From a virus (lineage: Duplodnaviria > Caudoviricetes), in IMG/VR virus record IMGVR_UViG_3300033068_001847, positions 120,210 through 184,209 of that record: a DNA stretch of 64,000 bases. One strand, written 5' to 3'. The position numbers were made by a program, and so were the translations under genes. The notes under the pieces were generated by a model. That model made no database searches, was not told the origin of the DNA, and worked only from the letters and a program-made list of their open reading frames with translations. This document shows positions 1-64,000 of this stretch, one piece after another; within the stretch, counting starts at the first letter, position 1; each line of letters begins with the position of its first letter.

Positions 1-582
1 AGGAACATAATTAAGTGGACCTGATGCAGCATAACCAGCATCAGCACTTGGAACTACTCCCGTAGTAGCTAATAATCCAAATTTCTCCCAAAACTTTTTA
101 GTGTTTAGGGTAATCTCACTATATAAATTAAATCCACCATGATTATAACCATGATTTGTTGGATAACATAATCTATGACCTATTACAATTGGGTTACCAG
201 TAGTTTCTTTAGAAAATATAGGAATTAATTGTGACCACTTTGCAGCATTAGGATTACCAGAATCTTCATCATGGTCTGGATTAGCATTAAGAGCTATATT
301 AAATTTAGCTGGTCTTTGATTTCCACAACCATCTGAATAAGTCCAAAGAGGGTAAGTATTACCATCTGCTGTTTCTACACCTTGTAAGTATTTATGTAAA
401 TAAGTATTGTCTGATGGACCAGCATCATCAGTATATGGTATAAATCCAGTCGTCTTACCTTCTGGCATCTTATTATGTGATAAGACTACAGAAGGATTAG
501 GTGGTGTATCAAATTCAGTTATAATAGTTATAAGTTGACTATTTTTAACTACTGGTATTTCAAAATTACCTTCTATATTCAT
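1..582 (-). CDS. Partial (runs off the left edge) putative virion protein with a polysaccharide deacetylase (CE4/NodB)-like domain
   Basis: Not in the ORF track; translated by hand from the ATG at 582, which overlaps the upstream stop: MNIEGNFEIP...GFIPYTDDAG...WTYSDGCGN...PTNHGYNH. TDD and HxxxH resemble CE4 motifs 1 and 2. Open to position 1. Confidence 0.55.
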   Translation of the reverse strand, partial: MNIEGNFEIPVVKNSQLITIITEFDTPPNPSVVLSHNKMPEGKTTGFIPYTDDAGPSDNTYLHKYLQGVETADGNTYPLWTYSDGCGNQRPAKFNIALNANPDHDEDSGNPNAAKWSQLIPIFSKETTGNPIVIGHRLCYPTNHGYNHGGFNLYSEITLNTKKFWEKFGLLATTGVVPSADAGYAASGPLNYVP

Positions 583-1646
583 TATGGTATTAAAATAGCT
601 CCAAGAGATATTAAGTTATGAATTTCTGCTGGTATTTGTTCTGAATAGAATTTAATGTAAAGATCAGCTACACCTCTAACTACAGTACCATGACTATCCC
701 AAGTACTACCACCATCAGGAGATACTTCATAATAAATATAGTCAGCATCAATTCTCATTCTGAGTTTTAATAAAACTCCAGCAGTATAGTCAGTTGTTGC
801 ATTACTATTACCAGTACCATTTTTTACAGATATTCTATCATTACCCCAATTGAATGCAATAGCACTCAATGAGTTACCCGGTGTTACTGCTGTATCTCTG
901 TTAGGTGATAGAGAAGCCCATAGATTTTGTCCCGGTTCTGTACCATCTATATCAAACTGTAACCAACCATTTACACCAACAGGGAAATAGTAATTTGCTC
1001 TACCTGCTGCATAAATAGAATTTTGACTTCTTACATTATTAGTAGTATCTCCTATCGTTAATTGAACAAAGTTACCAACATCATAAGCGGTAAATAAATC
1101 AATATCTTGTGTAACAGCTACAAAAACCTCACTATTTAATACATAATCAGAAGCATTACGAATATCATCAACAGCTTTAATACGTATACCCACAGTACCT
1201 ATAGCAGCATCAACATTACCAACTTCAATATATAAATTCCCATTAACATCTTCCAATACAGTTTTTTCGATTAATGAACCTCCAATATTAATAAAACCTT
1301 CATAATCATCTACATTTGGAAATTCAGGGTTTTTAATAACATCACCAAAAATACCTAAATCATCATCAACACTACCACCAGTTGGTGCTGCTGGATTTAA
1401 TAATAAAATTATTATACTTGACCCATTGTATGTATAAGCTAAATCATTACTTCCTTGAAACCCTAAAGGTATAATAGGATTTCCCTCTGTACCATCTCCG
1501 CTAAAATATAAGCTTGATAATATACTACCACTACCGCCTGAACCAACAATTATTTGATCAGGATTAACATTATTATTTGGAGTTAATTCTGGATCATTAC
1601 TATTAAAATTAAATGATGCACCTTGTTCTTTCATAACATTTACCAA
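582..1646 (-). CDS. Putative virion structural/fibre-associated protein with beta-rich C-terminal domain
   Basis: Gly/Asn/Asp-rich; shares a ~36 aa N-terminus with the adjacent gene; in a TATTTAT-headed minus-strand unit. Confidence 0.5.
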   Translation of the reverse strand: MVNVMKEQGASFNFNSNDPELTPNNNVNPDQIIVGSGGSGSILSSLYFSGDGTEGNPIIPLGFQGSNDLAYTYNGSSIIILLLNPAAPTGGSVDDDLGIFGDVIKNPEFPNVDDYEGFINIGGSLIEKTVLEDVNGNLYIEVGNVDAAIGTVGIRIKAVDDIRNASDYVLNSEVFVAVTQDIDLFTAYDVGNFVQLTIGDTTNNVRSQNSIYAAGRANYYFPVGVNGWLQFDIDGTEPGQNLWASLSPNRDTAVTPGNSLSAIAFNWGNDRISVKNGTGNSNATTDYTAGVLLKLRMRIDADYIYYEVSPDGGSTWDSHGTVVRGVADLYIKFYSEQIPAEIHNLISLGAILIP

Positions 1647-1654
1647 TTTTAAAA

Positions 1655-2860
1655 TTATATAGGAGTTATAGTTAATACTCCATCTACTAATGTAATTCTA
1701 TTAGTAACAGCAGTTACTGTATCAACTAAAACAATACCTTTAGCTGAATTATTAATAATTAAATCACCATTGTATATCTCAGTTTGGTTATATAATAATA
1801 TACGTCCACTATCACCTCCATTTACACCATTACCTGCTGTAATTTGAATATCACCTCCATTTTGCGGATTAATACCAGTACCTCCATTTCCAGCTACTAG
1901 CTCTATTCCTCCACCGCCAGCATCTCCATTACCATCTGAACCAGTCATAGTTATACTATTTCCACTAGTATCAGCAGTAGTAGACGCTCCAGCTTGGAGT
2001 GTTAGATTTTGATTTTCAGAACTATATACTCCATAAAGTGTAGCAATTCCAGCATCTAAATTTGTTACTCCATCAGGATCAAATAAAATTCTAGCTGGAG
2101 CTAAAAGTAATGTGTCACTATTTAATACAATTTTCCCATTAACTTCTCCAAGACCAGCAGTAAGAACAACATCACCACCATCACCTGATGTACTACCTCC
2201 AGCACCAGCATCTAATATTATATTACCTCCATCTCCTGTAATTCCACCATTACCAGCTAAAAGTTCTATTACTCCACCACCCCCCGAATCATTACCTGCA
2301 CTAGCTGCTAAATATATTCCATTTCCTGTAGAATCAACTGACTCTGGAGTATTACAAGTTATACTGATACTGCTTTCTAAAGGACTAGTAATATTTTGTA
2401 CCCCTAATATATCTACACCAACTTCCCCCCAACTTATTTCATTATTAGGACCTAAAGAACCATAACTAAATTCATCCCAACGTACAACATTACCTATATC
2501 TCCTGAATAATTATTATTAAAAGTAAAAGCATTACCACCAATACCAGAAGGATTTATATAAAAACTTGTACCACTCGATAATAATGATATATTAATATCA
2601 CTTAAATTAGCTACTTCAGTACTATTTGATATTAACGATATTGAGTTTCCATCTAAAGTTCCTATTACTAAAGGACTCCCTTCTGTATTTCCACCCTGTA
2701 AAATAATTCCGTCAGGAATTGTACCACCTGAACCAGTAATTATTTGATCAGGATTAACATTATTATTTGGGGTTAATTCTGGATCATTTGTATTAAATTC
2801 AAATGACGCACCTTGTTCTTTCATAACATTTATTATATTAATAAATAGTTTGAAACACAA
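1655..2860 (-). CDS. Gly-rich putative tail fibre/spike protein (probable true start at 2824, MKEQGASF)
   Basis: Repeated GGxIxLxAGxG units; C-terminal KGIVLVD...RITLVDGVL motif typical of fibre ends; TATTTAT at 2841-2847. Confidence 0.55.
   Translation of the reverse strand: MCFKLFINIINVMKEQGASFEFNTNDPELTPNNNVNPDQIITGSGGTIPDGIILQGGNTEGSPLVIGTLDGNSISLISNSTEVANLSDINISLLSSGTSFYINPSGIGGNAFTFNNNYSGDIGNVVRWDEFSYGSLGPNNEISWGEVGVDILGVQNITSPLESSISITCNTPESVDSTGNGIYLAASAGNDSGGGGVIELLAGNGGITGDGGNIILDAGAGGSTSGDGGDVVLTAGLGEVNGKIVLNSDTLLLAPARILFDPDGVTNLDAGIATLYGVYSSENQNLTLQAGASTTADTSGNSITMTGSDGNGDAGGGGIELVAGNGGTGINPQNGGDIQITAGNGVNGGDSGRILLYNQTEIYNGDLIINNSAKGIVLVDTVTAVTNRITLVDGVLTITPI
2841..2847 (-). promoter_or_regulatory. 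Putative phage late promoter TATTTAT (one of 14 copies, listed in findings)
   Basis: Recurs on the coding strand just upstream of structural, lysis and homing-endonuclease genes. Confidence 0.65.
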
Positions 2861-2870
2861 TTTAAAAAGT

Positions 2871-2902
2871 TTTGTAAATTAAAAAATTTAATACTATATT
2901 TG
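2871..2902 (+). promoter_or_regulatory. Bacteroidota-type sigma promoter (-33 TTTG, -7 TATATTTG)
   Basis: TTTG at 2871-2874, 20 nt spacer, TATATTTG at 2895-2902, upstream of the RNA ligase. Confidence 0.7.
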
Positions 2903-2909
2903 CCATGTT

Positions 2910-3545
2910 ATGAAAGAGTATTTATATAAATATAAAAAAACATATCATTTAGACTTTTCAGAATCAATTACCAGTGATGATAAGATATTGAAAAGTGTAG
3001 ATCACTTCCTTGGTAAAAGAATTATTGTGACTGAAAAGATGGATGGAGAATGTACATCTGTTTATACTAATTACTATCATGCCCGTTCATTGGAATCAGC
3101 AAATCATCCTTCCCAAAATCTAATCAAAGGATATTGGGCAGAACGACAATACTTAATACCTGAAGGTTGGCGAGTATGTGGTGAAAATTTATATGCACAA
3201 CATTCAATTATATATGATAATCTTGATGCTTATTTTTATTGTTTTAATACTTGGAATGATAAGAATGAATGTTTATCTTATGATGAAACTTTAGAATGGT
3301 GTGAGTTATTAAATATTGTACATGTACCAGTTTTATATGATGGGATATTTGATTATGATCTCGTTAAAAAGATTTATTTAGATTTAAATAAAGATTTACA
3401 TGAGGGTATTGTAATTAGATTAGCAGATTCATTTCATTATAAAGATTTCAGCAAATCATTAGCTAAAGCGGTAAGAAAAAATCATGTTACTACAGATGAA
3501 CATTGGTCTAAACAAGTTATTATACCAAATAAATTAAAACAGTAA
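2910..3545 (+). CDS. ATP-dependent RNA ligase family protein
   Basis: Nucleotidyltransferase motifs TEKMDG (I), CGEN (III), EGIVIR (IV), AKAVR (V). Confidence 0.85.
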   Translation: MKEYLYKYKKTYHLDFSESITSDDKILKSVDHFLGKRIIVTEKMDGECTSVYTNYYHARSLESANHPSQNLIKGYWAERQYLIPEGWRVCGENLYAQHSIIYDNLDAYFYCFNTWNDKNECLSYDETLEWCELLNIVHVPVLYDGIFDYDLVKKIYLDLNKDLHEGIVIRLADSFHYKDFSKSLAKAVRKNHVTTDEHWSKQVIIPNKLKQ

Positions 3546-3830
3546 AATGGGAAATAAAAAATTTGATTTGATTAAGACTAACAATAATTTAACTGAAGAT
3601 ATTAAATCATTGCAAGAACTTTATATAAAAAATATTTTTGAATTTAAAAATAAATTACTAATTTTACTTCCTGATGTCGAAGAAAAATAAAAAGATGACT
3701 AAATCAGAGGAAATTGAATATAATATTTTATTATTTATTGAAGATTATAAAGATCAATTTAGTTATGTTCCTGATTATAGATATTTAAGAACGTTCGCAT
3801 TTCAAATGCATGAATTATTTAATAAATTAG

Positions 3831-4160
3831 ATGAACAAGAAACAAGTAAGGGAAAAGTTCAGAAATGATGTTTTCAAACGTGATAAAAATGAGTGTGCGA
3901 TATGCGGTGATAAGTGGTCTAAATTAGATGCTCATCACATTACCAATCGTAATGAGTTTGAAAATGGTGGTTATGTATTGGAGAATGGTGTAACACTATG
4001 TGATAAAGTAGATGGTTGTCATTTTCAAGCCGAAAAATTTTTACAAACTAGGGATTATATAGGTGCATCGTATGAAATAACTCCAGATGGTTTATATGAA
4101 CTAATAGGTTCATCATTTGAGAAAGCAGTTGAAGCTGATAAAAAACTAAAACAAAAATAA
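3831..4160 (+). CDS. Small HNH endonuclease
   Basis: RDxxxCAICG...LDAHHI...NGVTLC...CH. Confidence 0.8.
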   Translation: MNKKQVREKFRNDVFKRDKNECAICGDKWSKLDAHHITNRNEFENGGYVLENGVTLCDKVDGCHFQAEKFLQTRDYIGASYEITPDGLYELIGSSFEKAVEADKKLKQK

Positions 4161-4161
4161 T

Positions 4162-4524
4162 ATGGGATATGATCAAAGAATATTTTTAGGTGCATGTATT
4201 AGAATACCTGCTGATAATGATGAAGTATTAAGGGAATTATTACATGAAACACATGTGGATGTACTAAGTCAGATTAATGGTCATTGGTGTAAACCAGAAG
4301 ATGGTTATTATTATGTGACAGCTAATGAGTATAGAAATGGTAATGATTATGGTAAACATATTTCTGAAGGTGATAGAGAAGGTGGTGAACGTATTGACAC
4401 TGGAACATTACTAATGTGGTTGAATAACTTCAATGAGGATTATAAAGAAGAAATAAGAATATTGAAAGAAGCATATGGTGATACAAGTATAATTGCAGTT
4501 TTTTTAGTAAATGGCGGTAGTTAA
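4162..4524 (+). CDS. Hypothetical protein
   Basis: Tightly packed ORF in an operon. Confidence 0.5.
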   Translation: MGYDQRIFLGACIRIPADNDEVLRELLHETHVDVLSQINGHWCKPEDGYYYVTANEYRNGNDYGKHISEGDREGGERIDTGTLLMWLNNFNEDYKEEIRILKEAYGDTSIIAVFLVNGGS

Positions 4525-4535
4525 AAAATAAAGTA

Positions 4536-5453
4536 ATGAGAAAGAATAAAATCGTAAGAGTATTAATTGGACCTCCAGCCAGTGGTAAAACTACATGGAC
4601 TAAACAGTTCTTGTTGAGAAACCGTGATTGGGTGTCAGTGAATCGTGATGCCTTTCGGTTTATGTTCAGAGATGAACCTACACCTGAGCCACGAGTAGAG
4701 GATCTTATAACTGAAATGCAAGCTGAAGCTATTGTTAAAGCTCTAAATAAAGGACTTAACGTAATAGTAGATAATACTAATTTAAGACATAAATATTTAA
4801 ATGAAATTATTCAACTAGTTCAATTTAAAGCAGATGTTGAATTTCAAATATTTGATGCACCATTACATGTATGTCAGAAACGAGATAAGGAACGTGCTAA
4901 ATCAGTAGGTGATGAAGTTGTTAATAAAATGCACAACCAGTATAAAAACATCATTGATAGTTTTGGCTTTGAGAACCGTTCTAAGCGACCTTCATACGAA
5001 GATAGGTTTATTCCTCTTGTACAAGATCAAACACTCCCACAAGCTGTTATATTTGATATAGACGGTACAATAGCTTTGATGGGAAGAAGAAGTGAATATG
5101 ATTGGAATAAAGTAGATGTAGATGATCCTCATGATATAGTTATTGAGCAAATAAAACTTCACCAAGATAAAGGGCGTAAGATTTTACTGGTTTCAGGTAG
5201 GGATGAAGAAGCTAGGGAAAAAACACTCTACTGGCTTGAGTATTATAATGTTTATTTTGATGAATTATTAATGCGTCCTAAAGATGATATGAGAAAAGAT
5301 TATATTATTAAAAAAGAGATTTTTAATAATCAAATCAAAGACCGATATAATGTATGGGCTGTGTATGATGATCGCTTACAAGTAATTAAAAAAGCTTGGT
5401 TTGAATTAGGATTATTTTGTTTCAATGTTAATCAAGGGATGAAAGATTTTTAA
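4536..5453 (+). CDS. pseT: Polynucleotide 5'-kinase/3'-phosphatase (T4 PNKP-like)
   Basis: P-loop GPPASGKT, RD and DNTN kinase motifs; HAD DIDGT, SGR and DDR phosphatase motifs. Confidence 0.92.
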   Translation: MRKNKIVRVLIGPPASGKTTWTKQFLLRNRDWVSVNRDAFRFMFRDEPTPEPRVEDLITEMQAEAIVKALNKGLNVIVDNTNLRHKYLNEIIQLVQFKADVEFQIFDAPLHVCQKRDKERAKSVGDEVVNKMHNQYKNIIDSFGFENRSKRPSYEDRFIPLVQDQTLPQAVIFDIDGTIALMGRRSEYDWNKVDVDDPHDIVIEQIKLHQDKGRKILLVSGRDEEAREKTLYWLEYYNVYFDELLMRPKDDMRKDYIIKKEIFNNQIKDRYNVWAVYDDRLQVIKKAWFELGLFCFNVNQGMKDF

Positions 5454-5713
5454 TCAACTAAGCCACTTTTTTTTAAAATACTGTAATAATTTGGGTTTTC
5501 CATTAGATGATCTAAAGCTATTTCTAAAGCTAATTTTTTATTTTTAGTATGTTCCATTTCAGTAGGTACTCCAATTTTTAATTGGGATTCTATTTTTGAA
5601 ATTGAGACTTTATGTTTTTTAGCAATAGATTCAATACTTTGATAATCACTTATACCGCCTTTTATTGTATCCGATATTTTTTTATATTGAGCTTCGGTTA
5701 TTATAATTTTCAT
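5450..5713 (-). CDS. DUF5661-like late protein with putative capsid-targeting leader
   Basis: GxxxEMEHT...EIALDHLxExPxYY motif; N-terminus MKIIITEAQYKKI; TATTTAT at 5726-5732. Confidence 0.65.
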   Translation of the reverse strand: MKIIITEAQYKKISDTIKGGISDYQSIESIAKKHKVSISKIESQLKIGVPTEMEHTKNKKLALEIALDHLMENPNYYSILKKSGLVD

Positions 5714-5756
5714 AATATGTTTTTTATAAATATTTCTAAATTAGAAAAATAATAAC

Positions 5757-5764
5757 TATATTTG
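5757..5764 (+). promoter_or_regulatory. Bacteroidota-type -7 element TATATTTG
   Basis: Exact TAnnTTTG in the intergenic region before the AlkB gene, back to back with a late motif. Confidence 0.55.
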
Positions 5765-5796
5765 ATTATTATTATGAATTATAACTTAAAAAGGTT

Positions 5797-6363
5797 ATGG
5801 AAAAGATTGAATTATTTGAAAATTTTGATATAGGTGTAGATCCAAATACGTGTTTTGATATCTTATCAAAAAATATCAAATGGCACGAAACGTTATTGAG
5901 TGTAAATAATGAGCCAGTTAAAATTAAAAGAAAAATGGCTTATGTCTATGATAGAGTTGTAACTTATTATTATAGTACATTACACTTTGAAGGTGAATTA
6001 TGGATTCCTGTATTAGAAACGATCAGAGATAAAGTAAATGGATTTACTGGTATTGAATTTAATTCAGTATTGTTGAATTACTATAAAAATGGTAAGGATG
6101 AAATAAAATGGCACTCTGATAAAGAAGAAAATTTAGGTGATATAAGCGAATCAGTTATTGCTACAGTAAATTTAGGAGCTACCAGAAAATTCTGGTATTT
6201 AAATAAAGCTACTGGTGATAAAGACTTTTACTCTGTAGCCAACGGTGGATTGTTAATGATGAATGCTGGTTTTCAAAATGAGTATTTACATGCAATATTA
6301 CCTGAAAAACAAATAAAAGATCCAAGGATTAGTTTAACATTTAGAAAAGTAACTCATGACTAA
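5797..6363 (+). CDS. AlkB-family 2OG-Fe(II) dioxygenase (ALKBH2/3-like)
   Basis: FNSVLLNYY, WHSD, H-x-I and RISLTFR motifs. Confidence 0.9.
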   Translation: MEKIELFENFDIGVDPNTCFDILSKNIKWHETLLSVNNEPVKIKRKMAYVYDRVVTYYYSTLHFEGELWIPVLETIRDKVNGFTGIEFNSVLLNYYKNGKDEIKWHSDKEENLGDISESVIATVNLGATRKFWYLNKATGDKDFYSVANGGLLMMNAGFQNEYLHAILPEKQIKDPRISLTFRKVTHD

Positions 6364-6651
6364 AATTTTTATAGGCGGTGAATATCAATATGATTATAAA
6401 ATACATGTTGATGATAAAAATGAAGTTCATTATCAATTATATTTTAGTAATGATGAGTTGTGGAATGAAATTAATAGAGGTAAATTAGCATATGAAATTG
6501 TTGATGATGGATTTAAAATTAAAACAAAAATTCAAAAAGATCTTGAATATGATGAAGCTGAAGGATACATGATATTATTACAGATTCGATATAATTATCC
6601 AGATTCCTACTGTGAAATATTACTCTACGATAACCCTAAAAAATTAGCATA

Positions 6652-7110
6652 ATGGATGAGTTTATAATAACTAAAATTCTTAAAGAAAATGTACAATTAG
6701 CAACATTTTTTGCATTAGTTATAATCTTATTTTTCACATTCTGTTTAATATATTTCTTAGTAGATTATGTCAGAAGATCATATTTCGAAAAAAGAATACC
6801 TAAATTAGCTAATATTAAAAAAGGTGATTCCTATGATTTATATATCGGTAGAGCTAATAAATGGTTAGATTTACCTGCATCAAAATGGGGAAATCCATTC
6901 TTAATGAAAAATGAATCCGAAAGAGCTAAAGTAATACTAGAGTACGAAAATCATATTTTAAATAATCCTGAATTAATTAAATCTTTACCAGAATTAGCTG
7001 GTAAAACTTTAGGATGTTACTGTTTTAATACTGATAGAAATGAAGGTAAAACTTGTCATGGATTAATTTTAATTAAATTATATAAAGAATTTGTAGTAAA
7101 TAAAAAATGA
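6652..7110 (+). CDS. DUF4326 protein with N-terminal transmembrane segment
   Basis: YIGR...SKWGNPF...LGCYC...CHG. Confidence 0.8.
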   Translation: MDEFIITKILKENVQLATFFALVIILFFTFCLIYFLVDYVRRSYFEKRIPKLANIKKGDSYDLYIGRANKWLDLPASKWGNPFLMKNESERAKVILEYENHILNNPELIKSLPELAGKTLGCYCFNTDRNEGKTCHGLILIKLYKEFVVNKK

Positions 7111-7232
7111 GAAAATTTAAACATTACTTAGGACTCACGTCCTTGGCGGTACAACTATAACAGAATAAGTTGACAAAATAAATTTTTATATTATATTTAC
7201 TTAAAAAAGTTTTTAACCTTAAACAAATAGTA

Positions 7233-7688
7233 ATGCAAGTAGTTAGAATTCTTATAATAATATTAGTTGTTTTAATTTCACCTATTTTATTAATCAGTTG
7301 GATCTTCAAGTTATATAAGAAGAAAGTTATTACCAGAAACGACAATGAAAAATATTTAATAAGATATAATTTATTTGATTGTAAATTATTTTCAGTTAAA
7401 ATTCATAATATCCTTTTGAGTGATTATGATTGTTTACATGATCATCCTTGGGCATTCTTTACTTTTATTATGAAGGGAGGATATGTAGAATATACACCAG
7501 AAGGTAGTAGAGTCTACGGAGTGGGTAGTTTTTTATATCGTCCAGCATCTTACATACATAAACTTGAATTACATCAACCAGCTTGGACGTTTGTTATTAC
7601 CTTTAAAAAAGTACGTAAATGGGGATTTTTTACAAAAAATGGTTGGGTAGAATGGTTTAATTATGTACCTGCAAATACTTGTGAATAA
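7233..7688 (+). CDS. Cupin-fold phage protein with N-terminal hydrophobic segment
   Basis: LHDHPW...GGYVE...H...WGF pattern. Confidence 0.6.
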   Translation: MQVVRILIIILVVLISPILLISWIFKLYKKKVITRNDNEKYLIRYNLFDCKLFSVKIHNILLSDYDCLHDHPWAFFTFIMKGGYVEYTPEGSRVYGVGSFLYRPASYIHKLELHQPAWTFVITFKKVRKWGFFTKNGWVEWFNYVPANTCE

Positions 7689-7690
7689 TT

Positions 7691-8080
7691 ATGTTTAATT
7701 TAAGAAAAGAAAAAGAACTCCTTAAAAAGGAATTGGAATTATATAAACAGGAAGAAATTCTTAAAGTTGATATTGAAGTACAAACGTATAGACAAAAAAG
7801 GGAGAAGGAGATTAGTGAACTAGGAAAAAAATGTCATGAACAACTTGGTCAGTATGAACATGTATTTCATAATACAAAAGAGGTTCGAGGTATAGAACTT
7901 GCAAAATTAGAAGCTAAGGTTGAATCAATGAACGAACTAATTAAAGCAAGGCAAGAGGTTATTGCAGCAGATAATAATTTGATTTCACAATTAAAAGCTG
8001 AGATCAAATCTCAAAAAGAGATTATCACATTATTGATTAATAAACAACCTGATATCACCGTTCAAAAACTTAAATCATAA
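7691..8080 (+). CDS. Coiled-coil hypothetical protein
   Basis: E/K/L heptad-rich sequence. Confidence 0.5.
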   Translation: MFNLRKEKELLKKELELYKQEEILKVDIEVQTYRQKREKEISELGKKCHEQLGQYEHVFHNTKEVRGIELAKLEAKVESMNELIKARQEVIAADNNLISQLKAEIKSQKEIITLLINKQPDITVQKLKS

Positions 8081-8299
8081 TAAAAACATGGGAAATAACT
8101 ACGGAGCATTCCTAGATGGAATGAGAAAAGCAAAAGAATATCAAGAAATATTAGATGGATATGGATGGATTAAAGTACCTAAATTTGAAGATGATTTATC
8201 ACTTCCTTTAGAAGAAAGATATCTTAGATTGAATATACACCATGTAGAGGAAACAAATTTTTTAATAAATAAAATAAGAGAAATTGTAAGAGAAAATCT

Positions 8300-8869
8300 T
8301 TAAACTTTTTCCTGATCTAAAATTCTAATATTATTTACATCAAAAATAACATAGTTATTAGCATTAGTACCAGCTTCCTTAGAATCAAATTTAATACCAT
8401 CAAAACCACATTTATCTAAGAATTCCGAAGCTGCTTTTTTAGAACCTAAAGTAACTGCAAGATAATCATACATGGACTGTACCCAAGGATGATTTCCATA
8501 ATAATCTTCAGATAAACCTAACATATCCATCATATCTGATAAAGCACTTTCATCGTGATTCATTTTATTAAAAGTTTTAAGAATTTTTTGAGCTTCCCAT
8601 TCATCAATATAACCATCCCATTCCAAAAAATTATTACTTAAAACTTTTACAGTATATACATATTTATCAGCCCGTGTTTGATAAATATTTGCATAATGAT
8701 GTGCCACATCCAAACTATCTGTAAAATAAATACCGTAACCGTGAACATCATTACCATCACCTGATCCAACTTTAGTTAAATCAAACCCATCAAAACTGTG
8801 TATAGAACCGTGATATAATTCTAAAGCTTCTTTTAATAATTGTTCAGTTAAAATCTTATTTAGATTCAT
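8300..8869 (-). CDS. ADP-ribosyltransferase-like protein (ART-PolyVal type) with putative capsid-targeting leader
   Basis: LYHGS...FDGFD...GxG...GYGIYFT...AxxYA...GFDGI...NYVIFD; leader MNLNKILTEQLLKE. Confidence 0.7.
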   Translation of the reverse strand: MNLNKILTEQLLKEALELYHGSIHSFDGFDLTKVGSGDGNDVHGYGIYFTDSLDVAHHYANIYQTRADKYVYTVKVLSNNFLEWDGYIDEWEAQKILKTFNKMNHDESALSDMMDMLGLSEDYYGNHPWVQSMYDYLAVTLGSKKAASEFLDKCGFDGIKFDSKEAGTNANNYVIFDVNNIRILDQEKV

Positions 8870-9146
8870 CCAAAGATAGAGTATAAATTAATTGAGTATA
8901 TTTATTATCAATACCGATAGGAGATCCGTCTACGTTCCACTCCATTAAAGACCAAACACCATAAGATGATTTAACTTCACCTTTGATAAACTCACCCTCT
9001 TTAATTAGGTTTCTAACTTCGAAATTACCATTAGTTTTTTCGACACTTTCTAATAGTTCTTCTTTATTATCTTCACATGGAACTTCTTCCATTTCCATAA
9101 GTTTTTGATATTGTTCTTCAGTAATTTTAATCTTTTCCATATACAT
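8856..9146 (-). CDS. Small late protein with capsid-targeting-like leader (probable start 9140)
   Basis: MEKIKITEEQYQKL; TATTTAT at 9145-9151. Confidence 0.55.
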   Translation of the reverse strand: MYMEKIKITEEQYQKLMEMEEVPCEDNKEELLESVEKTNGNFEVRNLIKEGEFIKGEVKSSYGVWSLMEWNVDGSPIGIDNKYTQLIYTLSLDESK

Positions 9147-9152
9147 AAATAG

Positions 9153-9869
9153 TTAGTAAATTCGATTATTTTTATTTAAATTACCAATATAAATAACACC
9201 ATTAATTTCTCTGGTAGTTGCCCATAGTGGTTGTAAATTAGTGAGTGACCAGCACTCTTTAAAATCATTATCCTCAAAACTTGTAAATTTAAAATTTGAT
9301 TGTGGAATTTTATGATCTAAGTGCCATTCACCGTAATTCTCCCATGACATACTATCAGTAAAAAGATTAGTAATATGTTCTTTAAGATCAGTTAAGGTAT
9401 ATGGTAGATGTTTTAACATGTTAGTTACGTTCTCAGAATGATTATCCTTGAAAGATTGCCAAATTGCTGTTCTTAAATACTTTTTGAATTTATAATCTGG
9501 ATCAGTAGCACATCTGTTTTTATCCCATTTCGCACTTTTTTTATTAACATGTTCTCTATTATTTTTACGCCATTCGGTGTGATACTCTTTTAACTTTACT
9601 AGGTTATCTTTACGCCAGTTTTCATGGTACTCACTTTTCGATTCTTTATTAACATGATGGTATGTCCGATCATATAATTTTTTATCAAAACCAGTATTAT
9701 ACCTACCACTTTTTCGTAAAGAAATATTATTATCCTTTAAAAGTGAATTTATAGTAGGTTTACTAACATCATATAGTTCAGCTATTTTTAGAGTTGATAA
9801 ATTTTCATTTATATATAAATGGATTACATTATTTATATCCGTTTGAGTATGTATTTTCTTTGTAGACAT
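9153..9869 (-). mobile_element. Free-standing HNH homing endonuclease downstream of the major capsid gene
   Basis: N-terminal HTH-like region; MSWENYGEWHLDHKIP...NLQPLW...N HNH signature; TATTTAT at 9873-9879. Confidence 0.8.
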
Positions 9870-9921
9870 AATATAAATATATTATAAACAAATAATCGTT
9901 TAAATGGTAAAAATCATTAAT

Positions 9922-9953
9922 AAAAAAAAGGTGAGAAAATTAATTCTCACCTT
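9922..9953 (-). terminator. Rho-independent terminator after the major capsid gene
   Basis: AAGGTGAGAA / TTCTCACCTT stem followed by a U-tract on the minus strand. Confidence 0.8.
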
Positions 9954-9974
9954 AATATTTATTCTATTTAATTA

Positions 9975-11627
9975 TTAGAACAATGGATCTGCCCATACAG
10001 TCAGACCATCAACTAATAATTTACCATAGAACCTGTTGTTTACGAGCTTCTTAGCGTAACGTGTTTGGATACCACGAACGTTTTTGAAATCGAATGGATT
10101 AACCATTACAGGGGTTAATTGCATAGGCACGTATGGTGCGTAGATATAACCTGATTCTAAGATAGAAGAACCTTTGTGTCCGATTAGGATAGTATTAGAC
10201 GGAGCGTATGGATCACGGTATACTGTGTAACGTCCACCTAAAGTACCAACTTTCTCGATACCCATGTTGTATTTATCTTCTTCAGGACCTGCATTTGAAA
10301 CGTGGAAATATTCCAAGTCATCAAGAACCGCAGAAACTTCAGGAGAAACAACTATCCAAGATGCACCACCACGTAAAGTAGATTTGTGAATCTGAGCAGA
10401 TATTTGGTTAATCTTAGTTAACAATGTTTGATTCCAATCTTTCTGAGTACCGTAGTAAGTAGTAGATTGATTTCTTAAACCATTGTAATCCCAACGAGCA
10501 GTCCAAGCAGCACCAGCACGTAAGTCACGAAGGATCTCACGGTCAATTTCAGCAGCAACTTGCTCTGATAATAAAGCTGTTAATTCAGCTTCAGCATCAA
10601 TGTTTTGGAACGCTGAAACGTCTTGTGCAAGTTCAGGAGTCCACTGTGCTCTCATTTTACGAGATGTAACAGATACAGTTACTTCTTCAAGCTCGAACGT
10701 TACTTCAGCCATTTCAGAGTTTTCCTCTAATCTGTCGTAGTTTTTGTAAGTAGCCATGAATACTGGAGTACCTGTAATCGGAATTAAAGCACCGTAACCA
10801 TCAGCAGAAGGAGTTGATAAATCAATCTCAATTGTTAATGCACCACTAACTGGATTAGCAATCGCTTTACCATAAACTTGTGACTTAACACGGTAAGGTA
10901 AAGAAGTTGTGTTACCCGGAGCAACAGAAACTGCACCACCTGCAACTGAAGTACCTGTGAAAGTAACACCAGTTTGGTAGATTTGTAATGATGCTAAGAA
11001 AGCTTCAGTATCTACTAATTCACCTTCAGCGTTGATTAAACGACCTTGAGTAGTAGTAGAGATGTTAGGTACGATTGCAGTGATGAACTTGTCACCAGCA
11101 GTGTAAGAAACACCTGATAATGCAACTACAGTAGCAGTAGCTTTACCTTTAGAACGATCATAGTTACCAGCGTTAACACCGTAGAAATCGGTATTACCAT
11201 AATATGCTTCATATAATGAACGAGTCTCGAACTGAGTTCTTGAATTATCACTAAATGCGTTTTCGTAAGCACCATCAGGAGTTGTTTGTGTAGTTGAAAT
11301 CTTAGGGTTTAAGAAGAATAACTTACCAATAGGTAAAGATAATGCTTGAACCGAAACGATATCGTTAGCTAACAACTTAGAGAATACTCTACGAATAATT
11401 GGGAATGCAACTGTTTCGAATGAACCGTTAGAACCAGCAGTGTCTGTTGATTCGTTGATCATGTACGCAGCCTGATTCTCGAATAATTGTGCAATGTTGT
11501 CCCTAACGTGACCGTTAAGACCATCAAGCAAACCTAAACCACCCCATTTTTCAGAGATCATTTTTCTGTCCTCTTTCAGACGATTAAGTGAAATGTTACC
11601 AACTTCACCAGATTTTAAAATACTCAT
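9975..11627 (-). CDS. Major capsid protein, T4 gp23-like
   Basis: FPIIRRVF, IVSVQAL, RKMRAQWTPELAQD, EIDREI, YAPYVP and TRYA motifs. Confidence 0.97.
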   Translation of the reverse strand: MSILKSGEVGNISLNRLKEDRKMISEKWGGLGLLDGLNGHVRDNIAQLFENQAAYMINESTDTAGSNGSFETVAFPIIRRVFSKLLANDIVSVQALSLPIGKLFFLNPKISTTQTTPDGAYENAFSDNSRTQFETRSLYEAYYGNTDFYGVNAGNYDRSKGKATATVVALSGVSYTAGDKFITAIVPNISTTTQGRLINAEGELVDTEAFLASLQIYQTGVTFTGTSVAGGAVSVAPGNTTSLPYRVKSQVYGKAIANPVSGALTIEIDLSTPSADGYGALIPITGTPVFMATYKNYDRLEENSEMAEVTFELEEVTVSVTSRKMRAQWTPELAQDVSAFQNIDAEAELTALLSEQVAAEIDREILRDLRAGAAWTARWDYNGLRNQSTTYYGTQKDWNQTLLTKINQISAQIHKSTLRGGASWIVVSPEVSAVLDDLEYFHVSNAGPEEDKYNMGIEKVGTLGGRYTVYRDPYAPSNTILIGHKGSSILESGYIYAPYVPMQLTPVMVNPFDFKNVRGIQTRYAKKLVNNRFYGKLLVDGLTVWADPLF

Positions 11628-11663
11628 TTTATTTTTTGTTTGTTTTATTTGTTTTTATATGAA

Positions 11664-12950
11664 TTATTTTCTATAATTCATGATTTCTTTAACCCTATCA
11701 ATTCTCGCTTCTAATTCAGTTTTAACTGGACTAACCGATTCTAATAAAGGTTCACCTGTACCATTAAGAGTGCTTCCTATTTTTTGATCTACTGACTCTT
11801 TAATGGTTGTTTGCTTCATTTCAGTAGAAATAGTTTTGTAAAGTGTTTTAACATCTTTTTGATCAGTGATTGTATCAGAATCAAAACGTTCTAATATTGA
11901 TTTCTTCTCATCAGTTGTTGTTGCGTGTTCACAAAATATTTTGTTTACATATGCTAACTTGCTATTAAATAATGCTACGTTTTCTAAATTTTCTTTCATT
12001 AAACGCAAAGCGTCTTTATGTTTATCAAGATCAGTTTTCAAAGTTTCATTTTCAGTAATCAATTTTGCGTTTGTATCTTTCAATACTTGTGCTTCAGTGA
12101 TCAACACTTTATCAGTAGCAGATTTTTTTTCTTCGTTTACTGCTGGTCGAAGTCTATTTGAAGCGTATTTGTAAAATCCTTCAGGTTTTCTTGTCATGTT
12201 GCGACCATCAGCGTGTGTCCTTGCAACTTCTTCAATAGGTTGTTCTTCTTCTAATGGTATTGGTGCTTCAGCAGCAGCAGGAATATCCGCTTCAACTTCT
12301 TCTTCCATTACTATTTCGAAGATTGCTCCACCTTGCTCATCATGAGATGGTTCAGTAGGTTTATCATCTAAGAATGAATATTTGTCACCTTGATCACCAA
12401 ATTGTGCTTCAAAGTTTTCAAATTCTTCATTTATTAATTTTTCATTTTCGGTTAGTTTGATTAATAACTCTTCACCGTTTGCGTTAACATTTATAGATCC
12501 ATCATCATTTTTTACTACTTGGATCTCTGCATCATCACCTAATTTTTTCCAAACTGTAAGAAGTTCATCATCAGATGCACCTGTTAAGTCTAAAGTATCA
12601 TCAGATGGTTCGCCTGACATTGCTGGAACTTCAACTGCTGGTTCATCACCTAACATTGGTTCTTCGCTACCCATATCAACTGAAGCATCAGCTTCTGGAG
12701 ATTCATCATCTACTGTTGGTTCTTCTAAAGAAGGTTCATCAACAATTGGTTCAGATGTAGGTTCATCAGAAATAGGTGTTTCTGCTGGTTCATTTTCTTT
12801 ATCATCATCCATGTCGATAGCTTCACTGATATTTTGATCTATCTCAGGCTTCATTTGATTATATAGCATATCTTTAGCATTCTCAGTTACTACCCTTAGA
12901 ATTTCTTCACTTTCTAATAAAGCTTGTTCTAATGCTGATTTCTTTGTCAT
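11664..12950 (-). CDS. Prohead core/scaffold protein (gp22-like)
   Basis: Acidic and coiled-coil; lies between protease and MCP; many L/I-x-E potential cleavage sites. Confidence 0.75.
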   Translation of the reverse strand: MTKKSALEQALLESEEILRVVTENAKDMLYNQMKPEIDQNISEAIDMDDDKENEPAETPISDEPTSEPIVDEPSLEEPTVDDESPEADASVDMGSEEPMLGDEPAVEVPAMSGEPSDDTLDLTGASDDELLTVWKKLGDDAEIQVVKNDDGSINVNANGEELLIKLTENEKLINEEFENFEAQFGDQGDKYSFLDDKPTEPSHDEQGGAIFEIVMEEEVEADIPAAAEAPIPLEEEQPIEEVARTHADGRNMTRKPEGFYKYASNRLRPAVNEEKKSATDKVLITEAQVLKDTNAKLITENETLKTDLDKHKDALRLMKENLENVALFNSKLAYVNKIFCEHATTTDEKKSILERFDSDTITDQKDVKTLYKTISTEMKQTTIKESVDQKIGSTLNGTGEPLLESVSPVKTELEARIDRVKEIMNYRK

Positions 12951-13011
12951 ATTGTTATAATTAAATATTATTTTTTTCTATAAATAGTATAGATTTATAG
13001 AAATGTCATTT

Positions 13012-13728
13012 TTATTGTAAAAAATTTTTTAATTTCTTAAATAAAACTGGTTCTACTATAGTAGTAATCTCTTGGCTTTCGTTAATTTTAACATCACTTT
13101 GAGGATATAGGAATGCTCCCGGAGTTGATGGAGAAGAAACTAAATCATAACAAATCATTTCAAAATCTGATTGAACAGTATTCTTACCATATATATTTTT
13201 AAGAGATCCAACACCTCTTGAAGAAATACCTAACTTTGCACCCTTAGATAAAAGGAATGCGATATAATCACCTTGAGTAGTAATAATACCACTATCATGA
13301 TAACTCTTAGAAGTTAATATTTCTAAAACACCCATTAATGTATTACCTTCCCACCAAGTCTTTACAACCCTGTGTGAGATATCATCTTTCTTTAAAGAAA
13401 TGAAAGCATAGTCAGGGTGATTACTTTCACCAAATGCTCTACCTTCATTTATTAATGTTTGATATTTTTTATCTTCTCTAACTAAAAGTTCTCTTGGATA
13501 ATATCTACCATTTCTGTTTTCAGTATCACATTTTTGAAGAATACAATTCATGAAAACTGAATAATCTTTTTTATCCTTATCAAAAGATTCCTTATCTTCA
13601 AATTCTTTCAATAATTCTTTTTGTTGCATATCAAGAGATACAACACCACTACATGATGAAGTATTCCATTCACATATAACACCGAAACCCTCTTCGCTTT
13701 CCGTTAATAGTTTTAAGGTTTTATACAT
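13012..13728 (-). CDS. Prohead protease, T4 gp21-like
   Basis: NRNGRYYP, GESNHP, ISH, GISSRGVGS and DLVSSPSTPGA. Confidence 0.93.
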   Translation of the reverse strand: MYKTLKLLTESEEGFGVICEWNTSSCSGVVSLDMQQKELLKEFEDKESFDKDKKDYSVFMNCILQKCDTENRNGRYYPRELLVREDKKYQTLINEGRAFGESNHPDYAFISLKKDDISHRVVKTWWEGNTLMGVLEILTSKSYHDSGIITTQGDYIAFLLSKGAKLGISSRGVGSLKNIYGKNTVQSDFEMICYDLVSSPSTPGAFLYPQSDVKINESQEITTIVEPVLFKKLKNFLQ

Positions 13729-14194
13729 TTTCTTTAGTATCAGTTTTAATTTTTTTAGTCATTGCTAAGATGTGTTCTTTTATAAAGAACCATATTTTTG
13801 TATCAGTAATTAATTCGATGTTTTCTATAATACTTTTTGTTTCTCTCGTACATATTAATGCAGCGAATAAGAACATAATATTTACTAAATCTTTAGCTAT
13901 ATGATGTTGTAGAACGTACATCACGATCACTCCTAATGCATATAATATTACCTTAGTAATACTATCAGCCATTCTTTTGGATGTAATAGGTTCTTTTGTT
14001 TTTATACACTTCCAAATACCTGTTATGAAATCTATAACTAGAAGGAATTGGATAACACCAATCATCTCATAAGTAGGAACTAGATATATAGTAAAAGACC
14101 ATATAGTAAACTTTTCTATATTGGTTAATAAGAATTTAAATAGAGCAGATAACGAGTATTCCAATTTGTTGTTTAGTGTAATTATACTTTTCAT
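13721..14194 (-). CDS. Holin (phage holin 4/TcpE-like family)
   Basis: Three hydrophobic segments; DFITGIWK...ITSKRM...E-x-x-SIIEN. Confidence 0.75.
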   Translation of the reverse strand: MKSIITLNNKLEYSLSALFKFLLTNIEKFTIWSFTIYLVPTYEMIGVIQFLLVIDFITGIWKCIKTKEPITSKRMADSITKVILYALGVIVMYVLQHHIAKDLVNIMFLFAALICTRETKSIIENIELITDTKIWFFIKEHILAMTKKIKTDTKENV

Positions 14195-14358
14195 TAGGAT
14201 TTATTATTAATCAAATCAATTCAGGTCTTTTACCTCTATAAATACTTTAATATTTAAATTATGTACCTTTTCTATATAAAAAACTTGCTATTTTTCAATA
14301 TTGATTTATACTTGTATTTAAGTAATAAAAATATTTAACCAAATAAAAAAAAATAGAA

Positions 14359-14586
14359 ATGAGTAGCAGTAGCACAAAGTATTACAAAGTGATTGTAAAG
14401 ATTTTCACTGAAGAATTAAGTAAAAAGGGTATGTCCGTAACTAAAGAACGTAAACATGAATTTGTTATTGAAGCTGTCACTGTTGGTGATGCTGAAACAA
14501 AGGCAAATGATTGGATGAAGGGTTCTGTGGACGAATTTGAGGTTTTTTCCGTTACGGAAACTAAAATTGAAGCAGTTGTGAAATAA
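14359..14586 (+). CDS. DUF4494-like protein (Bacteroidota family)
   Basis: YxVxVK...E-x-FVIEAxTVxDAE...FEV.SV.ETKI; TATACTTG promoter at 14307-14314. Confidence 0.7.
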   Translation: MSSSSTKYYKVIVKIFTEELSKKGMSVTKERKHEFVIEAVTVGDAETKANDWMKGSVDEFEVFSVTETKIEAVVK

Positions 14587-14591
14587 AGTGG

Positions 14592-15077
14592 GTGAAATCA
14601 GGTAAAGAGTTAACATTAAAAGTTAAAAACAAAAATTTTAAAGTAAAATATGGTGCAGTAATTAATTATAAATCACCAGTAAGTGTTTATTTAAAAATTA
14701 CTTCATGGTTGAGGGTTAAGGATAAAATTTTAAACCTTGACTCTCTTCTTAAGGAGTACAGAATGGAATTAAGAAAATATCTTAAATCCTCAGAGTTGGT
14801 ATTGAATCATTTTGATTATAATACAATAATTGATATTGATATATCAGAAACCAGAGTCAAGGTAGATAAGCCAACTTTTTTCCAATTAGAATTTAACTTT
14901 TATCAAAAAAATAGTAAAAACTTATTACCACTAGTTCAACCAAAAAGAAAAAATATCGAAAACTTAAAACCTGTTATTGAAGAAATAACTGAAGATATTT
15001 TAAATATGGGTTTGTTCAAAACCCATAGTAACTTTGATTATCAATATAGTAAACTAGATGACGGAGAAGGAAATTGA
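14592..15077 (+). CDS. Conserved hypothetical phage protein
   Basis: ORF with GTG start, followed by a terminator. Confidence 0.55.
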   Translation: MKSGKELTLKVKNKNFKVKYGAVINYKSPVSVYLKITSWLRVKDKILNLDSLLKEYRMELRKYLKSSELVLNHFDYNTIIDIDISETRVKVDKPTFFQLEFNFYQKNSKNLLPLVQPKRKNIENLKPVIEEITEDILNMGLFKTHSNFDYQYSKLDDGEGN

Positions 15078-15079
15078 AG

Positions 15080-15109
15080 AAAGGTAAGATTAACTCTTAC
15101 CTTTTTTTT
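15080..15109. terminator. Terminator between convergent genes (likely bidirectional)
   Basis: AAAGGTAAGA-ttaac-TCTTACCTTT followed by a T-run. Confidence 0.75.
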
Positions 15110-15866
15110 ATGATGTAAAATCTTTTTGTAAATTGATGAGATCAACGTAGTCTGTGATTCTAAGCTCAGAATTGTATTTTAATTTATTTAATTTTTCTTC
15201 AGTAAGAACGAGTAAATTCTCTAATGACTCATCTTCGCTTTCAGCTAATAAACGTTTAACTAGTTTCTTAGTCTCAGAAATTAATTCATTATAATGTTCT
15301 TTTTTACTGGATTCATCTTTCTTTAGGAAAGCTTTTAATATACCTTGTTCTCTTTCATTAAAAAAAGAATATTTTTCATTTAAGATTTCAATAGCTCTGT
15401 TAACAACAGTAACATCTACTTTTTTAACTTCTTCCTTGATAACTTCTTCTTTAACTAAAGTAGAAGCTACGGTATTAAATAATTCAGCTTTTTTATGTAA
15501 GTTACTTAACTTCCTATCTTTAGTGGATTCTAAAATTAATTCAAACAATTTATCCTCAACCACTTCACCCGTATGTTCTTTTAGAGTTGATTTAATTTCG
15601 TTAGTTGCTGAAATAATATCTTTTTTACTGAACGAACCAAATGAAAATAAATTCTCATTTAAAAAGATTTCAGCAGTATCCTTATCTGTAAACGTAGTAT
15701 TTTCCACGTTACTGTACACTGCATATAATGTTTTTAAAATAGGTGATTTCTTTACCTCATTCAAAAAACCTTTATATACAGATGTCAATTGTTGATCACC
15801 AGTGTTATAACTTTCGAAAATAATACGGGTAACTGAATCTTTTATAGTTTTAAAATTGTTTTCCAT
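15108..15866 (-). CDS. Head-module protein (helical, unknown function)
   Basis: Directly downstream of portal; TATTTAT at 15872-15878. Confidence 0.6.
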   Translation of the reverse strand: MENNFKTIKDSVTRIIFESYNTGDQQLTSVYKGFLNEVKKSPILKTLYAVYSNVENTTFTDKDTAEIFLNENLFSFGSFSKKDIISATNEIKSTLKEHTGEVVEDKLFELILESTKDRKLSNLHKKAELFNTVASTLVKEEVIKEEVKKVDVTVVNRAIEILNEKYSFFNEREQGILKAFLKKDESSKKEHYNELISETKKLVKRLLAESEDESLENLLVLTEEKLNKLKYNSELRITDYVDLINLQKDFTS

Positions 15867-15880
15867 TCCTTATAAATATC

Positions 15881-17680
15881 TTACTCTTTTAATAGTTTAT
15901 TAACATTATCTATATTTTTGTTAATATTTTCACTTAATAAAGTATTTCTTTCCTGTAAATTTCCCCCATCTGCTGGTATATCTGGTAAATCACCACCAGC
16001 AGCACCCATATCAGGCATAGCAGATCCACCCATTGGAGTAGGAGGTAAACCATTTGGATCAGCTTCACCACCTTCAGGATTTTCTAAACTATTGTTTGCG
16101 TTGTTCTCAGTGTTATCTGTATACCTTTTATCTAAATTATCAAAGATTCCGCTATTTATATTTTTGGAAGCCAACACTTCTGGAGTGTTACGTATTGCTT
16201 CGGCTCTTTCTATTCGTTGTTGTTGTAATGTTAATTTAATTTCATCATCAGATTTACCAAGAATTTGTTTTGAAGCTTCAGTGAATGACATTGGAGCAAA
16301 ACCACCATCACCAATAGGGGTAACAGCTTTGATAAATGTATCTAATTTAACACCTAAAATTTCTAACTTAAGCATTTCTGCTTGTGATGACGGATTAGCT
16401 AATGCTAAACTGAAGTTCATAACCTCATCTTCGAATCCTAATAAATACAAGTGAATGATAGCAATTTTATTAAGCTCCATTAACATAGCTTGTTGGATTC
16501 TGTTAATTGTTCTAGCAAATCTAACATCCTGCATCGAAAGGTTTTTACCATCACCAGCAGCTTCACTAAATCCTAAAAAAGTTTTAGGTACACGTAAACC
16601 AGAGAATAGTTTATTTTGTAAGTGCTCGATATCACCAATCTCAGATAAGTTTGAAGCTCCCTGTAAGGTATCAATTACAGTACCATTTTGTTGATTTCTA
16701 ATAGGAAGGAAATAATCCTCATCCTGAGTCAACATATTATACCTAAAATCTAATTGACCATTTATTTGATTTACTTGTGAAGTTTTCTTGAATTTATTTG
16801 CAATCTTCTGTACGTAATTCTCAACATCATCAGGATCTATATTACCCACATCAATTTTGAATACTCTTCGTTCAGGTGCTCTTGAAATACGATAAACCAT
16901 CATTGCATCTTCTGCAAGGGATAACATCTTCCAAATTTTTCTAACACAATCTAAAACCGATGTACCGTATGGTAATTTTTTATCATCACCAATTAACCTA
17001 AAGTGAGCAATTTGCCATTCACTGAAAGTTTCATTACTTTGTTTCCATTCAAATTTTACGTGATCAGTTTCATTCTTGTTATCAATATTCTTAACATTAT
17101 TAAAGTAATTACCTTCAATTCTATTAATTTCAAGGTTCTTCATTTGAACAGCCTTGGTAATACCTTTTCCTTCTTCAGTTCTTAAATAAACGAAGTTATC
17201 ACCATATTTACACACATTACGTGTCCAAGCTGGTAGTGTAACATTGATTTGAAGGATATTATTGAATAGGTGTTCTAGTATATTTTTTATTCTCTCAGAA
17301 CTTGATCGGATTTCCAACATCTTACCTGAATCAAATAAACAGGTAGATTCCTCTGCCATAATATTTAATGCAGCAGCGATCTCTGGATAGAATTCCATTT
17401 GTTCATAATCAATATATGAAGCCATTCTAGTGGATTCATAATATACTGATTTTTGATAAGCATCATTACTTATCTTTTTGTATTGATCGCCCTGAAATTT
17501 TTGTTGTTGTCTTTTTAATAACTCAGCTTCATATTCCTCTCTACTTGTGAATACACTATTAGCGGGTTGCTGAGGTTCTAATAACCCATCAATATCAGAT
17601 TTCTCTAAAGCCATTGGATTTACCGCACCGCCTAAGATCTTACCTAATTTGTTCCAAGTACTTTGTTTTTTATCAGCCAT
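15881..17680 (-). CDS. Portal protein, T4 gp20-like
   Basis: EDAMMVYRISRAPERRVFKIDVGN, EDYFLP, IDTLQGA and LRVPK. Confidence 0.96.
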   Translation of the reverse strand: MADKKQSTWNKLGKILGGAVNPMALEKSDIDGLLEPQQPANSVFTSREEYEAELLKRQQQKFQGDQYKKISNDAYQKSVYYESTRMASYIDYEQMEFYPEIAAALNIMAEESTCLFDSGKMLEIRSSSERIKNILEHLFNNILQINVTLPAWTRNVCKYGDNFVYLRTEEGKGITKAVQMKNLEINRIEGNYFNNVKNIDNKNETDHVKFEWKQSNETFSEWQIAHFRLIGDDKKLPYGTSVLDCVRKIWKMLSLAEDAMMVYRISRAPERRVFKIDVGNIDPDDVENYVQKIANKFKKTSQVNQINGQLDFRYNMLTQDEDYFLPIRNQQNGTVIDTLQGASNLSEIGDIEHLQNKLFSGLRVPKTFLGFSEAAGDGKNLSMQDVRFARTINRIQQAMLMELNKIAIIHLYLLGFEDEVMNFSLALANPSSQAEMLKLEILGVKLDTFIKAVTPIGDGGFAPMSFTEASKQILGKSDDEIKLTLQQQRIERAEAIRNTPEVLASKNINSGIFDNLDKRYTDNTENNANNSLENPEGGEADPNGLPPTPMGGSAMPDMGAAGGDLPDIPADGGNLQERNTLLSENINKNIDNVNKLLKE

Positions 17681-17728
17681 TTATAACCAAAAAATTAATA
17701 TATTTAATCTCACTTATAAATAGTATCG

Positions 17729-19396
17729 TTATTTAAATAACCAAGAATTATCATTTAATTCATTAGGATTTACTGGACTAACACCAAAATTAGGTCTAGT
17801 AGTACCCTGAACACCCCATGCATTTAGCATTGCTAATGTTTGGGCATTGAATCTCTTTACATTTCTAAATGAGTTATGAAAAACAAATAGTAACATTGCT
17901 ACAGCAATTAATAAATCATCATGATATCCTCTCATGTGATCTGCTTTACCGTTGATCCATACAAATGTTCTAAGTTCTTCGATTAATCGTTTACTTCTTA
18001 TTTTAATGTGTCCTTCCCTTATAGCTAATTCTAAAGCTTGAATAGCTAATGTTCTGTTCGGACCAATAATAAATCCGGGAATTAAAGTATCAGATTTCTT
18101 ATATTTACTCATCTGACTTTTAAGAACATTATTCTTATTTGAATCTGAATAAAATAAGTATGGATAATTTAAGTCACATAGTTTGATTACAGTAGCTTGA
18201 CCCATACCACCTGTAATATCGACAATAGCTAAAGCCTGATATTTAAGTCCGATTTCATTAATCATTACACCTAACATATCAGGAGGTACTTTACCATGCC
18301 ATTCCGCAGCTTGCTCTCCTGTATCAACATTGAAAATTTCAATACTAGAAAAGTCATCACTATCACCACGAGAAACATCCGCAGCTAAAAGATACTGTTG
18401 ATTCTCTTGTGGTTCTTCCCATGTCCATAAATTATTATCAAAGAAACCACTACTCTTAGGTAGACATGTTAATGCTTCCTGTACTTTTATATATTCTTCA
18501 CCAAATACGTTATCACCAGATCCTAGGAACGAACAATTTAACTCTTGTGCTATTTTACGTTGATCACCATTATAAGTACGACACATTTTAACATACCATG
18601 CTGATGATGGCATATAACCCTCTTTGATCAATCTTTTAACGTCAGCAAAGTCCCATGTACCGTTATCTAATTTTTTAGGTATAATTGTTTGGTCACCGAA
18701 TTTTAAAGTCAGATCTTTATTGAATCGTGGATCTTGCCACCAGTTCATTTCAAAAATCTTAAAGTCATTATCGTTTTTTAACGAAGCTTGATATGTCTTA
18801 TAATATAAAGCATCTAAACCATTCGGTGTAGAAATGAAGATAGCACCACCCCCTGTTGATAATGATGCAGCAGCCGAAGTCCAAAGCTCATCACCTTTCT
18901 CGATAAAGGCTGCTTCATCCATCACTAATAGGGTAGGGGTATAACCCCGCATAGCATCTTCGGAAGTTGCAGTAGCCTTAGCTCCAGATTTATTTGTTAA
19001 TTCGAATTCACTAATGTTATTAGTGTCACCATAATCAATATCTAACCAAGCTGGTCTTGAATCAATGTAACTCCTAATTTTTTTAATAAATTCATTGGCA
19101 GTGCTTAACTTATTCGCAACAATAAGAATCTTCTGTGGTGATTCTGCTGGTGCAAACATGATTTTATGTGCACAAAAAAGAGCAGTAACAGTAGATACTC
19201 CAGCCTGACGAGGTTTAAGAACTACACTAAAAAGATGTTTTTTATAGTGAGCAAGTAAATCCTTTTGTTTAGGAAATACCTTTAACGGAACTTTTTTCTT
19301 TTGAGTTTGATCGAATGCTTCACAATATTTCTCACCGTAATAAGCTATATCGGAAAGACATTTTGCAAACTCTTGTAATACTTCTACTTTAGTCAA
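17729..19396 (-). CDS. Terminase large subunit, T4 gp17-like
   Basis: PRQAGVST (Walker A), LLVMDEAAF (Walker B), ISTPNG, ADVSRG nuclease motif, HDDL. Confidence 0.95.
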   Translation of the reverse strand: MTKVEVLQEFAKCLSDIAYYGEKYCEAFDQTQKKKVPLKVFPKQKDLLAHYKKHLFSVVLKPRQAGVSTVTALFCAHKIMFAPAESPQKILIVANKLSTANEFIKKIRSYIDSRPAWLDIDYGDTNNISEFELTNKSGAKATATSEDAMRGYTPTLLVMDEAAFIEKGDELWTSAAASLSTGGGAIFISTPNGLDALYYKTYQASLKNDNDFKIFEMNWWQDPRFNKDLTLKFGDQTIIPKKLDNGTWDFADVKRLIKEGYMPSSAWYVKMCRTYNGDQRKIAQELNCSFLGSGDNVFGEEYIKVQEALTCLPKSSGFFDNNLWTWEEPQENQQYLLAADVSRGDSDDFSSIEIFNVDTGEQAAEWHGKVPPDMLGVMINEIGLKYQALAIVDITGGMGQATVIKLCDLNYPYLFYSDSNKNNVLKSQMSKYKKSDTLIPGFIIGPNRTLAIQALELAIREGHIKIRSKRLIEELRTFVWINGKADHMRGYHDDLLIAVAMLLFVFHNSFRNVKRFNAQTLAMLNAWGVQGTTRPNFGVSPVNPNELNDNSWLFK

Positions 19397-19402
19397 AACA
19401 TT

Positions 19403-20323
19403 TTATTCACCACCTTCACCACTACCAGAACCATCAGGTTCTACTATTAGTGTATTATCTTCTTTAGAAGCATTTGTTTGATCAGGGAAATTTCTAAATC
19501 CTGATACATTTTTATAATATTTTTTAGTAAGCTTACCCATATCTTTATATCTACCAGAAGCAGCTTCTTTAACAAATAAATAAGCATTATCACCCTCGAA
19601 TACCTTATCTACTTTTTCTTTATCTTTAATAGAATAAACATATTCCATGATATCTTCTATCTTACTTTTTTCCTTGGTAACATAAACATTTAGTTTTTTA
19701 CCTTCGAATTTGTGTTTGTAAGTTATAGGTTGTTCTTCACTCAATTTTTCATCAATCAAGGATACATTCAACCCCTTATCAGTGAGTTTTTTGATATCAT
19801 TAGGGTTGGTTTTCTTATCAAGAACTACATTTCCTTCTTTATCATCAAATGCAGACATTTCTTCTTTAATCAATTGCTCTCTTAATTTTGAATATTGTTC
19901 CTCAGTAATTTTAATTTTATTCATTTGTTTTATTTGTTTTTTATATATTTCAGATAATTGTTCAATTTGATTAGTTGAAAATACTGCAACAATCGTTGGG
20001 TTAGTAACAGTAGTATTTCCAAATTTCATCGGACCACCCTTAACTAATAAAGAATCATGTCCCTTACTGATTAACTGATGTTTCCAGTTTATGAACCATT
20101 GATCATCTTTTGCATGTATACCCCTAATATCATCCCACTGCTCTGGAGATATTATTTTCGGATTATTTATTGTTATATTTACACGTTTGATATAATTACC
20201 AAACATTTCAGCGAATTCTTCACTATCACTAAACCAGATTCCAAACTTCCCCCACTTTTTTGATTTTTCTAAATTAAAATCAGCAATTTCTTCCTCACTA
20301 CCGTGAAATAAATTAAGCTTCAT
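19403..20323 (-). CDS. Fusion of an N-terminal ART-like domain and a C-terminal head-protein-like region with internal leader
   Basis: LFHGS...F...GIWFSD...AxxF...GHDSL...VAVFS; internal MNKIKITEEQYSKLREQLIKE. Confidence 0.6.
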   Translation of the reverse strand: MKLNLFHGSEEEIADFNLEKSKKWGKFGIWFSDSEEFAEMFGNYIKRVNITINNPKIISPEQWDDIRGIHAKDDQWFINWKHQLISKGHDSLLVKGGPMKFGNTTVTNPTIVAVFSTNQIEQLSEIYKKQIKQMNKIKITEEQYSKLREQLIKEEMSAFDDKEGNVVLDKKTNPNDIKKLTDKGLNVSLIDEKLSEEQPITYKHKFEGKKLNVYVTKEKSKIEDIMEYVYSIKDKEKVDKVFEGDNAYLFVKEAASGRYKDMGKLTKKYYKNVSGFRNFPDQTNASKEDNTLIVEPDGSGSGEGGE

Positions 20324-20711
20324 ATTCCATTTTAATTTTTCTAAGTTTTAATTTATCTTCAATAGCTTTGATACTTTCTCCGAAGTGAAAAACCAATCTT
20401 GGAAAATTATTAAAATCCTCATCAATGATCTCATACCCTAATGGAATAATATTATCTTTCGCATCCGCTAAACTAAAATATTGGGATTCATGAGCAACTT
20501 CTAAATTATAATCTCTGCATTTAATTAAACCTACTTTATGAATACATTGTTCATCAGGTGGATATGAATAACCATCAGCAGGAGAGATTTCCCAATTATC
20601 ACCCCAAACATCATCAAGATCAATTGAATCATTACAAAAAATAAATTCATAACTAGTATCACCTTTATAATTTGTACCTAATCTGTTTATATATATTAGT
20701 TTAAAATCCAT
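20313..20711 (-). CDS. Conserved late hypothetical protein
   Basis: TATTTAT at 20724-20730; heads the terminase transcription unit. Confidence 0.55.
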   Translation of the reverse strand: MDFKLIYINRLGTNYKGDTSYEFIFCNDSIDLDDVWGDNWEISPADGYSYPPDEQCIHKVGLIKCRDYNLEVAHESQYFSLADAKDNIIPLGYEIIDEDFNNFPRLVFHFGESIKAIEDKLKLRKIKMEYEA

Positions 20712-20740
20712 AAACCTTTTTTCATAAATACACTTAAACT

Positions 20741-20774
20741 AAAAAAAGGCATTCAGAATAAACCAAATGCCTTT
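20741..20774 (-). terminator. Rho-independent terminator
   Basis: AAAGGCATT...AATGCCTTT stem with an A-run on the left (U-tract on minus). Confidence 0.65.
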
Positions 20775-20794
20775 AAAATATATTGATAATTAAA

Positions 20795-22042
20795 TTAGAT
20801 TAATTTTTTAATCATATCTTCAACTCTCTTTAAACCCTCATTAATAGGTTCATGAGCAGTTAAAGTTTGAAACTTATTAAATGTAGCTTCACTTACATTA
20901 AATTTAAATTTCTTATCACCATTAGTTAAAACTAAATTACCTTTATTAGTACCTTCGATTAAGATATTATTGTATTGAATTTTATTTTCTTCAGCGATTA
21001 AAGCTGTTTTATCTATCTTATCGAAAAATTCATTGATCTTTAAATCATCTTGCTGATCAAAATCATGTGGATTTTTAAACTGTGATGTTGGTTTATCAAG
21101 AGGTGTTATAATCTCATCCATTGGGATACTAATTTCATCCATCTCTGATTTTTCTTTCTGTCCACCACGTTTGATTCTACGAGCAAGTACTAGTCTTTCT
21201 TCAGCAGGAAGAAAGTTTAATGGTAAAGCTGAAATAATTGAATTCATAATAGATTTAATCTTATCTGGATTCATTTCTTCTTGACCTGCATTTCTAATTT
21301 CTGCTGTTAACTTACCTACAAAATGATCAATCCCTTCACCAGCAGGATCACCAGCAGGATCTTCTAAATCTGAATCATCATCCGCTAAACCTTCATCACC
21401 TTGAGGTGCAGGAGCATCTAATGGAGCTTCACCACCCATTTCTGGTTCAGGTTCTGGAGCAGGTGCAGCAGGTTCTGCTTGTGGCTCTGGAGCAGGCTCA
21501 GGCATTGGTGCTGGTGCAGCATCTTGACTAGGTGCAGCAGGAGCAGGTTGATCCATAGGAACTTCACCACCTTCACCCGGAGCAGGAGGAATACCTTCAC
21601 TACCATCATTTATATCTTTTGCGAAACGCTCTTCAATTTTTTCAGCATCTTCATCTTTTTCTTCAGATTCATCTCCCTTATCTTCAGAATCTTCTGCTTT
21701 ATCCTCGTCTTTCTTTTCGAAGTTCCATGATTCATTTAAAGTAATCATCATCATGTTTAAGTTTTTTAATGCTTCAGCATATGAATCATATTTAAATTTA
21801 CCAATCTTATTTTTAAGACCACCGATATAATCAATTGTACTTTCGTTAATCACATCAGATTTTGTAGTTTTAATATAATACGAACCTTCTTCTTTAACAA
21901 TTACATAATTAACGTTATCAATCCCTTTGGTACTTTCAATAATAGTAGTTGGTGTACCTACTTTTGGTTCACTAGTTTTAATGCCTGATATTTCACGCAT
22001 TCTTTGTAATTTATCTTCAAACGTTTGTGTATTTTTTTTCAT
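20795..22042 (-). CDS. Acidic Pro/Ala-rich internal head/core protein
   Basis: Long PAPEP/acidic linker, I/L-x-E sites, late cluster. Confidence 0.55.
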   Translation of the reverse strand: MKKNTQTFEDKLQRMREISGIKTSEPKVGTPTTIIESTKGIDNVNYVIVKEEGSYYIKTTKSDVINESTIDYIGGLKNKIGKFKYDSYAEALKNLNMMMITLNESWNFEKKDEDKAEDSEDKGDESEEKDEDAEKIEERFAKDINDGSEGIPPAPGEGGEVPMDQPAPAAPSQDAAPAPMPEPAPEPQAEPAAPAPEPEPEMGGEAPLDAPAPQGDEGLADDDSDLEDPAGDPAGEGIDHFVGKLTAEIRNAGQEEMNPDKIKSIMNSIISALPLNFLPAEERLVLARRIKRGGQKEKSEMDEISIPMDEIITPLDKPTSQFKNPHDFDQQDDLKINEFFDKIDKTALIAEENKIQYNNILIEGTNKGNLVLTNGDKKFKFNVSEATFNKFQTLTAHEPINEGLKRVEDMIKKLI

Positions 22043-22059
22043 TCTTATTTATTTTATAA

Positions 22060-22299
22060 TTAGGTATTTACTAATGAGTCTTTTAACATATGTATAATAG
22101 ATGTTAAAGTGGCTTTTTCTTTTTCATTATCAGGATTAACATTAGATAGAATATCCTCTAAAAAGTGTATTTCATCCTGAGAAAGGAATATCTTCACTTT
22201 AGCTCTAGCAGTCATATTCATGTACCCACCTTCCTGAAGTTCCTTTTCAATCATTTTCTTAAGATCTTCTTGATGAAGTCTATATACTGTTTGTTCCAT
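22060..22299 (-). CDS. Small late protein with leader-like N-terminus
   Basis: YRLHQEDLKKMIEKELQE; TATTTAT at 22314-22320. Confidence 0.5.
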   Translation of the reverse strand: MEQTVYRLHQEDLKKMIEKELQEGGYMNMTARAKVKIFLSQDEIHFLEDILSNVNPDNEKEKATLTSIIHMLKDSLVNT

Positions 22300-22345
22300 T
22301 AAATATTTTATTAATAAATAGTTTTGATAGTGAAATATGTTATCA

Positions 22346-22840
22346 TTATTTCTTATTTTTTATTGAATGCTCCAATAATTTTATTAATTTTTGTTTACTT
22401 GGCATACCACTACTCATGAATATCTTCCACTCATTATCAGTAATCACTGATAAATAAATTTTATTTTTAGTAGCTTCGTTTAAATGTTTTCTATCCTTTA
22501 TTCTATTCTTGGGTTTATTATGCCAGTATTCTCCATTATATTCAATAATTAAATTCAATTCAGGGGAATAAAAATCATAATGATGTTCATATCCATTTAT
22601 TTTCCATTGTGATTCTAATTTAGGAAAGAAGCTTCTTAACATATCTCCAAACACTTTTTCTTCTTTTGAACTTTTGGGAATCCTATTGTTAACTCTCTTA
22701 GCAACTTTTCTTTGAGAGCTTATACTGTAAGCTAAAGCACAATCTTTAGAACAAAATTTAGGTTGGAATTTATCAGTCCTTTGTTTTAACGTTAGTTTTT
22801 TCTTAAAGGCTTTAGAGCAGGTTTTACATGTACATTGCAT
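22346..22840 (-). mobile_element. DUF559/Vsr-like endonuclease with Zn-binding N-terminus (putative homing endonuclease)
   Basis: CxCxxC...FCSxxC; SKEE...YDFY...IIEYNGEYWH...D; TATTTAT at 22863-22869. Confidence 0.75.
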
Positions 22841-22923
22841 TATTACAATATCATTTATACCTATAAATAGCCTTTTATATATTTTTCACTTGATTTTTTT
22901 AGCTTCTACAATATATTAGCATA

Positions 22924-23466
22924 ATGATTAAAAAGAACATAATAACTACAGTATTATTATCAATAATTTGTAGTATGATAAACGTTGCCTATTGTCAGAA
23001 AAAAGATAGTATTAAACCTGAGATCTCAATTAGAGATCATGTATTTAACGAAACTGGAGTAAATATTCCTACAAAAATGTCTAGTCAACATGTACGGATA
23101 ATGTATAATGAATCATTAAAACACGGAATACCACTAAGTATTTTAGTAAAACTTATAAAAGTTGAATCTAATTTTTCTCCTGTGGCTAAAAATGATAGTG
23201 GTGCGAGAGGATATATGCAATTGATGCCATCAACGTATAATAAATACAGTAAAATATTAAAACTTGAAAAAACACAAAGTAATAATATAATAGTTGGTTC
23301 TTTTTATCTTAAAGAAATGTACAACTTATGGAATAAGAAAATATATGATGAACGTACAAAGTGGAGATTAGCATTAGCAGCGTATAATGCAGGTGAAGTA
23401 AGAGTATTGAAATATAATAAAGTACCAGTATATACAAAAAAGTTTGTTAATTCAATTTTAAAATAA
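22924..23466 (+). CDS. Soluble lytic transglycosylase (SLT) with signal peptide
   Basis: IKVESNF, GARGYMQLMP and ALAAYNAG. Confidence 0.9.
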   Translation: MIKKNIITTVLLSIICSMINVAYCQKKDSIKPEISIRDHVFNETGVNIPTKMSSQHVRIMYNESLKHGIPLSILVKLIKVESNFSPVAKNDSGARGYMQLMPSTYNKYSKILKLEKTQSNNIIVGSFYLKEMYNLWNKKIYDERTKWRLALAAYNAGEVRVLKYNKVPVYTKKFVNSILK

Positions 23467-23467
23467 T

Positions 23468-23863
23468 ATGTGTGAAAGATTAAAAGCCTTAAAAGGTATA
23501 AGTAATGAAGAGTTTGTTAAAATTGACAACACAAACTTCAAGAGTGATGAATCAGATGCGTTAGTAGTAACTCAGGAAGAAATAAATGAATTATTAGTTA
23601 CTAGAATTAACGAAGAAATACCATTTATTAGTAATTTATTATTAAGGGTATTTCTACCTGAACGTTTTAATAATGATTTAATTCTTACTGAAATTAAAGA
23701 ACTTGCAAAGTATGATCATACATTACTTTCCAATCTAATTAATGATAAAGAATTATTTTATACAACAATATTATCTTATAATTCATCAATTAGTGATTGG
23801 ATTTTAGATGGGTCAGAAATAACAAAAAACGGAAATTATTTCGTTTTTATAAGAGAAAAATAA
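23468..23863 (+). CDS. Hypothetical protein
   Basis: ORF packing. Confidence 0.45.
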   Translation: MCERLKALKGISNEEFVKIDNTNFKSDESDALVVTQEEINELLVTRINEEIPFISNLLLRVFLPERFNNDLILTEIKELAKYDHTLLSNLINDKELFYTTILSYNSSISDWILDGSEITKNGNYFVFIREK

Positions 23864-23889
23864 ATATAAATTTAAATAAATTAAACAAC

Positions 23890-24192
23890 ATGGATAACAA
23901 AGAATTCTTAGAAAAAGTAGAACAATTATTCTCACCAGAACAATGGTACAATGAAGATTATGAAGATGATGAGGAAACAGCTAAGATCATTGAAGAATTA
24001 GGTGAACCTAATGAAGTAGATCATTATGGTGGAGAAGGTCGAGGTGATAGCTATCATGTAGTGGTACACTTTCCTAAAGTTGATAAATATGTGAGAGCAG
24101 AAGCTTATTACAGTTCAGGAAATGGAGTATCTGATTGGGAAAATTGGTTTGTGGTAACTAAACAAGAAAGAGTAATAACAGTATACGAATAA
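23890..24192 (+). CDS. Acidic phage protein with GGEG motif (probable start 23890)
   Basis: HYGGEGRGDSY...YYSSGNG...VITVYE. Confidence 0.55.
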   Translation: MDNKEFLEKVEQLFSPEQWYNEDYEDDEETAKIIEELGEPNEVDHYGGEGRGDSYHVVVHFPKVDKYVRAEAYYSSGNGVSDWENWFVVTKQERVITVYE

Positions 24193-24198
24193 ATAAAA

Positions 24199-24612
24199 AT
24201 GGAAGAGAATAAGTTTTTAATGTATATATCAGAAATTGGTTTATCACCACAAAGATGGTATGAATGGGGAAGTAACATTCCCTTGAGTATACCAGAAGAA
24301 GGAGTGAAAGTTAAGGAAATAAATAACTTAAAGAAAAAGTATAGCAATGATGCTAATATCCTACAGAAGCTAGATGAGGTGAATAATTTAATAGTTGATA
24401 GTATAGTATTTAAAACATTTACTGTTCATGAGATTAGTAGAGCAAATAATGACTACGGTGATGTAGTATTGATGTTATATATTCCTGAGTTTGGTTATTT
24501 ATTAAAAGCTACAGGTTGTAGTAATTCATATAACATCAAAGGTGATTCCCATGAATGGGACGGATGGTATATTACTGAAACGTCTAACGGTCTAAAAATC
24601 AAATATGATTAA
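24199..24612 (+). CDS. Probable paralog of the preceding gene
   Basis: Similar P-x-x-x-Y-x-x-A-x-G...S...W C-terminal pattern. Confidence 0.4.
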   Translation: MEENKFLMYISEIGLSPQRWYEWGSNIPLSIPEEGVKVKEINNLKKKYSNDANILQKLDEVNNLIVDSIVFKTFTVHEISRANNDYGDVVLMLYIPEFGYLLKATGCSNSYNIKGDSHEWDGWYITETSNGLKIKYD

Positions 24613-25456
24613 CTTCCATTCCATTGAACTGCCGATAGCTAATTATTTAGTTATCGGTTCAGTTCCTTTAGGTATACGATACTCAAAAGATATTGATGTA
24701 ATCTGTTACCGTAAAGATATACAAGTTCCGTACAATGAAAGTGATGAAATAGCTACGTTCACTTATAATAATAGAAAAGTTGAGTGTTTACTTGCTGATA
24801 ATCAGCGTAGTTTGCAAGTATTTTTAAATGATTTTAAATATACAACTTATGAATTATTGTATATTATAAAAGCTGGTCACATCACCTTTCCGCATAGAGA
24901 ATGGAATAAACATATTACTGATTACCATATTCTTAGAAAATTGGTTAATCCTGAAGATTTACTTACTAAAGAGTATATAAAATTACACAGGCAAACTACT
25001 AGTGATCGACTAAAAATTACAACACCTAAATTAAAGGGTGTAAGTAAGGCAGAATTTTTTGATGACGCTGTTGTGAAATATTATGAACACGATTATATAC
25101 ATGCTTGCATGGCTCATAAAGAGTATCCAATGTATACCTACATGCAACATGATCATAATATAGTGGAGTGTGATAAAAATCTATGGGATCAATTTACCTA
25201 TGAGGAAAAGATTCAATGTGTTTTAGAAGAATGTTATGTTATAGCTTTAGAACGCAGGATTATCCCCTTAAAAAGGGAAGGTAAAATATTACCACACGCT
25301 TTAGAAGCTTTTAAATGGGCACTATATCGTGTATGTACTACATTATGTTCAGGATGGTTCAGGAGATTTGCAATTGATAATTATTTTCAAATATTCAATC
25401 AAGTAAATCCTAATTATATTAATGTTTTTTATGAAAAAGAAGCTTTAACACATTAA
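24605..25456 (+). CDS. Phage protein with degenerate nucleotidyltransferase-like N-terminus and HDxIH domain
   Basis: VIGS...KDIDV; EFFDD...YEHDYIH...EECYVIALER...SGWFR. Confidence 0.55.
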   Translation: MINFHSIELPIANYLVIGSVPLGIRYSKDIDVICYRKDIQVPYNESDEIATFTYNNRKVECLLADNQRSLQVFLNDFKYTTYELLYIIKAGHITFPHREWNKHITDYHILRKLVNPEDLLTKEYIKLHRQTTSDRLKITTPKLKGVSKAEFFDDAVVKYYEHDYIHACMAHKEYPMYTYMQHDHNIVECDKNLWDQFTYEEKIQCVLEECYVIALERRIIPLKREGKILPHALEAFKWALYRVCTTLCSGWFRRFAIDNYFQIFNQVNPNYINVFYEKEALTH

Positions 25457-25527
25457 CAGTGCTGATTTAATCACAAAGTTATATGATATTAGATTCACAC
25501 CACTAATTGCTAGTGGTGATTATGTAG

Positions 25528-25845
25528 TTGATAAAAATGAGAAGAAAAAAAATTACTTGGAAATGTTATGTTACTAATATAACAGATACTGATTTTGAAG
25601 CAGTAATGTATGAAATTAGAAAAAACACTGATTCTACCTACGAAATAGGTAAATTTTCTTTAGAAAAACTATCTACTGACCAATTAGTAAATCTAACTAT
25701 TGGATCAATTTTCACTTATGAAATAAATTTTGAGACAGAAAGTGATAAAATTACATTATATCCTAATAAACCATTTTCTAAAAAACAAAAAGAAAAAGCT
25801 AATAAAAGAGCAGAAGAATTATTTTTAAAATTAAAATTTATATGA
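25528..25845 (+). CDS. Hypothetical protein
   Basis: ORF overlapping the helicase start. Confidence 0.45.
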   Translation: MIKMRRKKITWKCYVTNITDTDFEAVMYEIRKNTDSTYEIGKFSLEKLSTDQLVNLTIGSIFTYEINFETESDKITLYPNKPFSKKQKEKANKRAEELFLKLKFI

Positions 25846-27344
25846 AATTAACTGGAGAACAAAATCTCATAATAGCAACTGATGAAAATCTTAAAGTTGA
25901 AGCTCGTGCTGGAACTGGTAAAACAACTACATTATATCATTATATAAAAACAAGACCAAAAAATTCTAAAATATTATATTTTGCTTTTAATAAAAGTGTA
26001 CAATATGAAGCAAATAAAAAATTTGCAGATATTAATCATGTATTTTTAAGTATTCGTACAGCACATTCATTGGCTTATGAAAGTATTATTAAAGGTAGTA
26101 GATATAAAGTAGGATTTCTTAATCCTGAAGAAGTTAGTCAATTACTAAATATAAAAAATTATATAACATGTACTCATATAGTTAAAATGGTTAACTATTT
26201 TTGTACATGTAAAGAGAAAAAAATACAAGATATTAACTATAGAGATACACTCTCAACGCAAAAAGCTATAGAATTTGTTGATGAAAACTATGATGAAATT
26301 TCATATGGAGCAAGAAAAATTCTTGCAAAAATGGATAAAGCAGAAATTAATGTAACACATGATTTTTATTTAAAAAAATGGCAGTTAAAAGAAGAAATAC
26401 TTGATTATGATTATATACTTTTTGATGAAGGTCAGGATGCGTCTGAGGTTATGTTAGATATTTTTAATAATCAAAAAGGTATTAAAATAATAGTTGGTGA
26501 TTCACATCAACAAATATACGCATGGAGAAATGCTGTTAATAGTTTAAATAAGGTTAATTATAAAGAATTAAATTTAACAGAATCTTTTAGATTTAATCAA
26601 GAAATTGCTGATATGGCAATTAAATCCATTAAATGGAAAACTACGTTATTAAAAGATTCTGATGTTATAGATTTTAATATAACTGGATCAGGTAAGAATA
26701 TTAATAAAAAACAAATAAAAACAAGTGCTATAATTTCAAGAACAAATACTAGATTATTGATGGAAGCAATTAAAACAGTTGTAGTAAGTCAAACTGTTAA
26801 AAAACCATACTTTGAAGGAGGATTTTCAAATTACTCTATAAGTAATATATATACTATTGCTGCTGATATAATCCATATTATAAATGGAAAGAGTCATAAA
26901 GTTAAAACAAGTAAATTAAAAAATATTATTAATTTAGATCAGCTTCAAAATTTTATTGATGAAACTGAAGATAGTAATCTTAGTCAAGCACTTGAAATGG
27001 TTAAAGAATACGGTGAAAAATTAATCCCATTCATTACCATATTAAAAAATTACTTAGTTGAAGATAAAGAAGATGCAGATCTTATTTTTACTACTATACA
27101 TAAAGCTAAAGGTATGGAATATGATAAAGTAAGATTATTAGATGATTTCAATAGTAAAGATAGATTATATAAAATGTTGTTAAATGCTGATGAAGGATTT
27201 ATTGATAAAACATTAAAATCTATAAATGAAGAGATTAATTTAATTTATGTTGGTATAACTAGATCAAAAGGTATTATCCAAATACCGGGCGGTATATTAA
27301 AAGATATAGTAACTGTAAAAGAAGAAATATTAAATGAATGGTAA
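25842..27344 (+). CDS. UvrD/Rep (SF1) helicase
   Basis: ARAGTGKT, FDEGQD, VGDSHQQIY, SFRF, TIHKAKGMEY and YVGITR. Confidence 0.92.
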   Translation: MKLTGEQNLIIATDENLKVEARAGTGKTTTLYHYIKTRPKNSKILYFAFNKSVQYEANKKFADINHVFLSIRTAHSLAYESIIKGSRYKVGFLNPEEVSQLLNIKNYITCTHIVKMVNYFCTCKEKKIQDINYRDTLSTQKAIEFVDENYDEISYGARKILAKMDKAEINVTHDFYLKKWQLKEEILDYDYILFDEGQDASEVMLDIFNNQKGIKIIVGDSHQQIYAWRNAVNSLNKVNYKELNLTESFRFNQEIADMAIKSIKWKTTLLKDSDVIDFNITGSGKNINKKQIKTSAIISRTNTRLLMEAIKTVVVSQTVKKPYFEGGFSNYSISNIYTIAADIIHIINGKSHKVKTSKLKNIINLDQLQNFIDETEDSNLSQALEMVKEYGEKLIPFITILKNYLVEDKEDADLIFTTIHKAKGMEYDKVRLLDDFNSKDRLYKMLLNADEGFIDKTLKSINEEINLIYVGITRSKGIIQIPGGILKDIVTVKEEILNEW

Positions 27345-27347
27345 TAA

Positions 27348-27842
27348 ATGACTAAAAATATACAGAAAGCATTAGGTAAGTATGTAGTTTTAAAAAATCA
27401 TCCATATGTGATAGAAAATGTCTCACTTCTTAGATTTGGTATGTCAGAACAAGATCTAGTTTCAATTAATAAGTCAGGTTTTTTTTATGAATATGAAGTA
27501 AAGGTTTCAAGACAAGATTTTTTAAAGGATAAGAAAAAAAAGAAATGGGAATTTTATGATTTAAAAATGAATGAAAGACTCCCCAATTATTTAACCTATG
27601 TATGCCCTGAAAACTTAATTAAAGAAGATGAAATACCGCCTTTCGCAGGATTATTATATTATATTGAAGAAAGTGATAAAATTAAAGAAATAAAACGACC
27701 TTCAGCAGTTCATAGAGAAAAACATGATTTGGATAGAATAATAAAAAAATCACTATTAGTTTATTCCCAAAGAACATTTTTAGGTCATTGTTTAATGACT
27801 TATTTGAATAAAGAAATTAAGAAAAATCAAAATGGCAAATAA
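27348..27842 (+). CDS. PD-(D/E)XK nuclease-like protein (MmcB-like)
   Basis: EQD...YEVKVSRQDFLKD. Confidence 0.65.
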   Translation: MTKNIQKALGKYVVLKNHPYVIENVSLLRFGMSEQDLVSINKSGFFYEYEVKVSRQDFLKDKKKKKWEFYDLKMNERLPNYLTYVCPENLIKEDEIPPFAGLLYYIEESDKIKEIKRPSAVHREKHDLDRIIKKSLLVYSQRTFLGHCLMTYLNKEIKKNQNGK

Positions 27843-28962
27843 ATTAGATCAATGTTTTAATCAGTTATTATATAAAATAAGAACAGAAGGTTATAATAAA
27901 CAAGATAGGACTGGTACAGGTACACTCTCAATATTCGGACACCTATTAGAACATAATATGAAATCAGGTTTCCCTTTACTCACAAGTAAAAAAATATTTA
28001 CTAAAGGTGTGATTTCAGAAATTCTATGGTTCTTGCGTGGTGAAACTAATATACAATCTTTAGTTAAAGATGGTGTAAATATTTGGGTAGGTGACGTTTA
28101 TAAAAGATACTTATCTTTTGATCATTATGATGAATTAGAAAGTAGATGGGTTTTTAATAAAGCTGGTATCGAAAAAAATGATTTTAATGATCCAAGAACT
28201 TGGTCTCGTCATTATACTGAAAAAGAATTTATTGAACTTATTAAAAATAATGATGAATTCGCTGCTGTATGGGGTGAACTTGGACCAATATATGGTAAAC
28301 AATGGAGAGCTTGGGAGAAAAAAGATGGTACTCACATTGACCAAATTGATAATATAATAAACCTATTAAAATATAATCCAGATTCACGTAGAATTATGGT
28401 GAATGCTTGGAATGTAGGTGAAATTGATGAAGCTGTATTACCACCATGTCACTATGGTTTTCAGTTCTGGTCACGGGAATTAACATTTGCCGAACGATAT
28501 GATATCTATTCAGAAAGAATGAAATATAGATTTGATACCGCAGATTTAAAAACACCCGAAAAATTAGATGCTAGAGGAATTCCTCGTAGAGCAATATCAT
28601 TAGAATGGGAGCAACGAAGTGTAGACACCTTTCTTGGGTTACCTTTTAATATAGCATCATATGGGTTTTTATTACATATTATAGGTAAAATAGTAAATAT
28701 GCAGCCAGAATATTTAAAAGGATCTTTAAAAGATACTCATTTATATCTAAATCATATTGATCAGGCTATAGAACAAGAACAACGAGAGAATATATATGTA
28801 TTACCTGAATTAGAGTTAATAGGAGAATTTGAAAATGTTAATTCTTATTGGATTGACGGTAAATTCGAACTAGATAAATTTTTAAGTAAACTTACTGTAG
28901 ATGATTTCGAAATAGTAGGATATGAATCACATCCAACTATTAAAGCACCTCTATCAAATTAA
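27832..28962 (+). CDS. thyA: Thymidylate synthase
   Basis: DRTGTGT, GPIYGKQWR, SRR, LPPCH, QRSVD, GLPFNIASY and HLYLNH. Confidence 0.97.
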   Translation: MANKLDQCFNQLLYKIRTEGYNKQDRTGTGTLSIFGHLLEHNMKSGFPLLTSKKIFTKGVISEILWFLRGETNIQSLVKDGVNIWVGDVYKRYLSFDHYDELESRWVFNKAGIEKNDFNDPRTWSRHYTEKEFIELIKNNDEFAAVWGELGPIYGKQWRAWEKKDGTHIDQIDNIINLLKYNPDSRRIMVNAWNVGEIDEAVLPPCHYGFQFWSRELTFAERYDIYSERMKYRFDTADLKTPEKLDARGIPRRAISLEWEQRSVDTFLGLPFNIASYGFLLHIIGKIVNMQPEYLKGSLKDTHLYLNHIDQAIEQEQRENIYVLPELELIGEFENVNSYWIDGKFELDKFLSKLTVDDFEIVGYESHPTIKAPLSN

Positions 28963-28966
28963 AACT

Positions 28967-29398
28967 ATGAAAACCAAATCCATCCTAATTGATATGGATG
29001 ACACAATTTGTCATTACAAAAAACATTATCTAAATTATAATGAAAAATATCCTCATATTAAATATCCACAATCGGTTGAAGGGTTTTTTCTGGATTTAGA
29101 ACCTATTAAAGATGCTAAAGAAATAATTAGTTATTTGAATAGAGATTTTGATGTTTGGATAGTTACCAGACCTTCCTCTAAAAATCCATTATGTTATACA
29201 GAGAAACGTATGTGGTTAGAAAAACACTATGGATTAGAAATGTGTGAAAAGTTGTGGTTCGCTCCGAATAAAGCTATGATAGAAGCTGATTATTTAATTG
29301 ATGATTGGCTTTGGAAGGACTTTAAAGGAATTCAATTACAATTTGGTACAGATCCCTATAAAACATGGGATGATATTTATACTTATTTTTATAAATAA
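28967..29398 (+). CDS. 5'(3')-deoxyribonucleotidase (HAD, NT5C family); probable start 28967
   Basis: IDMDD, FFLDLEP, EKRxW and DYLIDD. Confidence 0.85.
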   Translation: MKTKSILIDMDDTICHYKKHYLNYNEKYPHIKYPQSVEGFFLDLEPIKDAKEIISYLNRDFDVWIVTRPSSKNPLCYTEKRMWLEKHYGLEMCEKLWFAPNKAMIEADYLIDDWLWKDFKGIQLQFGTDPYKTWDDIYTYFYK

Positions 29399-29423
29399 AT
29401 TTCTCAATTTAAAATAAATTTAC

Positions 29424-29431
29424 TATCTTTG
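29424..29431 (+). promoter_or_regulatory. Bacteroidota-type -7 element TATCTTTG heading the NAD/ADP-ribose cluster
   Basis: TAnnTTTG 3 nt before the ATG at 29435. Confidence 0.5.
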
Positions 29432-30370
29432 GTTATGAATTTATATGAAGAAGAATTAATTTTTACTAATCAACCCGATTTAAGTAAAATCCCCGGTGGA
29501 ATAAGTTTAAAACCAAGGATAGATAAATTAAGTAAAACAGATCCTTATAATATTATAATTGGTGATGAAATTAACTTATTAAAAGGTGTGTTAAGCGTTG
29601 AAGATTGTGATAATATAATAGATAATTTTGAACGAGCAGGTAATTATGCGCCTGTAACTATGCAAGGGATGCAAAATGTTACAGATGATAATATTGGATC
29701 AAATAGAATCACTGCCTTTGCACCTACATTATCTGAACTTATATATAAAAATATAGAATTCTTTTTTAAAGGAAATATAAAAACATGTAATCAATTCACA
29801 TCAACTGATTGGTGGCAACCATTTTCTACATATACCCCCGAAATACTTAATTATATACCAGTAACTTGCTCCCCACTATTACGCTTCATGAAATATGTTA
29901 GTGGAGGTAAACACTATCCTCATTATGATGCAGGGTACATTTATGAACAAAATAAAAGTTATAGAACTTTAAAATCATTTGTATTGTATCTAACTACCAA
30001 TGATAGTGGTGCTACTAGATTTTTAGAAGATAATCAAAAAAACTTACCTGTATGGGATAGAGATCATAAAGATTGGATTAGAGAAAGTTATCCTGAAGAA
30101 ATACTTCATAAAATATTACCTGTTAAAGGTGATATGTTAGTATTTGATCATCGTATTTGTCATGATGTTGAAGAGTTTTTAGGAAATGAATCTAAAAGAA
30201 TTATAATTCGTGGAGATATAATTTATAAACAATTTAATATGGAACTACAATACTTATATTTTCATTATAATGAATGGAGAGGATGTAATGATGCAGCAAT
30301 TGAATACATGTTAGGTTTTAATAAAAAATTAGAATATAAACTTAATCCAAATTATAAAAGTGAGAAATAA
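29429..30370 (+). CDS. 2OG-Fe(II) oxygenase (prolyl-4-hydroxylase-like)
   Basis: RFMKY...PHYD, VLYL, GATRF, GDMLVFDH...HD...RIIIRGD. Confidence 0.85.
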   Translation: MVMNLYEEELIFTNQPDLSKIPGGISLKPRIDKLSKTDPYNIIIGDEINLLKGVLSVEDCDNIIDNFERAGNYAPVTMQGMQNVTDDNIGSNRITAFAPTLSELIYKNIEFFFKGNIKTCNQFTSTDWWQPFSTYTPEILNYIPVTCSPLLRFMKYVSGGKHYPHYDAGYIYEQNKSYRTLKSFVLYLTTNDSGATRFLEDNQKNLPVWDRDHKDWIRESYPEEILHKILPVKGDMLVFDHRICHDVEEFLGNESKRIIIRGDIIYKQFNMELQYLYFHYNEWRGCNDAAIEYMLGFNKKLEYKLNPNYKSEK

Positions 30371-31322
30371 TTATAAAGATGTTTTATTTGGCGTTGCAGT
30401 TGGTGATGCACTTGGTGTACCAGTAGAGTTCTCTAAAAGAGAAGATCTTAAAGCTGATCCAGTTACTGGTATGCGTGAATATGGTGTACATCATCAACCT
30501 GCTGGTACTTGGTCTGATGATTCCTCTCTTACTTTTTGTTTGGCTGATACTCTAGTAACTCATGGTTATGATGTAAGAAAAATAGCTAGAAGTTTTTATG
30601 ATTGGTTAAATGATAATTTATGGACACCTCATGGGTTTGTATTTGATATAGGAAATACTACCAGATACGCTATAGATACATATCCCACATGTAAAACATT
30701 AGAGGATTATACTAAAGCTGGAGGTAATACCATTATGGATAATGGTAATGGATCTTTAATGAGAATACTTCCTTTAGTTTTTCATATTAAAGATTTACCG
30801 ATAGAAGAAAGATTTTGTATAACTAAAGATGTTTCTTCCTTAACACATGGTAATGCAATTTCTGTAATTTCATGTTTTTATTACTTAGAATTTGCCAGAT
30901 TAATATTAAAGGGTGAAACAAATGAATTTGTGATTTATGGACTGTTAGAATCAATTTTTTATTTACCTTTCGTAAAGTCTTTTAGAGAAGAACATAAAAT
31001 AGAATTATCAATTTTTGATAATTTTAATGGAACTTTTAATATAGATAGATTCGGTGAAAATTATATTAAAAGCGGAGGTTTTGTGATAGAATCTTTAGAA
31101 GCTAGTATATGGTGTATAATGAATACAGATAATTACAAGGATGCTGTTTTAAAAGCAGTTAATCTTGGAAGTGATACAGATACTACTGCTGCTATTGTTG
31201 GTGGGTTAGCTGGATTATTGTATGGATATGAAACAATACCATCTGAATGGATTGATGTTCTAGCTAGGAAGAAAGATATTGAAAATTTAGCTGACCGATT
31301 AATGGAAAAATATGAGGTCTGA
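30360..31322 (+). CDS. ADP-ribosylglycohydrolase (DraG/ARH family)
   Basis: GDALG, WSDD, GNGSLMR, TH and DTDT motifs. Confidence 0.93.
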   Translation: MRNNYKDVLFGVAVGDALGVPVEFSKREDLKADPVTGMREYGVHHQPAGTWSDDSSLTFCLADTLVTHGYDVRKIARSFYDWLNDNLWTPHGFVFDIGNTTRYAIDTYPTCKTLEDYTKAGGNTIMDNGNGSLMRILPLVFHIKDLPIEERFCITKDVSSLTHGNAISVISCFYYLEFARLILKGETNEFVIYGLLESIFYLPFVKSFREEHKIELSIFDNFNGTFNIDRFGENYIKSGGFVIESLEASIWCIMNTDNYKDAVLKAVNLGSDTDTTAAIVGGLAGLLYGYETIPSEWIDVLARKKDIENLADRLMEKYEV

Positions 31323-31456
31323 GAAGGAGATTCAGGAAAGGATTGAACACATTAAAACTCTATCAAACGGGTATGGTGTTAATGATAAACGTATTAAAGA
31401 ACTCGAATGGGTTTTAAATCTAAAGAATAAAAAAAATAAATCTTATAAAACAGCAG

Positions 31457-32896
31457 ATGGATTGGAAAATAAGTAGGGATTATTTTTATGCTGAGTTATG
31501 TCAGAAATTTGGTGAAGAATATATTTATCAAGCTGGTTATTTTGAAGATAGTTGCGACTATGATTTCAATATAGAAGAATCTTTAGATATAACTTGTACA
31601 CCTCTTGATCATATTCGAAAGAATATTAATAAAACCAACCCTGCAATTATATTATCTACTGGTTCTTTTAATCCTATCCATGATGGTCACGTTCAAATGA
31701 TGCTCAAGGCAAAAGAATGTATTGAAGATAAGGGATATACATGTATTGGTGGTTTTATTGCACCAGACCATGATAATTATATAATGAGTAAATTAGGTGA
31801 TGAAGGTTTACCTATCCACAAAAGAATTAAATTAATAAACAAAGCTATTGAACAATATAATTGGTTAAGAGTTGATCCTTGGTCTGGTGTATTTCATGTA
31901 ACTTCAATAAATTTTACCGATGTAATTTACCGTCTTAAATTATATATTAAAAAATATCTTGGAATTGAAATTCCTATCTTTTTTGTTTGCGGTGGTGATA
32001 ATGCTCAGTTTGCAAAAACATTTGTTTTAAAAGGTAATTGTGTGTTAATAACTAGACCTGAATATGATCAAAAACATTATAATATTTTAAGAGAAATTAT
32101 TTTAAAGAATAAAGAAGCTACTAATTGGGAAAATATATTTACTGGTATTCTTGATAATGATAATTCATCCACAAAGGTTCGAAAGAATTTTCAATACCCT
32201 AAAGATGAAAAAGATTTAATTTTAAGAACACTTGGTGATGTAAAGATTCCATCTCTTTACGATAATTTTATTAATGTTATATCAAAACGTTTTAATTCAG
32301 TAAAGGAAGTTAGGTTATTAAATCAGGTAATTGAATTTGAACAACTGGCTGAAAATAAAAAAATTATTAGTTTAGATCCTTTTATTAAAGGAAATTATAA
32401 TATCGAAATTAGTCGCCTTTATGATACATTTGGGTTAAATAAATTAGGATATGTTAACAGACCAAAGTGTAATTCCTTCAGATTTGAAAAAACCAAAATT
32501 GCGAAAACAGAAGAATACCATCTTTTTGATGATGATATCTGTACTGGTGCAACAATGGAATATGTAGAAAATTTATTAACTAAAGATAATATTAAAATCA
32601 AGGGTAGATTAACTCTTGTTAACGGTATAAATAGCGAGGTATTAGATTTACGTGATTTCATTTATAAAGGTTGTAAAAATTCTGGCTTAGTAATTAAAAC
32701 ACCTACAGGTAAAATAACAAGAGTTCCTTACATTTATCCTTTTGTTTGTCCATATGTTAGAGCTTCAATTCAAGATCCTATGAAATTTTCTTTAGAAATT
32801 TGGGAAGCAAATATTGTATATTACAAAAAAATTAATAACTTTGATATGGTAAAAGAATGTGAATTTTATTATAACCTATTAAGAAAATTTTTATGA
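31457..32896 (+). CDS. Nicotinate/nicotinamide mononucleotide adenylyltransferase fused to a C-terminal type I phosphoribosyltransferase-like domain
   Basis: GSFNPIHDGH (HxGH), VCGGD, SSTKVR; C-terminal LFDDDICTGATM PRPP-binding loop. Confidence 0.8.
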   Translation: MDWKISRDYFYAELCQKFGEEYIYQAGYFEDSCDYDFNIEESLDITCTPLDHIRKNINKTNPAIILSTGSFNPIHDGHVQMMLKAKECIEDKGYTCIGGFIAPDHDNYIMSKLGDEGLPIHKRIKLINKAIEQYNWLRVDPWSGVFHVTSINFTDVIYRLKLYIKKYLGIEIPIFFVCGGDNAQFAKTFVLKGNCVLITRPEYDQKHYNILREIILKNKEATNWENIFTGILDNDNSSTKVRKNFQYPKDEKDLILRTLGDVKIPSLYDNFINVISKRFNSVKEVRLLNQVIEFEQLAENKKIISLDPFIKGNYNIEISRLYDTFGLNKLGYVNRPKCNSFRFEKTKIAKTEEYHLFDDDICTGATMEYVENLLTKDNIKIKGRLTLVNGINSEVLDLRDFIYKGCKNSGLVIKTPTGKITRVPYIYPFVCPYVRASIQDPMKFSLEIWEANIVYYKKINNFDMVKECEFYYNLLRKFL

Positions 32897-34182
32897 TTAA
32901 AAGATCATATACTGAAGTACTCAAAAGGATGATTGTTTTAATTCCTGAAACAGAAGTTGAATTAATAAAAGCTCTGGAAGCTGACTTAGAAGATGGGTTT
33001 TATAAAGCACCAGAAGAAACAGTTCAATGGTGGGCAACATCAGAAACGCTAGAATTATATATTCCATTACCAAAAGAAGATTGGCACTTTGAAATATTAA
33101 GTATTTACACAAATAAATCAATTGAAGAGATTAAAAAAGTATTTTTTACATGAAAATCGAAAAACCGAAACTACTTAAAAGCTATGAATGTTGGATTGAA
33201 AGAGGTGACGGAAATAAGTTTGTAACTACTCATATAGGAACATCGGCATCACAAGCCAGATATCAATTTTATATAGAATTAGATTGTAGTGAAAGTTATA
33301 GTAGAATGTTCAGACTCATAAGGAGTAAGTGTATAGGAACTATGAAAATAGAAAACCATTTCGGTAATCCTGATACATTTGAAAGAATGATTAATAGTAG
33401 AAATATTCCGTTCGCCCGTTTAGGAATGGTTATAGATGTGGATGGTAAAAAGGGTTGGATTGTTGGATCTAATAGTTCTATGAATTTAGATGTAATATTT
33501 GAAGGGACTACTTATTCTTCAAATTGCCATCCAACTTGGCAGACAACATATTACAATTCCGATGGTACTATAGTTAAAAATTTTAAAGAACCAAAAAAAG
33601 AATATAAAATCCAAGTACTCGACCCTAATTACGATTATCCTTTTTAATTATGAATCAAAGTCAGAAAATTAATACTAATTATAAAAATGGTGAATTAGTG
33701 AAATGTTTATTATATGATAAAAATAATCCAGAAAAATATCCTGAGTTATTTGAAATTCAAAAATATAATAAAGATTTCGGTACAGTAGAGTACCGTGATA
33801 ATAAAAAATATGATAGTATTGGTATTGCGTATATTCGTAAAGCTAATCTACTGGAGAAATTTGTTTATTATGTTAAGGATTTAAAAAACATGAATTAATG
33901 AAAAAAGTTATAACTTTAACCTTCGATGCTGATCTTTTAAAAGGATATTCCGAAGTATATACCAAGCATGGTGTTGTTAATTCAGATGTAGTAAATTGTG
34001 CGGGTTGGGTTGTAGATAATTTTAGTTGGTCAATTGAACAATCCTATCCAGAAACATCTCCAAGAGGAATAGAAGCTACTAAACTGAGATCTCTTTTATA
34101 TCAGCAAATTATAGATCAATGTACACCTCAACAACTCAGAGATACTAAACGCTTACGTAAATACATGGAGCATGAATATTGA
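32893..34182 (+). CDS. Run of four small hypothetical ORFs (32893-33153, 33150-33647, 33650-33898, 33898-34182)
   Basis: Overlapping start/stop packing. Confidence 0.5.
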
Positions 34183-35083
34183 ATATTATTTAAAAAGTTA
34201 TCGGGAGAAACGTGGATTTAACGTTGAAAATTATTTAGAGAAAAAGATTATAGCAATTAATGATTTTTTTTCTAAAAATAATTTAGATTCTGCCGTAATT
34301 GGAATATCAGGAGGTGTAGATAGTGCATTAGTTCTTTATTTATTAAAAAGAGCTTCTGAAGAACATAACTCACCAATCAGACAAATTATGCCGATATCTA
34401 TTCCTATACGTAATGTATCAGGTGTAACATCCCAAAATAAAGCTTCATTTTACGCTGACTTAGTGATGGAAAGTGCAGGATATACTTATTATGAAGTACC
34501 ATTGGAAGAAGCTTATAACTCAATTATAAAATCATCATGTGATATCCATGCTAATGAAAATGATGCATGGGTTAAAGGTCAGATGGCTTCTGTATTAAGA
34601 ACACCAGTATTATATTTTCATGCAGCTATATTACAGGGATCAGGATATAAGTCAATAGTTGTAGGGACAACAAATAGAGATGAAGGTGCTTATATAGGTT
34701 TTTTTGGTAAAGCATCAGATGCAATGGTTGATTTACAACCCATAGCTGATCTACATAAATCAGAAGTTTATCAATTAGCTAAACATTTAGGTGTCCCTGA
34801 AAGAATTATTAATAGAAAACCTCAAGGAGATGTTTGGGATCGTAGAAATGATGAAGAAATGATAGGAGCTTCATATGATATGATAGAGTTATTTTTATTA
34901 ATGGAAGATATAGAACCATTTCAGGATTTTTTTTTAATAGATGAAAATGAAAGAAATTTGTTTGATAATTCTTTCAATGCAATCATGGAACTTCACTATA
35001 TAAATAAACATAAATACGAAGTAGGTAATCCAGCACATTTTATTGATGTGATGCAACGTACCGTAAAAGGAGGATGGAAATAA
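34172..35083 (+). CDS. nadE: NH3-dependent NAD+ synthetase
   Basis: GISGGVDS, GTTNRDE, GFFGKxxD, PIADLHKSEV and DEE. Confidence 0.92.
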   Translation: MNIEYYLKSYREKRGFNVENYLEKKIIAINDFFSKNNLDSAVIGISGGVDSALVLYLLKRASEEHNSPIRQIMPISIPIRNVSGVTSQNKASFYADLVMESAGYTYYEVPLEEAYNSIIKSSCDIHANENDAWVKGQMASVLRTPVLYFHAAILQGSGYKSIVVGTTNRDEGAYIGFFGKASDAMVDLQPIADLHKSEVYQLAKHLGVPERIINRKPQGDVWDRRNDEEMIGASYDMIELFLLMEDIEPFQDFFLIDENERNLFDNSFNAIMELHYINKHKYEVGNPAHFIDVMQRTVKGGWK

Positions 35084-35583
35084 TGGGTTGGAAATCAACA
35101 ATAGATATAACCAGAAAAACCGCAATTGATTTGATATTATCAAGATTAGACAGAAGTATCTATGAAGAAATGACAGATGAAGAGTTGGGTGATATGGTTG
35201 AAAATTTAGGTTATGGTGATGATACCGATCTACCATATTATGGTTATAATTTTAATGTAACTGATGATGTTTGAATTCAAAACAAAATATAAAGAATTAG
35301 ACGATAGATCTAAGTTTGCAAACAAGGTGTGTCAATTATTACTTAATAAACATCAATTTTCAACATTCGGTGATATTTCTGATTTAGTTGAAGAGATTAA
35401 AGAAATTAAAGAATATTTTGAGGAACATGTAGATAATATTCACGAACTGGTTGATAGTGAAATTCCTCTTTTCGCTTTATATGAGTTAAAAAATAATGGT
35501 GCTGAAAATTATGGATTTACCGAAGAAGAATATAGTGGTGCTATGGTCAATTGTTTATTAGCTTGTAAAATATTTTATAATAT

Positions 35584-35613
35584 ATGAAGTTAATTATTGC
35601 TGTAAATAATTAA
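35584..35613 (+). pseudogene. Stranded ancestral 5' end of DHFR (MKLIIAVNN-stop)
   Basis: Starts at an ATGA overlap with the upstream gene stop; matches LIVAVNN in the downstream DHFR. Confidence 0.75.
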
Positions 35614-35640
35614 TTACTATTTTCCATACTATTTATTAGT

Positions 35641-36423
35641 ATGGAAAATAAAATAGGGATATATCAAATTATTAATGTTTTAAATAATGATCGTTACATT
35701 GGTAGTTCAAAAAATATAACAAAAAGATTTTATGAACATAAAAGAACACTTGATTTAAATAAACACCATTCTACTATATTACAACGAGCTTGGAATAAAT
35801 ATGGTAAAGATAAATTTCGTTTTGAATATATAGTAGAATGTAACGTTCAGGATTTAATTCTTTTAGAAGATCATTATCTTAAGTTATATAAACCTAAATA
35901 TAATATTTTTAAAAATGCAACTTCTTCACGTCTTGGAATACCACATACAAAAGAAACCAAATTAAAAATCAGTCAAGCTAATAAAGGAAAGAAATTATCG
36001 CAAGAACATAAAATTAAATTTACCAGAAAAGGAATTAAAGTTTCAACTTATACGAAAAAGCTAATTAGCGATAAAAATACTGGTAAAAAACGGACTGAAG
36101 AAGTAAAACAGAAATTAAGTCAAATTAGAAAAAAAGAAGCTGAATCTCCTTTCGTTTTAAAACGACTAAAAGAAATTGGTGCGAAAGGACGTGAAAATCG
36201 AGTATATAAAACAGGTTGGACAGTATCTGAAGAAACGAGGGAAAAAATGATATTAAGTCGATATAAAATTGCGGTAGTATCGTTTGATTTGAATTATAAA
36301 GAACTAGATACTTTTTCTTCTGTAAAAGAAGCTGCTTTACATTATGGAATTGATGCAAATGGTATAAGAAGGAAATTAGATAAAGATAAAACATATAAAA
36401 ACATGATATGGAAGAAGAAATAA
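35641..36423 (+). mobile_element. GIY-YIG homing endonuclease with NUMOD3-type repeats and NUMOD1-like C-terminus
   Basis: GIYQI...YIGSS...R...H...LQRAWNKYG; HTKETKLKIS repeats; TATTTAT at 35630-35636. Confidence 0.92.
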
Positions 36424-36809
36424 ATACCAAACTTGGTCTCATTGTTGCCGTAAATAACTTCGGATATATCGGGTTGGATGGTAAAATTCCTTGGTATTGT
36501 AGAGAAGATCTTAAACATTTTAAAGCTCTTACATTGAACCAAAGTTTGATGGTAGGTAGAACAACCTTCGAACAGTTACCACCTCTTAGAGATCGGGAAA
36601 TCATCGTTGTTGGTCAAGGATATCATACACTAGATGAAGCTCTAGCTTTAAAACCAGATTGGGTGATAGGTGGGGCTAAATTATATACGTCAACAATACA
36701 TTTATGTGATGAAATTCATGTCAGTAGAATTAATAATGATCTAATTGGAGATACAATATTTACGATCCCCGAAGATTATAAAGGTAAAATATTTGAATAT
36801 AAATTTTAA
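36408..36809 (+). CDS. folA: Dihydrofolate reductase
   Basis: LIVAV...IG..GKIPW...DLKHFK...MVGRTTF...PL..R...IGGAKLY...GDT.F. Confidence 0.92.
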   Translation: MEEEINTKLGLIVAVNNFGYIGLDGKIPWYCREDLKHFKALTLNQSLMVGRTTFEQLPPLRDREIIVVGQGYHTLDEALALKPDWVIGGAKLYTSTIHLCDEIHVSRINNDLIGDTIFTIPEDYKGKIFEYKF

Positions 36810-36812
36810 GTT

Positions 36813-37514
36813 ATGAGTCCGTTTGAAAAAGGATTAATTGAAAATAGTAATATCATTAACGCTTATCATTTTGGTAGCAGAGTGTACGGTAGTGATACCA
36901 TAAATTCAGATTATGATTATGTATTAGTAGTTGATGAATTCTTTGTTGCACCTGATAAGAATATTTGTGTGTATACAATACACCAATTTCAAACTCTTTT
37001 AAATAATTGTGATATTCAAATATTGGAATGTTTTTTTATACCGAATAAATTCATTGTTAAAGAAAAACACAGATTTTGTTTGAATTTAGATAAACAAAAA
37101 CTTAGAACAAGTATCTCAACTATTGCTTCAAACAGCTATGTCAAGGGGAAAAAAAAGGTCACGGTTATGAATGACTATGATTTACATGCTGGATTGAAAT
37201 CCGTATTTCATTCTTTACGGATATTAAACTTTGGTATTCAAATCGCTGAACACGGTAAAATTATAGATTATGGTGCAATGAATTATGTACTTTGGGATCT
37301 TTTTAAATTATCTGAACAATACCAAACAGTAGAGTTATGGGAAGTTATTAATACGAAATACAAATCAGTTTTCAACCAATTAAGCAGTTTGTTCAAGCAG
37401 CTATGTCCAAAAGACTTAACAGAAAAAAATAAGAAACTTAATTTAATTAAGATTCTCAAAAAATATAATGTTGAAAATGTTGATTTAGTGGATGAGTTAT
37501 TAACTGTATTGTAA
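36813..37514 (+). CDS. Pol-beta-family nucleotidyltransferase with helical C-terminal domain
   Basis: FGSRVYG...SDYDY; KSVFHSLR. Confidence 0.75.
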   Translation: MSPFEKGLIENSNIINAYHFGSRVYGSDTINSDYDYVLVVDEFFVAPDKNICVYTIHQFQTLLNNCDIQILECFFIPNKFIVKEKHRFCLNLDKQKLRTSISTIASNSYVKGKKKVTVMNDYDLHAGLKSVFHSLRILNFGIQIAEHGKIIDYGAMNYVLWDLFKLSEQYQTVELWEVINTKYKSVFNQLSSLFKQLCPKDLTEKNKKLNLIKILKKYNVENVDLVDELLTVL

Positions 37515-38248
37515 TGAAATTTATAATTGAAACCAAAAAAGGTGAAGTAGTTCATGACTTTTCATTTACGTTGATTCAACGAATTAATGCTCATAACGAT
37601 TGGTTACTTAATCAATCTGACTTAATTAAATATAAGTTAACTGACGGTGAAATGTTACCTGATTTCATACCTGTAGGATCAGTAGATTTTGTAGTGAAGT
37701 ATATTCGGAAATATTATGGTATAACACCAGAACCTGTAAACATTCCTGATGTATTAAATCAGGATAGATTTTTAGAGAGAAAAGTCTATATAGATAAATT
37801 TACTAATGTACTATCAACTACCTCACCATTATTTATAAAAAGTATTAATAAAATTAAAGGCTTTACTGGATTTGTTAGTAAAGTATCTCTAATGGATATT
37901 CCCTCAGAAAGTTTTCTGTGTTCTGAAGTAATAGATATTGATTCTGAGTGGAGAGGGTTTGTCCATAAAAATGAGTTAATTGATATTAAAAATTATTCTG
38001 GTGATCCATTTATATTTCCCAATGTAGATACAGTAAAGGAGATGGTGAAGGAATATGTAAATGCTCCAGTAGCATATACTATTGATGTAGCTATTAATAG
38101 TAAAACAGGTAATACTGTTCTTATTGAATGTCATGATTTCTTTTCATGCGGTTTATATGGTTTTGATTATCACAAATATCCTTGGATGTTATCACAATGG
38201 TATTATGAATTTTTGAGGAAAAACAAACAAAATATATTGCAAATATAA
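37514..38248 (+). CDS. ATP-grasp protein (R2K/DUF4343-like)
   Basis: PVGSVDF, FIKS...K.F.G, SEWRGFV, AYTIDV...LIECH...GLYG. Confidence 0.8.
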   Translation: MKFIIETKKGEVVHDFSFTLIQRINAHNDWLLNQSDLIKYKLTDGEMLPDFIPVGSVDFVVKYIRKYYGITPEPVNIPDVLNQDRFLERKVYIDKFTNVLSTTSPLFIKSINKIKGFTGFVSKVSLMDIPSESFLCSEVIDIDSEWRGFVHKNELIDIKNYSGDPFIFPNVDTVKEMVKEYVNAPVAYTIDVAINSKTGNTVLIECHDFFSCGLYGFDYHKYPWMLSQWYYEFLRKNKQNILQI

Positions 38249-38259
38249 ATTTTATATAC

Positions 38260-38267
38260 TATATTTG
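38260..38267 (+). promoter_or_regulatory. Bacteroidota-type -7 element TATATTTG
   Basis: Intergenic, with TTGC about 20 nt upstream. Confidence 0.55.
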
Positions 38268-38272
38268 TTTTC

Positions 38273-39418
38273 ATGAAAAGAATACCTAGTAATCAAGTTC
38301 ATGAATTTACCACAATCAATGAAATTTTTAATTTTGTAACTGCTGAAAATGTTGATGATTTTCTTCAGGATTTTGGAACAATGCTAAAAAATTCTATCTC
38401 TATTAGAGAATCAATGGAAGAATTAACTAAAACATTAAACTTACCACTTGAAGATTTAGAAATAACATCCTTTAGTTGGAAGGATGATGGTAAAGACGAA
38501 GGTGGTTTAACTATAAGTGTAACAAATGAAATTTAAAGAAAATTCAGATATAGTAGAAACAGCAAATGTTTACTATGATTTATTTCAAGGTGGTTATATT
38601 AAACCTGAAAACATACTTGAAGATCCAGCAGATGTTAAAAGAGTTCAGGAAGCAATTAATATTCTCGAAGAATTTCTTTCACAAGCCGAAGAAGAAGGTA
38701 TTATTATTTCGTTATAATGCAATACGATAAAGACTTTAAATTATTAAAAATACCTGAAGATACTGCTTGGGATAAATCTGATAAGTGGTATAATTTATAT
38801 AGTAAATTTCATAGTTATATGGTGATGAATCATCAATACACTAAGATTTATAATATAATTGATAAGATATTATTCACACCAGTGTATAATATACATAACG
38901 GATTAATCAATATTAAAAACTGGTATAAATATATTTGGGAGGATAGAAATTTTGATTCTCATTTTATTTATACTATATTACAAAGAAAATTGGAATTAAC
39001 TAGAGATTATCAAGTATCCAATAATAGACATAGCGATATTGCATTCACAAATAGGAATATTACAATCTGCTTGAATCTAATTGAGAAGATTAAAAATGAA
39101 ACCTATGAGATGGAATATTTAGATTATACGAAAGATGAATGGATAACTTTACCTAGTAAAAATGTTTCAGCTAATGAATCAACAGGAGAAAAATTTAAAT
39201 TAGTTGAAGTAGAAATTAAAACAGTTAGTGAAAATTTAGATGAATTTTTTGATAAACATAAATCTTCTGTTCGATTTATGAAAAAAGAATTGGAAAAAAA
39301 TAGACCTAACTATGAAAAGAAAGTACTAGCAATATATGTTGCACAATATAATAATACAAAGGCTAAAAAATTACTCTTCAGAATATTAGAAGAACAGTTG
39401 GAATGCTGGTGGGATTGA
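38273..39418 (+). CDS. Three hypothetical ORFs (38273-38536, 38526-38717, 38717-39418)
   Basis: Operon packing; the last ends in WWD, a C-terminus common in phage proteins. Confidence 0.5.
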
Positions 39419-39449
39419 CCGGATTAAAATAATTCGACCATAAACATAT

Positions 39450-39689
39450 TTGATTACTTTAAAGGAATATTATAAAAATAACATCAGTACATTAAAAGGT
39501 ATAAGTAATACAAGTACATATAAACCGATCATTCAGTATAGTCTTGATGGTAAATTTATTAAAGAGTGGTGTAGTACTAAGAGTGTTTGTGAAGAATTAG
39601 GTTTTAATAATAGTTCAATATCTTCTAATTTAATAGGTAGAAGTAAAACATCCAATGGTTTTATTTGGAAATATAAAAATAAAATATGA
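39450..39689 (+). pseudogene. Isolated NUMOD1 DNA-binding domain (homing endonuclease remnant)
   Basis: KPIIQYSLDGKFIKEW...GFIWKY; TTG start and no nuclease domain. Confidence 0.65.
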
Positions 39690-39876
39690 AAAAATACGAA
39701 TATAAAATGGAAATGATTGATTATGTAGGTAATGAACACCACGTCCATCATCCAATAGTAGATTTGAAAGAATTAGGTGAAAATGGTTGGTTATTAATTT
39801 GTACTATCACCGCAGGACCATATGTTAAAGGTTATTTTAGTAGAGAAATAGTACCAGCATTAGTAATATAAAGAAT

Positions 39877-41091
39877 ATGAACACACAACAACAACTCTTA
39901 CGTAAACTAAATGATTTGCCATTCAAAGAAGTAATTCTTAATTCTGGTGGAATGATTTACGCTGTGGGAGGTGTTTTGCGTGATAGTTTCCTAAATAAAG
40001 AATCTAAGGATTTTGATATTATGGTTACTGGTGTTAAGTACGATACCTTACTTGCTCTATTAGAAACTTTTGGAAAGGTTGATCTTGTTGGTGAATCATT
40101 CGGCATAATCAAGTTCAAAGAATTCGGTAGTACGGAGGATATAGATATATCCCTTCCACGTACTGAAATAAGTACAGGTGATAGGGGACATAAAGCATTT
40201 GATGTTACTACTGATCCAGATCTCCCAATTGAAGCCGATTTAAGTAGACGAGATCTAACTATCAACTCAATGGCTATGGATGTTCACGGTACTATAATAG
40301 ATCCTTTTGGAGGTTTAGATGACTTAAAGAAAGGTGTTATAGCTATGACCAATCCTAAAACTTTCTTTGATGATCCTCTTCGTATGTTACGAGCGGTAGT
40401 GTTTGCATCCCGATTTAACTTTAAAATTAATAATGAAACTCTTTTTTTGATAAAGGAGTGTGCAACTAGACTTAAAGAAATAGCTAAAGAGAGAATATTG
40501 ATCGAACTTGAGAAAATTGTTTCTAAAGGTGACCCACAGATTGGTGCTGAGTTACTGATTGAAAGTTTATTATACCATCAAATATTTGGTAATGGTGGAA
40601 AACCTCAATACAATTTCTTTAAAAATGTTAAAACATTAGGAGAGTTTATTTATCGTTTATATGATTTAAAAACATATAGATTTAATGATAACGCCTATGA
40701 TTTTTATAGAGATGTGTTGAGTGGTGATATAAATACTTATAAAGAAATTAGAGCATTAACATGTTTACGTGGTTATGTGTATTATTCCAACATTGGATCA
40801 ATGAGATGTGTATTTTTTGATGCAATGAAGATTTATCCAAAGGTGATTGATACTGAAATATTTCATGATAAATTCTTTAAATTGTTAGTTAATGAATTTA
40901 AATCAGGTAAATATCCATCAAAGAGATCCGATCTTGCAATAAAGGGAGATTACTTAACTAAATTCGGCTTTCAAGGTGAACAGTTAGGTGTTGAATTAGA
41001 TAAATTGATTAGAGCTATACTACATGGTACGGTTGAAAATACTGAACTAGGTGTAGATTACTTTTTTGAACAGATAAATACTGAACCATGA
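39877..41091 (+). CDS. cca: tRNA nucleotidyltransferase (CCA-adding/poly(A) polymerase class II)
   Basis: VGGVLRD, DFD, DLSRRDLTINSMA, DPFGG, DDPLRMLR and ERI. Confidence 0.9.
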   Translation: MNTQQQLLRKLNDLPFKEVILNSGGMIYAVGGVLRDSFLNKESKDFDIMVTGVKYDTLLALLETFGKVDLVGESFGIIKFKEFGSTEDIDISLPRTEISTGDRGHKAFDVTTDPDLPIEADLSRRDLTINSMAMDVHGTIIDPFGGLDDLKKGVIAMTNPKTFFDDPLRMLRAVVFASRFNFKINNETLFLIKECATRLKEIAKERILIELEKIVSKGDPQIGAELLIESLLYHQIFGNGGKPQYNFFKNVKTLGEFIYRLYDLKTYRFNDNAYDFYRDVLSGDINTYKEIRALTCLRGYVYYSNIGSMRCVFFDAMKIYPKVIDTEIFHDKFFKLLVNEFKSGKYPSKRSDLAIKGDYLTKFGFQGEQLGVELDKLIRAILHGTVENTELGVDYFFEQINTEP

Positions 41092-41398
41092 TTTATAATT
41101 TATTTTTTAAAGACTTTTTATTATCAAAATATAAAAGTTTAGAGTTCCAAATAGCATGGTTAAAACCTGAAGTTTGGAACTTTTTTAGTTTCGTGTTTAA
41201 AATTAATGATTACAAACATTATTTTTTATTTTATTTCCAGTTTCTAGGTGATTTATTTAAAATAAACCTAGAGTGGAATAGGGAAAAAGATCATGCTGGT
41301 TTTAATATTGATTTAATGTTATTTGGAGCATTTATCGAATTCAATATATATGATACTAGACATTGGGATGAAGAGAATGAATGTTGGAAAAAATATGA

Positions 41399-41761
41399 AT
41401 GATAACAGTTGTTAATAAATATAAACATACACCCACGATAAACGATATCTACATAGGTAGAGGATCTGTATTAGGTAATCCATTTGTCGGCACTAAAAAT
41501 GTTAACTTAACAAAAGGTAAATACCAGTGTGATTCCAGAGAAGAATCAATTGAAAGTTATGAGCGTTATCTTTTGGAAAAAATTAATATACGTGATACTG
41601 TTATTTGTAATGAACTTAACAGGATTTATAAAATAAGTAAAAGTAGTAATGTTAATCTTGTATGCTTTTGTTCACCCAAAAAATGTCATGGTGATATAAT
41701 TAAGAAAATATTAGATCAGAAATTAGAACATGGAAAAAATTACATTCGAAGAAATACATAA
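41399..41761 (+). CDS. DUF4326 protein
   Basis: YIGRGSVLGNPF...LVCFC.PKKCHGD. Confidence 0.85.
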   Translation: MITVVNKYKHTPTINDIYIGRGSVLGNPFVGTKNVNLTKGKYQCDSREESIESYERYLLEKINIRDTVICNELNRIYKISKSSNVNLVCFCSPKKCHGDIIKKILDQKLEHGKNYIRRNT

Positions 41762-41976
41762 AGAAATGATGGTACAAACTTCCGATGGTATTGAAGGTAG
41801 GGTTATATCATGTGATGATATACATAATATTGAAATAGCTTATAAGGAGATATTGGTAAATGGTAAATATGAATGGGGTGGTGGTGGATTCTTTTGTTTG
41901 GATAATACATGTTTATCTTATGAATCTCTTTTTAAAGTAAATGATTAAAAATACTTGATTTATTTATTTTATATCC

Positions 41977-41984
41977 TATATTTG
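41977..41984 (+). promoter_or_regulatory. Bacteroidota-type -7 element TATATTTG
   Basis: Intergenic, with CTTGA about 19 nt upstream; precedes the Hc1-like gene. Confidence 0.6.
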
Positions 41985-42001
41985 ATTTAAGAAATCAATT
42001 A

Positions 42002-42208
42002 ATGGATACATATAATAAATTAAAGGAAATGATAGTTGAGATGGAAAGAGATGTAGATAAGATTTTTAATAAAAACCAATCACAAGCAGCTATAAGAGTA
42101 AGGAGACATTTACAAGAAATCAGAACTTTATCCAAGGAGTTAAGGCAAGAAATACAAGACTCATTAAAACATCACGAACAAAATAAAAACAATAACTTTC
42201 AATTATAA
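42002..42208 (+). CDS. Histone H1-like (Hc1) nucleoid protein, Bacteroidota type
   Basis: D.DK...K.N..AA.RVR..LQEI...KELR.EI pattern. Confidence 0.75.
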   Translation: MDTYNKLKEMIVEMERDVDKIFNKNQSQAAIRVRRHLQEIRTLSKELRQEIQDSLKHHEQNKNNNFQL

Positions 42209-42825
42209 TATTTAATTACATGCTAGAAAACTCTCCATTTGATAATGATGATGAAATTAAAAATCAAATTGTTAAAACATTATGTTATAAAATAACTGAG
42301 AAAATTCATAATAATAAAGCATATGTTAATTACTTACTTAATAGTCCAATCTTACATGAAAAATTATTAGTAACGTTGAACGATGCATTACATATTCACG
42401 AAATTGATGAAAATTATGAAATGTGCCAGATGCTTTATAATTTTAAGAATATTCTGATCAAACAGAATTTGAATTAATGAAAAAGTTCCTTATTTTAGTA
42501 TTTACCTTTTTAATAGTTTTCCCACTTGGAATAATATCTAAATTATTTTATTGGGTACATTCAACAATCAATCAACTGTTAATATTTTACAAAAATTCTA
42601 TTGATAAAAATCAAGTTAAAAAATGGACAACTATTTTTAATGTAGAATCTAAAGAAGGTACTTGGGAAATAATAAACGGAAAATTGGATATTGTAAATAA
42701 AGATGTTGAAATAATTAAGGACGGAATAGATTTTTTATATTTCAAAGATAATGAAATAGACCCTACTTTTAATATTAAATTAACAGCTATTGAATTTCAA
42801 GAACTATTAGATTTTGCAACACATT

Positions 42826-42882
42826 TAAATAAAAACATAACTAAATAAAAACATAACTAAATAAAAACATAACTAAATAAAA
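42826..42882 (+). repeat. Tandem repeat, 3.5 x TAAATAAAAACATAAC (16 nt)
   Basis: Exact copies start at 42826, 42842 and 42858, with a partial copy at 42874. Confidence 0.95.
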
Positions 42883-43185
42883 TATGGAAAACGATTTTCA
42901 AAATGAAAGTGCTGAACAAGATTCATCACAAATAGTAGCTAATACCGCATCCTATGGATCAGAAGGAAGATTATACTTAAATAATGTAGCTGATAATTAT
43001 GTTGGTAGAAAGCCAAAAGCTAGAGAAATACTTATTACCGAAGTAGATCATGGATATATCATCAAGATCGGTTGCCAAACACTTGCTTTAGAAACACAAA
43101 CCTCTTTATTTTTAAATCTTAAAAAGTATTTGGAAGATCCACAAGGTATAGAACAAAGATGGATGAGTAATGATTTAAAATTGTA

Positions 43186-43506
43186 ATGGCTGTAATAAAA
43201 GAAGAAAGAAAAGAACAGGATGGTGTGATAGTTGAGGCATTATATCATGATTCAAATAACGTCCTTAAAACAAGTTATAATTATACAACTAACCAATTAA
43301 TAGTTACCTTTATTAAAGGTGGCGTGTATAATTATAACGCTGTTTCTGTAAGACTGTATGAAGATTTCAAGAAAGCTGAGAAAGGTGGTACTTTTCTAAA
43401 TGCTAATATTAAAAAATCGCATACAGCAGTTAAAAAAGGAGTGATAAGTGAACAACAGCTTACTACTCTTAAAGAAAAAATTAATTCTTATAAAAGCACT
43501 GATTAA
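43186..43506 (+). CDS. KTSC-domain protein
   Basis: S.NV....Y......L.V.F..G.VY.Y..V....Y..F..A...G.FLN. Confidence 0.8.
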   Translation: MAVIKEERKEQDGVIVEALYHDSNNVLKTSYNYTTNQLIVTFIKGGVYNYNAVSVRLYEDFKKAEKGGTFLNANIKKSHTAVKKGVISEQQLTTLKEKINSYKSTD

Positions 43507-44078
43507 CTCAGTGCTTCATAAAACTTCTTAGCATATCCAGCAATAAGTTCAGCCTTATCTAATCCATTAATAATTTTTCTAGCATTAACCCAATCAGTGG
43601 TTTTATCGTTGAAATAATTTTCTAGTGATTTACCAGTAAAGTCACCAAATGAAGATGCCCCCTTGGTCATACCCTCGATCATAATTTTGGTAGCAATTCT
43701 TTTATCTAATGCAAGTTCAGGATAGTTTAAAAGATCTACTTTTAGTATTTTACCCATATTATCATAGTTTTCATACCAAGTTAGTTGAACGAATCCCCTT
43801 CCATAATAAAGCTTATCAGGTGTGGTATAAGGCTTTCTGGACATCTTTAGTTTCTTACCGTAATCATATTTCTTACCCTTACCATATTCCTCAATAGCTT
43901 GCATGGTTTTAGCAGTCTCATGAAAGGCAGTAGCTAACATATAAGCGATCCATCTTTTATCTAGTGAAATAAGTTCACACTCAGTTAAAATAGCATTGAT
44001 TCCTTCAAATTGTGAAGGTTTAAGCTTACCTTCGAATAGGTTAGCTCTGATGTAGTCGTAAAATTTTTGTCTGTCCAT
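43503..44078 (-). CDS. Endolysin, glycoside hydrolase family 19
   Basis: AYMLATAFHET, YYGRGFVQLTW..NY and ARKIING; TATTTAT at 44083-44089. Confidence 0.9.
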   Translation of the reverse strand: MDRQKFYDYIRANLFEGKLKPSQFEGINAILTECELISLDKRWIAYMLATAFHETAKTMQAIEEYGKGKKYDYGKKLKMSRKPYTTPDKLYYGRGFVQLTWYENYDNMGKILKVDLLNYPELALDKRIATKIMIEGMTKGASSFGDFTGKSLENYFNDKTTDWVNARKIINGLDKAELIAGYAKKFYEALS

Positions 44079-44125
44079 ACCAATAAATACTTGAAAATTT
44101 ATATTAGTATGTTATTTTTACAATA

Positions 44126-44971
44126 ATGAATGAGTTAGAAGATCGGTTCTTAAGAAGTTTGGATAAGTTTATGTATTATAAAAATATACATGAGTTACAA
44201 TTGTTTTTCCAAGATATCGGGTTAATTAGTAATCCTAAAGAAATAGGTTTTTATTCCTGTGGATCAGGAAATGAGATTATAGTAAATCTCGATGAGACCT
44301 CAAATTTTGACAAATTTTCCCACGTTACAAACGGTAGGTTTATTTGGGACTTAGTAGAATACTATATTCATTATTTTAAAATAAATGAACATAGTATTAC
44401 CACCAATTTTCCAATCACTTTCAAAGCTGGTGTAGTTAAAAAAGATGAGTTAAGAATATTTGAAGATAAAATTAAAATAGTAGATGGATCTTTATTAAAT
44501 AGTTATTTACTGGAGGATGTTATTTTCGTTGAAAACTTTTATCATTATTATTATAATTACAATAAACTTTTTGATAATGGTCAAAGACGTACAGGTAAAT
44601 CTATTTGTGATGTATATATGAAGTTAATTGATATATATATTAATGGATTAGAATATAAACATGATATGAAATTTCAATATTCACATGAAATTAATTTATG
44701 TATGAAAATCATTAACCATAGTTTTTTAGGTAAAATGATTAGTGAGTATTATGGATTTAACGATTATTCAGATAAAAGTATAAGAGTATTTAGTAAACCT
44801 AAAAATCACCAATCTACAGATGTTCGTAAGAATCAAGCAGGTATAGAAATTATAAATGCAATTTATAACTTCGGACACAGAATAAAAATATGGGATTTCC
44901 GTGTACCATTTCTTGATAAATTTAATGAACCCATTATAAGACCAACTAGAAAATTTTATGAATTTTATTAA
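44126..44971 (+). CDS. Long member of the paralog family (N-terminal family domain plus extension)
   Basis: NIHELQLFF...IG...IIVNLD...VTNGRFIWDLVE aligns with the 60781 ORF. Confidence 0.5.
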   Translation: MNELEDRFLRSLDKFMYYKNIHELQLFFQDIGLISNPKEIGFYSCGSGNEIIVNLDETSNFDKFSHVTNGRFIWDLVEYYIHYFKINEHSITTNFPITFKAGVVKKDELRIFEDKIKIVDGSLLNSYLLEDVIFVENFYHYYYNYNKLFDNGQRRTGKSICDVYMKLIDIYINGLEYKHDMKFQYSHEINLCMKIINHSFLGKMISEYYGFNDYSDKSIRVFSKPKNHQSTDVRKNQAGIEIINAIYNFGHRIKIWDFRVPFLDKFNEPIIRPTRKFYEFY

Positions 44972-45376
44972 ACACATTACCTCTTTTGAATTATCAAAAG
45001 AATTATTTGAATACGGAGTTGATCCCATCTTAGATATAGGATCTTTTGGATATCATAAGTTAACTGAAGAGTTATTTATAATTTTGAATACTAATGAAAA
45101 AACTTCAAAAACCTTTTCTTTTGAAACGGGTAAAAATGAAGAAATAAAAAACAGTATAATTTACAAAGCTTACTTAGCTTCTGAGTTAGGAGAATTATTA
45201 CCTAGTGAATATAATTTACCTATTAAAGTTGAAGATGGGTGGGCATATATTTCTGGTGAAAACGAAATAGTGTTAGTTGAAAATGATGATTATTATGAAA
45301 CTGAAACCCAAGCCAGAATGAAGTATTTATTGTATTTCTTGAAGCTTAAAATGATTAAACCAGAAGATTTAAATCC

Positions 45377-45787
45377 ATGAAAAAAGAAATAGGAACAACT
45401 GATATTGAAGATGTAATTAACGATACTACTTATTCTGAGGTTGATAAAATAAAATATAATAAAGATATAAGAAATGTCATTGGAAAAATATACGGTCTAG
45501 GTATATTAACAGGTGAGGAAAGATCTAAATTTAATTCTGAAGCTGCTTACAAAGAATGGAAAAAAAATAAGGTAGATCATGAGGAAATATTAGAAGAATT
45601 GATAAGTGAGTTGGCAAGAAATATCCTAGAAAAAGATCTAAAATATCATGCAAACCCACCTGAATACATTGTAGCTTGTGATTTTTCAAGAGAAAATAAT
45701 AATAAGGATATTAACACTATACTTAGAACTTTTAAAAAAGACGGGATTCTATATGTGAATAGTCCAGATTTTAATGATTATATTTAA
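45377..45787 (+). CDS. Hypothetical protein with a terminase-nuclease-like peptide near the C-terminus
   Basis: EYIVACDFSRENNNKD versus terminase QYLLAADVSRGDSDD. Confidence 0.45.
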   Translation: MKKEIGTTDIEDVINDTTYSEVDKIKYNKDIRNVIGKIYGLGILTGEERSKFNSEAAYKEWKKNKVDHEEILEELISELARNILEKDLKYHANPPEYIVACDFSRENNNKDINTILRTFKKDGILYVNSPDFNDYI

Positions 45788-45818
45788 CTTTTGAAAGTAT
45801 TTATAATAAAATACATTA

Positions 45819-46211
45819 ATGAAAAAAGAAACTATAATCAGACTTAATGAATCACAAATGCAGAATGTGATTAAAAATACTATTAAAGAAGTTAAAAAAA
45901 ATACTATTAACGAAAACTGGTTTGTTGATATGAGCTTACAGATGGGTGATTTTATGTATACACATTTTCCTAACCTTTTTAAAGAATTATTATCATTCCA
46001 TACACAATGGGGAAATGAAGGTAATTTTGACTTTTCAGATCCTGAAATATTAAAACGTGCTAAAGAAGCTGTTGGTGTAATGTTATCAGTACCAGCTAGT
46101 ATAGCTACATTCTTCGGTGGTACATCTGCCGCAATTCAGGTTATGAATAAATACGGTGATAAAATTGATACGGCTAAACAAGCATTCTTCAAGCGATTTG
46201 CTAAAACATAA
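45819..46211 (+). CDS. Stand-alone late gene with capsid-targeting-like leader and a hydrophobic segment
   Basis: MKKETIIRLNESQMQNVIKNTIKE; own TATTTAT (45798-45804) and own terminator. Confidence 0.6.
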   Translation: MKKETIIRLNESQMQNVIKNTIKEVKKNTINENWFVDMSLQMGDFMYTHFPNLFKELLSFHTQWGNEGNFDFSDPEILKRAKEAVGVMLSVPASIATFFGGTSAAIQVMNKYGDKIDTAKQAFFKRFAKT

Positions 46212-46231
46212 TTTTAAGTAAAATATATTTT

Positions 46232-46260
46232 AACCCTGACCTAAAAAATCAGGGTTTTTT
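46232..46260 (+). terminator. Rho-independent terminator
   Basis: AACCCTGA...TCAGGGTT followed by a T-run. Confidence 0.8.
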
Positions 46261-46261
46261 A

Positions 46262-46292
46262 TTTGTATTATAATTTTTATGGTTTATATTTG
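46262..46292 (+). promoter_or_regulatory. Bacteroidota-type promoter (TTTG, 19 nt, TATATTTG)
   Basis: Both consensus elements with correct spacing, just after the terminator. Confidence 0.65.
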
Positions 46293-46526
46293 TATAATGA
46301 TTAATAAAAAATATTATTTTATTACATATCAAGGCGAAAGGCGTGATAGTGGAGAACCAAATATTTGGAATCAAGTTATAAATACGTCACCAATGGCATT
46401 TATAAAAGATGTTTTAAAATGCGAACTAGAATCTGAAAATGGTGGATATTATAGAGATTTTATTGTAATTAATACTTGTGAAATCTCAAAAGAAGATTTT
46501 ACAAAATATCAACATGAGTTTTAAAT

Positions 46527-47066
46527 ATGAAATTATGGAGTATTCAACACCTTCATCAATTAGAAGAGTTTAAAAATACACAAATATTAACTTGTGATGA
46601 AACTTATATGGATGAAGATTTTAAATCATCTTATGATTGGATCATTACTAAAATGAAACATATAGATAATCCTTATAAAGCAAATTATCCTATATGGGCT
46701 TGGAAGAACTGGACTCCAGAAAACGCTAAACCAGATCTAAGATCATATTCACGAATGAGTGAAAAAGGTAAGGATTTGATTAGGATTGAATTTGAAGTTG
46801 AAGATAAAAATATATTGGTAACTGATTTTGATTATTGGCATTCAGTTTTAAATTTTGGATATATTTTTCCTACAAAAGAAAGCGAAGATGATTGGTGTGA
46901 TGATGATTGGGATGATCCTAAGTATAAATTTACTGATGAACAAATTATTAAATCATGGGATAATATTTTTAATTTAGGTGAACGAAAAAGTGGATATAAC
47001 CAAGCATGTGTTTGGTATATACATATGGATCAAGTAATAAACATAACTCACTTTAAAACAAGATAA
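46527..47066 (+). CDS. DUF3841-like protein
   Basis: LWSIQ...YDW...M...YPIWAW...PDLR...DFD.WH.VLN...Q..W. Confidence 0.75.
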   Translation: MKLWSIQHLHQLEEFKNTQILTCDETYMDEDFKSSYDWIITKMKHIDNPYKANYPIWAWKNWTPENAKPDLRSYSRMSEKGKDLIRIEFEVEDKNILVTDFDYWHSVLNFGYIFPTKESEDDWCDDDWDDPKYKFTDEQIIKSWDNIFNLGERKSGYNQACVWYIHMDQVINITHFKTR

Positions 47067-47951
47067 TGTATAATAGAACAGAACACTACTTTTTTAGGAA
47101 ACACAGATTAGGAAAAATGTGGAATTTTGATATTGAAAGTGTAAATTTAATATATTCGGATTGTACAACACATCATGGATTACAGTGTAATCATATGGGA
47201 GACACCCCTGAATATGAAAAGATTATGGAACTTAGTTCCCAAGTTGTTAAGTTGATTAAAGAAATAGATAAATTAAATAATCCATCAGATTATGATGGAA
47301 TTTTTGCAATGAAAAAACATGAAGAAGTTAGATAAAAATGGTACAGAACTAAATGTGAATGATGAAGTAATGTTCATGGATAGAAAATTTACTATTCATG
47401 AGTTTAAATTACGGTCATATGGATATGTTGTTTATGAAGGTGATTACGCTCATCCAATTACAGATCTAGTGAAAGTAGAAGAAGATCCAAAAGTTCTTGA
47501 TAATAAATTACCTGTTAGTCATTTTTATAAACAAAAATAATGAAGAATGTTAGAGAAAAATATGGTAAAGAAGGTTTTTCGGATGTAGTAATACCTGAGA
47601 CAAAAGTTAGAACATGTTGTGGATGTAAATATCATGATCATGCTATGATTAAATCTGGAATGCATCCAATTTACGAAGATAAATGTAAACACCCTGATAT
47701 CTATAATATTAAAACCTTTACGTATGCGGGACAATTATCAGATATTAGAGTAAGTGGATATATTGAAACACCTAAATGGTGTCCCTTCTTACAAACTCCA
47801 AAAGAAGAAATTAAAGAAACAACGCTGAATATAGCTAAGGAAAATTATGATGCTTTATTAAAGTCAGGAATGTTTTGGGTTTTCTTTCCTGAAAATACTG
47901 GTAAATGGGAAGAAGATCAAGAAAGGTTTTTAACATACTTCAAAACAACAT

Positions 47952-48317
47952 ATGGTTATAAGAACATTACCGAAAGATAGTTTCCATGAATGGATGGGAA
48001 CTAGAGGTATAAATGAATCTAATGTAGAAGATCAAGTAAACGATGCATTCATTTGTATTAATGGAACTTATTTGGAAAAAGAACCACCATATTTTAACTA
48101 TAATCACTCAAATGTTTTAAATTTATTATTTGATGATGTGGAAGAAGATGGAATAGATACTTACCAAGGTAGAAACTCCCCAACCAAGGCATTTACTAGA
48201 ACACAAGCTGAAGAAGTAATTGAATTTAAAAAGAATAATCCATATATTCAACCCAATAATCAGGTAATCGCAATGTTAAACAGAGTATTAAGAGAAGATT
48301 GGAATAATCATGAGTAA
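47952..48317 (+). pseudogene. Protein-tyrosine/dual-specificity phosphatase-like protein lacking its catalytic loop
   Basis: Flanking family motifs present (ICIN, NVLNLLFDD, FT..QA..VI.F, NP.I.PN) but no HCxxGxxRS. Confidence 0.55.
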
Positions 48318-49017
48318 TAAGGAGAAAAAATAAATATGACAAGCAGAGATTTTGCCTACTGGCTTATGGGATTCTTTGAAATAGCAAATCCTAAAACATT
48401 AAATGAGGAACAAACAAAAATCATCAAAAATCATCTTGATTTAGTTTTCTATCATGAGATAGATCCTTCCTATACAAACGATCCTAATGAACAACAAAAA
48501 ATGAATGATATTCATAATGGATCATCATTCAATTATGTTGATGGTGAAGATGGTATAAACCCTAGTACTAGCGGGTTTAAACCTACCTATGATAGTGATA
48601 ATACAATTTTACGTTGCTAAGTTATGACTGATAAAAAATTATTAGAAAAAAATGGATGGATTACCGAATGTGAAAGCCCGTTTGAAATCAGACATATTGA
48701 AACAGGTAGTTTTGCTACTGGATTAGCTGCTTATGCAGTATTGAGAGAATTAGAATCTGAAGAAGATGAGGAAACATTATCAGACTTTGCAAAAGTGATT
48801 AATCATTTAATGATGGATATTCCGTATAAGGATTTTTCTGAAGAATTAAATGAACTACATACACATTTACAACGAGATATAAATAGTGATAGTGTTGATA
48901 GAACTATTTTCCATATGATTTATTCATCATTGGGATTAGAAGAAACGTACTCAGACTCTACAGGTAACTTTGAAATAGTTTCTGATTTGATCGTAAAATA
49001 TTTAAACAATAATAACA

Positions 49018-49308
49018 ATGACTAGAAACGAACACCTAATTAAAATATTAGAAGAAGAATGTTGTGAAACAGCAATAAGAGCTTCCAAGGCTTTACGGTT
49101 TGGGATCAATGAAATTCAAATAGATCAAGATCTAACTAATGCTGAACGAATAGTATATGAATTTAATGATATACTGGCTATGATGGAGTTATTATATGAT
49201 GCAGGTTTAATCCCGCAAATTATGGATCGGGAAGCTATAGAAAAGAAGAAACTTAAAATAGAAAAATTCTTTATTATCTCAAGAGAACAAGGAACTTTAA
49301 CTGATTGA
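49018..49308 (+). CDS. MazG-like NTP pyrophosphatase-fold protein
   Basis: LEEECCE....SKALRFG...E..D. Confidence 0.6.
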   Translation: MTRNEHLIKILEEECCETAIRASKALRFGINEIQIDQDLTNAERIVYEFNDILAMMELLYDAGLIPQIMDREAIEKKKLKIEKFFIISREQGTLTD

Positions 49309-49630
49309 AATTATGAATGATTTAACATTTACAGTAACTGAAAACCATTTAATTTTATTGAAAAACTTATATATTAATTGGCATCATAATGAATTAGAAA
49401 TTGATTCCAAAAGACCATTTGGTGATAGTAATATATATCAAAGTATTATAGATGCACTTTCCTTAGAATATTTTAAAAATGATGATGAACGAGAAGAGAT
49501 ATGTGAAGAACTTTATATAGGAACTGCAACAGCTTTACAAATAGCATTATCTGTAGGGTACTTTAAAACAGGTGATTATTATAGACCTGAAAAATATGAT
49601 ACCAGATTATGGTTACCTAAAGAATAATTT

Positions 49631-50152
49631 ATGTCACCTTGTACTGCAACCTTCCCAATAATACCCCAATATCCATCTAAAATTGCGATAAGATTTAATT
49701 CATTTTTATATAAGGTTAATGATTTTTTTGAAGAATTTTTAATAGATAATTATTGTAATTTTTGTGAAATTAAAATATTAAATATAAATGATATTGAAAC
49801 ATCTACTTTGTTTTTCAATATACATCTACTAAAACGAGAATATCAAGTTAAGCAAACAATTAATGATATATTGGAAGTTATATTTGATGAATTTAAATAT
49901 ACAAATACACCTTATTATAAAGAAAATACAGGAATACTGTTTAAAGATTATCAAGGTCAACCACTTAAATTATTTAAAAATGGTAAATTAACTGATTTAT
50001 ATGAGGAAAGGGTAATAAGTGATATTGGAAATATAGATAAAATAGTATATAAAGAAGTTGAACCTAGATCTAATTATCCTAGTCAATTCACTCAAGGGAT
50101 TCATATAATGAATTCATACGGTACTTTTAATTTTAATGGAGTAATAGTATAA
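49631..50152 (+). CDS. Paralog family member with C-terminal extension
   Basis: KVNDFFEEF...INDILEVI pattern. Confidence 0.45.
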   Translation: MSPCTATFPIIPQYPSKIAIRFNSFLYKVNDFFEEFLIDNYCNFCEIKILNINDIETSTLFFNIHLLKREYQVKQTINDILEVIFDEFKYTNTPYYKENTGILFKDYQGQPLKLFKNGKLTDLYEERVISDIGNIDKIVYKEVEPRSNYPSQFTQGIHIMNSYGTFNFNGVIV

Positions 50153-50200
50153 TTAAAAAAAGAAAATGTCTTAAATCACCTTAATTTATATCAAATAATT

Positions 50201-50863
50201 ATGAAACCATTTTTCGAACCAAAGTTAGGTTCTAAACTTAGATTTTTACCACCTGTACTCAACCAAGAATCAGCGATAACACGGAGTAATGTCACATTAG
50301 ATCAAATGGATCAAGTAATTGGGAAAGCGTTATTTACTCAAGCTGATATTATATTAACAATTAATAGATCCAAAAAACCTCTTATATCTTATCCAATTCC
50401 TGTAATAAAAGGTTTAGGTAAGGGGCAAATTAATACTTTTTTAGCACCTAGTGGTATAGGTAAATCAACCTACATGGAACGACAAATTAAACTCTATGAA
50501 TTAACCCGTAAATTAAAAACAATCAATAAAAATCTACGTGAATTCTTTTTACCATATTCTATTGAAAATAATCCAAAAAAGAAAGGTAATATTACGTCAT
50601 GTGTTAACTGCTATTACATAGCAAATAAAGTTGCAATCACTATTAATTTATTCAAATTCAATAAGACTCTTTTCCCACGTACCTCAACAACTACTTTAGT
50701 TAAAGATTTTTCTGAAGTCATTACAATGTTATTGGAGAAAAATGTTGAATTAGTTTATGCATATCATTTTTATCTTTTGGATGGTAATGAAGTTATTTAT
50801 AATCCAATAACTAAAATAGTAACTACAGGAGGTATGGTAAAAGTTACAAACAATTATACTTAA
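50201..50863 (+). CDS. Chimeric protein: helicase-like peptides plus C-terminal paralog-family domain
   Basis: GLGKGQINTFLAPSGIGKST; C-terminal INKNLREFFLPY...STTTLVKDFSEVI. Confidence 0.55.
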   Translation: MKPFFEPKLGSKLRFLPPVLNQESAITRSNVTLDQMDQVIGKALFTQADIILTINRSKKPLISYPIPVIKGLGKGQINTFLAPSGIGKSTYMERQIKLYELTRKLKTINKNLREFFLPYSIENNPKKKGNITSCVNCYYIANKVAITINLFKFNKTLFPRTSTTTLVKDFSEVITMLLEKNVELVYAYHFYLLDGNEVIYNPITKIVTTGGMVKVTNNYT

Positions 50864-51140
50864 TTCTATTCTTCTGCTTCTATTCCGAAAATATTATTAA
50901 TATCATCTACTGTTATAGTTCCAAATTTATTCAATTTGTTTAATAACTCTTTTCTATAATTATTTTTTTCCTTATCGAAAATCTGTTGTAGTTCTTTACC
51001 AGCAGATTTATAACCTTGGAAACCATCTCGTTCAGGATGTATATAAATATGTTTTGCTACTATTAGTGACAAGTTTTTCATATATCAAAAATATATAAAA
51101 AACTTGACTTTTACAAAAGGTATATTATTTTAGTTTAAAC

Positions 51141-54100
51141 ATGTATTGTAAGAAAAAAAGTTTCAATACTATTGCTGATGCAAATAGAAGGATTAAAGAA
51201 ATTTTAAGTGAATATAATGAAGAACGTAGTAAAGTACCTATAAGAAGTTATGAGTGCCCATACTGTAAAAAAATTCATATCACGTCAATGACGCAAAGTG
51301 AACAACAGAAGGTATTAAATAGATATGAAAATTATCATACAAAGTTTATAATAAAAGAAGGTAGATATTGGAATAAAAAATTAGATACTGAAATAACATT
51401 TGAAAAATTTAAAAAGAGAAAAAATGAGTTATAATATTGATACTTGGAAAACTAAAAAATTAGAAAATCTAGTAATCCCCATTGATGCTTTCTTTGAAAG
51501 TGAAAGTACAGACTGGCATCCAAAAATTACGATAAGTGATATGGTAACAAATGAGGTGGAATTAGATTGTGGATGTGGTCAAACAATTAAAGGTATATTA
51601 AAAGATAAACTACTTTATGTTTCAAAATTAGAAATATATGGAGAAGGTTCTGGTAGCCTTATGAACTACGTTTTAAATCATGCATTGGAAGAAAGTACTG
51701 GTGAATTAGATGCAATATTAATATGGGAAGGTGGAGATAGCATCACTAGGTTAAAAGTTATTAACGGAGAATTAACTGAAGAAGATGTTGAATTATAATG
51801 AATCTAAATAAAATAAAAAATCGGTTTATTATACTAGGATTACCACTAATTGGTGTAGTGTTAAGTGCTTTATTTATTTTTTTAAGAGAAAAATCAGAAA
51901 TTACATCATATGTCACAAATTTATATATTATTTGTTCTGTAATGTTAATTTCAGGTGCAATCTATATAACCTATCATGATTTTAAAAATAAAATATGAAA
52001 TTATCATTCGAAGTGTTATGTCCAGTAGGAAAATTGTATGACTTTACTGTTAAAAATATTAAAGTAAATCCTGATTTGAAACATAATGATAAAGGAGAAT
52101 GGACTTTTAACATTAAAGAACGCATATGGTATGGTAAATATAATGTGGATATTGAAATTTATTTCATAGATCCAATTGATAAAGATTTAACTGGATATTT
52201 AGAATTTATTTTAGAAAATAATTTATATATTTGATAAAACAATGGCAGACAGAACATCAGCAGGATTATTCGGTAGATTTTTCGATATCCTTGCAAGAAA
52301 CCCAACAGACGAAAATAAGAAAATAGCTCGTGAACTATTAAATGAAAGTCGTGAATATGACTTTAATTATTATCAAATGTATAGTGACGAATCACTAGTC
52401 ATTCTAGGTTTAGCAACTCAAGATACTGATGGAACAGTAATTTATCATGATGAAGAATAAATACAGAATTATAAAAAAAGTGGATGGTAAGCAGATAAAG
52501 TATTACCCACAATATAAATTTATGCTTTTTTGGTTTATTCCAATTTGGTTTTATATTAAAGATGGTAACAAAAGAAATCCACAAGAGCTTGAACATCATT
52601 TCCCAACTCAGATAGAAGCTGAGAAATTTATTATCCAAAAAAAGACCCCATATATACGAACAGAAGAAATAGTAAAATATTTGTAGGTTTATAGTAATAT
52701 ATTAAAAATATTTATTTACCTTTAGACCATTATATGAAAACAAAAAATTCAAGAGCGGAGATTGTAAATGAAATAATCAAAGAGATCTCCAGCAGAGGAC
52801 GTAAATTCTTTAATCATGAAGGTGAAGTTGCTCAATTGTTTGTTCGAAATAATAGAGTTTGGTATAAATGTGAATATGTTGGTAAGAGATTACTGAAAAC
52901 TGAATTATGTTTATCCAAAACCGATAGACCAAAAGGATGGTATCACGGTGGAACATTATTAGCCCTTGTAAAGGACTTTCGTGATTTTATAGAGTCTGGT
53001 AACAAAACAAATAATGAATACGGCTACGGGGGTTTATTTTGCCCTCATTGGGGATATTCAGAAGATGATATGAAAGCTATTCAACAAAAAGCAACAGAAC
53101 TAGGTTATTTATAATGGAATTCGAAATACATTTAACTGTTAAAACTCCTAGAGATATCGAAGAGTTTAAATCTACTTGTATGGATTTAGGTGTTAAACCT
53201 ATAATTATTGAAACTGAACGAAAGGGTGAATTCGGTCAACAGGTGATGACATCTTCTAAATATTCTGCTCCACACTACCAAGATGCTTTAAATCATATTT
53301 ACTTTGGATTACTCCAAAAAAAATATCTTATATTAAGACAAAAAGTTGAAATATTTCCGCAAACAGATAAACATGTAGCGTTTAAATACTACGAAAGTCA
53401 CCTCAGACTTAAATTACCCAAAGGATTTGATCGCACTAATCTACTTAAGATATGTGATCTTAATCATTTTCATCTTTCAAAAAATTTATTAAAAAGTGAT
53501 GAACTATTTGATTATCAAATGATTACATATCGTAACTCTAAAATAAGTTACGTGAATTTCTGTAAAATGATAAATGAAATGACCAGTTGCTTAGAAAATA
53601 ATCGAATTGAATATGATAAAGTGGAAATAGAGGAATGTATTTTCGATAATAATATTACAATTGATAAAAGTTGGTTAAATGGGTAATATCATTAGAATAA
53701 GTAATAAAGATTTTGCGGATCTACTCATTATGAGTAGTAATATTCACGGTGAATCTTGGGGTATGCTTATTAAAGAGTTAAGTGAAAAATCAGAAGAAGA
53801 TAAAAAATATATTATGGGTGTTATTAAAGATAAACCATTACCTATTCACTTAATAAAGGAATTAAACGATAAAATATAAAATCATGGAAAGAGTAAGTTT
53901 AACGTATCAGTGGAGTAAACCCGATATTGCACCAGAACCAAGCAAACCAGTTTTGATAAAAATCAATGGATATGAACATATTAAAATAGGTTATTTCTTC
54001 AAAGGTAATTGGTATTTCGAAGGTGGTACTGTAGATGTGCTCGGATGGACTGAAATACCTGAATGGGATGTTTAAAGATAACAGATAACTTTAATGATTT

Positions 54101-57100
54101 TAAGGATTATATAAATCAACATGAGTGGAATAAATATAAATTACAAGCTGTATAATATACCTATTTGTCCAACTCATAATCGCTTGGATTTACCATACAA
54201 TGCTTGGCATGAAGAAGCTGATAGACGTTCAAAAAAAGGTATGAAACAAAAACAATGTCCAGTATGTAAACTGTGGCTTTGGAAAGATGAAATATAATGG
54301 AAAAAGAAATAACATGGATATCAATCTCAGAAGCAACACCTGAAGTTGAAGGTTACTATCAAGTAAAATATAGTGACGGTGAAATTGATGAAAAATGGTA
54401 TAGAATTGTACCAGCAAGAAATCTGATTGGATTTATGACTTTTAAATCTATAACCCACTGGAGTAAAGATGTAGCAGATAATAGTGTAGAAATTGATTAA
54501 CGTGGAAAAAATGAATTGGGAAATAAGAGTACAACATAATTATTATGGAACTAATGTATTATCTTTCAAAAAAGAATTCGAAGTACCATTTCCTCCATTT
54601 ATTGGAATGACTTTTACTGATGATAAAGATGATTTTGAAAATAATATTGATTTTGAAAGTAATAATTACCAACAACTTTATATTGAATATTTATCAAAAT
54701 CGAACTCATTTTATATTAGTGTAAAACATATCTGGAGATCACCAGTAAGTGATGATACTATAGATTCAGCACTAGAAATATTCCAAGGTTGTGGATGGAC
54801 AAGAGAAGATTCAACTGATTTAACAAAATTTAAATTACGAATGAAGGAGGATTATGAAAAGAATAATAAGTGAACCAGAAGTAACTTATACAATTAGGGT
54901 TGAGGAATTAACAGGTAGAGAAATAATTGCATATCGTTGTCCTAATTCTGATAGTGTACATATCCTTCAAAGACTTAATAGAAAAGAAGATAAATGGGGA
55001 TTTGTATCTTTAGCATATCCAAGCTCTGGTCCTACATTCATAAAGGATACTTTTCATGAATGCGTTAAAGTAGTTATGAAAAATCGTAAACCAATGATGT
55101 TTGATAATCAGGCAGATCTAGTGTATGCTATCCAAGGAAAAAAACTTAAATCATAATGGCAATAGCAAACCCAAGAATACACATTATCTGCGGGATCTGT
55201 GGAGATAATAAATCAATGAAATTTGAAATAGAGAAAGAATGGGATGATTTGTCAGAAAATGATAATACTTACAAAGATGTTGTATATATATCTTGTCGAA
55301 ACTGTGGATCATTAACTTCTCTGGATGAAATTATAGACCAAAAATCATGATTAAATCAATTGAAGATGCTAAAACAGAAAGTACTTGCCAGAAACGTATA
55401 ATAGTTTGCGAGATCTTTGATGTTGATGGTAAGCTACTGGCAAGGGAAAGTAATAGATGTGAACCTGAAGGTGAAACATGTCACCGCATCGGTGTAGTTC
55501 AAGCTAAGGAAGGATATGATGTAAATAGTTCATGTAACTGGACTCATGCTGAAATCATGGCAATAAATGCTTTACCTAATAATAGTAGACCGTATAAAGC
55601 AGTGATATCAGGTCATGATTTTTATTGTGATGCTTGTGAAGAAGCTTTAAAAAATATTGGTGTTGAAATATTAGAAATTAAAAAATGACAAAGAAAGAAA
55701 TTTTAGATTTACTGGAAGAATATTCTGATGATACAGAGATTCAGTTTGCTTACGAAAATAAATATGAGTGATATATGTTTACCTGAATATCTTTGTGATG
55801 TATTAGAGGAAGCGTATTATATTAAAGGACAACCACTAACCGAAGAACAAGTAGTAAATGTTTTATCTGGAGAAATTATTCCAATAGCATTTAAAAATTT
55901 TCACTTTAATACAAGATCTGAAGTTTCTATGAAAATTTTAAATTCATCTAAATTAACTTTTAAATAAAGAGTTTAAAAAATGATCGTTAAGCATAAATCT
56001 ACTAGTAGTATAAGAAATACAGATAAAACTTGGTGTATTGAGTGGTGTTTTAGACATCCAAACAATTTAGATCAAACACCTTATTTTAGTTATTATAAAT
56101 CATATAGGACTTTCGATGCAGTAGTGGATGCTTATATTGGTCTCCAAAACAGAAAAAATAGACTCAAAGGAGATTATAAACATTTTTTCAGAATAAATAA
56201 AGTAGATTTTACTAATTATATACCATTATGATATATCCGTTTAATTTTAACTATCACTTTGAAGCTAAGGAAATAGTAAGACGAAAAGCTGCTGGTGAAT
56301 TAACATTTACTGATGCTTTTCGTTTATTGGAATGGGTGGAGAATAGAGCTTATGAGCTAGATCCACAAGCTGAACCTGATGGAGATATAACATATGTGGT
56401 AGCTGTAGCTGCTTCTGAAATTAGAGAAGCAGATTTTGAGGGATATAAAAAACATTTTAAAATTAAAGATTAATATGAGTAAATTTATTTGTACAGCACC
56501 TGCAAAAGATGCTTTTAATGTATACGGTGAATTCATCGGTGTAGATGAAAAGAGAGCTATATTTTATTCCAAAACTATTGGAACGCATAGATGGTATAGA
56601 GCAGAGTTAGAAAAACCTCAAAAAGGTTTAACACTCCTAGTTTATAGTTCCGAAAAAAGAGCTACAGAAGTTTGTAATGAAATTAATAAAGCCCTTAATG
56701 ATAATTTTCAACCAGAACCATATGAAGAAAAAGTATAACGAATTTAGAGATGATGTTGCTAAGTCCTATGGATATACTTCATTTACGGAGTGTCGTATAA
56801 AAGTTGCAAATCATGCAGAACCAGCAACTAAAATGATTAATATTTGTGAAGAAGCAGCCGAACTATATGCTCAACCTAATGTTGATCTGGAAAATAAATT
56901 AGAGTACTATAGATCTGAAACAGCAAAGATCAGAGATTACGTATTTGGAAGTGATGATATTGGATATCCAACCCAATCAATATTCGAAGCGGTTACAGAT
57001 AAAATTGATTCATTGAAACATGAACTTGAAATATTAAAAACCAAATATGAAAGTCGTAAAGAATTCTTTGCATACGTGCTAGGATCAACAGTAGTTGCAT

Positions 57101-58587
57101 TAACATCAGAGGAAAAACAAGATTCAATCCTACTTCAGAAAAATATAAATGAGTTGAATGTTTTTATAGAACAATATTCTGGCACACCCGATGAACTAAT
57201 AGTTAATGTTTATAAGAATAAAGAACAAATACATACAAATACTGGTCCTGTAATGGAAGTAGTTGAAAATCTACTTAATTTAATTAATACTAATGGAAAA
57301 TTGGAGTTATTATAAATCCTACAGGAGTTATGGATGCGTGGTGTCAATTAACCAAGTCTTATGGTAAACCACATTATTATTATTATAAATATGAATATCG
57401 AATAAACAAAACAGAATTTAATGAAAACTCTTAAGACTGTAGAAGTAACACCAGTATTTTTTGAAGGATCTGCTCCAGCATGGAAAGATATGGAGCAAAA
57501 TGTGATCTATATTTCTTATGAATATGAATTAGCATTACATTTATGTTTATGTGGTTGTAAGGAAAAAACTGTTATGCCATTTGATAAAAAATACGGATGG
57601 AAATTAATTGTAAATGGGGGATAAAATTTCCTTCACACCTTCAATATCAAATTATCAAGCACCGTGTAAATCACATTATATAATCACTAATAATAAAGCT
57701 AATTTTGTATAAAATGAAAACAGTTAAACTAATTAATGATGATTTTTCAAATACCGAAGCAATTTGGGCAAAAAATGCTTTGATTGTAGGTGAAGAATTT
57801 CCTATTAAAGGGGATATGTATATAGTAGAAGAAGAATTTCATGATAAAATTGAAAATATAATAGCTTATCAATTAGAAGGATTTGATTATTCTGCTTACG
57901 GAGATGAAGCAGGGTGGTTTTTAGCTAGTAGATTTGAAATAATAGAAGATGTATTTACACCAAATTATGTAGATGAAGATACTGGAAAGTTATTTGAGAA
58001 AAATTATTCTATTAGAAATAAATGGACATTATGATAACATTAGATATTTTTACAGAAAATATTAGAAAATATAATAGAACTAAATATTTAAAAACTGTAA
58101 TTGAAAAAGTTAATAATGGTGAGGGTTATATGTCCATTTATGGTTATCATGTTATTTTTAATAAATATCTAATAGGATATAGTAAAAATAATATGGATGG
58201 GATTATACACCACCAATTAAAATAAAAAATGAAAGTAGAAATTAAAGATCTTATGGAAGAACTAAATAGCATACTTGAAGATATGTGGGATCGTAGTTTG
58301 GATAGAAAAAGAGTTAATGAATTTGTTGATGCAATAGGTGAAATTAGCGATAAAGTAGTAGAAATAATTAATGAAAATAAAGAAATATGAAAATCACAAT
58401 TAACTGGACACCCGAAAAAAAAGATGCGGTCTGCGCTGAAATAGAAAAATGGATTATTAAATACGGTGCATATAGTGGCGAAAAACTGATGCAGGATGAT
58501 GACTGCCAAATAGAAGCTCCCGTATTATTAGCGGATCTTGTCGATGATATAATCGAACCCGATTATAATTATGATGACGAGAACTAA
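51141..58587 (+). CDS. Dense run of small hypothetical early ORFs, including DUF551-like 53884-54075 and 54297-54500 and Zn-ribbon proteins at 51141 and 55156
   Basis: Co-oriented with overlapping start/stop codons; W..PE...W DUF551-like pattern; CxxC pairs. Confidence 0.5.
55347..55688 (+). CDS. Cytidine/dCMP deaminase-fold protein
   Basis: HAE...CxxC zinc motif (THAEIMA...YCDAC). Confidence 0.75.
   Translation: MIKSIEDAKTESTCQKRIIVCEIFDVDGKLLARESNRCEPEGETCHRIGVVQAKEGYDVNSSCNWTHAEIMAINALPNNSRPYKAVISGHDFYCDACEEALKNIGVEILEIKK
57421..57712 (+). pseudogene. DUF6527-like Cys/His protein split by a one-base frameshift in a G5 run
   Basis: HLCLCGC...W in frame 1; the continuation SFTPSI...PCKSHYII is one base out at 57616-57620. 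Confidence 0.7.
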
Positions 58588-58632
58588 ATAAGGCGAAGCC
58601 GATGAACTTTTGCGGAGCTAAGGACTACCATA

Positions 58633-59004
58633 ATGAAAAATAATTACCATAATGAAAGAAGGACACCAATAGATAGATTGTGTAAATTTTTTAAACCTTA
58701 TTTAAAACCTATTAATGAAAATACATTTACGTTTATGTGGTCAGATAATCAATTTTCATTACATGTTAAAATATATCACTTTAAAAAAAAATATTATAAA
58801 CTAACAACTACACTAGTAGATGAATCAAAATTTTTTAAAGATTTCATAGAAGTTCTCGAAATAATTTTAATACCTGATGAAATAGAAAAAATTAATGGCA
58901 GGGTCGTTTTCCATGATATAGATAAATATGGTGAATCTTTTATAATTCGAAAGTTTAAAATTAAATCATGGGTAGATAATCCAAAAAATGTCTGGAAAAT
59001 ATAA
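58633..59004 (+). CDS. Paralog array member 1
   Basis: RLCKFFKPY...FFKDFIEVLEIILIPDE. Confidence 0.7.
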   Translation: MKNNYHNERRTPIDRLCKFFKPYLKPINENTFTFMWSDNQFSLHVKIYHFKKKYYKLTTTLVDESKFFKDFIEVLEIILIPDEIEKINGRVVFHDIDKYGESFIIRKFKIKSWVDNPKNVWKI

Positions 59005-59333
59005 TGAATGTGAATATCTTGTCAAATATTAATAATAAACTCTATGAGTACTTCGTTAATTTTACTTCTGAACTAGATAAATCACAAGAACTTTTTACTG
59101 CATTGTACGTGTATTATGATGATGGTACTGGTAAATTTTTTATTCGACTACAAGTAAATGATTTTATAAAATATTATAGAGATTTCTTCGAAAAATATTA
59201 TCGTAAATTCACATTAGATGTAGCAGAAGTTCTTAGATTTATACTAACTGAAGAAGAATTGCAATATGTAAATCGTACACTGTTAATCTTTATGGGATGG
59301 AATGGTGATATTCAATGTAGAACAATATTATGA
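59004..59333 (+). CDS. Paralog array member 2
   Basis: INNKLYEYF...LDVAEVLRFILTEEE. Confidence 0.7.
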   Translation: MNVNILSNINNKLYEYFVNFTSELDKSQELFTALYVYYDDGTGKFFIRLQVNDFIKYYRDFFEKYYRKFTLDVAEVLRFILTEEELQYVNRTLLIFMGWNGDIQCRTIL

Positions 59334-59635
59334 ATAAGCAAGGATGGAATGAAATAAATTTTAAACTATGGCAGTTCTTTAATCCATTTACTAAAGAACC
59401 AGTAGATTCATATTCTGATTTTAGTGCATTAGAAGTAGGCATAAATAATTTCGAGGTATGTATAGTCGTTCATTTAGAACAACTACAACCTAAATTTATA
59501 TTATCAACAACTAGACTTGTTAACGACTTAAAAGAAGTATTAGAAATCCTTTTGGTCGATTATGAATGGGAATTGTTTGGAGGGCGATTATATTTTTATG
59601 ATAAATCAGGTAGCTTCGGAGTGTTTACAATATAA
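59330..59635 (+). CDS. Paralog array member 3
   Basis: INFKLWQFF...STTRLVNDLKEVLEILL. Confidence 0.7.
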   Translation: MNKQGWNEINFKLWQFFNPFTKEPVDSYSDFSALEVGINNFEVCIVVHLEQLQPKFILSTTRLVNDLKEVLEILLVDYEWELFGGRLYFYDKSGSFGVFTI

Positions 59636-59703
59636 ACAATGGATATACAAAAACTGGTAAAATCATTCAGTGATAAAGAAATACTAAATTACATTTATTA
59701 AAA

Positions 59704-60033
59704 ATGGAATCTAATCAGAAACGAGCAGAGATAACTATCATTAATAGAAAACTAGCAGAATTTTTTAAAACGCATGTTAAAAACGATCTAATATCAATAT
59801 ATTTAGCAGTGTGGGTAGGTACTGATGATCCAGATACAGCTATTTTTATGCAGGTAGATATCAATAAATTTATTATATGGGATGTTATTTTTTCATACGA
59901 TAAATTTATGGAAGATTTTACCGATGTTATTAGAACAATATTAACTATAAATGAAATAATGTTAGTAGGTAATAAAATTTATTTTACACATAAAGATTGG
60001 GATGAACCATATATTTTTACACCAATAATATGA
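59704..60033 (+). CDS. Paralog array member 4
   Basis: INRKLAEFF...FMEDFTDVIRTILTINE. Confidence 0.7.
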   Translation: MESNQKRAEITIINRKLAEFFKTHVKNDLISIYLAVWVGTDDPDTAIFMQVDINKFIIWDVIFSYDKFMEDFTDVIRTILTINEIMLVGNKIYFTHKDWDEPYIFTPII

Positions 60034-60764
60034 ATACAAAAGAACAAGTATTGCAGAATTGCACAGTAGATGGAAAAGTAGTAAAACTTCCTAACGTACA
60101 ACTTGACCGTAAACTTTACCAAGAAGTAGCCAAAGCATTAGAATTGATTGGTGGAAAATGGAAAGGTGGTAAAGTTTTTGGGTTCGTATTTACAATAGAT
60201 CCAACAGATTTATTAAACCAAATTAAGAACGGTGAAAAGAGAAATTTGAAAAAGGAATTTCAGTTTTTTTCAACTTCAGAAAAAATTGCTGATGAATTGA
60301 TTTATTTAGCTAATTTGAATGAACACGACACAATTTTAGAACCTAGTGCAGGACAAGGTGCAATTATTAAAGCTATAAACAAAGCTTGTAATGTTGTACC
60401 TGATTGCTTTGAATTAATGGACGTAAATAGATTTATTTTAAATAAAAGCGATTTGCGTTTTAATTTGATCGGTAATGACTTTTTCAAACACAACGGTAAA
60501 AAGTATAGCAAAATAATAGCAAATCCACCATTTACGAAAAATCAAGATATTGATCATTTAAAAGAAATGTATGAATGTCTTTCTAGTGGAGGTATATTGG
60601 TTTGTATAACTTCTGAAAGTTGGGTAAAAGGAAGTCAAAAAAAACAAATTGATTTTAAAAATTGGCTTGATGAAGTTGAAGCTGAAGTGATAGATATTGA
60701 AAAAGGTTCTTTCAAAGAAAGTGGTACAATGGTGGGGGGTAAAATTGTTGTCATAAGAAAATAA
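60030..60764 (+). CDS. SAM-dependent DNA (probably N6-adenine) methyltransferase
   Basis: QFFST, ILEPSAGQGAI (motif I) and IIANPPF (motif IV). Confidence 0.88.
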   Translation: MNTKEQVLQNCTVDGKVVKLPNVQLDRKLYQEVAKALELIGGKWKGGKVFGFVFTIDPTDLLNQIKNGEKRNLKKEFQFFSTSEKIADELIYLANLNEHDTILEPSAGQGAIIKAINKACNVVPDCFELMDVNRFILNKSDLRFNLIGNDFFKHNGKKYSKIIANPPFTKNQDIDHLKEMYECLSSGGILVCITSESWVKGSQKKQIDFKNWLDEVEAEVIDIEKGSFKESGTMVGGKIVVIRK

Positions 60765-60780
60765 TTGTATATTTAATATT

Positions 60781-61107
60781 ATGAATTTAATATCAGAAGA
60801 AACTGTTAGGAATATAGAAATTACTTTATTTAATTTCTTTAAACCTTTTTTAAAATCACCAATATTTCCATGTACAGCTATCGGATTACATCAAGCTAAA
60901 GTAAGTAATCCGAATGATCGAACTTATATAATAATAGGATTAGATTATTTTAAAGAAGATCTGGTTACTAATAATAGATTTGTGAAAGATACTATAGAAG
61001 TAATTAAATATCTTCTTACTGAAGAAGAAATATATTGGTCAGGTAATAAAATAATATTCTTAGGTGAAATAAATGAACCGTGTAAAATAGAAACTATAAT
61101 AAAATAA
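60781..61107 (+). CDS. Paralog array member 5
   Basis: TLFNFFKPF...VTNNRFVKDTIEVIKYLLTEEE. Confidence 0.7.
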   Translation: MNLISEETVRNIEITLFNFFKPFLKSPIFPCTAIGLHQAKVSNPNDRTYIIIGLDYFKEDLVTNNRFVKDTIEVIKYLLTEEEIYWSGNKIIFLGEINEPCKIETIIK

Positions 61108-61110
61108 TAA

Positions 61111-61470
61111 ATGACTTCTACTTCACTACCATTACCATTTGCGTTTTTAACAGATAGACAAAAAATAATACATATTCAAAACAAGCTGGATAAGTTCTTT
61201 AATAAATTTACTGTTAGCCAACCTGATATACCTATATTATCATTCGTCAATGTTACTGAAGAGCAAGGCTTTAAATTTATAGCTATACAGCAAAAATATC
61301 TTTGTCTAACATTTTTTAGAAAAGCACAAAATAGTCAAGAAATAATTTTTGAAAATGTAATAGAAGTTCTCGAATCGTTATTAACAGGAGAGGAATGTAG
61401 ATTGGTTACTAGAGCAATCTACTTTGATAGAGAAGGAAAAATAATATATAATACAAGCTTAGAATATTGA
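61111..61470 (+). CDS. Paralog array member 6
   Basis: IQNKLDKFF...IFENVIEVLESLLTGEE. Confidence 0.7.
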   Translation: MTSTSLPLPFAFLTDRQKIIHIQNKLDKFFNKFTVSQPDIPILSFVNVTEEQGFKFIAIQQKYLCLTFFRKAQNSQEIIFENVIEVLESLLTGEECRLVTRAIYFDREGKIIYNTSLEY

Positions 61471-61471
61471 A

Positions 61472-61810
61472 ATGTCAGCATTAAAACCAAATCCATTTTT
61501 ACATAAAAATATTCTAGCGATACTGGATAATAAAATTCAAAGTCATTTTAGAGAATATACTGTAAATACTGTATTTTCATCATTCGTTAAAATAGAAGTT
61601 TATGATGGTTACATGTGTATCGTTATTAGAGAAGCAAATATTAAAAGTGAATATATAAACAAAGCAGATGGTATATCTGAAGTAATCTTTGAACATGTAA
61701 TAGAAATTATTGAAAATCTACTGACCAATAATGAAAGGGATTTCATAAATAAAGTAGTATACCTGTTACCTAATGATATACTAGGATTTAGTCGGATAAT
61801 AGAATTCTAA
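61472..61810 (+). CDS. Paralog array member 7
   Basis: LDNKIQSHF...IFEHVIEIIENLLTNNE. Confidence 0.7.
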   Translation: MSALKPNPFLHKNILAILDNKIQSHFREYTVNTVFSSFVKIEVYDGYMCIVIREANIKSEYINKADGISEVIFEHVIEIIENLLTNNERDFINKVVYLLPNDILGFSRIIEF

Positions 61811-62229
61811 TGTCACAAAACTTAAGAAGTATGAATAGGGAACTCTACCTATTCTTTCATGAATATACTGTAGATGCCAGAACATGCGTTAGAATAAAAC
61901 CAATGGATGAAAATGGACGGTATACTATTTGTGTTAACTACAATTTGTTAGCTATGAAAATCCGTAAGGACTTCGAAGGAGTTTTATCAGATGTTGCTGA
62001 AGTATGTCATACACTGTTTACTCCTGAAGAATCTGCTATTATAGAAGATATTGAATTAGTGTATAATAACAAGTTTGTATGTGGACAGAAATTTAATTTG
62101 TCACCAGTAGATGATGATCTGAAAATAGATTGGTCTAAAGTAACTCATCCACTAGTAAAACAAATTAAAAGTAATTATCCGAAAACAATAGATAAACTAT
62201 TTGTTACAAAAGCCAGATATAGTAGATGA
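61810..62229 (+). CDS. Paralog array member 8, with C-terminal extension
   Basis: MNRELYLFFHEY...LSDVAEVCHTLFTPEE. Confidence 0.7.
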   Translation: MSQNLRSMNRELYLFFHEYTVDARTCVRIKPMDENGRYTICVNYNLLAMKIRKDFEGVLSDVAEVCHTLFTPEESAIIEDIELVYNNKFVCGQKFNLSPVDDDLKIDWSKVTHPLVKQIKSNYPKTIDKLFVTKARYSR

Positions 62230-62342
62230 TATGATGTTTAGTATTCAAGAAATGCTTGCACTAGATCTCAAAAATTTTGACCAAAAAACTTGACTTTTTA
62301 ATATACTGATTTATTTTAGTAAATGAACCAGAAACTTATTAA

Positions 62343-63812
62343 ATGGGTAATTATTTAAATACTGAGAAATTTATAGAAATAGCTAAAGTAACTCATAATA
62401 ATAAATTTGATTATAATAGATCCGAATTTGTTAATCAACATCAACCTATAATAATCATTTGTCCCGATCATGGTGAATACCTACAAGCACCTCGTGATCA
62501 TTTAAGATCTACTTATGGTTGTCCAAAGTGTGTTAAGAAAGTCAGAAGCTCCAGTACTATAGCGAAGCAGTTCGATAAATTTAAGGATAAAGCTGATAAA
62601 AAGTTCGGAGATAAATTTAAATATATTCAAAGTTCGTTTGTAAATACAAATACACCGATCTCAATTATCTGTGATAAAGGTCATAGTTTTAAACGTGATC
62701 CTGATGTACATTTAGTTAGTACTACAGGATGTCCAGTATGTTATAAGGAATTACAATCTAAAATTAGAGAAGAGAAAAAAATAGCTATAAAGAACAAACC
62801 CAAATATGTAAGAGCTACAAAACCATTAAGTTATTTTATTGAAAGAGTTGAAAGTAAATTTGGTAAACATATTTTTGATTTTTCGCAAACTATCTATCAT
62901 AATCAGATATCACCAGTAACGGTTAGGTGTATTAAGCATGATTTTTATTTTACCAAAAAAAGAGCATCTAAATTATTAGAAAGTAAAGGGTGTCCTAAAT
63001 GCAGTGCAGAACAAAAAGCAATAGCTTCACGTCTTACAGAAGAACAATTTATTGAAAAAAGTAAAAATCAGTTTGGAACTAAATACGATTATTCAAATTT
63101 AAACTATATCAAAACACGAGCAGATATTAAAATTAGATGTATCGAACATGATCATTGGTTTACAACTTCAGGTAAAAATCACATTGACTCTGATTTAGGA
63201 GGTTGTAAATATTGTATAGGAGAAATGATCAGCAGGAACAGTGTGTCAAATACTGAAAAATTTGTTGAACAAGCTACCTTAATACATGATACAAGATACG
63301 GTTATGCTTTAGTTGATTATAAAACAGCTAAAGATAATGTTAAAATTATATGTCATAAACACGGTGTCTTTAATCAAATGCCAGCAACACATTTAAATGG
63401 TGGCGGGTGTATTTTTTGTACGACATGGGGTGGATCTATTGAGTTTAAATTTTTGTCAATCATTAAAGAAGCTTTCCCTGATGAAGAAATCATTACCCAA
63501 GCAAAACCTTTATGGCTCGGACGACAAAGATTTGATATATATTTTCCAGATTATAATATAGCAATTGAATTGCAAGGCAGACAACATTTTAGAGTAGTTG
63601 GTCATTGGGGAGGAAAAGATGGGTTGGAATCTGTACAAAAACTCGATGAGAAAAAATATAATCTAGCATTAGATAATGACTGTAAATTATATTACTTTAC
63701 ATATGTTAAAAGCAAGTTCTTACCAGAAACTTATTTAGATAAACTCCATGTTGATCCAACAGAATTAATAAATGAAATAAAGTCAAATATTTTGGCTCAA
63801 AAAAATTTGTAG
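62343..63812 (+). mobile_element. Putative homing endonuclease: about five DUF723-like Zn-binding repeats plus C-terminal DUF559/PD-(D/E)XK nuclease
   Basis: Repeats of F..K....Y.Y....Y......I.C..H.....H....GC..C; RFDIYFPD.NIAIELQG.QH. Confidence 0.8.
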
Positions 63813-63903
63813 AAAATTTTTTACCAACCAGAATATTTTCACTTTCGTTTCGAAAAATCCAAAACTTTTTATTCAAAAATAGTACAAAATTTTTTCATGT
63901 ACT

Positions 63904-64000
63904 CCCCGCCCCTAAAAGGGGGTAGGGGGAGGGGGGTGTATAAGGGGATACCCCTAGGGGGTCTCCAGTAGGGGGTAGTCATGGGGCGGTATGTATGGGG
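63904..64000 (+). other. G-tract-rich non-coding island (G-quadruplex-competent), truncated by the window edge
   Basis: Eight runs of 4-6 G in about 85 nt of an otherwise very AT-rich sequence. Confidence 0.7.

Follow-up and report, generated by a model that had tools for sequence, protein, structure and literature searches.

The locus and its encoded products

The window analysed here is a stretch of 64,000 nucleotides from an uncultured jumbo phage and forms the end of a 184-kb virus record (IMGVR_UViG_3300033068_001847), which is rated as approximately 53% complete. According to the initial annotation, a co-oriented cluster in this window encodes an oxygenase, an ADP-ribosylhydrolase (ARH), an NMNAT-PRTase fusion and a NadE, and all four were recovered on the plus strand where they had been placed (Table 1). 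The host-type promoter that had been described in front of the cluster was not substantiated, as sigma-70-like sites number 97 compared with 105 +/- 9 in shuffled sequences and are not commoner than expected by chance. The four small ORFs between the fusion gene and nadE match no Pfam family and have no counterpart in the related loci; two of them match PHROGs that lack an assigned function. Homologues of the Pol-beta-type nucleotidyltransferase downstream are found close to the fusion in 5 of 14 phage loci.

Table 1. Features of the gene cluster, with positions in the window.
Feature	Position	Strand	Remarks
P4H-like Fe(II)/2-oxoglutarate (2OG) oxygenase	29429..30370	+	core module member; PF13640
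DraG/Tri1-like ADP-ribosylglycohydrolase	30360..31322	+	lineage-specific insert in module; PF03747
Fusion protein gene, 479 aa	31457..32896	+	NMNAT and type I PRTase-like domain
Fusion, N-terminal half: eukaryote-type NMN/NaMN adenylyltransferase domain	31457..32203	+	motifs, TIGR00482, fold
Fusion, C-terminal half: divergent type I PRTase-like domain, PRPP loop FDDDICTGAT	32204..32896	+	profile, VIA
Four small ORFs (86, 165, 82 and 94 aa), no assigned function	32893..34182	+	between fusion gene and nadE
NadE paralogue (NH3-type NAD synthetase family)	34172..35083	+	core module member; PF02540, TIGR00552
Pol-beta-type nucleotidyltransferase	36813..37514	+	loose module neighbour; weak Polbeta and NTP_transf_2 matches

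Residues 60 to 250, approximately, of the fusion protein match NMNAT (TIGR00482, E 2.3e-17; human NMNAT3, 1nup, E 6.9e-9) and contain the signature motifs GSFNPIHDGH and NSSTKVRK (SSTxxR). Among 41 homologues, H75, H78 and S238 never vary and R242 is nearly invariant. The AF2 model of this domain has a pLDDT of 92.7, and its fold is matched by both Foldseek (9iw1, E 4e-9; 1nus, E 8e-9) and VIA (Z 19.5, rmsd 2.6 across 196 residues). The domain scores under the TIGR00482 equivalog cut-off (63.7 vs 112.45 bits) and above the Pfam superfamily threshold (35.1 vs 21), and it is assigned as a divergent member of the NMN/NaMN adenylyltransferases.

The C-terminal part of the fusion contains the PRPP loop HLFDDDICTGAT, from which the initial annotation had picked the motif LFDDDICTGAT, with the hydrophobic strand, two acidic residues and TG-x-T by which type I PRTase loops are recognized. 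The homologue alignment shows no variation at D359, D360 and G364 and almost none at T366, and R320, R422 and R435 are invariant or nearly invariant. All 48 PDB chains matched by the profile of this domain have the type I PRTase fold; the top match, aligned on the PRPP loop, is an APRT (E 2.8e-4), and PyrR and PurR are also among the matches. The VIA top list consists almost entirely of type I PRTases at Z 6-7.6, values that are common for unrelated folds, and the best alignment listed is 4z1o (Z 7.6, rmsd 5.1, 136 residues aligned). Foldseek returned no PDB match for the domain at E <= 0.001, and PF00156 had no match in the fusion protein or in the whole 184-kb record; it matches 3 of 13 fusion relatives weakly and under threshold (top E 0.0035). 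The earlier assignment of the domain as type I PRTase-like is retained, on weak matches and with the PRPP loop intact, and we lean towards a catalytic PRTase. To our knowledge, the nicotinate, nicotinamide and quinolinate PRTases are all type II, and a type I PRTase acting on a pyridine would therefore be unprecedented.

The NadE paralogue (303 aa) exceeds the TIGR00552 cut-off (124 vs 63.65 bits) and contains the PP-loop GISGGVDSA, with the SGGxDS pattern. PF02540 (E 3.4e-35) alone spans the protein, in which no glutaminase (CN-hydrolase) domain was found, and its best solved relatives are the short NadEs 2e18 and, second, 3fiu. The oxygenase matches PF13640 at 31.9 bits (cut-off 27) and has the HxD...H iron triad and a distal basic residue: H163-x-D165, H239/H243, R259 and five further Arg residues do not vary within its family, and R255 is nearly invariant. 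R255 and R259 would bind the C5 carboxylate of 2OG. The ARH matches PF03747 over positions 2-287 of 287 (E 1.9e-65, 221.8 bits), shows the metal-binding motifs SDDS and DTDT, and is closest among solved structures to Lmo0067 (8za7, E 4e-76) and Tri1 (6dre, E 2e-41), with scores under both the Tri1 and the DraG equivalog cut-offs.

Conservation of a three-gene module

The initial annotation had called for a survey of co-occurrence and fusion of these domains. Three core genes, encoding NadE, the P4H-like 2OG oxygenase and NMNAT fused to the PRTase-like domain, recur together in other jumbo phages and in bacteria. Of 14 phage loci, 9 have NadE adjoining the fusion and 8 have an oxygenase homologue adjoining both of these genes, and each of the five near-complete records that carry the fusion also has the oxygenase and NadE. 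One phage record that is 80% complete (G004) has the fusion and the oxygenase, but NadE was not found in it. Overlapping three-gene operons are present in Leptospira weilii, L. sarikeiensis and Myxococcota, and a Polyangiales MAG encodes NadE and the oxygenase in a single ORF. Fourteen of 229 representatives are single-chain NadE-Oxy-NMNAT-C proteins of 1,048-1,208 aa, and Myxococcota genomes contain single module ORFs of 1,127 and 1,313 aa. NrtR, an NAD regulator, is encoded directly upstream of the L. weilii operon. Genes for NAMPT, an NMNAT-domain protein, Nudix, NadE, the oxygenase and the fusion follow one another in one Myxococcota genome, the module lies near a NAMPT/NMNAT/Nudix set in Xanthomonas phage X1, and a macro domain accompanies it in the Acinetobacter phage ME3. 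The recurrent adjacency, the operons, the four-domain fusions and the NrtR neighbour bear out the earlier view that fusion, NadE and oxygenase form one conserved NAD-linked unit. This module is widespread and conserved in phages and bacteria, yet uncharacterised; a literature search found no paper describing this gene set.

The ARH, in contrast to the core genes, does not recur with them. It had been counted as part of the cluster, but it adjoins the module in this phage only and is a local insert outside the conserved core; 9 of 14 related phage records, including 5/5 near-complete ones, encode it elsewhere in the genome. The inserted ARH would serve as an accessory in its own right and release ADP-ribose from modified targets.

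The oxygenase, which the initial annotation had left as an unexplained extra, is instead an obligate module partner that is fused to NadE in some bacteria and elsewhere swapped for a RaSEA-like radical-SAM enzyme. In phage G006, which is without the oxygenase, a protein of the TIGR01210 (RaSEA) family (E 4.7e-49; Atlas structural match with TM 0.87-0.89) overlaps the end of NadE. It scores under the equivalog cut-off (167 vs 212 bits), and membership in this family does not fix its reaction. A close RaSEA-like gene occurs in 29 loci, in 24 of which module genes adjoin it, and only one of these loci also has the oxygenase. The RaSEA-family enzyme thus stands in where the oxygenase is absent. 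With an HMM of the module NadE, module copies score 113-265 bits and the PncB-linked NadE of these phages 55 bits. As judged from sequence, the module NadE is a distinct subfamily that is retained beside housekeeping or PncB-linked NadE and always has the 2OG oxygenase or the RaSEA-like enzyme as its partner, separate or fused. Because of this distinctness and the constant pairing with an oxidase, it is doubtful that the module NadE uses free ammonia on NaAD.

Proposed pathway and alternative explanations

No NAMPT had been seen in the window, and this extends to the whole 184-kb record, which represents only about half of the genome and in which no NAMPT/NAPRT (PF04095), PRS (PF13793), PF00156, Nudix or PnuC (PF04973) gene was found. 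PF04095 genes occur in 7 of 13 related records and are absent from the 97%-complete phage G009, the complete ME3 and two Leptospira genomes; in G009 and ME3 the module stands alone. The idea of the module as a substitute for NAMPT does not hold, as NAMPT-, NARP1- or PncA/PncB-type genes are also frequent in related phages: G010 and G011 have a canonical PncA/PncB/NadE set besides the module, and G003 appears to hold NARP1-like genes. Since many carriers keep NAMPT or PncA/PncB genes, and bacterial carriers retain NadC and a long NadE, the base used by the module may be neither nicotinate nor nicotinamide.

The explanation favoured here, with moderate confidence, is that the cluster is a copy of a module that starts from a free base, PRPP and ATP and produces NAD or a closely similar dinucleotide by a route that includes an amide-forming oxidase step; synthesis of NAD or a near analogue is in itself probable. 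In the first step, the PRTase-like domain would use PRPP to convert a pyridine carboxylate, of which nicotinate is the simplest candidate, into a mononucleotide. The fused eukaryote-type NMNAT would then adenylylate this mononucleotide to the deamido-dinucleotide, a step for which family membership has been found and the substrate is presumed. Finally, the NadE paralogue and its obligatory oxidase would turn the carboxylate into the carboxamide. In the version of this last step that we prefer, modelled on ArcS/RaSEA, NadE would adenylate the carboxylate and couple it to an amine donor, e.g. an amino acid, rather than free ammonia; the carbon adjoining the donor nitrogen would then be hydroxylated or cleaved by the 2OG oxygenase, or elsewhere by a RaSEA-like enzyme, so that the donor skeleton is released as an aldehyde and the primary amide stays. 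This combination of amine donor and dealkylation is a tentative suggestion by analogy, and the oxidase could act at a different step than amide formation.

An unlikely alternative is an ordinary Preiss-Handler tail, in which the fusion is a NadD/NMNAT with a non-catalytic, PRPP- or nucleotide-sensing C-terminal domain, a type II PRTase of the host or phage supplies the mononucleotide, NadE uses free ammonia, and the oxygenase regulates or modifies a protein. Type I PRTase folds have been reused as regulators, as in PyrR and PurR, but the domain retains its acidic PRPP loop and many invariant Arg, Asp and aromatic residues, and in the cultured phage ME3 it is encoded by a stand-alone gene adjoining NadE. 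Clusters of pncB, nadD and nadE have been reported in jumbo phages (PMC11662467), and most related near-complete phages have NAMPT- or PncB-type genes; G009, ME3 and the two Leptospira genomes, however, have no PF04095 enzyme as a source of the mononucleotide. Among solved structures, the oxygenase is closest to protein prolyl hydroxylases, at a weak E of 0.008, but systematic exchange for a RaSEA-like radical-SAM enzyme, or fusion between NadE and NMNAT, is not expected of a regulatory protein hydroxylase.

It is also quite unlikely that the module yields a tailored NAD-like dinucleotide or draws on a third, unusual base. Here the PRTase-like domain would take a non-canonical heterocycle, and the oxidase would create or modify the group amidated by NadE, e.g. 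by stepwise conversion of a side chain to a carboxylate, like thymine hydroxylase; the product could be an NAD analogue that resists or inhibits NADases. Type I PRTases usually act on purine or pyrimidine-like bases and not on pyridines, which is in line with this explanation, but no candidate base or product is known. Similarly, complete nicotinamide and nicotinate routes coexist with the module in the same genomes, but control by NrtR and the contiguous NAMPT and Nudix genes indicate ordinary NAD homeostasis. The module retains its own NadE subfamily, but this NadE exceeds the curated NAD synthetase threshold; the many invariant Arg residues in the oxygenase pocket would fit a phosphorylated substrate.

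Recycling of ADP-ribose through the PRTase-like domain, which the initial annotation had raised and for which no support was found, is highly improbable: in this NARP1-like scheme the domain would couple nicotinamide or nicotinate to activated ADP-ribose fed by the ARH, and ADP-ribose-processing genes do occur near the module (ARH here, the macro domain in ME3, Nudix/NrtR in bacteria) and the fold of NARP1 Adps is that of a PRPP synthetase (type I PRTase-like), but no PRS-like kinase for ADP-ribose activation was found in the 184-kb record (~53% complete), the single C-terminal domain has no second PRS domain, ARH adjacency is not conserved, and a route from ADP-ribose and nicotinamide needs neither NMNAT nor NadE, which are both invariant partners.

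Comparison with known systems and role in phages

The earlier statement that this gene set is not part of the described NAD+ systems is upheld, as none of NARP1, NARP2 and NARP3 includes it. Like the Preiss-Handler route (PncB, NadD and NadE), including its use for NAD supply in jumbo phages, the module has a NadD/NMNAT-superfamily adenylyltransferase and an NH3-type NadE, and therefore a deamidated intermediate is implied. Unlike in that route, the logical place of PncB is taken by a type I PRTase-like domain that is not homologous to it and is fused to the adenylyltransferase, and NadE belongs to a separate subfamily with a 2OG oxygenase or RaSEA-like partner. NARP2 and vibriophage KVP40 (NadV and NatV, i.e. 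NAMPT plus NMNAT-Nudix) also use a bifunctional phage NMNAT fusion for NAD+ supply, but the fusion partner in the module is PRTase-like and not Nudix, and NadE and an oxidase, both dispensable in the amidated NAMPT route, are integral to it; the NAMPT of NARP2 was not found in the 184-kb record (~53% complete). The presumed purpose, rebuilding NAD+ in infected cells, is shared with NARP1 (Adps and Namat) and NARP3 (PnuC and NadR), but the PRS-like Adps, the NAMPT-like Namat and PnuC were not found in the same partial record, and its sole NMNAT-type gene is the fusion.

In archaeosine formation, RaSEA strips the lysine skeleton off the adduct made by ArcS and leaves the nitrogen behind, and ArcS from three archaea does not use NH4+, Asn or Gln (PMC11298593). 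By analogy, we infer a mechanistic parallel with the module: a nitrogen-installing enzyme has an obligatory partner, which in oxygenase-free versions is a close RaSEA-family paralogue. The module differs in that the nitrogen-installing enzyme is a PP-loop NadE and not the TGT-like ArcS, the proposed substrate is a nucleotide carboxylate and not a tRNA nitrile, and the window encodes a 2OG oxygenase in place of the radical-SAM enzyme. The module NadE also falls in the short NadE group, like that of the Francisella route, in which NadE acts as NMN synthetase and is followed by NadM. Because of this membership and because its second-best solved relative, 3fiu, is the Francisella NMN synthetase, amidation at the mononucleotide level is possible. 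The Francisella route has neither an oxidase partner nor a PRTase-like fusion.

In the phage, the module would secure NAD+ for replication, also under depletion by host NADase defences, and would act beside any NAMPT-type route encoded in the missing half of the genome; an anti-defence role may follow from this. If the favoured pathway is correct, the module would represent an NAD route with two enzymes not recognised so far, namely a base-attaching domain of an unusual kind and an oxygen-dependent partner of the amide-forming step.

Gene content and conservation of the module

The window forms the final 64 kb of a 184,209-bp IMG/VR virus record with a G+C content of ~28%, and the genes under study are embedded in a plus-strand block of nucleotide-metabolism genes. 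The completeness of the record is ~53% according to CheckV, and the record is therefore a fragment of a jumbo phage genome. On the 5' side, the cluster is preceded, in order, by genes for a UvrD-like helicase, ThyA and an NT5C-like nucleotidase, and on the 3' side it is followed by genes for a GIY-YIG homing endonuclease, DHFR, a Pol-beta-type nucleotidyltransferase and an R2K ATP-grasp protein. All four products named in the initial annotation were found where it had placed them, and the fusion gene is separated from nadE by four small unknown ORFs. The host-type promoter that was also claimed adds nothing, since promoter-like sites occur at chance level (97 vs 105 ± 9 in shuffles).

Genes of the cluster, with positions in the window
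Product	Position	Strand	Remark
2OG-Fe(II) oxygenase	29429-30370	+	
DraG/Tri1-like ADP-ribosylglycohydrolase (ARH)	30360-31322	+	
479-aa protein with NMNAT domain and FDDDICTGAT motif (fusion)	31457-32896	+	
NH3-type NadE	34172-35083	+	above curated TIGR00552 threshold

Several features of the flanking genes were also observed. The NT5C-like 5'-nucleotidase gene (28922-29398) overlaps the end of the ThyA gene directly upstream of the cluster, an adjacency to the module that is not conserved in other loci. The GIY-YIG/NUMOD homing endonuclease gene (35641-36423) directly precedes and overlaps the start of the short DHFR gene (36408-36809; region 35584-36809). The nucleotidyltransferase and the R2K-clade ATP-grasp protein follow at 36813-38248, and homologs of the former are found near the fusion in 5/14 phage loci.

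Full-length homologs of the fusion, in which NMNAT is joined to a PRTase-like C-terminal domain (C-domain), form 93 clusters at 90% identity, and a profile of the C-domain retrieves 1,308 representative proteins at E <= 0.001. With the window counted, NadE adjoins the fusion in nine and a close oxygenase homolog in eight of the 14 phage loci, and the remainder of these neighborhoods is unrelated. Both genes are present in all five fusion-carrying records with a completeness of 90% or more. ARH adjoins the module in this phage only and occurs somewhere in nine of the 14 records. Of the four-part cluster initially proposed as a unit, the fusion, NadE and the oxygenase are thus conserved together, but ARH is without conserved adjacency across the 14 phage loci. 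On this ground ARH was rejected as a pathway member, and a separate Arg-ADP-ribose hydrolase is its most likely identity.

In Leptospira weilii, Leptospira sarikeiensis and Myxococcota MAGs, the genes for the fusion, NadE and the oxygenase make up an operon in which stop and start codons overlap, as located by a genome-contig scan with a Leptospira oxygenase as query. A Polyangiales MAG encodes NadE and the oxygenase in a single ORF. An architecture census of 229 representative proteins with the C-domain yielded mainly NMNAT-C (188), followed by C alone (22), NadE-Oxy-NMNAT-C (14; 1,048-1,208 aa), Oxy-NMNAT-C (3), NadE-NMNAT-C (1) and NMNAT-NMNAT-C (1). In addition, four-domain ORFs of 1,127 and 1,313 aa are present in two Myxococcota genomes. 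These multi-domain fusion proteins are strong evidence that the four domains work in one pathway.

The bacterial distribution is sporadic, with carriers in one of 22 Leptospira species genomes and five of 301 sampled Myxococcota. In the fusion-protein tree, the Leptospira pair is nested within the phage clade of the window (support 99/95) and the Myxococcota sequences appear at two other places, indicating transfer of the cassette between phages and bacteria. Neither megablast with the region nor tblastn with the fusion protein gave a match among GenBank phages, and cultured relatives among these phages were found via the oxygenase only. Versions of the module are carried by the cultured Acinetobacter phage ME3 and Xanthomonas phages X1 and BUDD, as well as by genome-sequenced Leptospira strains. 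Variovorax phage V45v66 possibly carries another, the oxygenase homolog being the gene checked there.

The fusion protein, NadE and the oxidative partner

The AlphaFold model of the fusion, built on 41 homologs, is of very high confidence, with a pLDDT of 92.7. Its N-terminal domain is a eukaryote-type NMN/NaMN adenylyltransferase (Foldseek matches to 9iw1 and 1nus at ~1e-9; VIA Z 19.5), and both NMNAT signature motifs are invariant among the homologs. The C-terminal 230 residues have no Pfam match. Searched against the PDB, the C-domain profile retrieves only proteins of the type I PRTase fold, all aligned on the PRPP loop, namely APRT (E 2.8e-4), HGPRT, ComF, PRPP synthetase, PyrR and PurR. 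In exhaustive structural alignment with VIA, type I PRTases rank first whether the whole model or the isolated domain is used, at a Z of only 6-7.6. Foldseek with the isolated C-domain was uninformative, returning only flavodoxin-like and PRTase noise, and matches to PF00156 were weak and limited to 3/13 relatives. In the homolog alignment the PRPP loop is intact, with invariant Arg, Asp and aromatic residues behind it. From the profiles and the model, the C-domain was concluded to be a strongly diverged type I PRTase-like domain. We infer that it is catalytic, and nicotinate would be the simplest choice of base; there is room for another precursor because the module coexists with complete nicotinamide and nicotinate routes. 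To our knowledge, the ribosylation of pyridine carboxylates is a job of type II PRTases only.

Two variants of the fusion were observed. At locus L003 (IMGVR_UViG_3300014205_000001, a complete phage of 391 kb), the NMNAT half and the PRTase-like half share one frame that is interrupted by a single TAA in the linker at 10751-10753; a natural split, read-through or an error might explain this. The homologs P0228 and P0080 (705 aa) have an additional C-terminal GNAT acetyltransferase domain.

The HMM of the module NadE gives 113-265 bits to other module copies and ~55 bits to the PncB-linked NadE of phages G010 and G011; by these scores it is a distinct subfamily. Its second-best solved relative is 3fiu, which we take to be the Francisella NMN synthetase, and amidation may occur at either the mononucleotide or the dinucleotide level.

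The oxygenase family alignment retains the iron triad and the distal Arg, together with five more invariant Arg, which suggests that the substrate is anionic and probably phosphorylated. Matches to PDB profiles are weak and to prolyl hydroxylases only, and the Atlas neighbors are unnamed 2OG proteins. A role as PncA substitute was rejected on chemistry; we know of no oxidative route that hydrolyzes a primary amide.

In phage G006, no oxygenase homolog was found, and a 366-aa ORF with a Cx4Cx2C motif lies between NadE and the fusion gene, overlapping the NadE end. Against the RaSEA model TIGR01210 it scores 167 bits (E 4.7e-49), below the equivalog cut-off of 212, and it is therefore a RaSEA paralog; its structural match to RaSEA clusters has a TM of 0.87-0.89. 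Loci with RaSEA-like genes were gathered by alignment-based scans; a single-protein query found itself only. The close homologs form 70 clusters, and in 24/29 viral and metagenomic loci such a homolog is directly adjoined by NadE and/or NMNAT-C, and only one locus also has the oxygenase. At the 14 loci with distant family members, module genes are absent throughout. The exchange of oxygenase and RaSEA-like protein beside NadE thus indicates that the module needs an oxidative or radical step tied to NadE. Locus L051 (2856-8338) is the only one with both a RaSEA-like radical-SAM gene and a 2OG oxygenase beside NMNAT-C and NadE, and could represent a facultative form of the module.

Relation to known NAD routes

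Genes of NAD metabolism accompany the module in several genomes. In L. weilii, an NrtR regulator with Nudix and NrtR winged-helix domains directly precedes the operon, and the gene order in Myxococcota genome G318 is NAMPT, NMNAT-domain protein, Nudix, NadE, oxygenase and fusion. In Xanthomonas phage X1, genes for an NMNAT-like protein, the oxygenase and NadE precede annotated NMNAT and NAMPT by a few genes. In Acinetobacter phage ME3, the oxygenase occurs with a macro-domain gene and with a stand-alone C-domain protein (BFVD match E 1e-9) whose gene overlaps that of NadE.

The module differs from NARP1 (Adps and Namat), NARP2 (NAMPT and NMNAT) and NARP3 (PnuC and NadR), and also from the pncB-nadD-nadE cluster reported for jumbo phages. 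The set is not mentioned in the NARP1-3 papers, the jumbo-phage NAD survey or the comparative-genomics surveys of jumbo phages and of viral NAD/ADP-ribose systems. It is no substitute for NARP-type or PncB-type routes. NAMPT-type genes occur alongside it in phages G002, G004, G005 and G007, with a separate NMNAT-domain protein near the NAMPT-type gene in G002 and G007. Phage G003 carries, besides the module, NARP1-type genes (PRS-like and NAMPT-like), and G010 and G011 have PncA-like, PncB and a second NadE. In other genomes the module stands alone: no PF04095 (NAMPT/NAPRT-type) gene was found in phage G009 (97% complete), the complete ME3 genome or two Leptospira genomes. For the phage studied here, the initial remark that no NAMPT is visible in the window extends to the whole 184,209-bp record (~53% of the genome), in which no gene for NAMPT, PRS, Nudix or PnuC was found. 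A role as quinolinate PRTase substitute is unsupported by gene loss, since all five bacterial carriers checked keep NadC, together with a long housekeeping NadE.

Two jumbo phages and a Myxococcota genome encode, next to NAMPT, a second, different NMNAT-containing protein of ~407-463 aa with an unannotated N-terminal part of ~230 residues (L015:2111-3502, L017:2948-4237 and L031:5536-6759). In G003 (L018:3052-6698), PRTase_3 (ComF-like), PRS-like and 612-aa NAMPT-like genes lie in a row, which looks like a NARP1-type set plus an extra PRTase.

A possible route and its meaning

RaSEA removes the lysine skeleton from the ArcS-made adduct on preQ0, and the lysine nitrogen stays as the amidine; in three archaea (Thermoplasma acidophilum, Methanosarcina acetivorans and Thermococcus kodakarensis), NH4+, Asn and Gln are not used by ArcS (PMC11298593). 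By analogy with ArcS/RaSEA, a two-step amidation is tentatively proposed, as a possibility to which rather low confidence is attached. The type I PRTase would ribosylate a pyridine carboxylate, and the NadE paralog would join an amine donor to the carboxylate of nicotinate once this is adenylated. An oxidase would then dealkylate the N-substituted amide to the primary amide of nicotinamide, removing the carbon skeleton of the donor; the 2OG oxygenase would act in this step, and the RaSEA-like radical-SAM enzyme instead in anaerobic versions. Such a two-step amidation would explain why NadE is obligatorily paired and fused with an oxidase, why aerobic and anaerobic alternatives exist, why a glutaminase domain is missing, and why an extra NadE is present besides the housekeeping NadE. 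The full reading, a new NAD route with a pyridine type I PRTase and two-step amidation, exchanged as a cassette among jumbo phages and scattered bacteria and used by phages to sustain NAD+ during infection, is held with similarly low confidence.

NAD biosynthesis is regarded as fully mapped, and NAD depletion is a main battlefield between bacteria and phages. The cassette is undescribed, is represented in well over a thousand protein clusters, occurs as single enzymes of 1,048-1,313 residues in some bacteria, and is linked to the NAD regulator NrtR. The proposal is directly testable, as cultured phages and sequenced Leptospira strains carry versions of the module and the four-domain proteins offer a one-pot system. 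If true, it would add a new class of PRTase for pyridines, a new ammonia-independent logic for the formation of the nicotinamide amide, and, beyond NARP1-3, another way for phages to sustain NAD+.

Follow-up and report, generated by a model that had tools for sequence, protein, structure and literature searches.

The window, the 64,000-nucleotide stretch of viral DNA analysed here, derives from an uncultured T4-like phage whose host is probably a member of the Bacteroidota. Between positions 58,633 and 62,229, eight small ORFs follow one another on the + strand, split four and four by a 244-aa methyltransferase gene, and a further copy of the same domain is found upstream within a longer ORF. 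The features are as follows.

50465..50815, + strand: ninth domain copy, residues ~89-205 of the 220-aa ORF 50201-50863 (E 2.2e-8)
58633..59004, + strand: family member 1, 123 aa, pI 9.5 (leave-one-out E 1.5e-11; AlphaFold pLDDT 73.8)
59004..59333, + strand: family member 2, 109 aa (leave-one-out E 9e-14)
59330..59635, + strand: family member 3, 101 aa (leave-one-out E 4.1e-13)
59704..60033, + strand: family member 4, 109 aa, highest-confidence model (leave-one-out E 1.1e-14; AlphaFold pLDDT 87.2, pTM 0.80)
60030..60764, + strand: N6-adenine-type DNA methyltransferase, not a family member (PHROG E down to 7.6e-58)
60781..61107, + strand: family member 5, 108 aa (leave-one-out E 2.6e-10)
61111..61470, + strand: family member 6, 119 aa (leave-one-out E 1.2e-13)
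61472..61810, + strand: family member 7, 112 aa (leave-one-out E 2.4e-9)
61810..62229, + strand: family member 8, 139 aa (leave-one-out E 5.3e-7; alignment)

The packing of the array is operon-like, with ATGA/TAATG overlaps that make it one tightly coupled gene string: the start of member 2 overlaps the stop of member 1 by 1 nt, and members 2 and 3 are joined by an ATGA start/stop overlap. Scans for sigma-70 promoters and terminators returned hits at chance level only. The same strand block holds replication and nucleotide-metabolism genes (helicase, thymidylate synthase, and CCA enzyme), and the neighbours of the array are ORFans. This setting, together with the mobile methyltransferase, agrees with the early-region placement proposed in the initial annotation, and strand and neighbours suggest that the array is expressed early. 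Directly downstream lies a DUF723/treble-clef homing-type endonuclease with its own promoter-like motif, which looks like a unit separate from the array.

The eight ORFs are true paralogs. They align with one another over their full length, and in leave-one-out searches of the 572 ORFs of the 184 kb genome each omitted member was recovered by the profile of the other seven at E values of 1.1e-14 to 5.3e-7, with the best unrelated ORF never below E 0.0055. The single skeleton first proposed for these ORFs is thereby borne out; the alignment likewise confirms the N-helix motif L-x-x-F-F and the C-helix motif D-x-x-E-V-x-x-x-L-L-T-x-E-E common to the array members, as well as the idea of a conserved scaffold with a variable part, seen as indel-rich variable segments within one family alignment. 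F20 and E83 (numbered as in 58633) are invariant residues, and some DNA similarity is still visible in the C-helix codons (families D1-D3). Members 6 and 7 pair at 30% identity, and member 8 carries a C-terminal tail of ~35 aa past the domain end. The family is the largest paralog set of the genome.

Three additional copies upstream, and hence an expansion of about 11-fold, had also been suggested, of which only the C-terminus of 50201 withstood scrutiny. This domain was matched at E 2.2e-8 by a profile built without it and at E 1.4e-6 to 8.9e-10 in leave-one-out runs; by these profile matches, residues ~89-205 of 50201 are an independent ninth family member in fused form. For 49631, the hhalign probability was 2.3% and its profile scores were equalled or exceeded by 80-459 of 2000 shuffles of its own sequence, the corresponding values for 44126 being 1.1% and 646-954 of 2000. 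Because these two ORFs score no better than shuffled sequence, the family count is nine, not 11. Ahead of its family domain, the N-terminal part of 50201 carries a copy of the Walker A segment of the phage's DnaB-like helicase (E 9e-6 against the 480-aa DnaB_C ORF). A further idea, that the scaffold presents decoy peptides taken from phage proteins, was considered and rejected, a significant segment copy being present in 50201 only and in none of the eight array members.

Identity between copies is 17-30%, and the branches of the family tree, at 1-3.5 substitutions per site, are saturated. About 9.5% of random codons are stops at this genome composition, and the chance that 100 codons stay open is ~5e-5; all nine copies are open. 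Since the copies have diverged by more than one substitution per site and are nonetheless all intact, they are old and maintained by selection, and their saturated divergence points to ancient duplications and speaks against a recent amplification. In the tree, outside relatives are interspersed with the paralogs of the window; its sole split, a weak one, separates 61111, 61472, and 61810 from the rest. Divergence this ancient is as compatible with stable sub-functionalisation as with an arms race.

The initial annotation did not recognise the family, and every library tried has since given the same answer: no significant family match was obtained in Pfam (best E 0.038, one of eight members), PHROGs v4 (best E 0.0068, one of eight members, with a different family for each member), NCBIfam (best 0.041), or PADLOC-DB (best 0.0065, one of 12 sequences). 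An exhaustive profile search of 1.84 billion protein representatives yielded three weak outside relatives only, all on tiny metagenome contigs, and relatives of the family occur in at least two other metagenome samples. One of these relatives, P0009, is nearest to member 5 (35% identity in the family alignment, 42% pairwise); P0009 and P0011 probably both lie on one 2160-bp JGI contig, and the data suggest that they are adjacent. A word-seeded search for relatives added nothing to the profile-search matches, and no match came from tblastn with two members against 50,697 GenBank phage records or from scanning viral and metagenome contigs, for which P0009, P0011, and an alignment of two sequences served as queries. 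A degenerate DNA motif scan based on the E-V-x-x-x-L-L-T-x-E-E codons returned no true member among the at least 120 loci listed. Related phage records, reached via the capsid protein (62% identity), the CCA enzyme (40%), and the methyltransferase, are all fragments, including contigs of 170 kb and 163 kb, and within these fragments neither a family member at E <= 1 nor an orthologous array was found. Searches with the neighbour gene 56677 found no relatives for synteny, and the ESM Atlas held no usable neighbour for the family. The array, situated in the accessory portion of the early-strand block, represents a lineage-restricted family not described before, made up of small (~100-120 aa), soluble alpha/beta proteins.

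The AlphaFold model of 59704 (pLDDT 87.2, pTM 0.80) describes a small helix-strand-strand-helix-helix-strand-strand domain, and the element order (helix, beta-hairpin, two helices, beta-hairpin) is identical in the two members modelled (pLDDT 73.8 and 87.2), in line with a predicted shared fold. Conservation falls mostly on core hydrophobics (I13, L17, F20, F21, I49, V75, L79, L80, and others), accompanied by the polar positions K16, D71, E74, T81, and E84, and the T-x-x-E of the family corresponds to a helix capping box. The family alignment shows no conserved motif of catalytic type and no conserved H, C, S, or G-rich loop. The residues preceding helix 1 vary in both sequence and length (roughly 5 to 22 residues), the extreme N-termini being the least conserved part. 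Fold searches of the PDB and BFVD gave no significant match (Foldseek E 0.13 or worse), and the anti-CRISPR chain AcrIIA5 surfaced at E 1.5, which is noise. The structure-search tool sets its own noise bar at a Z of ~8. Polymerase-beta-type nucleotidyltransferases (CD-NTase N-lobe) are characterised by G-[SG] and D-x-D catalytic motifs; CD-NTases were matched at Z 4.3-5.0, but neither motif is conserved in the family and this candidate was discarded.

The methyltransferase in the middle of the array, which the initial annotation passed over, carries an NPPF motif and matches PHROG DNA methyltransferase families strongly, with weak Pfam MTase matches. Its protein is 74-89% identical to counterparts in eight viral contigs and 60% identical to that in a ninth, and these nine contigs share no other gene with the window. 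The DNA homology around the gene stops at 60024/60774. Comparison of these contigs identifies the methyltransferase as a mobile single-gene cassette.

The lack of catalytic motifs and the context lead us to infer, tentatively and with somewhat less than even confidence, that these proteins are early, non-enzymatic binders that have diversified to serve host takeover or anti-defence. Their common scaffold would consist of the two conserved helices together with the strands, and the indel-rich hairpins and linker of each paralog may recognise a different target of the host or of a rival element, resulting in host takeover or a neutralised defence. The mid-array insertion of a mobile, self-protecting methyltransferase would mark a dispensable counter-defence or accessory zone. 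Paralogs are rarely kept in phage genomes, so nine maintained copies suggest diversified recognition, a pattern expected of counter-defence or host-takeover factors. Against this reading stand the lack of a match to any known anti-defence, host-takeover, or other family, the lack of a fold match above noise, and a guilt-by-association argument that hangs on one gene, the methyltransferase. The pI of the nine copies ranges from 4.6 to 9.5 (six acidic, at 4.6-5.8, and three neutral or basic), and this heterogeneity does not suggest a single binding mode such as DNA mimicry. The DNA-mimic anti-restriction proteins of the Ocr and ArdA type have a strongly acidic surface; they were rejected as a model because of the three neutral or basic copies.

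A more specific and rather unlikely version of the binder reading is a repertoire on one scaffold, in which a shared face formed by K16, D71, E74, and E84 docks a common partner and each of nine different hairpin/linker surfaces captures its own immune or housekeeping protein of the host. If true, the repertoire would be a modular set of adaptors or inhibitors with which one phage handles many variants of its host, and it would have been retained stably over a long time rather than amplified transiently. If the targets differ from copy to copy, the array would illustrate how one scaffold can carry many specificities in a large phage; otherwise, it would simply be another ORFan family of an uncultured phage. 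Because the family is without annotation and its compact fold is confidently predicted, it is tractable for defence-panel expression and structural work.

The predicted fold also raises the unlikely alternative of RNA- or ribosome-associated modulators: in a phage with a heavy investment in tRNAs and a gene for a CCA-adding enzyme, the paralogs would adjust translation or the handling of tRNA and rRNA. Type II KH domains have an alpha-beta-beta-alpha-alpha-beta topology with a G-x-x-G loop between consecutive helices, and the array family resembles them in predicted element order and in its two-layer alpha/beta sandwich; uS3, Era, RbfA, RimP, KhpB, and DciA recur in both structure searches. 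These matches, however, reach only Z 4-4.9, below the noise bar, there is no sequence similarity, and the loop between the consecutive helices reads L-(T)-x-(E)-E in 8-11 of 12 sequences, with no conserved glycine and thus no G-x-x-G. The acidic character of six of the nine copies likewise speaks against an RNA-associated role.

It is about equally improbable that the proteins are assembly or structural subunits, either ring-building-motif-like domains that assemble into homo- or hetero-oligomers or head-packaged proteins injected in the manner of the T4 internal proteins. The best structural matches are to the ring-building motifs of FliF, PrgK, EscJ, and CdsD (Z 5.0-6.0, rmsd 2.9-4.4 A over 64-85 residues) and to SpoIIIAF (Z 4.8). 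The ring-building motif is an alpha-beta-beta-alpha-beta fold that oligomerises into rings, and the array family shares with it the two-layer alpha/beta sandwich and a similar element order, but no sequence similarity, and Z values of at most 6 remain within noise; the resemblance does not justify placing the family with either the KH or the ring-building domains. Moreover, the structural modules are distant from the array, whose genes are on the early strand.

Tandem arrays of diverged small non-enzymatic proteins also recall the orphan immunity-gene arrays of bacteria, which are collections of specificities. The family could, with low probability, comprise immunity- or antitoxin-type proteins that counter the nucleases or toxins of rival elements (for superinfection exclusion or homing-endonuclease protection) and are kept as such a collection, at a locus that takes up mobile cassettes and is directly followed by a homing-type endonuclease. 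That endonuclease looks separate, however, no cognate toxin genes are interleaved, and the searches revealed no resemblance to known immunity families. Functionless leftovers of a past amplification or mis-called ORFs would agree with the lack of a known function and the extremely narrow distribution, but are very improbable given nine intact ORFs (101-220 aa) at saturating divergence, conserved core residues, a confident fold prediction, and relatives in other samples.

Three systems of T4-type phages are among the closest comparisons for the array. The T4 internal proteins IPI, IPII, and IPIII are small, highly variable, tandemly encoded proteins with a common N-terminal feature, and IPI is an anti-restriction protein. 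Their loci are polymorphic tandem sets like the array, which is the other point in favour of structural subunits. Only a capsid-targeting sequence of ~10 N-terminal residues is shared by the internal proteins and is removed by the prohead protease, the rest being unrelated, whereas homology in the array extends from helix 1 through the strands to the C-terminal helices, and the variable residues before helix 1 hold no shared targeting or cleavage motif; the array proteins were therefore rejected as internal proteins of this type.

In T4-like phages, the variable ORFan genes are concentrated in hyperplastic regions, with cassettes bounded by promoter/stem-loop motifs (PMC4122927, PMC2839356). 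The array region is similar in being a lineage-specific ORFan cluster between conserved core blocks in which single genes are swapped, as with the methyltransferase here. Hyperplastic regions are described as mixing ORFans that are unrelated to one another; here, by contrast, eight copies of one family predominate.

In T4, the small ToxN inhibitor gene tifA is tandemly amplified, which overcomes the toxIN defence (Srikant, Guegler and Laub 2022, PMC9391042). The array family has no sequence similarity to TifA or to any known target. It resembles tifA in belonging to a T4-type phage and in consisting of tandem copies of a gene for a small protein, which for the array is presumably also early, non-enzymatic, and encoded in a dispensable region. 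Recombination at short homologies, as in tifA amplification (PMC9391042), supplies a mechanism by which such an array could be born. The amplified tifA copies are identical, recent, and unstable, whereas the array copies, at 17-30% identity, are ancient and individually maintained.

The eight plus-strand ORFs of the tandem array at 58633-62229 (starting at 58633, 59004, 59330, 59704, 60781, 61111, 61472 and 61810, hereafter members 1-8) had been described in the initial annotation as sharing one skeleton, and this description was borne out by profile analysis. They are alignable end to end with pairwise identities of 17-30%, and in a leave-one-out test, in which a profile built from seven members was run against all 572 genome ORFs of at least 40 codons, the left-out member was retrieved every time (E 1.1e-14 to 5.3e-7) while unrelated ORFs all stayed at E 0.0055 or worse. 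Some member pairs are linked by pairwise BLAST alone, and DNA-level similarity is still detectable in the codons of the C-terminal helix. Three dispersed upstream copies had also been proposed, one of which stood: residues ~89-205 of the 220-aa product of ORF 50201-50863 were retrieved at E 2.2e-8 by a profile built without them. Because the other two, 49631 and 44126, failed in hhalign (probabilities of 2.3% and 1.1%, respectively) and their profile scores were equalled by shuffled versions in 4-48% of trials, the family has nine members in this genome, not eleven; the expansion is real, yet its extent, put at about 11-fold, was somewhat overstated. It is nonetheless the largest paralog set in the genome, the next sets having 2-4 members and including large late-strand ORFs.

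At the local composition, stops make up 9.5% of random codons and a run of 100 codons would stay open by chance with a probability of ~5e-5, and all nine family frames are open at saturating divergence. Neighbouring array genes directly adjoin or overlap one another (TAATG, ATGA) or lie 1-16 nt apart, with two wider gaps of 45 and 68 nt, packed as in a co-translated string. No Shine-Dalgarno-like sequence precedes the array genes (58600-62343), the 30 nt upstream being A/T-rich, which is consistent with a host that initiates without Shine-Dalgarno pairing, e.g., Bacteroidota.

No family in Pfam, PHROG, NCBIfam or PADLOC and no PDB sequence matches the array proteins, so that the family, left unrecognised at first, is indeed absent from every library that was searched. 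When 1.84 billion cluster representatives were searched exhaustively with a HMMER profile, the matches were the eight array proteins themselves and three metagenomic others (E 1.7e-4 to 5.7e-4), all three carrying the helix motifs of the family. Two of these come from JGI and the third from a 981-bp Logan contig; since each JGI sequence lies on one contig of 2160 bp, the two probably share the same contig, and pattern scans for the contigs of the outside relatives did not locate them. A tblastn search with two members against 50,697 GenBank phage records gave no match, and among related phages the family was undetected in seven viral records reached via the capsid protein, CCA enzyme or methyltransferase, all of them fragments and thus weak evidence of absence. 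The maximum-likelihood tree has branches of 1-3.5 substitutions per site and resolves almost nothing. Because the three outside sequences are placed among the window paralogs rather than outside them, and one of them (P0009) shares 35-42% identity with member 60781, more than any pair of window paralogs does, the duplications predate the split from the phages of the outside relatives.

The window forms the final 64 kb of its source contig, a linear IMG/VR virus of 184,209 bp with a CheckV completeness estimate of 53% and a G+C of 25-30%, which belongs to a T4-type myovirus with a gp23-like major head protein, portal and large terminase. The nearest named relatives of the capsid protein show just 27-32% identity; they come from an uncultured 484-kb phage and Microcystis phage Mel-JY01, with a Streptococcus phage and T4-like cyanophages further off. 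From ~22.9 kb to the window end nearly all genes are on the plus strand, in a block carrying helicase, thymidylate synthase and CCA-adding enzyme, then ~20 kb of small ORFans, with the array at its far end. Among nearby ORFs, a 67-aa one (57421-57624) has a Pfam DUF6527 match barely over the cut-off (23.9 versus 23.6 bits), and a 113-aa one (55347-55688) resembles the cytidine/dCMP deaminase zinc-binding region at a level below threshold (E 0.0013). The last ~95 bases of the contig (63906-64000) are G runs (GGGGG blocks), with CCCCGCCCC immediately before, in a genome of ~27% G+C; possible explanations are a genome terminus, a packaging signal, or a poly-G artefact of sequencing or assembly at the contig end. 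Within the array and directly after it lie the following genes:

60030-60764, plus strand: DNA methyltransferase gene (244 aa, NPPF motif), between members 4 and 5
62343-63812: endonuclease (489 aa), in which DUF723/treble-clef zinc modules are repeated and an endonuclease part lies at the C-terminus

For the former, PHROG families of phage DNA methyltransferases were hit with E values as low as 7.6e-58 and Pfam methyltransferase families weakly, and an ATGA overlap joins its start codon to the stop codon of member 4. It recurs at 60-89% protein identity in nine IMG/VR contigs (nucleotide identity of 78-85% in eight and, patchily, ~72% in the other one). Further copies are in a Bacteroidia MAG contig (88%) and inside a 5.4-Mb Prolixibacteraceae contig, a chromosome (67%). 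Its nucleotide homology is bounded by the ORF borders (60024-60774), the nine contigs share no other gene with the window, and these loci have almost no neighbour gene in common. Homology ending at the ORF borders, unshared neighbours and copies in both Bacteroidota and viral contigs identify it as a promiscuous single-gene cassette that moves among Bacteroidota and their phages and was inserted in the array; this spread also fits a Bacteroidota host. The 62343 protein (PHROG 'HNH endonuclease', E 2e-61; internal DNA repeat at 62357 and 63248) is probably a homing-type endonuclease. A promoter-like motif, TTG-N19-TATTTTAG, occurs exactly on the plus strand at 42469-42498, 51104-51133 and 62290-62319, the latter two copies being intergenic and just upstream of ORF 51141 and the endonuclease, respectively; with one mismatch, 15 sites were counted against 9.5 expected, not above chance. 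The 62290 copy lies between the array and the endonuclease, a position that agrees with a transcription unit ending at the array.

AlphaFold2 models with the family alignment were obtained for members 58633 (pLDDT 73.8) and 59704 (pLDDT 87.2, pTM 0.80). Both show a long N-terminal helix, beta-hairpin, short helical turn, long helix, short helix and beta-hairpin, and the proposal of one shared fold is upheld to this extent; as both models were made with a single alignment, their agreement does not count as independent evidence, and Foldseek against PDB and BFVD gave no match below E 0.11. In the all-against-all structural search the highest scores were Z 5.5 and 6.0, under the tool's stated noise level of 7-8, and the neighbours recurring at these sub-noise scores (ring-building motifs, type II KH-like domains and nucleotidyltransferase N-lobes) describe a generic two-layer alpha/beta sandwich. 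Conserved columns form the hydrophobic core of the two long helices and strands, and the conserved polar positions are K16, D71, E74 and a T81-x-x-E84 capping box opening the short helix (58633 numbering). Since neither a His, Cys or Ser nor a glycine-rich loop is conserved in the column-by-column family alignment, the members are unlikely to be enzymes. Indels and substitutions cluster in the two hairpins, in both tails and in the linker that leads into the long helix. Net charge ranges from ~-6 to +7 (pI 4.6-9.5), which argues against one common mode such as DNA mimicry.

The family thus consists of small soluble proteins that are old, selectively maintained and non-enzymatic-looking; their early-strand locus is accessory and also acquired a self-protective methyltransferase. 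Its members would act by binding, and the paralogs may differ in their targets. Given the location, copy number, orphan status and precedent, host takeover or counter-defence is the leading, though tentative, field of action. Rival readings are KH-like proteins directed at RNA or the ribosome, and oligomeric assembly or injected proteins, with type II KH-like domains and ring-building motifs appearing among the structural neighbours only at sub-noise scores, and immunity-type proteins against competing elements. A scaffold displaying decoy copies of phage-protein peptides fits 50201 only, as the eight array members all lack a segment of this sort. In the N-terminal part of the 50201 product, residues 66-94 copy the Walker A segment of the phage's own helicase, with 13/24 identities and a within-genome E of 9e-6:

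Genome 88553-89995: DnaB-like helicase (480 aa, Pfam DnaB_C)

This copy is far too short for an ATPase domain and is either an illegitimate-recombination chimera or a mimic peptide.

Hyperplastic regions of T4-like phages are accessory, insertion-tolerant zones (PMC4122927, PMC2839356), and the methyltransferase insertion marks the array locus as a zone of the same kind. A precedent for host takeover or counter-defence through such an array is found in T4, where the small inhibitor gene tifA is amplified in tandem under defence pressure (PMC9391042). In contrast to that case, the copies here are anciently diverged, which rules out a fresh 'accordion'; should the array have started as one, its copies have long since become distinct. 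The family itself is new to the libraries covered; accessory paralogs arranged in tandem are already known from large phages.
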